Shown here in pieces: positions 1 to 64,000 of a DNA stretch of 64,000 bases. A program made the position numbers and the translations under genes. Source of the stretch: Gammaproteobacteria bacterium (GTDB taxonomy: Bacteria; Pseudomonadota; Gammaproteobacteria; HyVt-429); NCBI GenBank assembly GCA_022340345.1, contig JAJDOE010000033.1:9122-73121 (forward strand). Reading direction: 5' to 3'. Each line of letters starts with the position of its first letter. Within the stretch, counting starts at the first letter, position 1. The notes under the pieces were generated by a model that ran no database searches, was not told the origin of the DNA, and saw only the letters and a program-made list of their open reading frames with translations.

Positions 1-111
1 CATGAATTTTTTTAATACACGGCCAAATTTCGATAATCCCTCTAAATCCAAACGCCCCCAGCCGCTATACTGCGGTCCCCTTGGACCGCGAACCGATGTC
101 CCGGAATTCCC

Positions 112-2784
<2,673 letters not shown>

Positions 2785-2829
2785 CCCCGCTTCGCTCCGC
2801 TGCGTAGTAGACTGCGCGGCGGAGGTCGC

Positions 2830-4116
2830 ATGATATTTTCTGCCCACACCCGCCGGATCTCCGGATTCTCGCTGCTGCTGTCCTTATGGCTGCTATCACC
2901 CGCCAGCGTATCCGCCGCCTGCGATGCCGACGCCCGCCAGGCGAGTGGCTCCATCTATCGAATCTGCATGCCGGCACGAGCCTGGAACGGCGACCTGATG
3001 ATCTGGGCGCATGGTTTCCAGGCGGCCAATGAACCGGTTTCCATTCCGGAGGACCAGAACAACTTCGGCGGCATCCCGGTGAACGCGGTATTCAACGCCC
3101 TCGGTTTCGCCTTCGCCACCAACAGCTTCAGCAAAACCGGTCTGGCGGTTAACCAGGGCCGCCGGGACCTGCTCGACCTGGTGGAAATCTTTCGCCGAAA
3201 GAAGGGCACGCCGCGACGGGTTTATCTGCTGGGAGCCTCCGAGGGCGCCCTCATCAGCACCCTGTTGCTCGAACAGCACCCGGAAATATTTAACGCCGCG
3301 GTGGCCGCGTGCGGACCCCTGGCAAGTTTCCAGTCCCAGATCAACTATCTTGGCGATGCTCGCCTGCTTTTCGATGTGTTTTTTCCCGGGCTGATCCCGG
3401 GTGGCGCCTTTTCCGCGCCACGGGCGCTGGTGGATAACTGGCGCGGCTACCTGGACCAGGTTGTGCTGCCAGCGGTCCACGACTCCGGCTCACGTCCCGC
3501 CCTGGAGCAATGGCTGGCCGTGGCGGGGGTGCCGTTCGAGCACGGCGATTTCCAGGCCACGGTTCGTGAGGCGGTCGGTGATGTGTTGAGTTACGCGGTA
3601 ATCAACCAGCAGGACACCATAGATACGCTTGGCGGATTTCCTTACGAAAATCTGACTCGCGCGTACTCCGGCAGCACCGATGACCTGCGGTTGAATGCGC
3701 TGGTACCCCGCTATGGGGCGGATGCCGCCGCCCGGCGGGAAATCGATTCACGCTATACGACCAGCGGAACGCCGAGGCGGCCGCTGATCACATTGCATAC
3801 CCTGCGCGATCCGCTGGTCCCCTACTCGCAGACCCTTGGCTATCTGCAGCGCGCATGGGCAGCCGGCGCAGAACAGCAGCCGCTGCACTTTCCGGTGGAC
3901 CGCTTCGGTCACTGCAATTTTTCGTTCGCCGAGGTGTTGTTTGCGGTGCTTGTGATGCTGGTGGCCGACGGAAACACCGGTGCGTTGCAGCGGCTGGACC
4001 AGGCGCTTGCCCCCCGCCAGCTTGCACAGTTACGCAGCACAGCGCAGCATCATGGCTTTGGCGGGTCGCCGGCCAACTGGCCACGACCGGCGTGGTTGCC
4101 GCCGCGCGGCGATTGA
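2830..4116 (+). CDS. secreted alpha/beta-fold hydrolase (esterase/lipase-like), function unknown
   Basis: N-terminal signal peptide (LLLSLWLLSPASVSA); GxSxG nucleophile elbow GASEG; 428 aa; no specific family recognised. Confidence 0.55.
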   Translation: MIFSAHTRRISGFSLLLSLWLLSPASVSAACDADARQASGSIYRICMPARAWNGDLMIWAHGFQAANEPVSIPEDQNNFGGIPVNAVFNALGFAFATNSFSKTGLAVNQGRRDLLDLVEIFRRKKGTPRRVYLLGASEGALISTLLLEQHPEIFNAAVAACGPLASFQSQINYLGDARLLFDVFFPGLIPGGAFSAPRALVDNWRGYLDQVVLPAVHDSGSRPALEQWLAVAGVPFEHGDFQATVREAVGDVLSYAVINQQDTIDTLGGFPYENLTRAYSGSTDDLRLNALVPRYGADAAARREIDSRYTTSGTPRRPLITLHTLRDPLVPYSQTLGYLQRAWAAGAEQQPLHFPVDRFGHCNFSFAEVLFAVLVMLVADGNTGALQRLDQALAPRQLAQLRSTAQHHGFGGSPANWPRPAWLPPRGD

Positions 4117-4176
4117 AAACCGGGCGGATTGCCCCCATTACTAACCCGATTTGGCCTTTCTGGAGGAGCTCCTATC

Positions 4177-5097
4177 ATGGAACAGTACGGTGTTCTCGTT
4201 CTCGTCCTTATCGTTGTTGCGGCATTCCTCTTATTTAAGTATGTACGCATCGTTCCCCAAGGTATGGAGTACACCAAGGAGCGCCTTGGTAAGTATCAAA
4301 AAACCCTGACGCCCGGTTTTCACCTGCTGGTCCCCATCGTCGAGCGGGTTGGCGCCAAGGTCAACATGAAAGAGCGCGTGCTGGACGTGCCATCCCAGGA
4401 AGTGATTACCAAGGACAATGCCGTGGTACGTGTAGACGGCGTGGTTTTTTTCCAGGTGCTGGATGCCGCGAAAGCGACCTACGAGGTAAACAACCTGGAG
4501 CATGCGACGCTCAATCTCACCATGACCAATATCCGTACCGTGCTGGGTTCCATGGACCTGGACGAGAGCCTTTCCAAGCGGGACGAGATCAACCACAGCC
4601 TGCTGCGGGTAGTGGATGACGCTACCAATCCGTGGGGCATCAAGGTCACCCGCATCGAGATCAAGGACATTGCGCCGCCCCAGGACCTGGTGGATGCCAT
4701 GGCCCGCCAGATGAAGGCGGAGCGGGAAAAGCGAGCCAACATTCTCGAGGCCGAAGGCTTCCGCCAGGCGGCGATCCTCAAGGCCGAGGGCGAGAAGCAG
4801 GCCGCGGTGCTGGAGGCCGAAGGCCGAAAGGAGGCCGCGTTCCGAGACGCCGAAGCCCGGGAACGCCTCGCGGGCGCGGAGGCCAAGGCCACCGAGGTCG
4901 TGTCAGCGGCCATCGCCAGTGGCGACATCAACGCGGTGAACTACTTCGTGGCACAGAAGTACATGGATGCACTGGCGACCATCGGTTCCGCCGAGAACGA
5001 AAAAGTGCTGTTCCTGCCGCTGGAGGCGAGTAGCGTCATCGGTGCCATCGGTGGCATCGCGGAAATCGCCAAGGAGGCGGGGAAGGCGCGGTCATGA
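4177..5097 (+). CDS. qmcA: SPFH/band-7 (stomatin-like) membrane protein, QmcA-like
   Basis: Strong similarity by eye to E. coli QmcA/YbbK (TM helix then VPQG..ERLGKY..., [25 protein letters not shown]..., [15 protein letters not shown] repeats); ATG at 4177 preceded by GGAGGAG RBS. Confidence 0.85.
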
Positions 5098-5561
5098 TGG
5101 AGTTCCTGACGACCTGGACCCACTGGCACTGGTGGACCGTGGCGGCGGTGCTGATCCTGCTGGAGATGGCGGCACCGGGAATCTTTTTCCTGTGGCTCGG
5201 CCTGGCGGCGGTGGTGGTAGGCGCGCTGGCGCTGGTCGCGCCGGGCCTGGGCATTGAAATCCAGGGCCTGCTGTTCGCGGTCCTCTCGGTGGCGGCGGTG
5301 GTGGTCGGGCGCATGTACTGGAAGCGCACCCAGGAAGGTCCCACCGACCAGCCGTTTCTGAACCGCCGCGGCAGTCAGTACGTGGACCGGGTATTCCACC
5401 TGAAGGCACCCATCGTGGATGGCGTTGGCAAGCTCAACGCGGACGACACGACCTGGAAAGTGCGCGGCCCGGATGTCGATGCCGGTACCCGTGTGCGGGT
5501 CACCCGCGTCGACGGCACCTGGCTGGTGGTCGAGCCGGCCGGCGAAAAACCCTCCGCCTGA
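5094..5561 (+). CDS. NfeD-family membrane protein (partner of SPFH protein)
   Basis: Start ATG overlaps the qmcA stop (ATGATGG); two TM helices plus a C-terminal OB-fold-like segment ([27 protein letters not shown]), typical of the short NfeD/YbbJ form. Confidence 0.8.
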
Positions 5562-5564
5562 CGC

Positions 5565-6425
5565 TCAGGTGGCGTTGACTTCCCGCCACACCCGCGCACT
5601 GGGTTGTGCGCGGTTGAGCGTATAGAAGTGCAATCCCGGTACGCCGCCTTCCAGCAGGCGGCGTACCAGCTCCGTGGTCACCTCCTCGCCGAATTTCCGC
5701 AGACTCTGCAAATCGTTCGCATAGGTCTCCAGCCGGCGGCGGATCCAGCGTGGGATTTCCGCGCCGCAGGTGTCCGAGAAGCGCACCAGTTGCTCGAAGT
5801 TGGTGATCGGCATGATCCCGGGAACCACGGCTATCTCCACCCCCAGCGTCCGCAGGCTGTCCAGAAAACGGAAGTAGGCGTCCGCGTTGTAGAAATACTG
5901 CGTAATCGCTGAGTCCGCCCCGGCCTCGACCTTGCGGCGGAAATTCTCCAGGTCCGCGGCGGCGCTGGCGGCCTGGGGATGAAACTCCGGGTAGCAGGCC
6001 ACCTCGATGTGAAATTGATCGCCGGTTTCCGCGCGAATGAAAGCCACCAGTTCATTGGCGTAGCGAAACGTACCGGGGGTGGTGCCCATCCCGGACGGGA
6101 GATCACCACGCAACGCCACCAGCCTGCGAATCCCGGCATCCCGATAGCGGAGCAGCAGCTCGCGGATGCTTTCGGTGGTAGAGCCAACGCAGGAGATGTG
6201 TGGCGCCACTTCGGTTCCGGTACGTGCGCGGATATCCTCCACCGTTTCGCAGGTCAGGTCGCGGGTGCTGCCGCCGGCGCCGAAAGTTACCGAGTAAAAG
6301 CGCGGATGCAGGTCCCCGAGCACATCACATGCGTCGCGCAGATTCTCGAGGCCCTGCTCGGTACGCGGTGGAAAGAACTCGAAGCTGAGTTGGAAGTCCG
6401 TCATAAAATCGCGAGCCCACCGCAC
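5565..6425 (-). CDS. metF: 5,10-methylenetetrahydrofolate reductase
   Basis: LSFEFFPPRTEQG...SVTFGAGGSTRD...ALRGDLP motifs align with E. coli MetF. Start is either the ATG at 6425 or the ATG at 6404 (MTDFQ). Confidence 0.9.
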   Translation of the reverse strand: MRWARDFMTDFQLSFEFFPPRTEQGLENLRDACDVLGDLHPRFYSVTFGAGGSTRDLTCETVEDIRARTGTEVAPHISCVGSTTESIRELLLRYRDAGIRRLVALRGDLPSGMGTTPGTFRYANELVAFIRAETGDQFHIEVACYPEFHPQAASAAADLENFRRKVEAGADSAITQYFYNADAYFRFLDSLRTLGVEIAVVPGIMPITNFEQLVRFSDTCGAEIPRWIRRRLETYANDLQSLRKFGEEVTTELVRRLLEGGVPGLHFYTLNRAQPSARVWREVNAT

Positions 6426-6442
6426 GGTGGGCTCGCTCTCGT

Positions 6443-7858
6443 TTAGTACCGGTAATGTTCCGGCTTGTAGGGTCCGTCGACGGGCACGTTGATGTAGTCC
6501 GCCTGGTCCTTGCGCAGCTCGGTGAGATGCACGCCGAGTTTCTTCAGGTGCAGTCGCGCGACCTGCTCGTCGAGCTTTTTGGGCAGCGTGTAGACCTGAT
6601 TCTGGTATTTGTCCTGGTTATTGAACAGTTCCATCTGCGCCAATACCTGATTGGTAAAGGAGTTGGACATGACGAAACTCGGGTGACCCGTAGCGCAACC
6701 CAGGTTCACCAGGCGACCCTCCGCCAGCAGGATGATGCGGCGTCCATCGGGAAAGATGATGTGGTCCACCTGGGGCTTGATGTTCTCCCACGGGTACTTG
6801 CGCAGCCCGGCCACGTCGATCTCGTTGTCGAAGTGCCCGATATTGCACACGATGGCCTGGTCCTTCATGCGCACCATCTGGTCGTGGCTGATGACGTGGT
6901 AGTTGCCCGTGGCGGTGACGAAGATGTCCGCCTGGTCCGCGGCTTCCTCCATGGTCACTACCCGGTATCCCTCCATGGCCGCCTGCAGCGCGCAGATGGG
7001 ATCGATCTCGGTCACCCACACGGTGGCTCCGAGTCCGCGCAGGGATTGCGCGCAGCCCTTGCCCACATCGCCGTAACCGCACACCAGCGCAATCTTGCCG
7101 GCGATCATTACGTCCGTGGCCCGTTTGATGCCGTCCACCAGTGACTCGCGGCAGCCGTAGAGGTTGTCGAACTTGGATTTGGTTACCGAGTCGTTGACGT
7201 TGAAGGCGGGAAACGGAAGTTCGCCGGCCCGCTGCATTTCGTACAGGCGATGCACGCCGGTGGTGGTCTCCTCGGTTACGCCGCGAATGTTCTCGCGAAT
7301 GCTGGAATACCAGCCGGGCTTCTCCGCGAGCCGGACGCGGATCGCCTTGAAGAGCGCGGTTTCTTCCTCGCTGGTGGGATTATCGAGCACGCTCGGATCC
7401 TTCTCGGCCCGTGCCCCGAGGATCACCAGCAACGTGGCGTCGCCACCGTCATCAAGGATCATGTTCGGCGTGCCGCCATCGGCCCATTCGAAAATGCGGT
7501 GGGAATATTCCCAATACTCGTCCAGGGTCTCGCCCTTGTAGGCAAACACCGGCGTGCCGCCGGCGGCGATCGCCGCGGCGGCGTGGTCCTGGGTGGAAAA
7601 GATATTGCACGAAGCCCAGCGGACCTCGGCCCCCAGGGCCTGCAGGCTCTCAATCAGCACCGCTGTCTGGATAGTCATGTGCAGGGAGCCGGCAATGCGT
7701 GCTCCCTTCAGCGGCTGACGGGCCTGATACTCCTGGCGGGTCGCCATCAGGCCCGGCATTTCGGTCTCGGCAATGGCGATTTCCTTGCGGCCGAAATCGG
7801 CCAGCGAAAGGTCGGCGACGTGAAAGTCGGTGCGAGCGGACTCAGCGGTAGCGCTCAT
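6443..7858 (-). CDS. ahcY: adenosylhomocysteinase (S-adenosyl-L-homocysteine hydrolase)
   Basis: [38 protein letters not shown]... and an NAD-binding region ([11 protein letters not shown]), typical of bacterial AhcY. The ORF-track start at 8068 is an N-terminal over-extension; the real ATG is at 7858. Confidence 0.93.
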
Positions 7859-7879
7859 CTCGGGAACCTCGTGTTCAAT

Positions 7880-7968
7880 AAAGTTCGGGAGCGCCGTTGC
7901 TACCCTCCGTGGATTCGCCCGAGCCTGGCCCGATCCTGTGTCGGGTTGCAGCGCCCCTCGGGCATGGA
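7880..7968 (-). ncRNA. probable SAH (S-adenosylhomocysteine) riboswitch in the ahcY 5' leader
   Basis: Minus-strand leader reads ...CCGAGGGGCGCUGCAACCCGACACAGGAUCGGGCCAGGCUCGGGCGAAUCCACGGAGGGUAGCAACGGCGCUCCCGAAC..., matching my recollection of the SAH-riboswitch conserved blocks (GAGGnGCGCUGC ... AGGCUCGG ... AACGGCGCUC); located directly upstream of ahcY-metF, the canonical context. Confidence 0.55.
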
Positions 7969-8097
7969 GGGTTGCACGGAGTATAGGAAGCCACGGCGTG
8001 TCAGGCAAGCTCCCGTGGATGGCGCGTGCCGTTCTTGACTTGGGCGCCTGCGGGGGGCGAGCATGCACAAAAGTTTTTCAAGGAGATTCGAGGCGGA

Positions 8098-8876
8098 TGA
8101 AAGGCATCCTGAAAGTTGTTCTGGCTCTGGCGGCGGTGATTGGCATTGCGGTAGGTGCGGTATTCCTGTTTACCGCGGATATGGTGGACGTGGCGGACCG
8201 GTTTTTCAGCGCGGTCCGCGCCAATAACCTGCAGCAGGCCACGGGCTACCTGTCGGCGGATTTCCGCCGGGCTACCAACGACCAGCAGCTGGCTGCCTTC
8301 CTCCAGGCCAACGGGCTGGACCGGGTGAAAAGTGAAAGCTGGAGTTCACGAACGGTGGACGGTTCGCGCGGCACGCTCAAGGGAACAGCGATGACCGATA
8401 CGGGCGCGGTGCCCCTGACCATGATTTTTGTGAAAACCGGATCGGACTGGCTGATCCATACAATCCGCAAGCCCCAGGCCGGCGCCCAGGTGCAGGGGTC
8501 GCGGCCCGCGGTGGCGATACCCGCACCGAAGGTTCTGCAGCAGATGGCGGATGACACGATACATGCATTTGCCCTGGCGGTGCAGGCAAAAAGCATGAAG
8601 GGCTTTTATGCCGGAATCTCCAAAGCGTGGCAGGACCAGACCACGCCGGAAAAGCTTGACGAAGTTTTCAAGCCGTTTTTCGAATCCGGGATGGACCTGA
8701 CCAAGCTGCGTCCTCTCAAGCCCGGAATCAAAACACGCAAGGGCCTGGATAAGAACGGTGTTTTGACCGTGGATGGCAGTTACAACACGAAGCCGAAAAC
8801 CGTCAGCTTCGAGCAGAAATTCATCTTCGAGAATGGCGCCTGGAAACTGCTGGGCATCCGGGTAAATGTGAAATAG
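8098..8876 (+). CDS. hypothetical membrane-anchored protein with two NTF2-like/DUF-type repeats
   Basis: ATG at 8098 (MKGILKVVLALAAVIGIAVGAVFLF, a TM anchor) followed by two related ~100-aa domains (...GSDWLIHTI / ...GAWKLLGIRV). The ORF-track start at 7830 overlaps ahcY and is rejected. Confidence 0.6.
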
Positions 8877-8944
8877 ATTTCCCGCGGAGCTGCCGGCGTA
8901 GCTCGCAAACGCAACCGCTAAATCACCGCCGGTTAAGCTGAACA

Positions 8945-8977
8945 ACAAAAAAGGGCCGCATCGCGGCCCTTTTTTGC
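8945..8977. terminator. bidirectional Rho-independent terminator between convergent genes
   Basis: AAAAAAGGGCCGCATCGCGGCCCTTTTTTG: a perfect GC stem flanked by A-run and T-run, serving the 8098..8876 gene (+) and metK (-). Confidence 0.7.
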
Positions 8978-8994
8978 TGGTGTTTTGCTGAAGG

Positions 8995-10176
8995 TCAGGC
9001 GACCGCACTCAGCCCGGCAGCGTCACGAAGCTCGTCCGCCTTGTCCGTGTTTTCCCAGGTAAAACCATCCCCGCTGCGGCCAAAATGACCGTAGGCCGCC
9101 GTTTGCTGGAATACCGGACGAAGCAGATTGAGCTGCTGGATGATCGCCTTGGGCCGAAGATCGAAGTGGGCGCGGATCAGGCCCGCGATGCGCTCTTCGT
9201 CGATGGCGCCGGTACCAAAGGTATTCACCATCAGCGACACCGGCTGGGCAACGCCGATGGCGTAGGCCACCTGCACTTCGCAGCGTTCCGCCAGCCCGGC
9301 GGCTACCACGTTTTTGGCCACGTAACGCATGGCGTAGGCCGCCGAGCGGTCCACCTTGGAGGGGTCCTTGCCGGAAAATGCGCCACCGCCGTGGTGTGCA
9401 GAACCGCCGTAGGTATCCACAATTATTTTTCGCCCGGTAAGGCCGCAGTCTCCGACCGGCCCTCCGATAACGAAACGTCCGGTGGGGTTAACCAGGAAGC
9501 GTGTGTCCTGGCTGACCATGTCCACGGGCAGCACCGGGCGGATGATTTCCTCGATTACCGCCTGGCTGAGTTCCTTGTGGGATACGTCCGGGTGGTGCTG
9601 GGTGGACAGCACCACGGTGTCCACCGCCACCGGGCGACCGCCCTCGTAGCGCACGCTGACCTGGGACTTGGCGTCCGGCCGCAGCCAGGGCAGCTTGCCG
9701 GCCTTGCGGACCTCCGCCTGGCGGCGTACCAGCAGGTGGCTGTAGTGGATCGGGAACGGCATGAGTACTTCGGTCTCGTTACAGGCGAAACCGAACATTA
9801 GCCCCTGGTCGCCGGCGCCCTGTTCCAGGTCCACGCCCTCGCCCTCGTTCACTCCCTGTGCGATGTCTGAGCTCTGCCGGTCCAGCGCCACCAGCACTGC
9901 GCAGCTGGCATAGTCAAAGCCCATTTCGGATGAGTCGTAGCCGATCTCCCTTACGGTGGAACGCACGACCTCGGTGTAATCGACCACCGCGCGGGTGGTG
10001 ATCTCACCGGAAAGGACCACCATTCCGGTATTCACCAGGGTTTCACAGGCAACACGCGAGTGGGGATCCTGGGCCAGCAGCGCGTCGAGTACGCCGTCGG
10101 AGATCTGGTCCGCCATTTTGTCCGGATGTCCTTCGGACACGGACTCGGAAGTGAACAGGTAGTTCTGGGGCAGCAT
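8995..10176 (-). CDS. metK: S-adenosylmethionine synthetase
   Basis: [34 protein letters not shown]... is nearly invariant MetK sequence; GGGAFSGKD motif present; 393 aa from the ATG at 10176. Confidence 0.95.
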
Positions 10177-10323
10177 GGAAACAGGCTCCGGGGTGGTTTT
10201 CGGGGCGGAAACGACCGGCAATTCTAACACAAGGCCGGAGGGCGCAGTTTTCCGGAGTGATCCGGGCGAAAAACGGGAGCAGCCGGAAACCCCCGGCTTC
10301 CGGGTTCCGGTGGCTTCTTCAGC

Positions 10324-11715
10324 TCAAACTTTGCCGTCCAGCTCCAGTTCCTTGAGCTTGCGGGTCAGGGTGTTTCGCCCCCAGCCCAGGCGCCGCGCGG
10401 CCTCCTGTTTGTGGCCGCCGGTGAAGCGCAGTGCCTCCTCCAGCAGGATACGGTCAAAGCGTGCCCCCAGGCGTCCCACCAGCTCGCGCTCACCGCCCGC
10501 CAGGGCACGCTGCACCTGTTCGCGGAACACCGGTTCCCAGTTGTCGGTAGCGCCCTTGCGGGTGACGGCGATGTCCGGCGGCAGGTCCTCGACGCCGATG
10601 ACCTGGCCGGGCGCCATCACGGTCAGCCAGCGGCAGACGTTTTCCAGCTGGCGCACGTTGCCGGGCCACTCCTGCGCCGCCAGCTGCTGAGCTGCGGCCT
10701 GGTCGAGCTGCTTGACCTCCACCCGCAGTTCTTCCGCGCTGCGTTTGAGGAAGTGCTCGGCGAGCGGTGCGATATCCTCTCGCCGCTGGCGCAGGGGTGG
10801 CAGGTCGATGCGGATCACGTTCAGGCGGTGGAACAGGTCCTCGCGGAAACCCCCTTCGCGCACCCGGCGTTCCAGGTCCTGGTTGGTGGCGGCGATAATG
10901 CGAACGTCGGTCTCCACCTGGTCGTGACCACCCACGCGGTAGAAGCGGCCATCCGCCAGTACCCGTAGCAGGCGGGTCTGCAGGTCCGCCGGCATGTCGC
11001 CGATCTCGTCCAGCAGCAGGGTGCCGCCGTTGGCCTGTTCGAAGCGGCCCTTGCGCTGGGTGTGGGCGCCGGTAAAGGCTCCGCGCTCGTGGCCGAACAA
11101 TTCCGACTCCAGCAGTTCGGCAGGAACCGCGGCAATATTGATGGCCACAAAAGGCTTGGCAGCACGTGGGCTATGGTTGTGCAGGGCGCGGGCTACCAGT
11201 TCCTTGCCGGTACCGGACTCGCCCATCAGCAGCACGCTCACGTGGGAGCGGGACAGGCGGCCGATCGCGCGGAACAGGTCCTGCATCGCCGGTGCTTTGC
11301 CGATGAGCTCCGGAACCGCGGCCACCGCGGCCACCGGGCGCGGTTCCTTTTCCCGCTGTTCCAGCGCCCGGCGGGCCAGGCGCACCGCTTCGTCCACGTC
11401 GAAAGGCTTGGGCAGGTACTCGAAGGCTCCGCTGCGGTAGGACGCCACCGCGCTGTCCAGATCGGTATGAGCCGTGATCACAATCACCGGAATCCGCGGG
11501 GACCGCTGGTGGATCTCCTGCATCAGCTCCAGCCCGCTACTGCCCGGCATGCGGATATCCGTGATGATGACATCGGGCACTTCCGAATCCAGTTGTTCCA
11601 GCACCCCCTTGGGGCCGGAAAAGGCGCGCACCGTCCAGCCGTCCCGGGTCAGGGACCGCTCCAGCACCCAGCGGATCGAGTCGTCATCATCGATGACCCA
11701 TGCGGTGTCAGGCAT
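10324..11715 (-). CDS. ntrC: nitrogen regulation response regulator NtrC (sigma54-dependent, NR-I)
   Basis: Receiver domain ([14 protein letters not shown]...), AAA+ sigma54-activator domain ([21 protein letters not shown] loop) and C-terminal HTH; 463 aa. Confidence 0.93.
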
Positions 11716-12775
11716 GTTCCGCCTCCACCGGAAGGTAAATGGAAAACACGGTGCGTCCGGGTTCGCTGGTACAGGTAATCAGGCCATCGTGACGCTGAAT
11801 GATTTCCTGCGCGATGGCGAGTCCCAGGCCAGTGCCGCGCGCCTTGCCGGTGACCATGGGCAGGAAAACCCGATCCCGCAGGCTCTCCTCGATGCCGGGC
11901 CCGTTATCCTCGATGTCACAGCGCACCACCAGGCGATGCAGGCGGGTGCCGATCACGAACTGGCGATGTGCGCGGGTGCGCACGGTGATCCGGCCGCTTC
12001 GCTCCACCGCTTCGGCGGCGTTGCGCAGTACGTTGAGCAGCGCCTGGGTGAGCTGCTCGGAGTCGCCACGGCAGCGCGGCAGGCTGGGGTCATAGTCGCG
12101 CACCACGCTCATTACATTGGGGAACTCCGCCTCGATCAGGCGCCGCACGTGCTCCAGCAGCCGGTGCAGGTTGAGACTTTCATTCTGCGGCGGTTTGCTG
12201 GAACCCATGATTCGGTCCACCAGGTTCCGCAACCGGTCCGCCTCGTGGATGATGATGCGCGTGTATTCTTTCAGCTCGCGGCTACCGAGCTCGGCTTCGA
12301 GCAACTGGGCCGCACCCCGCAGCCCCCCGAGGGGATTTTTGATTTCGTGTGCCAGCCCACGCATGACCACGCGGTTGCTGGCCTGCTGACTGAGGAGCTG
12401 CGCGCCGCGGGCCAGGCGCTGGTCCAGTGCGTGAATTTCGACCACCGCCGTGCAGGCCCCGAGCGGCGGGGTCTGGGGACTGATGGTGAAATCGGCGCTG
12501 AAGATCTCGTGGCCGGCGCCGGTGAGCTGCACCGCGCGCGCGGTGTAGCGACTGCCGTCGGCCACCGCCTGGCGCAAGGTGTCCACCAACGCCGGGTCGT
12601 GCAGCAGATCCGCCAGTGGCTGGCCACGGGCCTGGCGAGTGGACACCCCCAGCAATTCCTGGGCGGCGGCGTTCATGGCCAGCAGTTGCATTTCTCCATC
12701 CAGGCACAGCACCCCGGTGGCCAGGCCATCCGCGAGTCCGTCGGTATCCGAGACCAGGGGAGTGTTTTGCACCAA
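11708..12775 (-). CDS. ntrB: nitrogen regulation sensor histidine kinase NtrB (NR-II)
   Basis: PAS-like N-terminus, H-box (GLAHEIKNPLGGLRGAAQLL) and HATPase (GTGLGLAIAQEI); 355 aa; overlaps the ntrC start by 8 nt. Confidence 0.9.
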   Translation of the reverse strand: MVQNTPLVSDTDGLADGLATGVLCLDGEMQLLAMNAAAQELLGVSTRQARGQPLADLLHDPALVDTLRQAVADGSRYTARAVQLTGAGHEIFSADFTISPQTPPLGACTAVVEIHALDQRLARGAQLLSQQASNRVVMRGLAHEIKNPLGGLRGAAQLLEAELGSRELKEYTRIIIHEADRLRNLVDRIMGSSKPPQNESLNLHRLLEHVRRLIEAEFPNVMSVVRDYDPSLPRCRGDSEQLTQALLNVLRNAAEAVERSGRITVRTRAHRQFVIGTRLHRLVVRCDIEDNGPGIEESLRDRVFLPMVTGKARGTGLGLAIAQEIIQRHDGLITCTSEPGRTVFSIYLPVEAEHA

Positions 12776-12790
12776 AACAGTGCAGGCTGG

Positions 12791-12822
12791 GGCAAAAGAA
12801 CGCCCCCGGAGTGGGGGCGTTC
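12791..12822 (-). terminator. partial intrinsic terminator between glnA and ntrB
   Basis: Minus strand GAACGCCCCCactccGGGGGCGTTC hairpin followed by TCTTTTGCCCC; the typical leaky terminator after glnA. Confidence 0.55.
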
Positions 12823-12833
12823 CGCCGTGCCTG

Positions 12834-14243
12834 TCAGATGCTGTAGTACATGTCGAACTCGACCGGGTGAGTGGTCATGCGGAATCGCGTGACCTCCTCC
12901 ATCTTCAGGCCGATGTAGGCGTCGATGGAGTCATCCGTGAATACGCCACCGGCCTTGAGGTACTCCCGGTCCTGGTCGAGGGCCTCCAGGGCCCCTTCCA
13001 GCGAGGCCGCAACGGTGGGAATGGTCTTCGCCTCCTCCGGCGGCAGGTCGTACAGGTCCTTGTCCATGGCTTCCCCCGGGTGGATCTTGTTCTGGATCCC
13101 GTCCAGGCCGGCCATCATCAGGGCGGCGAAGGTGAAATACGGGTTGCCGGCGGCGTCCGGAAAGCGCACCTCAATCCGCCGTGCCTTGGGGCTGGAGACG
13201 TAGGGGATACGAATGGATGCGGAGCGGTTGCGCGCCGAGTAGGCGAGCATGACCGGCGCCTCGAATCCCGGAACCAGGCGCTTGTAGGAATTGGTGGAGC
13301 CGTTGGTGAAGGCGTTCAGGGAGCGGGCATGCTTGAGGATGCCGCCGATGTAGTACAGGGCGGTCTCGCTCAGGTTGCCGTACTCGTCGCCGGCGAAGAT
13401 GTTGTTGCCGTCCTTGCTCAGGGACTGGTGCACGTGCATGCCGCTGCCGTTGTCTCCGACCAGGGGCTTGGGCATGAAGGTGGCGGTCTTCCCATACTGG
13501 TGGGCAACGTTGTGCACGCAGTACTTGAGGATCTGGTTGTGGTCGGCGCGCACTACCAGGGAGTTGAACAGGGTGCCGATCTCGCACTGGCCGGCGGTGG
13601 CCACTTCGTGGTGGTGCACCTCGGTCATCACGCCCATCTCCTCCATGGCCGCACACATGGCGGAGCGCAGGTCCTGAAGGGAATCCACCGGCGGCACCGG
13701 GAAGTAACCGCCCTTGAGGCCCGGCCGGTGACCGATGTTTCCGTCCTCGAAAACCTTTTCCGAGTTCCAGGAGGCCTCGTCGGAATCGACCTTGTAGAAG
13801 GCGCCGCCCATGTTGGCACCCCAGCGCACGTCGTCGAACACGAAGAACTCCGGCTCCGGACCGAAGTACGCGGTATCCGCCACGCCGGTACTCTTCAGGT
13901 AGGCCTCGGCACGCTTGCCGATGGTGCGCGGGCAGCGATCGTAGCCCTGCATGGTGTTGGGCTCGACGATGTCGCAGCGCAGGATCAGGGTCGGCTCCTC
14001 GATGAACGGGTCCATCACCGCAGTGGAGGGATCCGGCATCAGGATCATGTCCGACTCGTTGATGCCCTTCCATCCGGCGATGGAAGAACCGTCGAACATC
14101 TTTCCCTCCTCGAACAGGCTCTCATCGACCGTGTGGGTGGGAACGGAAACGTGCTGTTCCTTGCCGCGGGAATCGGTAAAACGGAAATCGACGTACTTGG
14201 CGTTTTCTTCCTTGATCATCTTCAGGACGTTGTCAGCAGACAT
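12834..14243 (-). CDS. glnA: glutamine synthetase type I
   Basis: [35 protein letters not shown]... and the GS-I signature throughout; 469 aa. Confidence 0.95.
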
Positions 14244-14312
14244 GGCAATGGACTCCAGCTATTGGTCAGTCGATGCCCGGCAAGCGGGCAGAAAATTCAG
14301 GTTCCAAAATAG

Positions 14313-14328
14313 TGCAGGATACGTGCCA
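14313..14328 (-). promoter_or_regulatory. sigma54 (-24/-12) promoter for glnA (glnAp2-like)
   Basis: Minus strand TGGCACgtatcCTGCA matches the TGGCAC-N5-TTGCA consensus; ~70 nt upstream of the glnA ATG. Confidence 0.55.
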
Positions 14329-14390
14329 GCCCGGCACGATACCCAAGCGGTTGATTTCCAGCGGTTTCCGGATTCGGGACCGGGGCCATT

Positions 14391-14437
14391 CGCACCACTA
14401 TAGTGCAACGAATGGAGATATGCACCAAAATAGTGCG
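14391..14437. promoter_or_regulatory. two NtrC-binding palindromes (enhancer) upstream of the glnA sigma54 promoter
   Basis: cGCACCActaTaGTGCAa (14391-14408) and TGCACCAaaaTaGTGCg (14421-14437) match the NtrC consensus TGCACCA-N3-TGGTGCA; a third half-site (aaaaTAGTGCA) overlaps the promoter. Confidence 0.55.
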
Positions 14438-14439
14438 TA

Positions 14440-15597
14440 CTAGTGGAAATAGACCTCCAGGTTTCCGAACACCGGGTCCTCCGCCACCGCCCCGCGGAAG
14501 GCTTCTCCCAGGCTCGCGCGTTGCGGCTCCGCGCAGGCGGCCAGCGGCAGGTACAGTTCGACGTGAACCCGTCCTCCCAGGTAGTGCAGGCGGACGCCGT
14601 CGATCTGCCCGATTTCCGGAAAGCCGGCGAGGCGTTGCCGGATGCGTTCGAGCATCTCGGAACGCAGCGGCAGGCCCAGGCTCGGCGGTTGTACTTCGTC
14701 GTCCTCCGGGTCGATGTGTACCGTGACATCGGTGAGCGCCGGCAACCCGGAAATCAGCGCATGGCGTACCGCCTCGCTGATATGGTGACCCTCGGAAACA
14801 CTGACGTCCTCCTTGACCAGCAGATGCAGGTCCGCCAGTGCCCGACCGCCGACGCTGCGGGTGCGCAGCTCGTGCAGCGACTTCACACCGTCCACCGAAA
14901 GAGTCACTTCGCGGATCTGCTCCAGGTCCGCGCTCTCCAGGCCCGTATCCACCAGCTCGCGAACCGCTTCCCAGGCCAGCTGGATGCCAATGCGGCCAAC
15001 CATGATGGCGACCCCCACGGCCGCCAGGGCGTCGAGCCAGGTTACGCCCAGCAGCGCGCCGCCCACACCCAGTAGCACGATAACCGAGGAGATTGCGTCG
15101 CTGCGGTGGTGCCAGGCATTGGCACGCAGCAGGCGCGAGTCGTATTGCTTGGCGACGCGCAGGGTATAGCGATACAGGCCTTCCTTGGAGAAGATCGCGG
15201 CAAAAATCGCAACCAGGGTCCACGCCGAGGGGACCGGGATGTTTGCGGGGTCGGAGAGTCGGATGCCGGCACGTGCCGCAATGCCCACGGCCACCGCCGT
15301 GAGCATCATTCCCAGGATTACGGTTACCACGGTTTCATAGCGCCCGTGGCCGTAGGGGTGCTCCTCGTCCGCGTCCTGGGCCCCGGCGTGCAGGCCCCAG
15401 AGCACCAGCACGTCGGTTACCAGGTCGGAAACGGTGTGGACACCGTCCGCCAGCAGGGCCTGGGAGCGACCCAACCAGCCCAGTAGCAACTGCAGCGAAG
15501 CCAGCGCGGTGTTGATCACCAGGCCGGTGAGGGTTATCCGGCGGCTGGCGCGCAACCGGGCGGACCCGCCCTGTTCCAGTTCGGCGACGAATTTCAC
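14440..15597 (-). CDS. cation diffusion facilitator (CDF) family divalent-metal efflux transporter
   Basis: Six-TM CDF core (TLTGLVINTALASLQLLLG..., HTVSDLVTDVL, HAGAQDADEEHPYGHGRYE) plus a C-terminal cytoplasmic domain. No ATG before the TM domain, so the likely start is the GTG at 15597 overlapping the TusA stop (GTGA). The ORF-track N-terminal 119 aa overlap the TusA gene in another frame and are rejected. Confidence 0.75.
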   Translation of the reverse strand: MKFVAELEQGGSARLRASRRITLTGLVINTALASLQLLLGWLGRSQALLADGVHTVSDLVTDVLVLWGLHAGAQDADEEHPYGHGRYETVVTVILGMMLTAVAVGIAARAGIRLSDPANIPVPSAWTLVAIFAAIFSKEGLYRYTLRVAKQYDSRLLRANAWHHRSDAISSVIVLLGVGGALLGVTWLDALAAVGVAIMVGRIGIQLAWEAVRELVDTGLESADLEQIREVTLSVDGVKSLHELRTRSVGGRALADLHLLVKEDVSVSEGHHISEAVRHALISGLPALTDVTVHIDPEDDEVQPPSLGLPLRSEMLERIRQRLAGFPEIGQIDGVRLHYLGGRVHVELYLPLAACAEPQRASLGEAFRGAVAEDPVFGNLEVYFH

Positions 15598-15836
15598 GGG
15601 TTCGGTCCCACCCGCAGGCAGACGCGGAACTCCCGTTCCGCAGCGTCCACCGGGCCAGCCTCCAGCACCAGGTGACCGTTGACCCGGCACCAGGCCGGGA
15701 TGTCGGCCAGCACGCCCGGGTCCGTGGCCAGCACTTCCAGCTCCTCCCCGGGCGCAAGCCGTGCAACCCGCTCCTGCGTGCGTATCACCGGCATCGGGCA
15801 AAGCAGATGCCGGGCGTCCAGTCGTTGACGGTTCAT
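15594..15836 (-). CDS. TusA-like sulfur carrier protein (SirA/YedF/YeeD family)
   Basis: 80 aa with the hallmark CPxP motif (LLCPMPV) and TusA fold spacing; start ATG overlaps the stop of the upstream PP-loop gene (ATGA). Confidence 0.8.
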   Translation of the reverse strand: MNRQRLDARHLLCPMPVIRTQERVARLAPGEELEVLATDPGVLADIPAWCRVNGHLVLEAGPVDAAEREFRVCLRVGPNP

Positions 15837-16876
15837 AGGTACCAGTAGGCAGGGATCTCTTCGGCAGGCAGGGGACGCACGGTACGCAACTGGCGTTCTC
15901 CTCCGGGGTGCACAATCTCCACCTCCACGGATTCTGCCTCGCGTCCCTGACCAAAGCGGGCGGTCAGCCGGGCCGCCAGCTCCAGATCCGCCGCCGCGGG
16001 CTCACCATCCAGCAGCGCCAGCGGGCCGGGATGGGAGGTCGCATTCAGGTGCACGAACTGGCGGCGGTAGCCCATAAGGAAATTGTTCTCGCCGTCGTCG
16101 CGGGCGACGATGAGCTTGAAGTGAGGCCGCGGCCGCAGGTGCCGGCCCACTTTGAGCAGCATGATGTCGTCGAATTCGTAGCTCCGCTCGCCGCGCATCT
16201 GCCAAAGGTCACCCAGCTTGCGGGCATAGTTTTCATCGGTCAGAAAGCAGCAACCGCCGGCGGGCTGGGCATAGTCCGCAAACCCGAACTCTGCCGCCAG
16301 CGCCATCTGGGGTTTGCGGCTGCGCCCGGAAAAATCGTGCAGCAGCTGCCGGTCCACCCAGCCCTCCCGTTCCGGCAGCGTCTCCGGCAGCAACCGGGCG
16401 CACAGCGGCCGCAGCAGGCGGTCTCCGGCCCCCGACTCGCGGGCGATGACGGGCATGGTGTCGCGACGCTGGGACTTGGGGCGCTGGCCAACCACCTCGC
16501 CGGTGACGATGAAGTCGAAATCGTGCTCGATCATCCACTCGTGGGCCTTGCCGACCATGAAGCCCTTGCAGTCCAGGCACGGGTTGAGATTGGAGCCGTA
16601 GCCATGTCGCGGCGCGGTGACAATGGCCTTGTACTCTTCGATGACTTCGACGATATGCAGGCGGATTCCGAGCTGCTCGGCCACCCACAGGGCATTGTTA
16701 CGTTTGGGTCGGCCACGGTCCTTGCTGCGGATGGCGTGGGTATGTCCCTCGACGCAAAAGCCCGTAAAAAAATTGATGCCTTCTACGTGAACGCCCTGTT
16801 GCTGTACGACTTTGGCGGCCAGCAGGGAGTCCAGACCGCCGGATATGAGGGCTACGGCTTTGGCTGGCTTGGTCAT
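15833..16876 (-). CDS. MnmA/ThiI-superfamily PP-loop ATP-pyrophosphatase (putative thiouridylase-like sulfurtransferase)
   Basis: PP-loop SGGLDS. N-terminal region aligns by eye with E. coli MnmA (KAVALISGGLDSLLAAKVVQQQGVHVEGINF vs [38 protein letters not shown] vs NPDILCNK; GGCCFLTDENYARKLG vs TGICFIGERKFREFLG). Also carries the ThiI-like TGEVVGQRPKSQ motif. Start taken as the ATG at 16876 (MTKPAKAV). Confidence 0.75.
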   Translation of the reverse strand: MTKPAKAVALISGGLDSLLAAKVVQQQGVHVEGINFFTGFCVEGHTHAIRSKDRGRPKRNNALWVAEQLGIRLHIVEVIEEYKAIVTAPRHGYGSNLNPCLDCKGFMVGKAHEWMIEHDFDFIVTGEVVGQRPKSQRRDTMPVIARESGAGDRLLRPLCARLLPETLPEREGWVDRQLLHDFSGRSRKPQMALAAEFGFADYAQPAGGCCFLTDENYARKLGDLWQMRGERSYEFDDIMLLKVGRHLRPRPHFKLIVARDDGENNFLMGYRRQFVHLNATSHPGPLALLDGEPAAADLELAARLTARFGQGREAESVEVEIVHPGGERQLRTVRPLPAEEIPAYWYL

Positions 16877-16917
16877 GGGGCATCGCGGGGTGGCCGGGCA
16901 GTCTAGCACCGGGAAAC

Positions 16918-16947
16918 AGAAAAAAGGGGCCCGGCATGCAGGGCCCC
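16918..16947 (-). terminator. intrinsic-terminator-like hairpin in the 5' leader of the PP-loop/TusA/CDF operon (attenuator, riboswitch expression platform or sRNA 3' end)
   Basis: Minus strand GGGGCCCtgcatgccGGGCCCC followed by TTTTTTTCTGTTT; lies about 40 nt upstream of the PP-loop gene start, and no minus-strand gene lies upstream of it. Confidence 0.45.
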
Positions 16948-17156
16948 GGACTTTGCTCGCCCGGCCTCTGAACGGGCCGGCTCCTCCTTGTGTGATTCGG
17001 GCCGGGTGTTAGCCGACCGGGACACGATAGCCAAAAGGCTTGCGGCTGTCCATTCGCGGAACGCGCGGCGATTGCCCGGCGAGCACCGCCCGGCCGCGCA
17101 TCTGCCCTTCGCTTGCGGCATAATCGGCGCCCCGACGACGCCCCCAGCCGCACCAC

Positions 17157-18032
17157 GTGACCTTCCAGGAACTCATTCTCTCCCTGCAAACCTTCTGGGC
17201 ACGCCGTGGCTGCGTGTTGCTGCAGCCGCTGGATATGGAGGTCGGCGCCGGCACCTTCCACCCGGCCACCTTTCTCGGCGCCATCGGTCCGGAACCTTCC
17301 CGCTGCGCCTACGTGCAGCCGTCCCGCCGTCCCACCGACGGGCGATACGGCGAGAATCCCAACCGACTGCAGCACTACTACCAGTACCAGGTCATCCTGA
17401 AGCCGTCACCGCTGGATATCCAGGAACAATATCTGAAGTCCCTGGTGCACCTGGGTATCGACCCGGCGATCCACGACATCCGCTTTGTCGAGGACGACTG
17501 GGAATCGCCCACGTTGGGCGCCTGGGGACTGGGCTGGGAAGTCTGGCTCAACGGTATGGAGGTGACCCAGTTCACCTATTTCCAGCAGGTGGGCGGCCTC
17601 GACTGTCGCCCGGTCACCGGAGAAATCACCTACGGCCTGGAACGCATCGCCATGTACCTGCAGGGCGTTGATAGTGTTTTTGACCTGGTGTGGACGCCAG
17701 GCGTGAGCTATGGCGACGTGTACCACCAGAACGAAGTGGAACAGTCCGCGTACAATTTTGAATATGCCAACGTGGACGAATTGTTGCGCCTGTTCGATGC
17801 CAGCGAGACGGAGAGCCAGGCGCTGATCGAAAAAAAGCTGCCGCTGCCCGCCTACGAAAAGGTGCTGCGGGCCTCGCATACTTTCAACCTGCTGGATGCG
17901 CGAAACGCCATCAGTGTTACCGAGCGGGCGCGCTACATCGGGCGGGTCCGGGGCCTGTCCCGTGCGGTGGCGGAAAGTTACTTCGCCAGTCGCGAGGCGC
18001 TTGGCTTCCCGCGGTGCAAAACGGGCCGATGA
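17157..18032 (+). CDS. glyQ: glycine--tRNA ligase alpha subunit
   Basis: [35 protein letters not shown]... is essentially invariant GlyQ sequence; GTG start. Confidence 0.95.
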
Positions 18033-20116
18033 GCGCGATCAGCAAAACTGCCCCCTTGCTGGTGGAACTCGGCACGGAGGAGTTGCCCCCGCGGGCCCTG
18101 CGTAACCTGAGCGAGGCATTTGCCGAAAACCTGCGCCAGGGATTGGTGGAGGCGCGACTGGCGGAGCCCGATGTCCCGGCGCAGGCCTTCGCCTCCCCGC
18201 GCCGGCTGGCGGTCAAGCTGGCGGCAGTGGCTAGGCGTCAGACGGATCAGGAAGTCACCCGGCGCGGGCCGGCGGTGGCCGCCGCCTTCGACGCCGATGG
18301 CGAACCCACTCCGGCGGCCCGCGGTTTTGCCGGTTCCTGTGGCGTGGCGGTGGAAAAACTACAGCGGCTCAAGACCGACCGCGGGGAGTGGCTGGTCCAC
18401 GCGCAGAAAGAAAAGGGCCGCAGCGCCCGGGACCTGCTGCCGGAAATTCTTGAGCAGGCCACCCGTCGCCTGCCGATCCCAAAGCGCATGCGCTGGGCGG
18501 ACCTGGACGCAGAGTTCGTGCGCCCGGTGCACTGGCTGGTGGTGTTGCACGGCGAGCAGGTGGTGCCCGCGCAGCTGCTGTCGGTGAAGTCCGGACGCCG
18601 CACCCGCGGCCACCGTTTCCATTGCTCCGGCCCCATCCGCCTGCGTTCCCCGGCGGACTACCCTGGCTTGCTCAAAAAACCGGGGTACGTGATCGCTGAT
18701 TTCGCCGTACGCCGGGAGCTGGTCCGCACCCAGGTGGAGAAAATTGCCGGCAAGTTGGGCGGCAAGGCGGTGATCGACCCGGACCTGCTGGAGGAAGTCA
18801 GCAGCCTGGTGGAATGGCCGCAGGCCATCGGCGGCGATTTCGACCCCGAGTTCCTGAAACTTCCCGACGAGGCGCTGATCAGCGCCATGCAGGATCACCA
18901 GCGGTATTTCCCGGTGGCGGATGCCCGCGGCCGGCTGCTGCCGCATTTTATAACCGTCGCCAACCTGCGCAGTCGGCGCCCGTCACTGGTCCGGGAGGGC
19001 AACCAGCGGGTGTTGCGGGCACGATTCACCGATGCCGCCTTCTTCTGGAACACAGACCGCTCGCGGCCACTGGCGTCGCGGCTGGACTCCCTGGGCGGCA
19101 TGGTGTTCCACGCGCGCCTCGGGTCCCTGCTGGACAAGACCCAACGGGTTCGCGAGCTGGCCGGCTGGATCGGCGCGCAGCTGAATGGCGACCGCTCCCA
19201 GTGCGAGCGGGCAGCGGAACTGGCGAAGACCGACCTGACCACCTTGATGGTGGGCGAGTTCCCCGAACTGCAGGGCACCATGGGGAAATACTACGCCCGC
19301 CACGACCGCGAGCCGGCAGACGTGGCGGCGGCCATGGCCGAGCAGTACCTGCCCCGGCAGGCCGGGGACGCATTGCCGCGGCGGGTGCCGGGGCAGGCAC
19401 TGGCGCTTGCCGACCGGCTGGATTCGCTGGTCGGCCTGTTCGGTGCCGGAGAGGCGCCCAGTGGTGACAAGGATCCGTATGCCTTGCGCCGGGCTGCCCT
19501 CGGGGTCCTGCGGATCCTGATCGAACGAAAGCTGGATCTGGATCTGACCGACCTTCTGCAACGCGCCCGGGACGGCTACGGCCAGGGTCCCGGCGCCGGG
19601 GCCGACGTGGGCGCGATCTTTGATTTCTGCCTCGACCGCCTCCGCCGCTACTACCAGCAACGCAACGTGCCTGCGGATGTTATCGACGCGGTACGCGACT
19701 GCCGCCCGACCCGGCCACTGGACTTTGACCAGCGGGTGCGGGGCGTGGACACGTTCCGGCGCCTGCCGGAAGCGGAAAGCCTGGCCGCCGCCAACAAGCG
19801 GATTCGAAACATCCTGCGCCAGGCCGGTGATAGCCCGTTCCAGGCCCCCGGCGACACGGAGCCGGAACCTGCCGAGGCCGCCCTCGCGACGGCGCTGGTA
19901 TCCGCGATCGGCGAGGCGCGGCCGCGAATTTCCGCCCGCGATTACACCGCCGCCCTCAAGGGCATGGCCAGCCTGCGGAATCCGGTAGATCGGTTTTTCG
20001 AAGAGGTCATGGTGATGGACGAGGACCCGGGGAAGCGCGCGGCGCGGCTCGACCTCCTGAAACGCCTTTCGGACCTGTTCCTGGAAGTGGCGGATATTTC
20101 CCGTCTGCAGGGATGA
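18029..20116 (+). CDS. glyS: glycine--tRNA ligase beta subunit
   Basis: [24 protein letters not shown]...; ATG overlaps the glyQ stop (ATGA); ~695 aa. Confidence 0.95.
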
Positions 20117-20138
20117 TTGCCGGGCGCGATCCCGGCCG

Positions 20139-20516
20139 GTGCGGAAAGCGCATATCATTGACCGCATGAGCGCTTCCGGCCGGGAACCGGATTCCTTCGC
20201 CGCCATGCTGGCGCGGGTGCAGGAATTTCACGACAAGCACCGCTTCCGGGAGACCGGCGGCGAGGATCTCGCCTATCGTGTCGCGCTGATGACCGAAGAG
20301 CTGGGGGAAATCTCCGCCTGCGTGACCAAGGGCAAGGGCACCGGGGAGCTGGCGGAGGAGTGCGCGGACCTGTTTATTCTGCTGCTGGGCACTGCCATTG
20401 CGGCCGACTTCGACCTGGAGACCGCGTTCTGGAACAAGATGGAGCGCCTGATGCAGCGCCAGGCGCGAATGGTGGACGGCCGCATCCGGGTATCCGAGTT
20501 TCGCGAGACCGACTGA
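20139..20516 (+). CDS. MazG-like nucleotide pyrophosphohydrolase domain protein (small)
   Basis: ~115-125 aa with EExGE-type helices (RVALMTEELGEISACV...LAEECADLFILLLGTA) typical of the MazG/NTP-PPase all-alpha fold; exact start uncertain (20139 or 20169). Confidence 0.5.
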   Translation: MRKAHIIDRMSASGREPDSFAAMLARVQEFHDKHRFRETGGEDLAYRVALMTEELGEISACVTKGKGTGELAEECADLFILLLGTAIAADFDLETAFWNKMERLMQRQARMVDGRIRVSEFRETD

Positions 20517-20573
20517 CGCAATGCGTTCGCGGGAAATTTTCAGCATGACAACCCAGTGGCAACCAGCAGAAAA

Positions 20574-21176
20574 ATGAAACTGGTCATCCTCGATCGCGAC
20601 GGGGTCATCAACCAGGACTCCGATGACTTCATCAAGAGTCCCGAGGAATGGATTCCGATCGAAGGCAGCCTGGAGGCCATCGCCCGACTGTGTCGTGCCG
20701 ACTACAAGGTTGTGGTGATCACCAACCAGTCCGGTATTGCCCGCGGACTGCTGGAGCCCGACATGCTGATCAAGATCCACAATCGCATGCTGGAACAGGT
20801 GCACCGCAAAGGCGGACGGATCGAGGCGATCTTCTTCTGCCCCCACGGACCCAAGGCCCGCTGCAAATGCCGAAAGCCACGGCCAGGCATGTTGCTGGAT
20901 GCCGCCGAGCGGCTGATGATCCAGTTGGCGGGGGTGCCCGTGATCGGCGACTCCCTGCGCGACGTGCAGGCGGCACGCGCGGCGGGAGCGTTTCCGGTTC
21001 TGGTGCGCACCGGAAAGGGCGCCGGAGTGGCGCGGGAGATTTCGGATCCCGAGTCACGGGAACGACTGGCCGAGGTGCCGGTGTTCGACGACCTGGGTGG
21101 AGCCACCGATGCCCTGTTGGGTGGACGCCTCGATCGCCAGATGCGCCGGGCGCTGCGTACGAGCTCTTCCGGCTGA
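20574..21176 (+). CDS. gmhB: D-glycero-beta-D-manno-heptose-1,7-bisphosphate 7-phosphatase (HAD, histidinol-phosphatase-like)
   Basis: MKLVILDRDGVIN (HAD motif I), ITNQSGIARG, and the CxHxxxxCxCRKP Zn-binding insert typical of GmhB; follows glyQS as in Pseudomonas. Confidence 0.85.
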   Translation: MKLVILDRDGVINQDSDDFIKSPEEWIPIEGSLEAIARLCRADYKVVVITNQSGIARGLLEPDMLIKIHNRMLEQVHRKGGRIEAIFFCPHGPKARCKCRKPRPGMLLDAAERLMIQLAGVPVIGDSLRDVQAARAAGAFPVLVRTGKGAGVAREISDPESRERLAEVPVFDDLGGATDALLGGRLDRQMRRALRTSSSG

Positions 21177-21198
21177 AGCGACTTCCGCTGCCTGCCGT

Positions 21199-21858
21199 TC
21201 ATCTGGCAGGAACTTCCCGTTGTGCCACGTAGTGGCCGTACTGACGCAAACGCACGGCGCGCGCCGCGGCACGATGCGCATCGTCCCCGGCGAGCCAGTC
21301 CAGCAATTCCCGCAGGATGTCCGCCGACAGTCCCCACACCACGTGATCTCCGATGTGGTAACGGCGTTCCGTGAAACGCATGCCGTAGCGCCGTCGTTGC
21401 CGGCGGCTCTGGTTGGCCGGGTCGCCAAGCCGGGCCAGGGAGGTGGTCAGAACCTGTTCCACTTCGCCCGGGTCCGGGTTCAGTCGCGGTTCGGAATCCA
21501 GCCAGCCCACCCAGGGAACGACGTGGAAGCCGGCTACGCTCCAGGCATCATCCAGGCGGCCCAGCAGTTCCACCGCGGACGCTTCAATGCCCAACTCTTC
21601 GTGGGTTTCACGCAGCGCCGCGGCGGGTGTGTCCTCTCCGGGCATCAGGCCGCCGCCGGGAAAGGCAATCTGGCCGCGGTGGTGGGTCAGGTGATCCGCT
21701 CGGCGCGTAAGCGCGATGCAGATGTCCTCGTCCTGGCGCCACAGGGGAAGCAATACCGCCGCGCGCCGGAAGCCGGCGTGCAGGGATGGTTCCAGCAGGC
21801 CAGGCGGGCGACTCGCCAACTCCCGGAGGCGTGCGCAGATGGCCGCGGTGGTGGTCAT
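21199..21858 (-). CDS. nudL: NUDIX hydrolase, CoA pyrophosphatase-like
   Basis: Nudix box GGGLMPGEDTPAAALRETHEELGI preceded by the LTRRADHLTHHRGQIAFPGG segment characteristic of the CoA-pyrophosphatase subfamily. Confidence 0.75.
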   Translation of the reverse strand: MTTTAAICARLRELASRPPGLLEPSLHAGFRRAAVLLPLWRQDEDICIALTRRADHLTHHRGQIAFPGGGLMPGEDTPAAALRETHEELGIEASAVELLGRLDDAWSVAGFHVVPWVGWLDSEPRLNPDPGEVEQVLTTSLARLGDPANQSRRQRRRYGMRFTERRYHIGDHVVWGLSADILRELLDWLAGDDAHRAAARAVRLRQYGHYVAQREVPAR

Positions 21859-22643
21859 TGCGGAGCCGGGGTCTCACTCAGCCGGGCATAGGCGGATACC
21901 GCCAGGACCCCGGCACGCAAGCCCGGATCCACCCCGGCGGACGCGAATCCGGCGGCGTCCACCAGACCCTTCAGGCTGTTGCGCAGCGCCTTGCGGCGCT
22001 GGCCGAAGGCAGCGCGCACGATGTGCGCGAAGCGTTGCGGTGCGGCCGCGTCCAGCGCCGCGGAATGGGGTTGCAGGCGAAACACCGCGGAGTCCACTTT
22101 GGGTGCCGGGCGAAAAGCCCCCGGCCGGACACGGAACAACGCGGTCGGCGCGCAGCGCGCCTGCAGCATGACGCTGAGGCGCCCGTAATCCGAACTTCCG
22201 GGGGCGGCGCAAATCCGGTCCACGACTTCCTTCTGCAGCATGAAGCACATGTCGCGGATGCAATGGAGTTGTTCCAGCAGGTGGAACAGCAGCGGGCTGG
22301 AGATATTGTAGGGCAGGTTGCCGACCACCCGCAGGGTTTCGCCGGCGCGTTCCGCCAGCGCGCAAAAATCAAACTGCAGTGCGTCGCCTACCTGAACCCG
22401 CAGCCGCGGATTTCCCGCGGCCAGCCCGGCGAGGCCCGCGGCGAGGTCCCGGTCGATCTCGATCGCGTCCAGCCGTGCGCCGCTCTCCAGCAGGCGGCGG
22501 CTCAGGGCTCCCTCGCCGGGACCGATTTCCACCAGGTGGTCGCCGGGTGCGGCGGCCACCGCCGCCGCGATCCGCCCCAGCACTCCCGCGTCGTGCAAGA
22601 AGTGCTGGCCGAATCGCTTACGCGGGTGCGCCGTCGCCGTCAC
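21855..22643 (-). CDS. rsmA: 16S rRNA (adenine1518/1519-N6)-dimethyltransferase
   Basis: RKRFGQHFLHD...LVEIGPGEGALS...NLPYNISSPLL motifs of KsgA/RsmA; 4-nt overlap with the downstream NUDIX gene. Confidence 0.92.
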   Translation of the reverse strand: MTATAHPRKRFGQHFLHDAGVLGRIAAAVAAAPGDHLVEIGPGEGALSRRLLESGARLDAIEIDRDLAAGLAGLAAGNPRLRVQVGDALQFDFCALAERAGETLRVVGNLPYNISSPLLFHLLEQLHCIRDMCFMLQKEVVDRICAAPGSSDYGRLSVMLQARCAPTALFRVRPGAFRPAPKVDSAVFRLQPHSAALDAAAPQRFAHIVRAAFGQRRKALRNSLKGLVDAAGFASAGVDPGLRAGVLAVSAYARLSETPAPQ

Positions 22644-23616
22644 CAGCTAAATCGTTTCCGGCGGCGAGCTCCGCCGCCAGGGTCAGCGCCGCGCGAAAAC
22701 TACCGTCGTCAATGTTGCCGCCGCCGGCCAGCGACAAGGCGGTTCCGTGATCCACCGAGGTGCGGATGATGGGCAAGCCCAGGGTGACATTCACCGCGCG
22801 GCCAAAACTCAGCGCCTTGAGCACCGGCAGGCCCTGGTCGTGGTACATGGCGAGCACCGCATCGGCGCCTTCCAGGGCAGCGGGCGTAAAAGCCGTATCC
22901 GCCGGCAGGGGACCCACCAGGTCCCAGCCGCGGGCGCGGGCTTCGGCCAGTACCGGTTGCAGTACCTCGATCTCCTCGCGGCCCAGGTGGCCGTCCTCCC
23001 CGGCGTGGGGATTGAGACCCAGCACCAGGATGCGCGGGCGGCTGAGCGCGAATCGCGCCACCAGGTCGTGGTAGAGGATTTCAATTACCTCGCTCAGTAG
23101 TTGCCGGTCGATGTGTCCGGCCACTTCGCGCAGGGGCAGGTGGGTGGTCGCCAGCGCCACCCGCAGCGAGCCGGCCGCGAGCAACATCACCGGGCGCTGG
23201 CCGCCGGTGAGACCGGCGAGAAATTCCGTGTGGCCGCTGAAGGCGATACCCGCCTCGTTGATGGTGCTTTTCTGCACCGGCCCGGTGACCAGCGCCTGGA
23301 ATTCGCCCTGCAGACAACCGCGGGTGGCGCGCTCCAGGCACTCGAGGACGTAGTTGGCATTTTCCGGATTCGGCGACCCGGCGATGACGCCGCGGGCCAG
23401 CGGCACCGGCAGCACCGATACCGGTGCCGGGGTGGGGTACTCCGGTACCCGCCAGGACAGGTCCAGTTGCCGCGCGCGCTGCTCCAGCAACCGGGGGTCG
23501 GCTACGATCACCAGCCGGGTACCCGGCGGTGGGATCGTTCCGCGGACCACCAGGTCGGGGCCGATCCCGGCGGGTTCGCCGGGCGTAATCGCCAGAACCG
23601 GTGCGGCGCCGCGCAC
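22618..23616 (-). CDS. pdxA: 4-hydroxythreonine-4-phosphate dehydrogenase
   Basis: LAITPGEPAGIGPDLVV..., HTEF, ALATTHLPLR, GLNPHAGE, LAMYHDQGLPVLK, RTSVDHGTAL all align with E. coli PdxA. Confidence 0.93.
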   Translation of the reverse strand: MRGAAPVLAITPGEPAGIGPDLVVRGTIPPPGTRLVIVADPRLLEQRARQLDLSWRVPEYPTPAPVSVLPVPLARGVIAGSPNPENANYVLECLERATRGCLQGEFQALVTGPVQKSTINEAGIAFSGHTEFLAGLTGGQRPVMLLAAGSLRVALATTHLPLREVAGHIDRQLLSEVIEILYHDLVARFALSRPRILVLGLNPHAGEDGHLGREEIEVLQPVLAEARARGWDLVGPLPADTAFTPAALEGADAVLAMYHDQGLPVLKALSFGRAVNVTLGLPIIRTSVDHGTALSLAGGGNIDDGSFRAALTLAAELAAGNDLAGDGDGAPA

Positions 23617-24972
23617 CTAGTTGAACGGCGAGAGCTTGCCGAGCTCCACGGGCTCACCATTGATGGTGAGTTTCCCCGCGGCAAAAACCGCCTCCGCAAC
23701 CAGATTCTCGCCGTCCCGTCGAAGTCGGTAGTCACGCATCCATTCCGCCATGCGCACGTCCATCGCGGCGTTCAGGGCGCGCTGGCGCTGTTGTGGCGTC
23801 ATCGCTGGCAGTTCGCCCCTGTTTTCCAGTTGCCGCAGTTCACTGCTGAGGTGTTCCGTCATGGCCATGCGCAGCGCGGGCTCGGGCAGCCGCAGTGTGC
23901 CGGTAGCCCGCAGGGCGGTCAGCGCAAGCAGGGGATTGGCGAGTACCGCCGGATCGGCGGTATCCAGGGACACTTCCACCTCGCCCTTGGTTTCGCCGTG
24001 GGGCGTATTCAGAAACAAGCTGACCAGCACCCGCGGCGAATGCCGCAGCAGTCGCTCCAGCTCCGAAAACAAAACCGCCAGATCCGCCCCGCCACCGGCA
24101 TCCCGCAGGGCGCGGGTCGCTGCGGCGTCCAGGTCGCGCAGTTCCAGGCCCAGCTTCCCCGGTCCGACCGTTTCGCCACCCTCTGCCTGCAACTCCGTCA
24201 TCTCCAGGGACAGGACGGTTGTCAGTCTGCCTTCCGTTTCGCTGGATTCGGCGCCGAATTGCAGACCGCTAATCCGCAACGGCTGCCTGCCGCCTTCCAC
24301 CAGCTGCAGTTGTTCGGCCTCGAAGCGCAATGCACCGGTTTCCGGGTTGCCCGGGTCGCCGCGCAGCAGCAGCGATGGCTTCCGAATCCGGATTTGCCGG
24401 TCCGTTTGCTTTTCGTCCAGCTCGATGTGATCGGTCTGCAATCGCAGCTGCGTGCTGCGGCCGTGGGCCGGGATCGCCAACTGGCCGCCAAGTTCCGCCA
24501 TGCGCAGACGGGTTCCGTCCTGGTCCAGGTCCAGGGGCTGCATGCGGATGCGGCTCGACGCGTCCCCGGACAGGCTGATCTGCGTATTGGCGGTGAGTTG
24601 CGCCCCGGTCGGCCCGAGGGTCGCGCGGCTTTCGACGCGCGCCAGGTACACGGAGTAATCCGGATCACCGGCCAGCCAGCGATCCACCGCCACCGGTCCG
24701 TGGCGCAGGGTGTCGTGCAACTGGAGTTCGCCCGGGCTGCCCGAGCGTCGCAACGCGACCCGTGCCTGGGATTCGAGCCAGCCCCGCTCGAAACTGAGCA
24801 CCCGGGCGTCGATCAGGGCCTCGGAGTTCAGTCGTTCGATGTAGGTGCGGTATTCGGCCTCCGCGCGCACGCCAATCCAGTAGGGAGCGGCGGCGGCCGC
24901 AACCAGCAGCAGCAAAAGGAACAGCAGTGCAAGACGTTTCACGGAGGCGCAGGGGGCGATTCGGGCCGGCAC
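23617..24972 (-). CDS. hypothetical membrane-anchored periplasmic protein, possibly DUF945/YdgA-like
   Basis: N-terminal TM (LALLFLLLLLVAAAAAPYWIG), 451 aa, repetitive beta-rich sequence; occupies the position SurA holds in the enterobacterial surA-pdxA-ksgA arrangement but has no PPIase motifs. Confidence 0.6.
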   Translation of the reverse strand: MPARIAPCASVKRLALLFLLLLLVAAAAAPYWIGVRAEAEYRTYIERLNSEALIDARVLSFERGWLESQARVALRRSGSPGELQLHDTLRHGPVAVDRWLAGDPDYSVYLARVESRATLGPTGAQLTANTQISLSGDASSRIRMQPLDLDQDGTRLRMAELGGQLAIPAHGRSTQLRLQTDHIELDEKQTDRQIRIRKPSLLLRGDPGNPETGALRFEAEQLQLVEGGRQPLRISGLQFGAESSETEGRLTTVLSLEMTELQAEGGETVGPGKLGLELRDLDAAATRALRDAGGGADLAVLFSELERLLRHSPRVLVSLFLNTPHGETKGEVEVSLDTADPAVLANPLLALTALRATGTLRLPEPALRMAMTEHLSSELRQLENRGELPAMTPQQRQRALNAAMDVRMAEWMRDYRLRRDGENLVAEAVFAAGKLTINGEPVELGKLSPFN

Positions 24973-25049
24973 AAAGAGCGAATGATCATACCGCCCGTGG
25001 GTGACCGGTGGTAGCGCGATTGGGTATAGTGAATCCTGACCCCGAACTC

Positions 25050-25718
25050 ATGCCGCGCCTTCGCGTTCAAGAACTTTTCAGCTCCATTGCGGAGAGCCAC
25101 CCGCAAAACTGCGCCTGGCGGCAACCGGTCAGTTTTGATGTGGCACCCGGCGAGTGCCTGTGTCTGCACGGACCCTCCGGTGCGGGCAAGACCCTGTTAC
25201 TGCGTGCCGCCGCGGACCTGGACCGGAGCACCGGCAGCGCCTGGCTGGACGACGTGGAGCGCCAGGCGCTGCCCGCCCACGAGTGGCGTCGCCGGGTTGC
25301 CTACCTGCCAGCGGAAAGTGCCTGGTGGTTCGAGCGCATGGGAGAACATTTTTCCACCCTCGACCCGGACTGGCTGCAGAGCCTGGCGCTGGACCCACGC
25401 ATGCTGACGCAGCGGGTGGAAGACCTGTCGACCGGTGAGCGGCAACGCTTCGCACTGCTTCGGTCCCTGATCCAGCAGCCCGGGGCGCTGTTGCTGGACG
25501 AACCCACCGCGTCGCTGGACGCGCCCAATACCCGGCGCGTGGAGCAGCTGGTGACTCGCTGGCGTGATCGCCATGGAATCGCGGTGGTTTGGGTCAGCCA
25601 TGATGCCGCCCAGCGCCGGCGACTGACGCAGCCCCAGGGTCCGCTCCAGGGTCCGCTCCAGGGCCGCCAGTTGCGCTTCGCCGGTGGCCGGCTTCTGCCG
25701 CCCGGGACCCGCCCTTGA
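25050..25718 (+). CDS. fetA: ABC transporter ATP-binding protein, FetA/YbbL-like (putative iron export)
   Basis: Walker A GPSGAGKT, signature LSTGERQR, Walker B LLLDEPTASLD; ~222 aa; overall collinear with E. coli FetA; followed by a FetB-like permease. Confidence 0.8.
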   Translation: MPRLRVQELFSSIAESHPQNCAWRQPVSFDVAPGECLCLHGPSGAGKTLLLRAAADLDRSTGSAWLDDVERQALPAHEWRRRVAYLPAESAWWFERMGEHFSTLDPDWLQSLALDPRMLTQRVEDLSTGERQRFALLRSLIQQPGALLLDEPTASLDAPNTRRVEQLVTRWRDRHGIAVVWVSHDAAQRRRLTQPQGPLQGPLQGRQLRFAGGRLLPPGTRP

Positions 25719-26512
25719 TTACCCTGGATGCCCTCGATCTCGGCCTGGCGGCCGCGCTGGTCATCGCGCTGGCGGTACTGGCGTGGCGATTGCAGCTGGG
25801 AATGACCGGGGCGTTGCTGGTGGCGGCGCTGCGCACGGTCGTGCAGTTATTGCTGATTGGTCTGGTGCTGCGGGTCGTGTTTGCTTACGTGAACCCGTTG
25901 TGGGTGGCACTGCTGGCAATGGCCATGCTGTTGGCTGCGGGGCGCGAAGTTTGGGCGCGCCAGTCCCGGCGGTTCACCGGTCTGTGGGGATTCGGCATTG
26001 GTACCAGTTCATTATTCATCTCGTCTTTTGCGGTCACGGTGCTGGCGCTGGTGGTCAGCGTCGGCCCGGATCCCTGGTACCAGCCGCGCTATTCGATTCC
26101 GCTGCTGGGAATGGTGCTGGGCAACACCATGACCGGCATCGCGCTGGCCATGGATCGCCTGAACGCGGGGGCATGGAATGAACGTCGGGTCATCGAGGCG
26201 CGTCTGTGCACCGGTGCGGACTGGCCGGCGGCGAGCCTCAAGCTGCGTCGCGACGCAATGCGGGTCGGCCTGCTTCCGATTATCAACGCCATGGCCGCCG
26301 CCGGAATCATCAGCCTGCCGGGAATGATGACCGGCCAGTTGCTGGCCGGTGCTCCGCCCATGGAGGCGGTCAAGTACCAGATACTGATCATGCTGCTGAT
26401 TGCCGCGGGCACCGGTTTTGGCACCGTGCTGGCGGTGCAGCTGGCGGCGCGCCGCCTGTCCGACGCCCGCCACCGGCTGCGACTGGATCGTCTTGATGCT
26501 CAGGCCAGGTAG
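25715..26512 (+). CDS. fetB: iron export ABC permease FetB/YbbM (UPF0014)
   Basis: 265-aa polytopic membrane protein with the UPF0014 pattern (LLIGLVLRVVF..., GMVLGNTMTGIALAMDRL..., IINAMAAAGIISLPGMMTGQLLAG); start overlaps the fetA stop. Confidence 0.85.
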   Translation: MITLDALDLGLAAALVIALAVLAWRLQLGMTGALLVAALRTVVQLLLIGLVLRVVFAYVNPLWVALLAMAMLLAAGREVWARQSRRFTGLWGFGIGTSSLFISSFAVTVLALVVSVGPDPWYQPRYSIPLLGMVLGNTMTGIALAMDRLNAGAWNERRVIEARLCTGADWPAASLKLRRDAMRVGLLPIINAMAAAGIISLPGMMTGQLLAGAPPMEAVKYQILIMLLIAAGTGFGTVLAVQLAARRLSDARHRLRLDRLDAQAR

Positions 26513-26853
26513 GGGAACAGTACCAGCGCTCCGATGAGGGTCGCCGCGACGGCGGCCAGCAGCACCGCTCCCGCTGCCAGGTCCTTGGCGGCGGCGATGC
26601 CCGGGTTGTGGCTGCGGTCCACGGTGTCGCCCAGCGCCTCCAACGCGCTGTTCATGGCTTCGGCGATCCACACCAGGCCCATCGCCACCACCAGCAACGC
26701 CCAGTCCAGCCGGCGCAGCGAGAGCCACCATCCCAGCGCGGCGACGCCGGTGGTGACCAGCAGGTGGATGCGCGCATTGCGCTGAGTGGCGAGCAGGCGG
26801 CGGATGCCGGCCAGGGCGTGGCCGAAGCTGGCAGCCAGTGATTGCGTCTCCAT
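26500..26853 (-). CDS. dgkA: diacylglycerol kinase (prokaryotic DgkA)
   Basis: 117 aa; RNARIHLLVTTGVAALGWWLS...AEAMNSALEALGDTV...AAKDLAAGAVLLA aligns with E. coli DgkA; start ATG shares one base with the speE stop (TGATG). Confidence 0.85.
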   Translation of the reverse strand: METQSLAASFGHALAGIRRLLATQRNARIHLLVTTGVAALGWWLSLRRLDWALLVVAMGLVWIAEAMNSALEALGDTVDRSHNPGIAAAKDLAAGAVLLAAVAATLIGALVLFPYLA

Positions 26854-27698
26854 CAACCCCCTGCGCGGAGGAACTGCGGGGTTGCGAATGCGGCGCGGTG
26901 GATGTCGGCATTGTAGTAGCGGGTACCGCGAATCGTTTGCGCGTCCGCTTCGCGGAACTCCCGCGCCGCGCCGGCGCGCCGCGCCAGGGTGGCGGACCAC
27001 CAGCCGGAGGGGTAGGTGCATTGCGGGAACAGTAGCGGCGCCGCTGCCGCGAAGCCCGCCGCGTTCAGATTGCCCACCATGGACGCCATCAGTTGCTGGT
27101 GGTACAGGGGCGACTCGCTCTGTGCCACCAGCACCCCTTCGTCGCCAAGTGCCTGGTAACAGGCGCGATAGAAGGGCGCCGAGAACAGCCGTGCCGCCTG
27201 GCCCACCGGATCGGTGGAATCGATGATGATCACGTCGTAGCTGCCGGCGGCCGCCTCTTCCACCCGGCGTACGCCGTCCTCAAAATGCAGGTGCGCGCGG
27301 GGGTCGCTATTGGATTCGCACAACTCCGGGAAAAACTGCTCGCTTAGGCGGGTAACGCGTTCATCGATGTCCACCTGTTCGGCATGCTCCACCGAATCGT
27401 GCCGCAGCACCTCGCGCAGACAACCGCAGTCGCCGCCGCCAATGATCAGCACCCGCCGCGGGCGGGGATGGCTGAACAGGGCCGGATGCACCATCATTTC
27501 GTGGTAGATGAAATTGTCCCGGCTGGTGAGCATGATGCAGCCGTCCAGTACCAGCAGGTTGCCAAAGCCATCGGTTTCGTACACCTCGAGGCGCTGGTAG
27601 GCGGAGGTTTCCGCGTGCAGCCGGCGCCGTAATCGCAGCGACATGGCGGCGCCGTTTTTTTCCTCAACCTCGGTAAACCAGTTTTCCGCGTCGATCAT
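26853..27698 (-). CDS. speE: polyamine aminopropyltransferase (spermidine synthase)
   Basis: VLIIGGGDCG..., DVIIIDSTDPVGQA, and an N-terminal tetramerisation region typical of SpeE; 281 aa. Confidence 0.92.
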   Translation of the reverse strand: MIDAENWFTEVEEKNGAAMSLRLRRRLHAETSAYQRLEVYETDGFGNLLVLDGCIMLTSRDNFIYHEMMVHPALFSHPRPRRVLIIGGGDCGCLREVLRHDSVEHAEQVDIDERVTRLSEQFFPELCESNSDPRAHLHFEDGVRRVEEAAAGSYDVIIIDSTDPVGQAARLFSAPFYRACYQALGDEGVLVAQSESPLYHQQLMASMVGNLNAAGFAAAAPLLFPQCTYPSGWWSATLARRAGAAREFREADAQTIRGTRYYNADIHRAAFATPQFLRAGG

Positions 27699-27772
27699 CC
27701 GGCAGGTCCGTAAAATTTTCCAAAGATATGCTGATCATACCCGCCTCCCGGGGTCGTATAATCCCGTCCCCC

Positions 27773-29635
27773 ATGGAGAACACGGAACAGATCCGGCACC
27801 TGTACAGCCTCCCGCGCTGGAGCGAGGGCTATGTGGACGCTGGCGCAACCACTTTGCAGGTACACCCGCTTGCGGATGAACGCGCCATCGACCTGTGGGT
27901 GCTGGCGGAGGACCTGCGGCGGCGGGGTCTGCGTCTGCCGGTACTGGTGCGCTTCCTGGACATCCTTCGGGACCGTGTCGCACGTATGACCGCGGCGTTC
28001 GCCGCCGCCTTTGCCCAGGCCGGGGTGGCGGACCGCTATACGGCGGTGTACCCGATCAAGGTAAACCAGCAACGCTGCGTGGTGAAAACCCTGCTCGATG
28101 CGCAGCCCGGGCGGGTAGGCCTGGAGGCGGGCAGCAAACCGGAATTGATGGTGGCGCTGGCGCTGGCGCCGCGTGGTGGCACCATCGTATGCAACGGCTA
28201 CAAGGATCGTTCCTACGTGCACCTGGCCCTCACCGGGGAGCGTCTCGGCTACCGCGTGTTCCTGGTGGTGGAGAAACTCACGGAACTGGATCGGGTGCTG
28301 GACGCGGCGCAGGCGCTCGGCGTACGGCCGCGGATCGGTCTGCGCGCTCGGCTGGCGAGTGTCGGCAAGGGCAACTGGCAAAATACCGGCGGAGAAAAAT
28401 CCAAGTTCGGACTTACCGCGGCGGAGATGCTCACCGCCGTTGAACGGCTGCGCGCCGCCGCCGCCCTCGATTCGCTGGAGTTGCTGCACTTTCATCTCGG
28501 TTCGCAGGTCGCCCACCTGGACGACCTGCAGCGGGCCCTTACGGAGGCATCCCGGTTGTACGTGGAGCTACGGCGCCTGGGCGCCGGCTTGCAGGTGCTG
28601 GACGTGGGCGGGGGGCTGGCGGTGGATTACGAAGGCACCGGGTCGCGGCGCTATTTTTCGATGAACTACGGGCTCGCGGACTACGCGCGCATGGTGGTGG
28701 AGAGCCTGGCGGATACCTGCCAGCAGGCCGGGATGGAGTTTCCGGAGATCTTTACCGAATCCGGCCGCGCCATGACCGCCCACCACGCGGTATTGCTGAC
28801 CCACGTACTGCAGGTCGAACGTAGTGTCGCGCCGGTGGACCGTGGCGACGATCCGGGCGGCGGGCCGGACATGGCAGCGCTGGCAGCGCTGGCCGGAAAC
28901 TCCGGGCGGGAGCCCGGGGAATGCTGGCACGAGGGCCAGACACGGGTCGCGCGTTTGCGAGACGCATTTGACCAGGGCCGTCTATCGCTTGCGGACCGGG
29001 CGCGGAGCGAACAGTTATTCCTCGGTCTGTGTCACGCCCTGCGCGCGCGGTTGGATCCGGGACGCCGCGGTCAGCGGGAACTCGCGGACGAGCTCAACGA
29101 ACGACTCGCGGACCGGTATCTGTGCAACTTCTCTGTTTTCCAGTCGTTGCCGGACGTATGGGCCATCGACCAGGTGTTTCCCATCGTTCCGCTGCATCGG
29201 CTGGATGAAATGCCGGAACGGAGGGCAGTAATTCACGACCTCACCTGTGATTCCGACGGACGCATCGACAGCTACGTGGATGCCCTGGGGGTGGAGAGCA
29301 GCCTGCCTCTGCATGCACCCCGTCCGGGGGAAGACTACCTGCTGGGAATTTTTCTGGTAGGCGCCTACCAGGAGATCCTGGGTGACATCCACAACCTGTT
29401 CGGGGATACCGATTCGGTCAACGTGGAACTTGCGGCGGATGGCTACCGCATCAGCGAACCCCGTGCCGGAGAAGATGCCGCCAGCGTACTCCGACACGTG
29501 CATTTCGATTCCGAGGAGCTGATTGCGGGTTATGCCCGGCGGCTGGAGGAAAGCGATCTCAACCTCGCCGATCGCGGCGAGCTGATGGCGGAACTGCGCC
29601 GCGGGCTGGCGGGATATACCTATCCGGAAAAATGA
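27773..29635 (+). CDS. speA: biosynthetic arginine decarboxylase
   Basis: YPIKVNQQRCVV, GLEAGSKPEL, FHLGSQ, CNGYKDR, ITCDSDG and other SpeA motifs. ATG at 27773 (MENTEQ) lies 13 nt after a TATAAT hexamer; the alternative in-frame start at 27728 would add 15 residues. Confidence 0.93.
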   Translation: MENTEQIRHLYSLPRWSEGYVDAGATTLQVHPLADERAIDLWVLAEDLRRRGLRLPVLVRFLDILRDRVARMTAAFAAAFAQAGVADRYTAVYPIKVNQQRCVVKTLLDAQPGRVGLEAGSKPELMVALALAPRGGTIVCNGYKDRSYVHLALTGERLGYRVFLVVEKLTELDRVLDAAQALGVRPRIGLRARLASVGKGNWQNTGGEKSKFGLTAAEMLTAVERLRAAAALDSLELLHFHLGSQVAHLDDLQRALTEASRLYVELRRLGAGLQVLDVGGGLAVDYEGTGSRRYFSMNYGLADYARMVVESLADTCQQAGMEFPEIFTESGRAMTAHHAVLLTHVLQVERSVAPVDRGDDPGGGPDMAALAALAGNSGREPGECWHEGQTRVARLRDAFDQGRLSLADRARSEQLFLGLCHALRARLDPGRRGQRELADELNERLADRYLCNFSVFQSLPDVWAIDQVFPIVPLHRLDEMPERRAVIHDLTCDSDGRIDSYVDALGVESSLPLHAPRPGEDYLLGIFLVGAYQEILGDIHNLFGDTDSVNVELAADGYRISEPRAGEDAASVLRHVHFDSEELIAGYARRLEESDLNLADRGELMAELRRGLAGYTYPEK

Positions 29636-29699
29636 CGCGGGGAAGGCCTGCCGGGCCAGCAGTGCTGATCCGGGCGAGGCGAGAATCGCTGGTCAGGCC

Positions 29700-30167
29700 T
29701 CAGCCCCGGGCGGCGATAGCGGGTCCCTCGCTGCGCTCGGGACGGCGGTGGTCGCTTGGCAAGCCTTCACGACGATGTATTCCGGGCTTATGCGTCACCG
29801 GACCGTCGCTGTCCATCATGTCTACCTGGCCTCGATGCAGTTCCATGGTAGAAACCTGTTCGGCGGCAAAGGCCTCGCGCAGGGATTCCAGCGCCGCCGC
29901 CGACGATACGGTATCGCCGCAGGTAAACAGGTCCACTGCCGCGTAGCCATATTCCGGCCAGGTGTGAATCGCCAGGTGACTTTCGGCGATAATCACTGCC
30001 CCGGAGACTCCGTGGGGAGAAAAATGATGAAACGTCTGGGTAACGATGGTGGCGCCGGCTTTTTCGGCGGCGGCAATCATCGCATCACCGACGAAGTTGA
30101 CGTCGTTGAGGCGCGTGGTGTCGCAGCGATAGAACTCCGCGACAATCTGGTGTCCGAGTGAGCGCAT
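29700..30167 (-). CDS. speD: S-adenosylmethionine decarboxylase proenzyme, small class 1B (SpeH-type)
   Basis: [16 protein letters not shown]...[31 protein letters not shown] aligns with B. subtilis SpeH, including the ES|H self-cleavage site. Confidence 0.85.
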
Positions 30168-30345
30168 GGCAAGTACCCCAGTTAACGGACCCAAAATCCG
30201 GGCCCGGGTTGAACCAGCAGTTACTCCCGTGCACCCCCGACCGCCTGTACAGCGCCTTCAGTGCCGTGGAAAAGGTGGCGAAATATACTGACCTGAAAAA
30301 CTCAATGCAACCTAATATTCTACTGGAAAGACCCCAGGAGGACTC

Positions 30346-31221
30346 ATGAAAACTGGTGTGATCGGACTCGGAGCCATGGGCGGTCCCATGGCCGTAAATC
30401 TCAAGAAAGCCGGGCTGCTGGAATGCGCCTGGAACCGCTCCCCCGGGCCCGCCCAGGCGCTGGCGGACGAAAACGGCATTCCGCTGGCGGAAGACCCGGC
30501 GGAGGTGGCGCGGCGCTGCGACGCGGTGATCGTGTGCGTGTCGCGGGATGAAGACGTGCTGTCGGTGATGGACGCCATGGCGGAGGGCCTGCACAAGGGC
30601 CTGGTGGTAGTGGACTGCTCCACGGTTTCGGCGGAGACCGCCCGCGAGGCGGCCCGTCGGGCCGCCGCCGGCGGCGCCGATTTTCTCGATGCCCCGGTCA
30701 GCGGCGGTACGGAGGGTGCGCGGCAGGGCACGCTGGCCATCATGGTGGGTGGGGACGCCGGAGTCCTGCAACGGGTGCAGCCGGCGCTGGACGCCATTGG
30801 CAAGAAGACCGTGCACATGGGCGCCCATGGCGCCGGCCAGGCCACCAAGGCGGTCAACCAGATCATCGTCGCGGGCACCAATCAGGCGGTTACCGACGGG
30901 CTTGCCTTCGGCCAGGCCGCTGGCCTGGACATGGAACGGGTGATCGAGGTGGTGGGTTCCGGTGCCGCCGGTAGCTGGCACCTGAATAATCGCGGGCCGA
31001 CCATGGTGCGCGGGGTCTTTGACCCGGGCTTCAAGGTGGCGTTGCATAAAAAGGACCTGGGGATCGCCCGCGCCATGGTGGAGGAGCTGACCGACAATCG
31101 CCTGGCAAGCATCGAAAGGACATTGGCGGACTACGAGAAACTGCTGGAGGACGGCCATGGAGACGAAGACATTTCGTCCCTGTACCGGCTGAAGAAGGCG
31201 TTGTTCAAAGAGTCCAACTGA
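30346..31221 (+). CDS. NAD(P)-dependent oxidoreductase of the 3-hydroxyisobutyrate dehydrogenase/GarR family
   Basis: Rossmann GxGxMGxxMA at the N-terminus (VIGLGAMGGPMAVNL), DAPVSGG, and the conserved catalytic region of HIBADH-family enzymes; 291 aa. Confidence 0.8.
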   Translation: MKTGVIGLGAMGGPMAVNLKKAGLLECAWNRSPGPAQALADENGIPLAEDPAEVARRCDAVIVCVSRDEDVLSVMDAMAEGLHKGLVVVDCSTVSAETAREAARRAAAGGADFLDAPVSGGTEGARQGTLAIMVGGDAGVLQRVQPALDAIGKKTVHMGAHGAGQATKAVNQIIVAGTNQAVTDGLAFGQAAGLDMERVIEVVGSGAAGSWHLNNRGPTMVRGVFDPGFKVALHKKDLGIARAMVEELTDNRLASIERTLADYEKLLEDGHGDEDISSLYRLKKALFKESN

Positions 31222-31234
31222 CCGCGGGCGGTGA

Positions 31235-31831
31235 TCAGTGGCGGGCTTTGTCCCGCGTGCGGACCTCCAGACGCATGGCCGAGATTCCGAGCTTTTCCAG
31301 GCGCCGGTGGACGTCGTCCAGCGCGCTGAGCTTCTGGAAGGGTCCCACCCGCACACGGAAGAAAATCCCGCGCTCGCCGATGATCACCTTTTCGATGTAG
31401 GCCTCGATGTTGTTGATGGCCAGGCGCGCCTTGAGCCGGTCCGCGTCGATGAAATCATCGTAGGAAGCGGCCTGCAGCACGTACTGGGTGCCGCTGGGGG
31501 CGGGTCGCGGCTGGTGGCTGCGGGGCTCGGGCACCGGCCGGTCCATTTCCGGAAGCAGTTCCCAGAAGTCGAAGTGGGTCTTGAGTTCCGGCGAACCGGG
31601 CTGGGTGGGCGCGGGCCGGGCCGGGCCGGGCCGGGCCGCCGGTTGCTCCGGCAGCAGGGTGGTCAGACCCTCCCCCAGGCGGCTGTCCTCGTCCAGGTAC
31701 AACAGCCCCGTCACCGCCACCAGCAGGCCGCACACGAACCCCAGCGTGAACAGTCCCCACCCGGGGACCTCCCGAAGGGTATTCCGTGTCGGTGGCCGTG
31801 ACCGGGGACGGTTGCGGCGGGCCTGCGCCAT
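31235..31831 (-). CDS. SPOR-domain cell-division protein (DedD/FtsN-like)
   Basis: N-terminal TM, Pro-rich linker, C-terminal SPOR-like domain (YVLQAASYDDFIDADRLKARLAINNIEAYIEKVIIGERGIFFRVRVGPF); lies immediately downstream of argS as in many gammaproteobacteria. Confidence 0.7.
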   Translation of the reverse strand: MAQARRNRPRSRPPTRNTLREVPGWGLFTLGFVCGLLVAVTGLLYLDEDSRLGEGLTTLLPEQPAARPGPARPAPTQPGSPELKTHFDFWELLPEMDRPVPEPRSHQPRPAPSGTQYVLQAASYDDFIDADRLKARLAINNIEAYIEKVIIGERGIFFRVRVGPFQKLSALDDVHRRLEKLGISAMRLEVRTRDKARH

Positions 31832-33550
31832 CTACATGGTCTCCGGCGCGGAAACGCCCAGCAGCTCCAGACCGCTGGCAAGCATCCTGCGCGTGGCTTC
31901 CACCAGCCCCAGGCGCGCGGCGCGCAACCGCGGGTCCGCCACCAGAAACTGGTGGGCGTTGTAATAGGTATGCAGGTCCGTGGCCAGCTCCTGCAGCCAG
32001 TAGGCGATCTGGTGGGGTTCCCGGTTGCTCGCGGCGGACTCCAGCACCTCCGGGAAGCGCGACAGGCGGTTGAGCAGGTCCATTTCGTGGGGCTCCACCA
32101 GCAGCGCGTAGTCGGCCGCCGCCAGGTCCCCCGGATCACCGCTCTGCTCGGCGTGCTGGCGGAATACGCTGCAGATCCGCGCATGGGCGTACTGGATGTA
32201 ATACACCGGGTTGTCGTTGGAGCGCGACTTGGCCAGGTCCAGGTCGAAGTCCATATGCTGCTCGCACTTTCGCAACACGTAAAAAAAGCGTGCCGCGTCG
32301 TTGCCGACTTCCTGGCGCAGTTCCCGCAGGCTGACGAAATCGCCGCCGCGGGTGGACATGGAAACCTTCTCGCGGCCGCGGTAGAGCACCGCGAACTGCA
32401 CCAGCAACACGGTGAATGCCGCGCTGTCCCGGCCCATGGCCTCCAGCGAGGCCTGCACGCGCTTGATGTAGCCGTGATGGTCTGCGCCCCAGATATCAAT
32501 GAGCTCGTCGAAGCCGCGCTCCAGTTTGTCCAGGTGGTATGCGATGTCCGAAGCAAAATAGGTGGTCTGACCATTTTCTCGCACCACCACGCGGTCCTTC
32601 TCGTCGCCGAAGTCCGTGGAGCGAAACCACCAGGCGCCGTCTTTCTCATACAGGTAGCCATTGTCCCGTAGCAAGCCGGCGGCCCGGGCCACCTCGCCGC
32701 TGTCGGCGAGGGAACGCTCCGAAAACCAGCGGTCGAACTCCACGCCAAACTCTTTCAGATCCCGGCGAATGTCATCCACCAGAACTTCCATGCCCGCCGC
32801 GTGCACGGTCTGGTACTCGGGGCCCAGCAGCTCCCGTGCACGCTGGATCAGGGTGTCGAGTTGCTGTTCCTCGTCCGCCGGCAAGGACCCGGTGACGGAG
32901 TCTGAATCCCGCTGCAGCGCGTTGCCGAATTCCCGGTGCAAGCCCGCGGCGATATCCCAGATATAGTCTCCCCGGTACCCCTTGGCGGGAAGCGTCACTT
33001 GTTCTCCGCACAGGTCCAGGTACCGCATCCAAACGCTGATGGCGAGGATGTCCATCTGCCGGCCGGCATCGTTGACGTAGTACTCGCAGGAAACGGCATA
33101 GCCAGCCGCACGCAGGATGCGCGCGACGGCGTCTCCGTAGGCGGCGCCACGGCCATGGCCCACGTGCAATGGGCCGGTGGGATTGGCAGACACGAATTCC
33201 AGCAGGATTCGCCGCCCGCCCTGGCGGCCGCGGCCGAAGTCCCTTCCCTCGTGGAGGATCTGTGGCACCAGGGCCTGGTAGGCGGCGGGCACCAGGTGGA
33301 AATTGATGAAACCCGGGCCGGCGATCTCCACCCGCGCCACCCATGGCGAGTCCGGCAGTTGCGCAACCAGCTCCGTGGCCAGTTCCCGCGGCGGACGGCC
33401 GAGTCGTTTCGCCAGCAACAGCGCCACGTTACTGGCGAAGTCGCCGTGGCTCTTCTGGCGTGTGCGTTCCAGGTGCCCGGGAGCGGGCTGCCCGTCGCCC
33501 GGCAGGCGGGACAGGGCGGTGCTGATGAGATCGCTCAGGTGGGCGCGCAT
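31832..33550 (-). CDS. argS: arginine--tRNA ligase
   Basis: 572 aa; class I HIGH (ANPTGPLHVGHGR) and KMSK-like (VSMSTRGG) motifs; ArgS architecture throughout. Confidence 0.95.
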   Translation of the reverse strand: MRAHLSDLISTALSRLPGDGQPAPGHLERTRQKSHGDFASNVALLLAKRLGRPPRELATELVAQLPDSPWVARVEIAGPGFINFHLVPAAYQALVPQILHEGRDFGRGRQGGRRILLEFVSANPTGPLHVGHGRGAAYGDAVARILRAAGYAVSCEYYVNDAGRQMDILAISVWMRYLDLCGEQVTLPAKGYRGDYIWDIAAGLHREFGNALQRDSDSVTGSLPADEEQQLDTLIQRARELLGPEYQTVHAAGMEVLVDDIRRDLKEFGVEFDRWFSERSLADSGEVARAAGLLRDNGYLYEKDGAWWFRSTDFGDEKDRVVVRENGQTTYFASDIAYHLDKLERGFDELIDIWGADHHGYIKRVQASLEAMGRDSAAFTVLLVQFAVLYRGREKVSMSTRGGDFVSLRELRQEVGNDAARFFYVLRKCEQHMDFDLDLAKSRSNDNPVYYIQYAHARICSVFRQHAEQSGDPGDLAAADYALLVEPHEMDLLNRLSRFPEVLESAASNREPHQIAYWLQELATDLHTYYNAHQFLVADPRLRAARLGLVEATRRMLASGLELLGVSAPETM

Positions 33551-33633
33551 GGGGTGCTGATTACCGGAATGCCATTGGCGGGGCGCGATTCTACTGCACG
33601 CCCGGTGCGCTGTGCACCGCCGTATGCCCGTTC

Positions 33634-35832
33634 TCAGTACATCTCCATGGGGTCCACATCCAGCGACCAGCGCACCCGGCGGGTTTCCGGCAGTTCCTGC
33701 ACCGCGTCGAGCCAGGCGCCCAGGAAGGCATGCAGGGGACCGCGCCGGTGGGCCTGCACCAACAACTGCGCGCGGTAGCGCCCGGCTCGGCGTTCCATGG
33801 GCGCCGGCACCGGGTCCAGCACCTGCACACCGCTGGGGGAAGCGGCGCAGGCGCGCGCCCGCTCGAGAAATTTCAGGGCTTCGCCAGCGGCTACCGATTC
33901 CGCCCGCATCAGGGCCAGGTAGCCATAGGGAGGGAGCCCCAGTGCTTCCCGTTCCTTCAGCGCGGCGACGGCAAAATCCCGGTAGCCATGCTGGCGCAGG
34001 GCCCGCAGGTAGGGATGGTCAGGAAATCCGGTCTGCACCAGCACCCGGCCGGCTCGCTGCCCGCGGCCGGCGCGACCGGCCACCTGCATCACCTGCTGCA
34101 TAACGTATTCGCCGGCGCGAAAGTCGCTGCCGAACAGCCCCTGGTCGGCGTTGATGACCCCCACCAGCGTCACCCCCGGAAAGTCGTGGCCCTTGGAAAG
34201 CATCTGGGTTCCCACCAGGATATCCACCCGGCCCTCGTGGACCGCCTGCAGTTTCGCTTCCAGCGTGCCGCGCCGGCGGGTGGTATCCCGGTCCACGCGC
34301 TCAATACGGGCTTCGGGAAACGCGCTCGCCAGGTGCGCGTCCAGGCGTTCGGTGCCCTCTCCCAGGGGATGCAGCTCATCGCCGCACTCCGGGCAGGCCC
34401 GCGGCGCGGCTGCCTCGCCGCCGCAGTGGTGGCAACGCAGCCGCGCCGGGCGCTGGTGCCAGGTAAGCCGCGCGTCGCAACGATGGCAGCGGGCACTGAA
34501 GCCGCAGCTATAGCAGGTCAGCACCGGGGCGAATCCGCGCCGGTTGAGGAACAGCAGTGCCTGCTCGCCGCGCTCCAGGGTCTCGCCGATGGCCACCCGC
34601 AGCGGTCGGCTCAGGCCCTCGCGGACCGGGACCTTGCGAAGGTCCACCAGGTCCACCCGCGGTAGCGTGGCTCCACGGGTGCGTTCCGGCAGGACCAGGC
34701 GCTGGTGGCGCCCGACCTCCACGTTGGCCAGGCTCTCCAGGGATGGCGTCGCCGTACCCAGCACCACCGGGATGCCACAGCGGCTGGCGCGCACGATGGC
34801 CAGGTCCCGGGCGTGGTAGCGAAAGCCGTCCTGTTGCTTGAAGGAGCCATCGTGTTCCTCGTCCACCACAATCAGGCCCGGGTTGCGCAACGGGGCGAAC
34901 ACCGCCGAGCGTGTGCCCAGTACCAGCGCGGCGCTGCCGTCGGCCGCGGCCAGCCAGGCACGTGCCCGCGCGCCGTCGCTGAGCCCGGAATGCAGTACCG
35001 CCGCCGCAACGCCGAAGCGCGTCTCGATGCGTTCCACCAGCTGCGGGGTAAGGCTGATTTCCGGCACCAGGAACAGGGTCTGCTGGCCACGTTCGCGGAC
35101 GACTTCGGCGGCCCGCAGGTAGACCTCGGTCTTGCCGCTGCCGGTGATTCCGTCCAGCAGGAAGCTGCGATATCCACCCAGGGCGCCTACCAGCGCGTCC
35201 CGGGCAAGTTCCTGGGCCGGGTTGAGCTCCGGACCTGTCTGCGTGCTGGCCGGTGCCGAAATACTTTCAGGCGCCTGCGCGGGCTCTGCCAGGCCTTTTT
35301 CCAGCAGCGCCGCAAGCGCCCGCCGCCAGCCGGGGCCAGCCGCCTGCGCCAGCGATTCCGCGCCGCGTGGATCGCCGGCCGCCTCCAGCAGCGTTGCCAG
35401 CACGGCCCGCTGGGCCACCGCACGGGCCGCCAGGGACCCCATTTCCGCGCCGCGGGCCGCCCGCCAGGCGGGCTCCGGCCGCGGCAGGCGCCCGCCCCGC
35501 AAGGGAGCCGGCACCACCGCTTGCAGCACCTCGCCCAGGGGGAAGTGGTAATAACCCGCGGCCCATTCAGCGAAGGCCAGCAATTCCTCCGGAAGCCGTG
35601 GCCCGTTGGGCACCAGCCGGGCGCGCTTGAGGCGATGGGCGGGCACGCCGGATTCAGCGGCATGGCCCAGCACCACGCCGGACAGCTGGCGGCCGCCGAA
35701 GGGAATCCGCACCCGCGCGCCCCGCGGCGGCAGGCGGCCGTCCTCCGGGGGCAGGTAGTCGAACAGGCGGCGGACCGGAACCGGTACCGCTACGCACAGC
35801 ACCGGGCCGGCGGATCGGGAGTGACTACGCAT
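33634..35832 (-). CDS. priA: primosomal protein N' (replication restart helicase)
   Basis: N-terminal 3'BD (VLCVAVPVPVRRLFDYLPP), DExH helicase (GITGSGKTEVY, VVDEEHD), the Cys-rich Zn-finger region (C..C...C..C) and C-terminal domain; start ATG at 35832 (MRSHSRSAGP...). The ORF-track extension to 35985 is rejected. Confidence 0.93.
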   Translation of the reverse strand: MRSHSRSAGPVLCVAVPVPVRRLFDYLPPEDGRLPPRGARVRIPFGGRQLSGVVLGHAAESGVPAHRLKRARLVPNGPRLPEELLAFAEWAAGYYHFPLGEVLQAVVPAPLRGGRLPRPEPAWRAARGAEMGSLAARAVAQRAVLATLLEAAGDPRGAESLAQAAGPGWRRALAALLEKGLAEPAQAPESISAPASTQTGPELNPAQELARDALVGALGGYRSFLLDGITGSGKTEVYLRAAEVVRERGQQTLFLVPEISLTPQLVERIETRFGVAAAVLHSGLSDGARARAWLAAADGSAALVLGTRSAVFAPLRNPGLIVVDEEHDGSFKQQDGFRYHARDLAIVRASRCGIPVVLGTATPSLESLANVEVGRHQRLVLPERTRGATLPRVDLVDLRKVPVREGLSRPLRVAIGETLERGEQALLFLNRRGFAPVLTCYSCGFSARCHRCDARLTWHQRPARLRCHHCGGEAAAPRACPECGDELHPLGEGTERLDAHLASAFPEARIERVDRDTTRRRGTLEAKLQAVHEGRVDILVGTQMLSKGHDFPGVTLVGVINADQGLFGSDFRAGEYVMQQVMQVAGRAGRGQRAGRVLVQTGFPDHPYLRALRQHGYRDFAVAALKEREALGLPPYGYLALMRAESVAAGEALKFLERARACAASPSGVQVLDPVPAPMERRAGRYRAQLLVQAHRRGPLHAFLGAWLDAVQELPETRRVRWSLDVDPMEMY

Positions 35833-35892
35833 GCGCGGGAATTCTACGGCCGGTGGCGACGCGGCGCCCCGCGCCGCTCCAAAGCCGCCTGG

Positions 35893-35919
35893 GTTACCCA
35901 CAGAAGCTGTGGATAACCT
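35893..35919. promoter_or_regulatory. inverted pair of DnaA-box-like sequences in the priA leader
   Basis: GGTTACCCACAGaagCTGTGGATAACC: the right arm contains a perfect DnaA box (TTATCCACA on the minus strand); the left arm TTAcCCACA has one mismatch; 12-bp arms with a 3-nt spacer. Confidence 0.35.
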
Positions 35920-36183
35920 TGTTGACAACCCGTCGACAGGGGCCCGGGGGCAGTGTGGCGCCTGCCGCCAGGGCCAATTGTGCAAAAATTCAGCAACATT
36001 TTTTTGCTATAAAAAACAAATAGTTACGAGATTCTTCCGGCTTTGGCCGGTGACCGCGACGGGTGCATGACCGTTCGATACCGACCCCGGTGGGCATGTG
36101 CATAAGTGGCACAGATTCGCCCTTGAAAAATCAAGGCCTTAGCGTCGCCAGCTGAGGCGACTCCTGCGTGTGGAACGCTTGTT

Positions 36184-36873
36184 TCACGCGCGCCGCAGCA
36201 GCGCCAGCCAGCGCCCGACATTCACCAGGCTGATCAGCGAAGCGGCCAGGTAGGTCAGGGCGCAGGCAGTGAGGATGCGGCGCGCGGGTTTGCGGTCTGC
36301 CGGAGCCAGATACCCGCCGCGCTCCAGGATCGGCAAGGCCTTGCGAAAACTGGCGTCCAGTTCCACCGGAAGGGTCACCGCGTGTACCAGGGTCGCAGTG
36401 GCCATGGCCGTCAGCCCGACCAGCAGCAGCACGGCACCGGCCGACGGAGAGCGGGTCAGCACCGCCAGTACCGGGATCGCGATCATCGCGAATGCGCCGA
36501 AGCGCTCAAAGCCCCGGGCCGCAAGCACCAGGCGCGTGCGCAGCGCCAGGGGCCGGTATCCCTGGTAGTGCTGGATGGCATGCCCGACTTCGTGGGCGGC
36601 CACCGTGATCGCGGTCAGGGAACGTCCGCTGTAGTTGTTCTCGCCCAGCCGCACGCAGCGGGCCTGGGGATCGTAGTGATCCTGACCATCGCCGGTCGAC
36701 TCCACCTGCACGCCCTCCATGCCGCAGCGCCGGATCAGGTGCTGCGCCAGTTCGCCTCCAGTACCGCGAATATCCGCGCGCGCCACGCTGTGGCGGTGCA
36801 GCACCGATCGCGCCCACCATTGGGGAGCAAAGATCAGCGCGGCCAGGAGCAGCAGGGCGAAAATTATGGGCAT
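36184..36873 (-). CDS. membrane zinc metallopeptidase (HExxH; Zn_peptidase_2/YpfJ-like)
   Basis: TM N-terminus, HEVGHAIQH zinc-binding motif, C-terminal TM helices; 229 aa. Confidence 0.7.
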   Translation of the reverse strand: MPIIFALLLLAALIFAPQWWARSVLHRHSVARADIRGTGGELAQHLIRRCGMEGVQVESTGDGQDHYDPQARCVRLGENNYSGRSLTAITVAAHEVGHAIQHYQGYRPLALRTRLVLAARGFERFGAFAMIAIPVLAVLTRSPSAGAVLLLVGLTAMATATLVHAVTLPVELDASFRKALPILERGGYLAPADRKPARRILTACALTYLAASLISLVNVGRWLALLRRA

Positions 36874-36876
36874 GCT

Positions 36877-37083
36877 TCAGCGCCGCAGTAGCAGGGAAAT
36901 CGCCAGGCTCACCAGCACCAGGCCGGTGATCGGAAAATAGAACCGGAAACCGTCGCGTTCGATGCGGATGTCCCCGGGCAGTCGCCCCCCGGGCAGTCGC
37001 CGCAAGTGAAGCTGCGCCAGCAATGGCCACAGCAGCGCGAGAGCCAGGCAGGCCAGGCCGAGAACCAGGAAAAGCTTTTGCAT
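36877..37083 (-). CDS. small membrane protein, DUF2905-like
   Basis: 68 aa, two TM helices, RIERDGFRFYFPITGLVLVSL pattern; ATG at 37083. The ORF-track extension to 37383 is rejected. Confidence 0.55.
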   Translation of the reverse strand: MQKLFLVLGLACLALALLWPLLAQLHLRRLPGGRLPGDIRIERDGFRFYFPITGLVLVSLAISLLLRR

Positions 37084-37168
37084 GGCTGCCGTAAGCGGGC
37101 TCCTGCGCGGCGGGAGGGAAAAGCCTATCATCCGGGCGCCTGGCCGCGCAGAAGAAGGCCATTGATTC

Positions 37169-38053
37169 ATGCAGCCGACGGAAGAAATTTCGCGCCAGAT
37201 CAGCGAGACAACCGGTGAGACCTTCAGGGTGCGCCGGCAGTGGCCCGTGGCTGGCGGCTGCATCAACACGACCCTGGTCCTGGAAGACGGGCCGCGGCGT
37301 TTTTTCGTGAAGCTGAACGACGCGGCGCGACGGGACATGTTCGAGGCCGAAGCGGAGGGCCTGGGCGAGATCCTGGCGGCCAATGCCCTGCGGGCTCCGC
37401 GGCCGCTGTGTCATGGTTGCGCCGGAGACCGTGCCTGGCTGGTACTGGAGTACCTGGAGTTGGGTGCCGGTGGCCAGGCGGCCGAGACCGCGCTGGGGGA
37501 GGGGCTGGCGCGTTTGCACCGGCGGAGCCAGCCGCGCTTCGGATGGCACCGGGACAACACCATCGGCGCCACCGCCCAGCAAAATTCTCCGAATGCCGAC
37601 TGGGCGACATTTTTTGCCGAACGACGCCTGGGGTTCCAGCTGCGGCTGGCAGAGCAAAACGGCCACGGGGGGCGCCTGCTCGATCACGGCCACACGCTGT
37701 GCGCGCGATTGGGTTTTTTCTTCAGTGATTACCAGCCGAAGCCCTCCCTGTTGCATGGTGATCTGTGGGGAGGTAACTGGTCGGCCGATGCCGAAGGTCG
37801 GCCGGTGATCTACGACCCGGCGGTGTACTTCGGCGATCGCGAGGCGGACCTGGCCATGACCGAATTGTTTGGCGGCTTTGGAGCCAGCTTCTATTCCGCG
37901 TACCGGGATCAGTGGCCGCTGGATTCGGGCTATTCCGTTCGCCGCACGCTCTATAATTTGTATCACGTGCTCAACCACCTCAACCTGTTCGGTGGCGGCT
38001 ACGCCGGCCAGGCCGGGGCGATGATGGATCGCCTGCTGGCGGAATGCGGCTGA
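37169..38053 (+). CDS. fructosamine/ketosamine-3-kinase family protein (YniA-like)
   Basis: FFVKLN, LLHGDLWGGNW, and the DPAVYFGDREADLAMTELFGGF segment characteristic of the fructosamine-kinase family; 294 aa. Confidence 0.85.
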   Translation: MQPTEEISRQISETTGETFRVRRQWPVAGGCINTTLVLEDGPRRFFVKLNDAARRDMFEAEAEGLGEILAANALRAPRPLCHGCAGDRAWLVLEYLELGAGGQAAETALGEGLARLHRRSQPRFGWHRDNTIGATAQQNSPNADWATFFAERRLGFQLRLAEQNGHGGRLLDHGHTLCARLGFFFSDYQPKPSLLHGDLWGGNWSADAEGRPVIYDPAVYFGDREADLAMTELFGGFGASFYSAYRDQWPLDSGYSVRRTLYNLYHVLNHLNLFGGGYAGQAGAMMDRLLAECG

Positions 38054-38373
38054 ATCCGCACCGGCGCAACGTCATCAGTGGCAGGGCGCGCGAACCCGGA
38101 ATTTTGCAGCCGGGCAAGCCCTTGTCCGGCGGTGGTTTTTTCGCTGGTATTCGGGTCAGCAGCCCACCTATAATTCCCCGGCGCACAGGAATTCCCCTTC
38201 CCGATTGTTATTTCAGAGCATCTTCCCGCCCGTCTTATCCATCGGAACGCCTGGATTTCCACGCTGAATCTGTCATCCGGAAAACCATCCCATAGCCATA
38301 ACCAGAAAGCTGAGATGCGGATGCCTTTTTTGGTGATTGTGCAGACACCTGAGAATGAGGAACGGAGAGTTCA

Positions 38374-38727
38374 ATGAAAATGTACGTCGGTAACCTTCCC
38401 TGGAGCGTGACGACTGCCGATCTGGAGGAGATGTTTTCCCCGTTCGGCGAGGTCACCTCGGCGACCCTGATTTCGGACCGGGAGACCGGCCGCTCACGGG
38501 GATTCGGCTTCGTAGAAATGTCGGAAGAGGACGCCACGCGCGCCATGGCGGACCTGGATGGCAAGGATATGAAGGGGCGGCCGCTTCGTGTCAGCCAGGC
38601 CCAGGAACGCCAACCACGCAGTGGCGGTGGATTCGGTGGCGGTGGCCGCGGGGGCGGTGGCCGCGGTGGCGGGGGCGGTGGTCGCGGTGGCGGTGGCGGT
38701 GGCGGTGGCGGGGGCCAGCGCTACTAG
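38374..38727 (+). CDS. RRM-type (RNP-1/RNP-2) glycine-rich RNA-binding protein
   Basis: RNP-2 MYVGNLPW and RNP-1 RGFGFVEM motifs, followed by an RGG/Gly-rich tail; 117 aa; preceded by a ~320-nt untranslated leader. Confidence 0.85.
   Translation: MKMYVGNLPWSVTTADLEEMFSPFGEVTSATLISDRETGRSRGFGFVEMSEEDATRAMADLDGKDMKGRPLRVSQAQERQPRSGGGFGGGGRGGGGRGGGGGGRGGGGGGGGGGQRY
38622..38715 (+). repeat. GGN (GGC/GGT) trinucleotide-rich simple repeat encoding the Gly/RGG tail
   Basis: ggtggcggtggccgcgggggcggtggccgcggtggcgggggcggtggtcgcggtggcggtggcggtggcggtggcgggggc; in-frame low-complexity repeat. Confidence 0.7.
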
Positions 38728-38820
38728 TCCGCCGCCGACCGGCCGCTAGCCGTGGGGACCAAGGAACGGTTCCCCGCGCCGCCGGGCGGAAGTTTTCCGC
38801 TGCAGGTTGCTACGCGGGCG

Positions 38821-39435
38821 TTAGCCCGGGCGACGCAGGTGTCGTAACTCCCCGAGCAGCGCGTATTCGCTGGCTCCCAGCCGCGCTACCGGGTCCAGGG
38901 CTTTCACGTCCAGCTTGAAGCGGCCCTTGGAATCCGTGGTGACGATTCGGTCATCCACGTAGACGCCGTGTACCGTCGCCAGCGCCAGTCCTTGTGCGCC
39001 GTCACCCAGTTCCAGCATCTGCTGCAGCGTGCAGGCAAAAGCGACGCGAGCCCGTTCCAGCCGCGGTACCGGGAAGGATTCGAAGGGCACGACTTCCAGA
39101 TTGCTGGCGCTGAGTTCGGACTCCGCCTCGGGCAGACTGGCTGAACTGGCGTTCATTTCTTCCAGCAGTTCCGAATCCACGATGTGCACCGTGAAATCCC
39201 GGCGCTCGGCAATATTGCGCCGGGTATCCTTCCGGCTGCCGTCCGGCTTGCGGCCAATGGAAAGCATGACCATGGGTGGCGCCGAGCACACCGCGTTGAA
39301 ATAGGAAAATGGCGCCAGGTTGAATCCCCCGTCGGCATTGCGGGACAGGGTCCAGGCGATGGGGCGTGGCACCACGGTCTGGGTGAGCGTGAAGTACACC
39401 TGGGACGAGCTGAGTTTCTCAAAATCCACAAACAT
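38821..39435 (-). CDS. flavin reductase-like (FMN-binding split-barrel) protein
   Basis: VVPRPIAWTLSRNADGGFNLAPFSYFNAVCSAPPMVMLSI matches the flavin-reductase-like domain signature; 204 aa. Confidence 0.8.
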   Translation of the reverse strand: MFVDFEKLSSSQVYFTLTQTVVPRPIAWTLSRNADGGFNLAPFSYFNAVCSAPPMVMLSIGRKPDGSRKDTRRNIAERRDFTVHIVDSELLEEMNASSASLPEAESELSASNLEVVPFESFPVPRLERARVAFACTLQQMLELGDGAQGLALATVHGVYVDDRIVTTDSKGRFKLDVKALDPVARLGASEYALLGELRHLRRPG

Positions 39436-39561
39436 CAGTAATTTCTTTCCTTTCGATTGGCATCCTAAGCGGGTGCAGGAAGCACAGCGCTTCGTTTCGC
39501 CAGGTATGCGGTGCGAGTCCGCCGCACGCTGCCCGGGCGCGGCGCCGGTTGCATCCGCGCA

Positions 39562-39966
39562 CTACGCGGAATCGCGTTTCGGCAGGCCGGCCTGCGCCAG
39601 GTCCTCGAGGGATGCCTGCCATTGGTCAGCGAACTGTTCCAGGCTGTCGATGAAATCCGGGTCGTGCTCGGTGCGGTTGATGGTCGCGTGGAACACCAGC
39701 CGGTGCGTTTCGCCAGGCAGCGGCTCGCGGGTCACGGTCCAGGCGAAGGCATTGGGACAGGCCGGCATGGTGAAACGGATGCCGCGGCGGATGATCTCGC
39801 GCTGAATCTCGAATTCTCCCCATACGCTCCAGAGCCGGCCGCGTTCCCCGTGATCCTCCAGTAGCGTTTCAAAGGACGCGCTCAATGCCGGCAGCGCGCC
39901 CACCGTCAGCGTCGATTCCAGCGCCGCCTGCGGCAGGTTGCGGTCGATGAAGCGAAAGAATTCCAT
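39562..39966 (-). CDS. hypothetical cytoplasmic protein
   Basis: ORF with ATG at 39966 (MEFFRFIDRN...), 134 aa, no recognisable motifs; sits between the flavin reductase and DUF2891 genes on the same strand. Confidence 0.4.
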   Translation of the reverse strand: MEFFRFIDRNLPQAALESTLTVGALPALSASFETLLEDHGERGRLWSVWGEFEIQREIIRRGIRFTMPACPNAFAWTVTREPLPGETHRLVFHATINRTEHDPDFIDSLEQFADQWQASLEDLAQAGLPKRDSA

Positions 39967-40005
39967 GCCGCGGAACCTTGCCACGGTCCGGCCTGCCGCC
40001 ACAAG

Positions 40006-41103
40006 TCAGCGGATCGGCAGGCCTCGTTGGCTGGCAAGGTACATGGCAAAACTGCCCAGCCAGTGTCCGCCGGCGTAGTGGGCGCCGGTAACCGAGGTCA
40101 GGCCGGCGCGTGCGTTGTCCGCCGCCGCCGCCAATACCGCTGCCCGGCGCGGGTCCGATTCCGCCAGCGCGGAGGCAATACCTTCCAGCATCCACGCGCG
40201 GCTCAGGTTGAGGCCGTCCAGATGCGCCAGCTTGCCGTCGCTGGCGTCGGTAACCACCGCGGGCGGTAGCCAGCCGCCACCACCGTTGCCGGGAATCCCC
40301 GGCAGGAAACCACCCAGCCAGTCAGCGAATTCCGCGCTGGTGAACACCCGGCGCATGAGATCCGCCTCGGCGATACAGGGAGACAGGAAATCCTGACCGC
40401 CCGGTTCGTACCGCAGCGGGCAGTCGCGGTCGGCGGCGTAAAAATGCAGCGAGCGCCGTGACAGCAGATCGGCCATTTTCTGATCGCCGCTAGCTCGCGC
40501 CCAGTCCAGCACCAGGCCGAAGGCGAAGGCGGTCTGCGAATGCTCACCAATCCGGATCGGGTGAGAAAGTTTAGGCAACCACTCGGCCAGGCGTGCGGCA
40601 GCGCGTTGTTCCAGCGGTTGTATATCCTTTGCCCAGCGTTGCGCGTCGGGATCCTGCCACTCGCGTAGTTCCGCGGAGAGCTGCAACAACCAGGCCAGGC
40701 CGTAGGGCCGTTCGAAGGAGCGACGACCCGCGCCGTCCAGGTAGCGGGCTTCCGCCGCCAGCCGCTCGCTGGTGAGACTGGCGGCCAGGGCGGCGCGGGC
40801 ACGGGAGGCGAGCGCCGAGTCCGGGAACTGGCGCAGGAACCGCACTAACTGCCAATGGCCATGCACCGACGAGTGCCAGTCGAAACAGCCGTAGAAAGCC
40901 GGTGTCAGTTCTCGCGGTGGCCGGGCGTCCGCGTCGCTTTGCAGCACGTGGGCGATCTTGTTCGGGTATTCACGGTGCACGCATTCCAGGGCCAGGCCGG
41001 CGAAGTGCTCGGCGCTGGCCTGGTGGAAGGATTGTGCTGGCACCGCAACCGGCATCAGCGGGCCGGCGGCCAGCGCCGCCACCACCAGAAGTTGTTTCCG
41101 CAT
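40006..41103 (-). CDS. DUF2891-family secreted protein
   Basis: Signal peptide, then the conserved CFDWHSSVHGHW...GEHSQTAFAFGL...HWLGSFAMYLASQ pattern I associate with DUF2891; 365 aa. Confidence 0.75.
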   Translation of the reverse strand: MRKQLLVVAALAAGPLMPVAVPAQSFHQASAEHFAGLALECVHREYPNKIAHVLQSDADARPPRELTPAFYGCFDWHSSVHGHWQLVRFLRQFPDSALASRARAALAASLTSERLAAEARYLDGAGRRSFERPYGLAWLLQLSAELREWQDPDAQRWAKDIQPLEQRAAARLAEWLPKLSHPIRIGEHSQTAFAFGLVLDWARASGDQKMADLLSRRSLHFYAADRDCPLRYEPGGQDFLSPCIAEADLMRRVFTSAEFADWLGGFLPGIPGNGGGGWLPPAVVTDASDGKLAHLDGLNLSRAWMLEGIASALAESDPRRAAVLAAAADNARAGLTSVTGAHYAGGHWLGSFAMYLASQRGLPIR

Positions 41104-41147
41104 GCAATCACCGCCGTTCGTTTGGGTCGCGTGCAGGATCGCCGAAC

Positions 41148-41876
41148 TCAGTCATCCGCGTCCAGCCACAGGGGGACCCGGTGAGCGACGCGGATGCCGG
41201 TGTCGGTGTGGGCGAGCCGCAAGGCCAGCAATTCGATGCCGGCGGCCGCTGCCCGGCGCAGGGTCTCCCCGTAGGCCGGGTCAACCTCGTCGGCGGGTGC
41301 GAACCGCGTTCCCTCGGGACGATTTAGCGCAAAGATCATCACCCCGCGGAGCCCCTGGCGTACCGCGTACATCAGCACCTCGAGGTGCTTGCGTCCGCGC
41401 TCGCTGACGGCGTCCGGGAACAGCAGGCGCTCGCCGTCGGCGGACAGTAAGGTGGTGTTCTTCACTTCCACCAGCGCGTCGCGCAGCCGCGGGCTGCCGC
41501 TCAGGTACAGGTCCAGGCGGGATGCCGGCAGGCCCGGAGCATGGTAGCGGTGCTCAGGCCGCAGCTGCGGATACCCGGCGAGCTCCGGGACCCGGCCCAG
41601 CTCGATGCCTTCCGCAACCACTCCGTTGACGCGCCCGGTGTGAACCCCGATCCAGCCGCCGCCCATGTCGATCCGTTCCAGCGTCCAGGCGAGTTTCCGC
41701 CTGGGGTTGTCGCTGTGGCTCACCTGGACCGGCACCCCCGGGGCCCAGCAGCTGGTCATCGCGCCGGTGTTGGGGCAATGGGCGACCACCTCCCGGCCAT
41801 CCGCCAGCGTCACGTCCGCCAGGAAACGCTTGTAACGGCGCCGGATGGTTCCCGGGTACAGGCTGGGAAGCTGCAT
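41148..41876 (-). CDS. sfsA: sugar fermentation stimulation protein A (DNA-binding)
   Basis: RYKRFLADVTL...CPNTGAM...VEVK...HLEVL collinear with E. coli SfsA; 242 aa. Confidence 0.9.
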   Translation of the reverse strand: MQLPSLYPGTIRRRYKRFLADVTLADGREVVAHCPNTGAMTSCWAPGVPVQVSHSDNPRRKLAWTLERIDMGGGWIGVHTGRVNGVVAEGIELGRVPELAGYPQLRPEHRYHAPGLPASRLDLYLSGSPRLRDALVEVKNTTLLSADGERLLFPDAVSERGRKHLEVLMYAVRQGLRGVMIFALNRPEGTRFAPADEVDPAYGETLRRAAAAGIELLALRLAHTDTGIRVAHRVPLWLDADD

Positions 41877-41996
41877 GACGGCAGTGATTGTACGATGACC
41901 CGCAGGCGGGCCGGATGGTTTGGCGGCCCGCTGCGGCCGCTGCTATGCTCGATCGTCCTCCAGCCACATAAACTACGCAGAAGAGGAGGACTCGGG

Positions 41997-44039
41997 ATGG
42001 CCGACTACGCCACCGCAGACATCCGCAACCTGGCGCTCGTGGGTCACACGGGCGTCGGCAAGACCACCCTGACCGAGGCGTTGCTCGTGGCAGCCGGCGT
42101 GATCCCGGAGGCTGGTTCCGTGGAACGGGGCACCACGGTCAGTGACTTTGAGGAACAGGAAAAAGCCCACCAGCATTCGCTTAGCAGCAGCGTCATCAGC
42201 TTCGACCACGACGGCCAGCACATCAATCTCGTGGACACCCCAGGCCTGCCGGACTTCGCCGGACATGCCCTGAGCGCCCTCGCGGGTGTAGAGACCGTCG
42301 CGGTCGTGATCAACGCGGAGTCCGGGCTCGATATCACCGCCCGCAGAATGATGGATTTCGCCGCCAGTCGCCGGCTGTGCCGAATGATCATCATCAATCG
42401 TATGGACGCCGACAACACGGATCTGGCCTCCCTGTGCAAGGACGTACGCGCTACCTTCGGCAATCAGTGCCTCGCCATCAACCTGCCGGGGGCGGGTGGA
42501 ACCGCAGTGGTGGATTGTTTTTTTCAACCAAAAGGCGAATCGGATTTTCTCTCCGTCGCCGAAGCGCGCACCGCCATCGTTGACCAGGTGGTAGAGGTGG
42601 ACGAGAAACTCATGGAGCGTTACCTGGAGAAGGGTGAGGTCAGCCCGGAAGAGCTGCACGACGCCTTCGAACAGGCGCTGCGGGAGGGCCACCTGGTGCC
42701 GGTGTGTTTTACGTCGGCGACCAGTGGCGCCGGAGTTCGGCAATTGCTGCACATATTTGACCAGTTGCTTCCCAATCCCATGGAGGGGAACCCGCCGCCA
42801 TTCCTGCTGGAGTCCGGAAGCGGAAAAAAAGAAGTGCATGCGGATGCGGATCCGGACAAGCACGTACTCGCCCATGTGTTCAAGATTCACTTCGATCCCT
42901 TTGCAGGCAAGCTGAGCTACCTGCGCATCCACCAGGGCACCATAACCCGTGACACCCAACTGTTCGTTGGTGACGCACGCAAGGCATTCAAGGTCGGGCA
43001 CCTGTTCGGTGTGCGTGGCAAGGAGACTTTCGAGATGGAGCGCGGCGTACCGGGCGACATCTGCGCGGTATCCAAAGTGGACGAAACGCACTTCGACAGC
43101 GTGTTGCACGACTCGCATGATGAAGACCATATCCACCTGGCTCCCCTGAAACTGCCAATGTCCCTGCACGGGCTTGCTATTACCGCCAGGAACCGCGGGG
43201 ACGAGCAGAAAATCGCGGATGTGATGCACCGCATGGTGGAAGAGGATCCGTGCCTGCAGATCGAGCACAACGCCAGCGCCAACGAGACCGTGTTGCGTGG
43301 CCTGGGCGAACTGCACCTGCGCATCAGCCTGGAAAAGATGGCAGACCGTTACCACGTAGAGGTGGATACCCAGCCACCTTCCATCCCCTACCGGGAAACC
43401 ATCACCGCCAAGGCGGAGGGCCATCACCGCCACAAAAAACAGACCGGCGGCGCGGGCCAGTTCGGCGAGGTGTTCCTGCGGGTTGAGCCGCTGGCACGCG
43501 GCTCGGGCTTCGAGTTCGCGGACGAAGTTAAGGGGGGCGTGATCCCGGGCCAGTTCATCCCGGCGGTGGAGAAGGGTGTGCGCCAGGTGTTGGACAGCGG
43601 CGCCATCGCCGGTTTCCCCATGCGCGATCTGCGCGTGACCGTCTACGACGGCAAATACCACTCGGTGGACTCCAAGGAAATCGCGTTCGTACAGGCGGGA
43701 AAGAAGGCCTTTGTGGATGCCATCGGCAAGGCGCGCGCCATTGTGCTGGAACCGATCGTCGATCTGCAGATCACCGCGCCCCAGGCGTGCATGGGCGACA
43801 TTGCCGGCGACCTGAGTTCGCGGCGCGGTCGGGTCAGCGATACCCGTGCCGAGGGAGATACGGCGCACATCAGTGGCCAGGCCCCGCTGGCGGAGCTTGG
43901 CGACTACCAGTCCAAGCTCAAGTCCATGACCGGTGGCGAGGGCACCTTCAGCATGGATTTCGCCGCCTATGAACCGGCGCCGGCCAACGTGCAGAAGGAA
44001 ATAATATCGCTCTTCAAGGGCGTGGCGGACGACGAGTGA
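41997..44039 (+). CDS. elongation factor G paralog (FusA2/EF-G2-like translational GTPase)
   Basis: G1 GHTGVGKTT, DTPG, NRMD; domains II-V recognisable (GGAGQFGEVFLRVEPL, IPAVEKGVRQ); divergent from canonical FusA but similar by eye to mycobacterial Rv0120c-type FusA2. ATG at 41997 with a GAGGAGGA RBS. The ORF-track start at 41541 overlaps sfsA on the opposite strand and is rejected. Confidence 0.85.
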   Translation: MADYATADIRNLALVGHTGVGKTTLTEALLVAAGVIPEAGSVERGTTVSDFEEQEKAHQHSLSSSVISFDHDGQHINLVDTPGLPDFAGHALSALAGVETVAVVINAESGLDITARRMMDFAASRRLCRMIIINRMDADNTDLASLCKDVRATFGNQCLAINLPGAGGTAVVDCFFQPKGESDFLSVAEARTAIVDQVVEVDEKLMERYLEKGEVSPEELHDAFEQALREGHLVPVCFTSATSGAGVRQLLHIFDQLLPNPMEGNPPPFLLESGSGKKEVHADADPDKHVLAHVFKIHFDPFAGKLSYLRIHQGTITRDTQLFVGDARKAFKVGHLFGVRGKETFEMERGVPGDICAVSKVDETHFDSVLHDSHDEDHIHLAPLKLPMSLHGLAITARNRGDEQKIADVMHRMVEEDPCLQIEHNASANETVLRGLGELHLRISLEKMADRYHVEVDTQPPSIPYRETITAKAEGHHRHKKQTGGAGQFGEVFLRVEPLARGSGFEFADEVKGGVIPGQFIPAVEKGVRQVLDSGAIAGFPMRDLRVTVYDGKYHSVDSKEIAFVQAGKKAFVDAIGKARAIVLEPIVDLQITAPQACMGDIAGDLSSRRGRVSDTRAEGDTAHISGQAPLAELGDYQSKLKSMTGGEGTFSMDFAAYEPAPANVQKEIISLFKGVADDE

Positions 44040-44080
44040 AGACGGCCACCTTGCAGTTGGCCTGTGCCGGACCCATGTAG

Positions 44081-44371
44081 ATGAGCATGACAACGGTATT
44101 GCAAACTATCGCCGGGTACCCCTGGCTGCGCTGGCCCGCCTACCTGCTGTTCGCCTGGGTCTTTTACAACGCGGGGGAAACCACCACGGTGTGGCTGGCG
44201 GCTCCCGGGGAATTTTCCGGTGGCTGGGCCTGGCTGTGGGTCGCGACGTTCCCGCTGCTGCTGGTAGCGTTCTTTCAGGTCAATCGATACCTGGGCTGCG
44301 CCTCCGGTCAGTGTGCGGCAGGCGCACGCACCAAAGACCGGGGCGACTGGTCCATGCCCCCGGGGCACTAG
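44081..44371 (+). CDS. small hydrophobic membrane protein (hypothetical)
   Basis: 96 aa, two TM helices, Trp-rich (WLRWPAYLLFAWVFY...GGWAWLWVATFPLLLVAFF); 41 nt downstream of the EF-G paralog and followed by a strong terminator. Confidence 0.45.
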   Translation: MSMTTVLQTIAGYPWLRWPAYLLFAWVFYNAGETTTVWLAAPGEFSGGWAWLWVATFPLLLVAFFQVNRYLGCASGQCAAGARTKDRGDWSMPPGH

Positions 44372-44401
44372 GGCCCGGCGCCGCCGGGAATCGCATCCCG
44401 C

Positions 44402-44431
44402 AAAAAAAGCCGGCTTTCGCCGGCTTTTTTC
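44402..44431. terminator. bidirectional Rho-independent terminator
   Basis: CAAAAAAAGCCGGCtttcGCCGGCTTTTTTCAC; serves the EF-G paralog operon (+) and the convergent GDSL gene (-). Confidence 0.7.
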
Positions 44432-44455
44432 ACACCCGGGCGTCACCCGCCGGGC

Positions 44456-45823
44456 CTACAGGCCGTAGCTGATGGCGGCGTTGATCCAGACGTTGGAAAT
44501 AATCAAGTCGCCGGCGCCGTTGGGATGCAGGCCGTCGGAGGTGTAGGCGCCCCAGTTTCCGACCAGGGCGGAGTAATGATCTGCAAAGGGAATGACCAGG
44601 AAGTCGGTGATCAGTTCCACGTACCCGTTGACCACCGGCACCACGCCGCCGGTTCCGGTCTTGATGTCCGGCATCAAGGTCCCCAGGAACGGCAGGCTGC
44701 CGCTGCTCTGGCAGATGCCTGCCATGGTGTAGAGGTTGACCGCGGTGGTGAACACGCCGATTCCGGCCTTGGCGTCGTTGTTGCCCTCCAGGATGAACGT
44801 CGCCGCGCCGCTGGAACAGGCGCCACCCACGCGACCCACGCCCTGCACTGTGGTCTCACCGCTTTTGCCGAAATCGATGACGTCGATGTTCAGACCCTGG
44901 CCGCGAAGAATATCCTCAAGCACCGCCGGGTAGCCGCCGTCGGTGATGCTGTCGCCAAAGCCGGCAATGACCACGTCGGCGGTCGCTGCCCGGGTGGTCT
45001 TTTGCGGTTCCAGTTTGCGCTTGGCAGATACCTTTCCAAACGGCAGGCTCAGGGACTGCACGCCGCGGGCGCCAGGGACGTGGATGCTCGCCGGTTCCAG
45101 CGAATCCAGGAATGCGGGTCGCGATGGCAGTTTCGAAGCGCTGTGCCGCGCCCACGCCTGGCGGCTGGCCGCGATGGTCTTCTCGCTACTCCAGGCGCCG
45201 TTTTCCAGCCTGGCCTGGAACGTCTTGTACTGGTTGTCCTGCATGCCCGACCAGGTAACGCTGAGCTGCCCGTTATCGAGCGACAATACCGGCTGCACGT
45301 CCGGGAGACGATCGAACTGGCTGACCGCAGTGGGAATCTGCCAGGTGCCGTTGGTAAAACGGGTCACGTAGATTTCGTCACCATCTCCCTGGTTGCCGGA
45401 AAACGCGAGCCACACACTGCCATTTTGATCCACCAGCAGGTTGGGACCGGTGTTGCTGTCAAAGCCGGTGTGGATCGGCTCTGGTCGGGAGGCTACGCCG
45501 TTGCGCACCACGCTGTAGTAGAGCGTCGCCTTCGCCGGGTCTTGCCGCGGATGAGCGGACCATGCGACCCACAGGTTGCCCTGGGCATCGGTGCTGAGCG
45601 TCGGAGCAAAGTCGTCGTTACCCTCGGTACCCAGGCTGGTGGGCCGGCTCCAGCGACCGTGGTTCAGACGGCTCAGACGCAGGTCGTGATCCTTGCCGTT
45701 GAACACCGAAAATGCGAGCAGCGCGCCTTTCGTGGACGAGCCCGCGGCAAGGCTGCCGTTCAGCGGCAACAGGGCCGCCGCCAATACAACGGCGGCGGAT
45801 AGACGAAATTGCGGGCCGAACAT
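44456..45823 (-). CDS. secreted two-domain protein: N-terminal beta-propeller/sialidase-like region plus C-terminal SGNH/GDSL hydrolase
   Basis: Signal peptide; C-terminal GFGDSITDGG (block I), GxND, and DGLHPN (block V) SGNH-hydrolase motifs; N-terminal half Trp/Ser-rich with repeated LWVAWS/VWLAFS motifs. Confidence 0.75.
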   Translation of the reverse strand: MFGPQFRLSAAVVLAAALLPLNGSLAAGSSTKGALLAFSVFNGKDHDLRLSRLNHGRWSRPTSLGTEGNDDFAPTLSTDAQGNLWVAWSAHPRQDPAKATLYYSVVRNGVASRPEPIHTGFDSNTGPNLLVDQNGSVWLAFSGNQGDGDEIYVTRFTNGTWQIPTAVSQFDRLPDVQPVLSLDNGQLSVTWSGMQDNQYKTFQARLENGAWSSEKTIAASRQAWARHSASKLPSRPAFLDSLEPASIHVPGARGVQSLSLPFGKVSAKRKLEPQKTTRAATADVVIAGFGDSITDGGYPAVLEDILRGQGLNIDVIDFGKSGETTVQGVGRVGGACSSGAATFILEGNNDAKAGIGVFTTAVNLYTMAGICQSSGSLPFLGTLMPDIKTGTGGVVPVVNGYVELITDFLVIPFADHYSALVGNWGAYTSDGLHPNGAGDLIISNVWINAAISYGL

Positions 45824-46007
45824 CGGGGCGCCTCCGGGAAATTCATGACAGGGAGAAAAGGGGCTGGGATTTTGCCACCGGCCTGCCGGGGCGGCAAGGC
45901 CGGGAGGCCGTTTGTAGGCGGGTTATTAGCGGGTTATGGTGGCTTAGTCACAAACTGCCTTAAGGGGTCCAGGCCTGATTGCCGATCTCCTGCCCGCGCC
46001 GGCGCAG

Positions 46008-46409
46008 GTGCGGATCGCCCGCACCACCCGTCGGCTTGCGGAACAACGCCGGTTTTACGGGGAAACCCTCGGCCTTGTGGTTGTGGCGGAGTTCTCCGGG
46101 CACGCCGGCTACTCCGGCGTCGTATTCGCCCTGCCGGGGCTGCCCCTGCACCTGGAATTCACCCGGCAGCTTCCGGCAGCCCCGGTGCCGGTGCCGGATC
46201 CGGATGAGTTGCTGGTGTTGTATCTCCCGGATGCCGGGGTCCGGCGGGCCCTGCTGCAGCGTCTCGCCGTGGCCGGCCGGCGTCCGCTGGAGCCTGCGAA
46301 CCCCTACTGGAAACAGGACGCACACACCTTTGCCGACGCCGATGGCTGGCGCATTGTCATCGCCGCGCGGCCGTTGCGGATAGGATCGGTCTCCCCGGAC
46401 GCGAAGTGA
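46008..46409 (+). CDS. VOC (glyoxalase/bleomycin-resistance/dioxygenase) family protein
   Basis: RIARTTRRLAEQRRFYGETLGLVVV... and a beta-alpha-beta-beta-beta module pattern; GTG start uncertain. Confidence 0.6.
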   Translation: MRIARTTRRLAEQRRFYGETLGLVVVAEFSGHAGYSGVVFALPGLPLHLEFTRQLPAAPVPVPDPDELLVLYLPDAGVRRALLQRLAVAGRRPLEPANPYWKQDAHTFADADGWRIVIAARPLRIGSVSPDAK

Positions 46410-46415
46410 GGCGAC

Positions 46416-47078
46416 ATGGGCGCGAAATTCAAAGACCTCGAGTTTCAGGAATACGAGCCGCAGGAAATGGAGCGGCGGATTCGGGAACTGCGCGAAGACC
46501 TTTCCCGGCGGCGCACGGTTCGCGAATTTTCCGATCGGCCGGTGTCGCGGGAAATCATCGCCGAGTGCCTGCGCGTCGCGGGCAGCGCACCCAGTGGTGC
46601 CAACGGCCAGCCCTGGCATTTCGTCGCGGTCTCGGACCCGGACCTGAAACGGCGCATCCGCCTGGCCGCGGAGGCGGAAGAACAGCGCTTCTATCGTGAA
46701 CGGGCGCCCAAGGAGTGGCTCAAGGCGCTGGAGCCCCTGGGCACGAACCAGCACAAACCGTTTCTGGAGACCGCCCCCTGGCTGATTGTGGTATTTGTCC
46801 AGCGCTACGGGCTGACGGCAGACGATACCCGCTACAAGCACTACTACGCATCGGAATCGGTGGGCCTGGCCAGCGGGTTCCTGCTCGCCGCCCTGCACCG
46901 GGCGGGACTCGCGTCCCTGACCCATACCCCGGCGCCGATGTCATTTCTCAAGGACGTGCTCGGCCGGCCGGACAACGAACGCCCGTTCATGATTGTGGTC
47001 GCCGGCTACCCGGCGGCGGAGGCACAGGTTCCCGACATCCGCCGCAAATCACTGGATGACATCGCAACTTTTTTATAG
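46416..47078 (+). CDS. nitroreductase-family FMN oxidoreductase
   Basis: [41 protein letters not shown] matches the nitroreductase signature; 220 aa. Confidence 0.85.
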
Positions 47079-47100
47079 GACATCGACAAGGGCCACCTGC

Positions 47101-48000
47101 ATGAGCGCCGGAGTACGGATTTTTCTAGCCGGTTTCCTGCTGGTCGGGCCGGCGCATTCCGCCGAGGACCGGTTTGCCGGGGTGGAGATTCGCAGCGAGA
47201 AAATGGCGGGCAGCGTGTGGGCGCTGTACGGGCGCGGCGGCACCATCGGCGCCAGTATCGGCGAGGACGGCATCCTGCTGGTGGACGATTCCTACGCTCC
47301 GCTGAGCGACAAGATCCGGCGCGAACTGGCCCGCCTCGCGGGTGCGAATGGAAAGATTCGGTTCATCGTCAATACCCACTGGCACGGTGACCATACGGGG
47401 GGTAATGCGGATTTCGCCGGCACCGGGGCGACCATCTTTTCCCAATCTAATGTGCGTCGCAGGTTGATGACCGAGCAGCAGATTTTCGAGCGCAAGATCG
47501 ATCCCGCTCCCGCGGCGGCCTGGCCCATCGTGACCTTCGACCAGGGCCTGTCCTTTCACTTCAATGGTGAGGAAATCCGTGTGCGCCACCTTCCGCGGGG
47601 CCACACGGACGGGGACGCGGTGGTGCAGTTCATCGGATCGGATGTGATCCACGCCGGCGATCTGTTCTGGAACGGAAGCTTTCCGTTGGTGGACCAGCGG
47701 GCCGGTGGCCAGGTGGCCGGGTTCCTCGACGACGTACAACAGATTATCGAAATGGCAGGTCCGGAAACCCGCATTGTCGCCGGCCACGGCCCGGCGGGGG
47801 ACCGGGAGACGCTACGCGCCTGGCATCGGCGCCTGACGGCGGCGGTGGCCGCAATCCACGCGGCCCGGCAGCGTGGGCTTGGGCCGCAGGCGATGCTGGA
47901 CGCGGGGGTGCTGGCGGATTTCGCGGACCTCGGCCAGGGGTACATCACCCCGCTTCGCTTCGTGGAGTTTGTGCTGCAGGACCCGCCGCCGGTCGAATAG
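47101..48000 (+). CDS. MBL-fold metallo-hydrolase with signal peptide
   Basis: Signal peptide (MSAGVRIFLAGFLLVGPAHSA); HWHGDH (HxHxDH) zinc motif and downstream His/Asp ligands; 299 aa from the ATG at 47101. Confidence 0.8.
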   Translation: MSAGVRIFLAGFLLVGPAHSAEDRFAGVEIRSEKMAGSVWALYGRGGTIGASIGEDGILLVDDSYAPLSDKIRRELARLAGANGKIRFIVNTHWHGDHTGGNADFAGTGATIFSQSNVRRRLMTEQQIFERKIDPAPAAAWPIVTFDQGLSFHFNGEEIRVRHLPRGHTDGDAVVQFIGSDVIHAGDLFWNGSFPLVDQRAGGQVAGFLDDVQQIIEMAGPETRIVAGHGPAGDRETLRAWHRRLTAAVAAIHAARQRGLGPQAMLDAGVLADFADLGQGYITPLRFVEFVLQDPPPVE

Positions 48001-48033
48001 AAAATGGTGGCGGGTTCGCACCCAGGTTCGCGC

Positions 48034-48645
48034 CTATTTTTTTCGCGGGTGCTTGGTGGCCAGACCCCGCAGGGCATGATCCATGATCCGGCCGGCGAGT
48101 TGCCGCCGCAGCGGCTGGTGACCGAACAGCAGGCGGAAAAATAGCGGGCCATAGAGCATGTCCAGCGCAACCTCCAGGTCCAGGTTGTCGTCCAGGCGGC
48201 CAGTCTCCCGGGCCTGTTCCAGCAATTGCCTGCCGGCCTCGCGGCTGCGCAACAGCAGGCGCTCACGAAACGCACGGGTGAGTTCCGTGTCCGGGTCGGC
48301 GGTGGCGATCAGGGCGGCGGCGCTGCGGCCGGTGGGGGTGGCGAAAGCGAGGATCACACTTTCCAGCTGCGACCGCAGCGCCTTCAGCGGATCGCCGGAG
48401 CCGGGCTCGTGCACCTCGAGTCCAAACTCCATGAGCGCCGCCATGGCTACCGCCTGGGCATTGGGCCAGTGCCGGTAGATGGTGGGTTTGCCCACCCCGG
48501 AGTGCGCCGCTACGGCTTCCACCGTGACCGCGGCCAGTCCGCCCTGGCGCAGCAACAGACTGGCTGCGGTGAGCACACGCTTGCGAACCGCCGGGTTGCG
48601 GGGCCGCCCGGGCCGCCGGCGCGGGTTTTCGGTCACTTCGGGCAT
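48034..48645 (-). CDS. TetR/AcrR-family transcriptional repressor
   Basis: N-terminal HTH (TVEAVAAHSGVGKPTIYRHWPN); 203 aa; divergently oriented from the MFP-RND efflux genes. Confidence 0.9.
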   Translation of the reverse strand: MPEVTENPRRRPGRPRNPAVRKRVLTAASLLLRQGGLAAVTVEAVAAHSGVGKPTIYRHWPNAQAVAMAALMEFGLEVHEPGSGDPLKALRSQLESVILAFATPTGRSAAALIATADPDTELTRAFRERLLLRSREAGRQLLEQARETGRLDDNLDLEVALDMLYGPLFFRLLFGHQPLRRQLAGRIMDHALRGLATKHPRKK

Positions 48646-48671
48646 ATCGGACTGGGTTTGTTTAATAAAAA

Positions 48672-48685
48672 ACGAAACGTTTCGT
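48672..48685. promoter_or_regulatory. perfect 14-bp palindrome, candidate TetR operator
   Basis: ACGAAACGTTTCGT in the TetR/MFP divergent intergenic region, flanked by AT-rich sequence (TTTAATAAAAA...AACTATAAC). Confidence 0.5.
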
Positions 48686-48954
48686 AACTATAACGGATTT
48701 CCGCGGCCCGGCCCATTGCGGAAGCGGATTTCCTGCCCCGGGTGTGCCAGCAGCGCATTCGCCGCATTCGCGACCGGATCGCCGACCGGCGCGGGACGCG
48801 TTTCGGTTCCCGCCTCCCGACCGCTGCCTCGGCGACCAACTTCCCGGGCTCGTCGCGGTAGCATGGGCCGGCGCCCGAAGCGGCGCAACCCACTGGCGTT
48901 CGGGGCTTCAAACGGGACACAATAGCCATAAGGAAAACTTGGGAGCGGATTCCA

Positions 48955-50076
48955 TTGAGCAGTTTAACCGGGCGGTCAGGCGCCCTTTTTCTTTTCCTGC
49001 TGTTCGCCAGCGAAGGCTTCGCCCAGGGCGGTGCGCCGCCGGGGGTACCGGTTCGGGTCGCGGTAGCGGAACAGCTGGAGCTGGCCCCCACGGTATGGGT
49101 TTCCGGCGCGGTGGTCGGGCGAAATGATGCGAGGCTGGCAGCCGAAGTATCCGCGCGGCTGGTGGAAATTGCCGAGATCGGCAGCCGCGTGAAATCCGGC
49201 GATGTGGTGGCGCGGCTGGACGAAACCGAAATCGCACTGGAGGGTAACGAGGCGCGTGCGGTGGCCGCCCGGGAAAAGGCCCGATTCGCATTCGCCGAGC
49301 AGGAGCTGAAACGTTTCCGGTCACTGGCGGACGCCGGCCTGGTGACCCGCAGCCAGTTGGAGCAGGCCCGCACCCAGCGGGACGCCAGCCGCGGGGAATG
49401 GAACGCGGCCCAGGCCCGCCTGGACCGCGCCGAGGACCGGCTTGCGCGTACCCGGATCCGGGCGCCCTTTGACGGCGTGGTGACCGAACGCCTGCGCCAG
49501 GCCGGCGAACGCGTGGAGAGCGGCGCCGAGGTACTGCGCCTGGTGAATCCCGACACCCTGGAAGTCCAGGTGCGGGTGCCGTCCGGCACCCTGCCCCACG
49601 TGCCCTCCGGAACCGTACTGCCGATTCGTGGCGCGAACGGCGAGGTGCAAGGCACGGTGCGAACGGTGGTGCCGGTTGGCGACGACCGTTCGCGGCTGTA
49701 CGAGCTGCGGGTTGGTATCCCCGGCGCAGGCTGGCCGGCGGGGACCACCGTGCGGGTGCGGGTACCCACCGCCGCGGCGCGTAGCGTGGTCGCGGTACCG
49801 CGGGATGCCCTGGTGCTGCGCCGCACCGGCACCACGGTGTATCGCGTCAAGGCCGATGGCAGCCCCGAGCGGCTCAGCGTGCAGACCGGAGTGGCCAGCG
49901 AAACCCTGATCGAGGTGATCAGCGATCTGGCCGCCGGAGACCAGGTCATCGTGCGCGGCGCGGAACGCCTGTACCCGGGTGCCAAGGTGATGATCCAGAA
50001 CCCGCCCGGTCCGGCGGACGGCCAGGGCAGCAAGCCGCCGGCCGAGCCCGCCCCGGAATCGGAGAAGGCCTCGTGA
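48955..50076 (+). CDS. efflux RND transporter periplasmic adaptor subunit (MFP)
   Basis: Lipoyl/beta-barrel MFP architecture (RVKSGDVVARLD..., coiled-coil hairpin, RAPFDGVV); TTG start with a GGGAG RBS; overlaps the RND permease start. Confidence 0.85.
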   Translation: MSSLTGRSGALFLFLLFASEGFAQGGAPPGVPVRVAVAEQLELAPTVWVSGAVVGRNDARLAAEVSARLVEIAEIGSRVKSGDVVARLDETEIALEGNEARAVAAREKARFAFAEQELKRFRSLADAGLVTRSQLEQARTQRDASRGEWNAAQARLDRAEDRLARTRIRAPFDGVVTERLRQAGERVESGAEVLRLVNPDTLEVQVRVPSGTLPHVPSGTVLPIRGANGEVQGTVRTVVPVGDDRSRLYELRVGIPGAGWPAGTTVRVRVPTAAARSVVAVPRDALVLRRTGTTVYRVKADGSPERLSVQTGVASETLIEVISDLAAGDQVIVRGAERLYPGAKVMIQNPPGPADGQGSKPPAEPAPESEKAS

Positions 50077-59500: not shown

Positions 59501-59641
59501 ACCCGGGTCCAGAACCCGGCTCGCCGCCAGTGCGGGCCGTAGCGGCCGTGGCGGCCGCGTCGCCGCCTCGCAGAGCGCGTTGGTTTGCGCTCGCTCTTCT
59601 CCTTCGGACTGACACCGGCGGCGCTTTGCTATCATCGCCGC

Positions 59642-61819
59642 GTGGATGTCACCCCGATCCTTGAAGGTCTGAACCCCGCCCAACGCGAAGCCGTAGCGGC
59701 CCCCGAGGGAAGCCAGCTGGTCCTTGCCGGCGCCGGTAGCGGCAAGACGCGGGTACTCACCCACCGGGTTGCCTGGCTGGTGGAGGCGCTGGGGGCGTCC
59801 CCCAACTCGATTCTCGCCGTGACCTTCACCAACAAGGCCGCCAATGAAATGCGTGGCCGTATCGAGACCCTGGTTCGCTACCCGGTGGGCGCAATGTGGA
59901 TCGGCACCTTTCACGGCCTTTCCCATCGCCTGCTGCGCACCCATTGGCGGGAAGCGGGACTGAAAGAAGGCTTCCAGATACTCGACAGCGAAGACCAGTT
60001 GCGGGTGGTGCGCCGGGTGCTTCGGCAGATGAACCTGGACGAGGACTTCTGGCAGCCGCGCAAGCTGCAGTGGTACATCAACCACCACAAGGAAGAAGGG
60101 CGCCGCCCCGGGACCCTGCAGGACAATGGTGACTCTCAGACCCAGCAGCAGGTGGAGGTTTACCGGCAATACGAAAAGTTCTGCCAGCGCTCTGGCCTGG
60201 TGGATTTCGCCGAGCTGTTGCTGCGTGCCTTCGAGCTGGTGCACAACAACGAACCACTACGGGACCTGTACCAGTCCCGTTTTCGCTACATCCTGGTGGA
60301 CGAGTTTCAGGACACCAACGCGATCCAGTACCGGTGGCTGAAAATTTTTGCCGGTGACAGCAACCACCTGTTTGTGGTCGGTGACGACGATCAGTCCATT
60401 TACGGCTGGCGCGGTGCGCGGGTGGAAAACATTCTTCGTTTTGAAAAGGACTATCCCGGGACCCGGGTCACCCGCCTGGAGCAGAACTACCGTTCCACCG
60501 GAAATATCCTCAGCGCCGCCAACGCGGTAATCGATCACAACGACGGCCGGCTGGGTAAGAAGCTGTGGACCGACGACGGGGCGGGCGCGCCAGTACGTTG
60601 CTACGCCGCCTTCAACGAAATCGACGAAGCACGCTTCGTGATTGATCGCATCAGCCAGTGGGTGGATCGCGGCAATCGCCGTGACGAAGTGGCCGTTTTG
60701 TATCGGTCCAACGCCCAGTCGCGGGTCTTCGAAGAAAGCCTGCTGGGATCTGGTATTCCGTATCGCGTTTACGGTGGTCTGCGCTTTTTCGAACGCGCGG
60801 AAATCAAGGATGCGCTGGCGTACCTGCGGCTGCTCAACAACCGTGACGACGATGCGTCCTTCGAAAGAGTGGTGAATCACCCGCCACGGGGAATTGGTAA
60901 CAAGACACTGGAAGCCGTTCGCGAGGCGGCGCGCTTCGGCGACACGTCACTCTGGCAGGCGGCGAAGTCCATCGTCACCGCGCGCAGCCTGTCGGCGCGG
61001 GCCAACAACGCGCTGACTGGCTTCACGGAACTGGTGGACCAGATGGCGCACAACGTGGACGGCCTGGAACTGGCCGAGACCGTGGAGAGGATGTTGCAGG
61101 CCAGCGGCTTGCTGGAACATTTTCGTAGCGAAAAGGGCGAAAAAGCGGAAGTTCGCGTGGAAAACCTGGAAGAACTGGTTTCCGCCGCGGGCAACTATGC
61201 ACCGGCACAGGATGACGAACTCGACCGCATGACGTCTTTCCTGTCACATGCCTCGCTGGAGGCCGGTGAGGGCCAGGCGGGCCAGTGGGAAGACTGCGTT
61301 CAGCTCATGAGCTTGCACGCGGCCAAGGGCCTGGAGTTCCCGGTGGTATTCCTCACGGGTCTCGAAGAAGGCCTGTTTCCACATCAGCGATCCATGGAGG
61401 AACCGGGGCGCCTGGAAGAGGAACGGCGCCTGTGCTACGTGGGAATGACGCGTGCCATGCGTGAACTGTACGTCTCGCACGCGGAAGTGCGCCGACTGCA
61501 TGGCAAGGAGCTGTACACCATGCCGAGCCGCTTCCTCGCCGAAATCCCCGAAAACCTGGTGGAGTCGGTGCGGGCCGCGCGCGTACGGGCCAGCCCGAGG
61601 CGCTGGCAGGGACCGGAAAACCGGATACCGCCCAGGCCGACTCCGGAGCCGCCGGAGACCGGCATGGGGCTGGGTGCCCGGGTGCGGCATAACAAGTTCG
61701 GTGATGGCATCATTACCAGCTACGAGGGCCAGGGAGAACACGCCCGCGTGCAGGTAAATTTCGAGGGCACCGGCAGCAAGTGGCTGGTGGTTGCCTACGC
61801 AGGCCTGCAGGCGCTTTAA
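59642..61819 (+). CDS. uvrD: DNA helicase II
   Basis: VDVTPILEGLNPAQREAVAAPEGSQLVLAGAGSGKTRVLTHRVAWL... is collinear with E. coli UvrD (MDVSYLLDSLNDKQREAV...); GTG start at 59642; 725 aa. Confidence 0.93.
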   Translation: MDVTPILEGLNPAQREAVAAPEGSQLVLAGAGSGKTRVLTHRVAWLVEALGASPNSILAVTFTNKAANEMRGRIETLVRYPVGAMWIGTFHGLSHRLLRTHWREAGLKEGFQILDSEDQLRVVRRVLRQMNLDEDFWQPRKLQWYINHHKEEGRRPGTLQDNGDSQTQQQVEVYRQYEKFCQRSGLVDFAELLLRAFELVHNNEPLRDLYQSRFRYILVDEFQDTNAIQYRWLKIFAGDSNHLFVVGDDDQSIYGWRGARVENILRFEKDYPGTRVTRLEQNYRSTGNILSAANAVIDHNDGRLGKKLWTDDGAGAPVRCYAAFNEIDEARFVIDRISQWVDRGNRRDEVAVLYRSNAQSRVFEESLLGSGIPYRVYGGLRFFERAEIKDALAYLRLLNNRDDDASFERVVNHPPRGIGNKTLEAVREAARFGDTSLWQAAKSIVTARSLSARANNALTGFTELVDQMAHNVDGLELAETVERMLQASGLLEHFRSEKGEKAEVRVENLEELVSAAGNYAPAQDDELDRMTSFLSHASLEAGEGQAGQWEDCVQLMSLHAAKGLEFPVVFLTGLEEGLFPHQRSMEEPGRLEEERRLCYVGMTRAMRELYVSHAEVRRLHGKELYTMPSRFLAEIPENLVESVRAARVRASPRRWQGPENRIPPRPTPEPPETGMGLGARVRHNKFGDGIITSYEGQGEHARVQVNFEGTGSKWLVVAYAGLQAL

Positions 61820-61867
61820 GTTGCGTTGTACCCGGGCGTTTACAATGGAAAAGATTGAGGTGGTCTC

Positions 61868-62473
61868 ATGTCGCGCCCTGTGCTGCTGCTGATCGCGGCC
61901 GCCGCCGGCTTCCTGCTGGCTTTTGGTGGCAATCTGTTGCTGGTCTACCTGTGGGGCGTGGCGGTCCCTGGCTGGGTCCCCGTGTTGGCCGCCTCGGTGG
62001 TTACGGCGATCGTCGCGGCGCGCTCAACCCGCCCGCAGGCGTCTCCTCCCGCGGCGCAGGTACCGCCTCCTCGTTCCGAGTCGCTGGACCCGGGTACCGG
62101 TGCCCTGAACGAGTCTGGTCTGGTGGCGGTGATCCTGGCGCTGATGTCCATCGCCAACCGTTACCAGCGACCGCTGTCGGTGGCAAGCCTGCGGCCGGGT
62201 GACCCGGCGACGGTGAGCCAGGTGGTAGACAGTTCGCTCCAGTCCCTGCGCACCACGGATCGGATCGGGCACTACGGCGAGGGCCTGTTGCTGGTGGTGA
62301 TGCCGGAAACCGACATCGACCAGGCCCGCATGGTGATTCAGCGTCTGCATGACGAGTTGCAGGAGCGTGCGCCGCTCAGTGCATTCGGTGTCGCCGGTTT
62401 CGATTCCGGTGATGACTTGCAGGCATTGCTGGCACGGGCAGAAGAGAACGTCAGCGCGGTAACGGAGCAGTGA
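61868..62473 (+). CDS. membrane protein with a degenerate/truncated GGDEF-like C-terminal domain
   Basis: Two N-terminal TM helices and a Pro-rich linker; C-terminal segment resembles the second half of a GGDEF domain but with GHYGEG in place of GG(D/E)EF. Confidence 0.5.
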   Translation: MSRPVLLLIAAAAGFLLAFGGNLLLVYLWGVAVPGWVPVLAASVVTAIVAARSTRPQASPPAAQVPPPRSESLDPGTGALNESGLVAVILALMSIANRYQRPLSVASLRPGDPATVSQVVDSSLQSLRTTDRIGHYGEGLLLVVMPETDIDQARMVIQRLHDELQERAPLSAFGVAGFDSGDDLQALLARAEENVSAVTEQ

Positions 62474-62585
62474 AACTAAATCGGGTCTTCGGCCGGGGTG
62501 GCGTGCTGGTGTGTTGGGATCCGGTTGCCATCGCGTCGGCGCCGCGCATGGAAAGTTGGTTTGGTTCACGCCGTGAGAACCTGCA

Positions 62586-62993
62586 TTGACCGGCCAGGAG
62601 TTCGAAGGCGGGTGTTTCTGTGGCGCGGTTCGCTTTGTGGTGGCGGCGCCAACCAAGTGGTGCGCCCATTGCCATTGCAGCATGTGCCGCCGCAGTCACG
62701 GGGCCGGCGCGGTGACCTGGGTCGGCGTGGAAAACAGCAACTTTCGAATTACCCAGGGCCGGGAGCGAATCGTCTGGTTTGCGTCGTCACCGCCAGCGCG
62801 GCGCGGTTTCTGTAGCCAATGCGGAACTACTTTTCTTTTCCAGTCACAACGATGGCCAACCGAGATGCACATTAGCCGCGCAAATTTTGACGGCGCCATC
62901 GATCGTGAGCCCTCCGGTCACGCCTATCCCGACGACCATGTGCCGTGGCTTCTCATTGACGGCGGCCCGGGGAGCGATGGAAAAAGAGCCTGA
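62586..62993 (+). CDS. GFA-family (glutathione-dependent formaldehyde-activating enzyme-like, CENP-V/Mss4-like) zinc protein
   Basis: GGCFCGAVRF...CHCSMCRR...CSQCG Cys pattern typical of GFA/DUF636 proteins; TTG start uncertain. Confidence 0.65.
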   Translation: MTGQEFEGGCFCGAVRFVVAAPTKWCAHCHCSMCRRSHGAGAVTWVGVENSNFRITQGRERIVWFASSPPARRGFCSQCGTTFLFQSQRWPTEMHISRANFDGAIDREPSGHAYPDDHVPWLLIDGGPGSDGKRA

Positions 62994-63255
62994 ACTCATT
63001 CGCGGACGCCGGATCTGGCTCGCCTTTGGCGCCGGCCTGCTGGTTCCGGCGACGGCCATCTGGTGGACGATCGTTTCGGGTTCCGAGTCTCCGGGTTGGT
63101 TGCCCGGGGGCGCCTGGGGAGACTTGGCGGTTGCGCTGGGATTTCCGGTCCTGGCCTACCTCATCGGACGCAAGGTGGGATCGCGTCCGCTGGTGATTTT
63201 TTCCCTGGCCCTGATTGTACTCGCCGCGCTGCTCACCCTGCTGCCATCGGACTAA
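62978..63255 (+). CDS. small membrane protein (hypothetical, 92 aa)
   Basis: ATG with a GGGAG RBS; two or three predicted TM helices; overlaps the 3' end of the GFA gene. Confidence 0.35.
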
Positions 63256-63257
63256 GC

Positions 63258-63677
63258 ATGGGCCGGGCGGCAACCGCGGGTCTGGCGACGGCGGTGTTTG
63301 CTGTGGTGCTGGCTGTTGCGGGACCGGCGAAAAGCACGGTCCGTTCCAATTCCGGCGCCGGTGAGCGGGTGGGATGTTTTGTGGACCAGGGCGACCCACA
63401 GGGCCTCGCGGGCCGTGATCTGGATGGGGCCGCAAGTCGCAACAATCCGCAGATGACTGTGCAACGCTGCCTGCGTTTCTGCGCCGTGATGGGGTTTCGG
63501 TACGCGGGCGTGCAGTACGCCAACTCCTGCTTCTGCGGTAACCAGTATGGCCAGTTCGGTGTCAGCTCGGCATGCGACATGCCTTGCGCCGGAGATCCGA
63601 CCCGAATCTGCGGCGGCACCTGGGCGAATACTGTCTTTAGGCTAAACGGCGAGCTTGGCTCGCTGTTTTCCGATTGA
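63258..63677 (+). CDS. secreted WSC-domain (carbohydrate-binding) protein
   Basis: Signal peptide, then a Cys pattern typical of WSC (CxxxC...GFRYAGVQYANSCFCGN...CDMPCAGD...CGGTWA); the C-terminal 13 aa are encoded by the first tandem-repeat unit. Confidence 0.7.
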   Translation: MGRAATAGLATAVFAVVLAVAGPAKSTVRSNSGAGERVGCFVDQGDPQGLAGRDLDGAASRNNPQMTVQRCLRFCAVMGFRYAGVQYANSCFCGNQYGQFGVSSACDMPCAGDPTRICGGTWANTVFRLNGELGSLFSD

Positions 63678-63798
63678 AAATCGTGCCAGCGATTTTCAAT
63701 CATTGGCCTAAACGAAGAGCTTGGCTCGCTGTTTTCCGATTGAAAATCGTGCCAGCGATTTTCAATCATTGGCCTAAACGAAGAGCTTGGCTCGCTGT
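63639..63798. repeat. 66-bp tandem direct repeat, ~2.4 copies, each unit containing a 12-bp inverted repeat (REP/MITE-like hairpins)
   Basis: Units begin at 63639, 63705, 63771 (GGCCTAAACGAAGAGCTTGGCTCGCTGTTTTCCGATTGAAAATCGTGCCAGCGATTTTCAATCATT); inner hairpin GATTGAAAATCG-tgccag-CGATTTTCAATC. Confidence 0.8.
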
Positions 63799-63804
63799 AC
63801 TCTT

Positions 63805-64000
63805 TTACAGGGTAGCGAATACGCGTTCCGCGGCCGCCAGCGTCAACCGGATTGATTCCTCGTCGTGGGCCGCGGAAACGAAACCGGCCTCGAAGGCCGA
63901 CGGCGCCAGATAAATTCCTTCCGCCAGCATGCCGTGAAAGAAACTGCGGAAACGTTCCAGATCACAGGCCATCACCTGCGAGAAGCGGGTGATGCTCGGT
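63805..64000 (-). CDS. hemL: glutamate-1-semialdehyde 2,1-aminomutase, C-terminal fragment (gene continues beyond the window)
   Basis: Minus-strand translation ...[48 protein letters not shown] aligns with the E. coli HemL C-terminus (...[26 protein letters not shown]...RVFAKL); stop TAA at 63805-63807. Confidence 0.85.

Follow-up and report, generated by a model that had tools for sequence, protein, structure and literature searches.

The minus-strand locus at positions 14440 to 16876 of the window (the whole 64,000-nucleotide stretch of gammaproteobacterial DNA that was analysed) is best explained, at a somewhat better than even chance in our judgement, as a known, predicted thiolation pair of a PP-loop enzyme and a TusA sulfur carrier, accompanied by a conserved but dispensable metal exporter of the cation diffusion facilitator (CDF) family, co-transcribed with the pair upstream of glnA. 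The conserved neighbourhood is glyQ / PP-loop-TusA-[CDF]-glnA-ntrB.

Locus and operon architecture

Three co-directional open reading frames make up the operon according to the sequence and ORF list: the PP-loop gene (15833-16876), TusA (15594-15836) and CDF (14440-15597). They are joined by an ATGA at 15833..15836, formed from the TusA ATG (15836-15834) and the PP-loop TGA (15835-15833), and by a GTGA at 15594..15597, where the CDF GTG (15597-15595) overlaps the TusA TGA (15596-15594). The identical 4-nt PP-loop/TusA overlap recurs at 70 of the 113 related loci carrying both genes. Of the 53 loci with CDF after TusA, 37 have a CDF start that overlaps or directly adjoins the TusA stop; in 8 the start lies within 15 nt of it and in 8 it is more distant. 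The junction overlaps are not a mere accident of one locus, and the earlier note's description of a coupled three-gene unit with overlapping start/stop junctions is borne out by this sequence and by the related loci. In compact bacterial operons a 4-nt overlap is the commonest junction, and alone it denotes co-transcription and coupling, not shared function. The three genes probably form a tightly packed, translationally coupled unit and would be expressed from a single transcript; a promoter and terminator scan found neither a promoter-like nor a terminator-like site at the TusA/CDF boundary.

Upstream of the operon, in the divergent glyQ / PP-loop intergenic region, the consensus scan gave a single sigma-70-like match, TGGACA-17-TATCGT at 17024..17052 (-), which is weak evidence at one site versus 0.4 expected. 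A terminator-like GC-rich 7-bp hairpin with a T6 tract lies on the operon strand at 16916..16947, 49 nt upstream of the PP-loop ATG. Together with a neighbouring stem it has a folding energy of -21 kcal/mol; it is found in just 9 of 124 related loci, and an Rfam search of the region gave no match.

Downstream, pattern searches confirmed the glnA enhancer and regulatory region that the earlier note had placed immediately beyond the operon (14313..14437, minus strand). NtrC-like palindromes at 14421-14437 and 14391-14407 directly follow CDF, the first beginning 3 nt past its stop codon, and a sigma-54-type TGGCACGTATCCTGCA promoter is present at 14313-14328(-), ahead of glnA itself (12834-14243, minus strand); no terminator-like site was found by the scan between the CDF stop and glnA. 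This closeness lends some weight to the idea that CDF is functionally tied to the glnA neighbourhood and not to the thiolation pair, for example through divalent-cation handling for glutamine synthetase or nitrogen control, or through NtrC-independent read-through from the upstream operon into glnA. We regard such a tie as improbable, since the start/stop coupling of CDF is to TusA and not to glnA, which lies 130-430 nt away among the loci and is served by a sigma-54 promoter and enhancers of its own.

The PP-loop/NFACT-R_2 enzyme and its sulfur carrier

The PP-loop gene (15833..16876, minus strand) encodes a 347-aa protein from an ATG start, with the architecture of the 'ThiI+DUF814' family, a ThiI-like PP-loop ATPase joined to NFACT-R_2, and is a predicted tRNA thiouridine synthase. 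An alternative GTG start at 16909 finds support neither in homolog N-termini nor in P0001, an identical database protein. The enzyme had been called atypical from its motifs, and Pfam agrees: tRNA_Me_trans HUP (2.2e-10) and ThiI (3.1e-07), two families the earlier note had proposed, do match, within the N-terminal part (aa 6-158), while the strongest match is to NFACT-R_2 (DUF814; 1.3e-34, aa 244-346, 15839..16147 on the minus strand), a predicted RNA-binding module. Neither a THUMP nor a rhodanese domain was found by Pfam. The AlphaFold model (pLDDT 92.6) has fold matches to MnmA, TtuA, [4Fe-4S]-LarE and ThiI (2c5s, 4kr6).

Most homologs carry database names of the kind 'tRNA U34 2-thiouridine synthase MnmA/TrmU', MnmA is among the best sequence and fold matches, and its NPCxxC block aligns; all the same, an orthodox MnmA, a tRNA s2U34 synthase, is highly unlikely. 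The NCBIfam MnmA equivalogs score 40.9 and 39 bits, far short of their cut-offs of 284 and 237 (the ThiI equivalog scores 33.9 bits against 264.5), the match is limited to the N-terminal ~130-170 residues, NFACT-R_2 stands where MnmA has its central and C-terminal barrel domains, and TGExxGQxxSQ and GRxRxxQ are motifs either resembling those of ThiI or specific to the family. By these equivalog scores, the partial match and the NFACT-R_2 domain, the membership of the MnmA family given to the protein in the earlier note is refuted.

Motif invariance was judged on an alignment of 30 diverse members of the PP-loop family. The PP-loop signature SGGLDS (aa 12-17, 16826..16843), the ATP pyrophosphatase/adenylation site, is invariant, as are C100-L-D-C103 (CxxC; 16568..16579), TxxE (166-169), GRxRxxQ (184-190) and R245 and R259 of NFACT-R_2. 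In the C209-C210 pair ('GGCC', 16247..16252, all on the minus strand) C210, the third cysteine of a CxxC+C triad, is invariant and C209 variable. The motifs singled out beforehand, CLDC, GGCC and the TGEVVGQRPKSQ motif at aa 125-136, are all present.

Burroughs and Aravind predicted in 2014 that 'ThiI+DUF814' proteins with an adjacent TusA make tRNA 4-thiouridine, and described as family motifs SGGxDS, CxxC, an internal Cys, GRxRxxQ, TxxE and two NFACT-R arginines, to which R245 and R259 correspond (PMC4075521). Every one of these diagnostic motifs is present here and invariant in the family alignment, and the domain architecture and the adjacent TusA with its CPxP cysteine agree as well. The pairing of PP-loop enzyme and TusA, already described and interpreted in that study, is therefore not new. 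The locus departs from that account in two respects: TusA was the only conserved neighbour reported, whereas CDF is found here in about half of the gammaproteobacterial loci, with glnA downstream; and the 2014 model rested on persulfide chemistry, whereas CxxC+C suggests to us a [4Fe-4S] mechanism. Experiments support this triad as a set of [4Fe-4S] ligands in archaeal TtuI and C-type MnmA (PMC9825150, PMC7025502), and the C100-L-D-C103 block aligns with NPCVMC of MnmA 9hln; by analogy, the invariant C100/C103/C210 triad suggests a [4Fe-4S] cofactor. The likeness extends to the wider group of [4Fe-4S] PP-loop sulfurtransferases (archaeal TtuI of M. maripaludis, C-type MnmA of T. thermophilus, TtuA/NcsA and [4Fe-4S]-LarE) in the CxxC + C triad, the NPCxxC alignment and the fold matches to TtuA-[4Fe-4S] and LarE-[4Fe-4S], the cluster here being putative; the RNA-binding module differs, and TusA takes the place of TtuB or free sulfide as sulfur carrier. 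With canonical ThiI/TtuI (E. coli, Bacillus; THUMP + PP-loop, with or without rhodanese) the enzyme shares the ThiI-like PP-loop core, the TGExxGQxxSQ-type motif, an internal catalytic Cys, weak Pfam/TIGR matches and the fold, but it has no THUMP or rhodanese domain, and presumably binds RNA through NFACT-R and receives its sulfur from TusA.

The TusA-family carrier (80 aa, 15594..15836 on the minus strand) matches Pfam TusA at 1.9e-19 (69.7 bits versus a cut-off of 28.6) and falls under the E. coli TusA equivalog cut-off (44.7 versus 78). Its active-site C13 lies in CPMP (15789-15800, minus strand), and at least 95% of the 96 orthologs compared retain C-P-x-P. TusA directly follows the PP-loop gene in 102 of 121 gamma-type loci and adjoins it on either side in many distant ones. 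The earlier suggestion of a dedicated persulfide relay is plausible. As in the E. coli MnmA-TusABCDE s2U34 relay, a PP-loop thiouridylase would be fed by a TusA-family persulfide carrier, although TusBCD/TusE genes are absent at the locus and the MnmA C-terminal domains are missing. In distant lineages the PP-loop gene neighbours IscU/NifU_N, a class-V aminotransferase, an Mrp/NUBPL Fe-S carrier and a cysteine-synthase-like PALP enzyme, which are sulfur or Fe-S supply genes.

The NFACT-R_2 profile matches the NFACT-R region of RqcH (1.4e-05). That the C-terminal domain has an RNA-binding fold in common with RqcH favours an RNA substrate over a small molecule; tRNA would be the substrate and U8 its target. 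An enzyme making a sulfur-containing small molecule or metallophore, exported or metal-loaded by CDF, was also envisaged in the earlier note, and PP-loop sulfur insertases can indeed use small molecules, the fold matches include LarE and a transporter is in the operon. We give this scarcely any credence, as NFACT-R_2 is an RNA-binding module common to RqcH/NEMF, the ORF list holds no biosynthetic genes in the operon besides the three, and most lineages have the pair without any transporter; as is established for the family, CDFs transport bare divalent cations and not organic ligands.

In the mechanism that we propose, persulfide sulfur from a cysteine desulfurase would pass to Cys13 of TusA (CPMP), NFACT-R_2 would hold the RNA, most likely tRNA with U8 as predicted target, SGGLDS would adenylate the uridine, and sulfur would be inserted at the C100/C103/C210 site, where the precedent of archaeal TtuI, C-type MnmA and TtuA makes a [4Fe-4S] cluster probable. 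The searchable literature yielded no experiment on any member of the PP-loop/NFACT-R family, so that the tRNA-s4U8 assignment remains a prediction.

The CDF exporter

The third gene (14440..15597, minus strand) encodes a FieF/YiiP-like CDF of 385 aa, matching TIGR01297 at 230 bits (cut-off 82), Pfam Cation_efflux (6.4e-43) and ZT_dimer (1.3e-25). Support for its GTG start comes from residues 7-20, which align with an 'RYxASRRVT' block conserved at the N-termini of 23 orthologs; initiation at the following in-frame candidate (TTG, codon 14) would remove part of this conserved sequence. FieF/YiiP (E. coli, Shewanella; Fe/Zn-type) gives its best sequence and fold matches (E. coli FieF 2qfi, 1.5e-27, with metal-site residues aligned; YiiP 5vrf, TM-score (target) 0.77), with six TM helices, an alpha-beta-beta-alpha-beta C-terminal domain (CTD) and all three YiiP metal sites in common. 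The protein is probably a FieF/YiiP-type divalent-cation exporter of the Zn2+/Fe2+/Co2+ class. Sites B and C are kept; transport site A (H54, D58, H163, D167) reads H-D-H-D against D-D-H-D in FieF/YiiP. The protein also differs in falling under the FieF, MamB and MamM equivalog cut-offs, in sitting inside a thiolation operon, and in an additional second CTD-like domain of ~85 aa.

This domain (aa ~305-385, 14443..14685 on the minus strand) is modelled with pLDDT of about 90 as a second alpha-beta-beta-alpha-beta unit (H312-322, E334-340, E343-350, H359-371, E377-384). It is conserved in 23 orthologs with an invariant LPxR...LHY...G motif, contains no conserved Cys, and in profile comparison is weakly similar to the MamM CTD (E 0.11) and ZT_dimer (E 0.039); no solved CDF structure among the fold matches covers the region. 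It is a tandem, degenerate CTD, that is, a duplicated cytoplasmic domain. That the CDF subfamily has a conserved extra domain of its own is a point against regarding it as a passenger.

Conservation of the triad

CDF follows TusA in 48 of 101 informative gammaproteobacterial loci and is lacking in the others, as it is in all 18 informative distant loci; its distribution over the PP-loop protein tree is patchy. Where present, it invariably lies between TusA and glnA, and glnA is next in 35 of the 48, which agrees with a glnA-linked role, as does one ortholog found as CDF-glnA-ntrB without a PP-loop or TusA gene; against it, TusA-CDF is kept with glnA elsewhere in 12-13 loci. In Methylococcales and Cycloclasticus the PP-loop/TusA/CDF triad is intact even at loci lacking an adjacent glnA, and of the 6 CDF orthologs sampled (only 50-55% identity) 5 are still joined to TusA. 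The triad described in the earlier note recurs in related genomes within part of the Gammaproteobacteria, and about half of the close relatives and all informative distant loci lack its CDF.

A functional triad, in which CDF would be kept beside TusA owing to the metal sensitivity of thiolation chemistry ([4Fe-4S] with exposed iron, Cys persulfides), is a minority possibility, though one to be taken seriously. It draws on the frequent overlapping or abutting TusA/CDF junctions, the reciprocal TusA linkage of CDF orthologs, the Methylococcales loci without glnA, the invariant CxxC+C that binds [4Fe-4S] in related enzymes, the Fe-S assembly genes beside distant family members, and a CDF that keeps every YiiP metal site, site A being HD-HD. 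It is opposed by the loci without CDF, by the CDF ortholog that lies beside glnA without the pair, by TusA residues that do not differ between 54 loci with CDF and 42 without, by the Cys-free CDF extension, and by a literature in which nothing was found linking CDF to TusA in a thiolation-operon context. Given the first three, neither CDF role proposed earlier gains support, be it supply of metal or cofactor to the enzyme or export of a sulfur-containing small molecule.

Conclusion

Overall, sulfur would run from desulfurase to TusA to the enzyme, and CDF, which in this lineage is probably co-transcribed with TusA and coupled to it in translation, would be an optional operon passenger and not an obligatory part of thiolation; a functional link through metal or Fe-S chemistry is possible but unsupported. 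The TusA-coupled CDF starts and the TusA-linked CDF orthologs are points against the passenger view, and the persistence of the triad across deep gammaproteobacterial branches exceeds what is expected of a neutral passenger and counts against it. What is new relative to the 2014 prediction is a FieF-like CDF upstream of glnA that, at about half of the gammaproteobacterial loci, is linked to TusA by start/stop coupling. Should the triad prove functional, Zn2+/Co2+/Cd2+ efflux or Fe2+ buffering would protect or tune the enzyme, and tRNA thiolation and metal homeostasis would be co-regulated.

Domain architecture and family assignment of the PP-loop protein

Four Pfam families were matched by the 347-aa PP-loop protein, THUMP and Rhodanese not being among them. 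The strong assignment was NFACT-R_2 (PF18297) on residues 244–346 (1.3e-34), and weak matches to the HUP domain of tRNA_Me_trans (2.2e-10) and to ThiI (3.1e-07) were obtained on residues 6–158. The MnmA HUP profile match covers positions 3–130 of 202, the alignments to MnmA sequences of the PDB end at about residue 169, and the C-terminal half is occupied by NFACT-R_2 instead. The NCBIfam scores place the protein far below the MnmA equivalogs: NF001138, with a cut-off of 284 bits, is matched at 40.9, and TIGR00420, with one of 236.95, at 39. The earlier note had placed the enzyme in the MnmA family; with these sub-threshold scores, and with NFACT-R_2 in place of the central and C-terminal barrel domains of MnmA, that placement was given up, and an orthodox MnmA is unlikely in spite of the HUP match. 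A canonical ThiI or TtuI was likewise rejected, the ThiI equivalog TIGR00342 scoring 33.9 bits against a cut-off of 264.5 and the THUMP domain being absent.

The architecture agrees with the 'ThiI+DUF814' family of Burroughs and Aravind (2014), in which a ThiI-like PP-loop domain without THUMP or rhodanese is fused to the RNA-binding domain of NFACT/RqcH proteins. In that study this family and canonical ThiI hardly ever occur together, no gene other than TusA is a conserved neighbour, and a role in an alternative tRNA 4-thiouridylation pathway was predicted (PMC4075521). CxxC is kept, as is an internal cysteine, and the family carries the extra loop motifs GRxRxxQ and TxxE along with a DUF814 part that is without DxxxH and has two near-invariant, conserved arginines (PMC4075521). 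All of these motifs were invariant or nearly so in an alignment of the window protein and 29 homologs, the most distant of which share 34% identity. The SGGLDS motif (S12-G-G-L-D-S17), the cysteines C100, C103 and C210, and R245 and R259 of the NFACT-R_2 domain were invariant across the 30 members, and T125-G-E-V-x-G-Q-R-P-x-S-Q136, T166-x-x-E169 and G184-R185-x-R187-x-x-Q190 were invariant or nearly so. Judged by architecture and motifs, the window protein is thus a member of the 'ThiI+DUF814' family, referred to here as PP-loop/NFACT-R.

The AlphaFold model of the protein (pLDDT 92.6) found its best PDB fold matches in MnmA–tRNA, TtuA, [4Fe-4S]-LarE and ThiI, and, for the C-terminal part, in an NFACT protein. 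Profile searches against PDB sequences aligned NPC100xxC103 with NPCVMC of an MnmA and residues 253–327 with the NFACT-R region of RqcH. The family is large (864 clusters at 50% identity, E<1e-30), and close homologs of 73–78% identity occur in Thiohalobacter, Thiogranum, Immundisolibacter, Methylomarinovum and Acidiferrobacteraceae. Most of the homologous protein records (P0001–P0120) bear the name 'tRNA (5-methylaminomethyl-2-thiouridylate)-methyltransferase' or 'MnmA/TrmU', which amounts to systematic mis-annotation, since the MnmA scores are sub-threshold and an NFACT-R domain is present. Experimental characterisation of the family was not found in the searchable literature, which held the 2014 prediction and unrelated papers only.

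TusA and the predicted thiolation route

The 80-aa partner protein scores 69.7 bits against Pfam PF01206 (gathering threshold 28.6; 1.9e-19) and lies below the E. coli TusA equivalog NF001423 (44.7 bits vs 78). Its cysteine C13 stands in the conserved CPxP motif (C13-P-M-P), and the TDPG...DIPxWC...GH motifs are also present. The PP-loop and TusA genes are a member of a known, predicted system. The pair would most likely use ATP to thiolate a uridine of tRNA (U8, following the 2014 argument), with TusA presumably acting as persulfide donor to the PP-loop enzyme. The earlier note had also entertained an enzyme making a sulfur-containing small molecule or metallophore, to be exported or metal-loaded by the transporter encoded in the same operon; next to the RNA-binding type of C-terminal domain, such a role is rated unlikely.

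Putative iron–sulfur cluster in the active site

The catalytic [4Fe-4S] cluster is liganded by Cys265, Cys268 and Cys348 in archaeal TtuI/ThiI (PMC9825150) and by Cys105, Cys108 and Cys200 in C-type MnmA, where the corresponding triad of TtuA was also pointed out (PMC7025502). The CxxC+C triad is common to the window enzyme and to the [4Fe-4S] PP-loop sulfurtransferases TtuA, NcsA, archaeal TtuI and C-type MnmA. Its invariance within the PP-loop/NFACT-R family suggests, by analogy, that a [4Fe-4S] cluster serves these bacterial enzymes as well, probably in the active site. The possibility of an Fe-S cluster is absent from the 2014 prediction (PMC4075521), and the 2022 TtuI paper makes no mention of the PP-loop/NFACT-R family (PMC9825150).

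Gene content around distant relatives fits a context of sulfur or Fe-S supply. In locus L086 an IscU/NifU_N gene (220–687) precedes the PP-loop/NFACT-R gene, in L101 (1746–6101) its flanking genes encode an Mrp/NUBPL-type Fe-S carrier and a cysteine-desulfurase-like class-V aminotransferase, and in L158 a cysteine-synthase-like PALP enzyme is encoded nearby. Other genes also occur among these neighbours, TusA lies on either side of the PP-loop gene in many of the loci, and no CDF-like transporter was seen among the neighbours.

Operon layout and control sequences

All three genes lie on the minus strand: the PP-loop gene at 15833–16876 with an ATG start, the TusA gene at 15594–15836 and the gene for the 385-aa cation diffusion facilitator (CDF) at 14440–15597 with a GTG start. 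An ATGA junction joins the first two (TusA ATG 15836–15834 over PP-loop TGA 15835–15833) and a GTGA junction the last two (CDF GTG 15597–15595 over TusA TGA 15596–15594). The GTG is the sole start that fits the conserved N-terminal block 'RYxASRRVT' of 23 CDF orthologs. The divergent glyQ/glyS genes begin at 17157 on the plus strand, and glnA (12834–14243, minus strand) followed by ntrB lies downstream. The layout described in the earlier note, with three minus-strand genes, ATGA and GTGA overlaps and the glnA enhancer directly downstream, is thus borne out by the ORF list and by the sequence of the reverse strand. Promoter and terminator scans, which report consensus matches only, gave no promoter-like site within the operon and one weak terminator-like match, at chance level, inside the PP-loop gene. 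With overlapping stop and start codons and no internal promoter, the three genes are predicted to form a single, translationally coupled operon. No paralogs of the three genes were found within the 64-kb window.

Pattern searches placed two NtrC-like palindromes (14421–14437 and 14391–14407, minus strand) directly past the CDF stop, the nearest beginning 3 nt after the stop codon, with a sigma-54-type promoter beyond them (14313–14328, minus strand) and a further NtrC-like palindrome upstream of ntrB (12768–12784). The consensus scan predicted no intrinsic terminator between the CDF stop and glnA (14243–14440). Read-through into glnA is possible on account of this missing terminator and the closeness of the NtrC-like site, and so is a roadblock by NtrC.

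On the operon strand, a strong GC hairpin followed by a T6 tract occupies 16916–16947 and precedes the start codon of the PP-loop gene by 49 nt. Since glyQ is divergent, no upstream gene on the same strand needs a terminator there. A conserved attenuator or riboswitch was considered and rejected, because a terminator-like hairpin precedes the PP-loop gene in just 9 of 124 related loci; the hairpin matched no Rfam family and could be a lineage-specific attenuator, insulator or relic. Rfam searches covering the entire window, and with permissive settings 14200–17300, returned no RNA family in the operon or its leader. The sole Rfam match of the window was an S-adenosylhomocysteine (SAH) riboswitch, RF01057, at 7882–7965 on the minus strand (58.2 bits vs a gathering score of 37).

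The CDF exporter and its second cytoplasmic domain

The third protein scores 230.4 bits against the CDF superfamily TIGR01297 (cut-off 82.35), and Pfam Cation_efflux and ZT_dimer are both above cut-off. Going by these profiles it is a bona fide CDF, nearest to FieF/YiiP and then to MamB and MamM, and it falls below the equivalog cut-offs of FieF (132.5 vs 420), MamB (200.8 vs 350) and MamM (181.2 vs 350). When the protein is aligned with E. coli FieF (2qfi; 1.5e-27), it matches all three metal sites of YiiP. Site A, H54/D58/H163/D167, corresponds to YiiP D45/D49/H153/D157 and differs by the replacement of D45 with histidine; site B, D77/H80/H84, corresponds to D68/H71/H75; and at site C the His/Asp residues of the YiiP C-terminal domain (CTD) are retained in the alignment. 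These residues are invariant among orthologs. The structural model (pLDDT 80) shows six transmembrane helices and the usual alpha-beta-beta-alpha-beta CTD, with a fold match to YiiP. The protein may accordingly be regarded as a FieF/YiiP-type divalent-metal exporter, predicted to be co-transcribed and translationally coupled with the pair in the lineage of the window.

Beyond this CTD, a second alpha-beta-beta-alpha-beta domain is modelled at residues ~305–385 (14443–14685, minus strand; pLDDT about 90), a region spanned by none of the solved CDF structures. The domain is conserved throughout the 23 orthologs, with an invariant LPxR...LHY...G signature, and the metal-site residues are lost. 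Pfam matches were sub-threshold (ZT_dimer, E 0.039; FeS_assembly_P, E 0.092), and profile search of the PDB returned the MamM CTD only (E 0.11). From the secondary structure of the model, the extension appears to be a degenerate second CTD. A known sensor or sulfur-carrier domain was rejected in view of the sub-threshold matches and this tandem-CTD structure.

Conservation of the gene order and the role of the CDF

Relatives of the PP-loop protein were sampled in 80 genomic and 80 metagenomic loci, in which TusA, CDF, glnA, glyQ and ntrB were located by tblastn and HMMs. Among gamma-type loci, whose PP-loop protein is at least 60% identical to that of the window, TusA was directly downstream of the PP-loop gene in 102 of the 121 that were informative, and glnA came next in 64 of 101. 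The genes usually run in the order divergent glyQ, PP-loop, TusA, an optional CDF, glnA and ntrB. In four loci (L163, L165, L166 and L168) a monofunctional transglycosylase gene (Pfam Transgly), on the same strand as glyQ, separates glyQ from the PP-loop gene. The window has no such gene, and its glyQ and operon diverge directly from each other. The three genes that the earlier note had joined into one unit are conserved as such in part: TusA has a CDF after it in 48 of 101 informative gamma-type loci, but in 0 of 18 informative distant ones (PP-loop protein 37–57% identical).

The canonical thiI of P. aeruginosa is PA5118, and its glnA, which we take to be PA5119, would then lie beside it. 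With the pair standing upstream of glnA elsewhere, two non-homologous predicted s4U enzymes may thus occupy the same neighbourhood, and, should the adjacency in P. aeruginosa hold, this would be consistent with functional equivalence of the pair and thiI.

Both junctions recur among the relatives. The PP-loop/TusA overlap of 4 nt was found in 70 of 113 loci; in 37 of 53 loci the start codon of the CDF gene either overlaps the TusA stop or directly adjoins it, and in 8 further ones it falls within 15 nt. Searching in the reverse direction, five of six sampled CDF orthologs (50–55% identity) came immediately after PP-loop/TusA, several with a 4-nt overlap. The sixth stands in the order CDF–glnA–ntrB with neither PP-loop nor TusA gene nearby; in Methylococcales and Cycloclasticus the triad is kept without an adjoining glnA. 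A functional tie of the CDF to glnA is unlikely. On a neighbour-joining tree of PP-loop proteins, CDF-bearing loci occupy several deep branches (Methylococcales; Chromatiales, Sedimenticolaceae and Thiodiazotropha; Thioalkalispiraceae; Acidiferrobacteraceae), and no such loci fall on the Pseudomonadales, Arenicellales and Methylophaga branches. This distribution is consistent with an ancient arrangement that was repeatedly lost.

The best reading, towards which we lean by a little, is that the CDF is a conserved but dispensable passenger of the operon, because half of the closely related loci and all of the distant loci have the pair but no CDF, a CDF ortholog also occurs where the pair is missing, and no adaptation to the CDF is evident in TusA. 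Specialisation of TusA in CDF-bearing loci was rejected, as no alignment column differed between 54 loci with a CDF and 42 without. Alternatively, metal efflux by the CDF would protect or tune metal-sensitive Fe-S and persulfide chemistry; this is rather improbable, and is retained because the TusA/CDF junction and the linkage have outlasted what would be expected of a neutral passenger. A bolder proposal, and a long shot, makes the tandem-CTD CDF an active component of the module: its metal efflux, or the sensing of metals by its extra domain, would be coupled to a [4Fe-4S]-dependent, TusA-fed tRNA thiolase. If this were true, tRNA thiolation in sulfur-oxidising and methanotrophic gammaproteobacteria would reflect the Zn/Fe status of the cytoplasm or hinge on it, and, since no terminator precedes the glnA enhancer, the operon transcript might also feed nitrogen assimilation. 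A link between CDF and TusA was not found in the searchable literature. The association of the CDF with the pair is previously unreported, and the CDF is either a long-lived passenger or a hint that metals control thiolation.

Significance

Overall, the PP-loop/NFACT-R enzyme and its TusA partner were already known as a prediction since 2014, and the pair represents a twelve-year-old computational proposal of an alternative tRNA 4-thiouridine pathway that is widespread and routinely mis-annotated as MnmA. To this, the window locus and roughly 130 relatives add three concrete points: the triad of cysteines suggesting, by analogy, an Fe-S mechanism for the family, the conserved position of the pair upstream of glnA, and, in roughly half of the loci from Gammaproteobacteria, a tandem-CTD CDF coupled to TusA through its start codon. 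The main effect is a corrected annotation and a sharpened existing hypothesis; current understanding is not overturned. With an invariant CxxC+C triad that binds [4Fe-4S] in sister enzymes, bacteria may have an Fe-S-dependent route to s4U.
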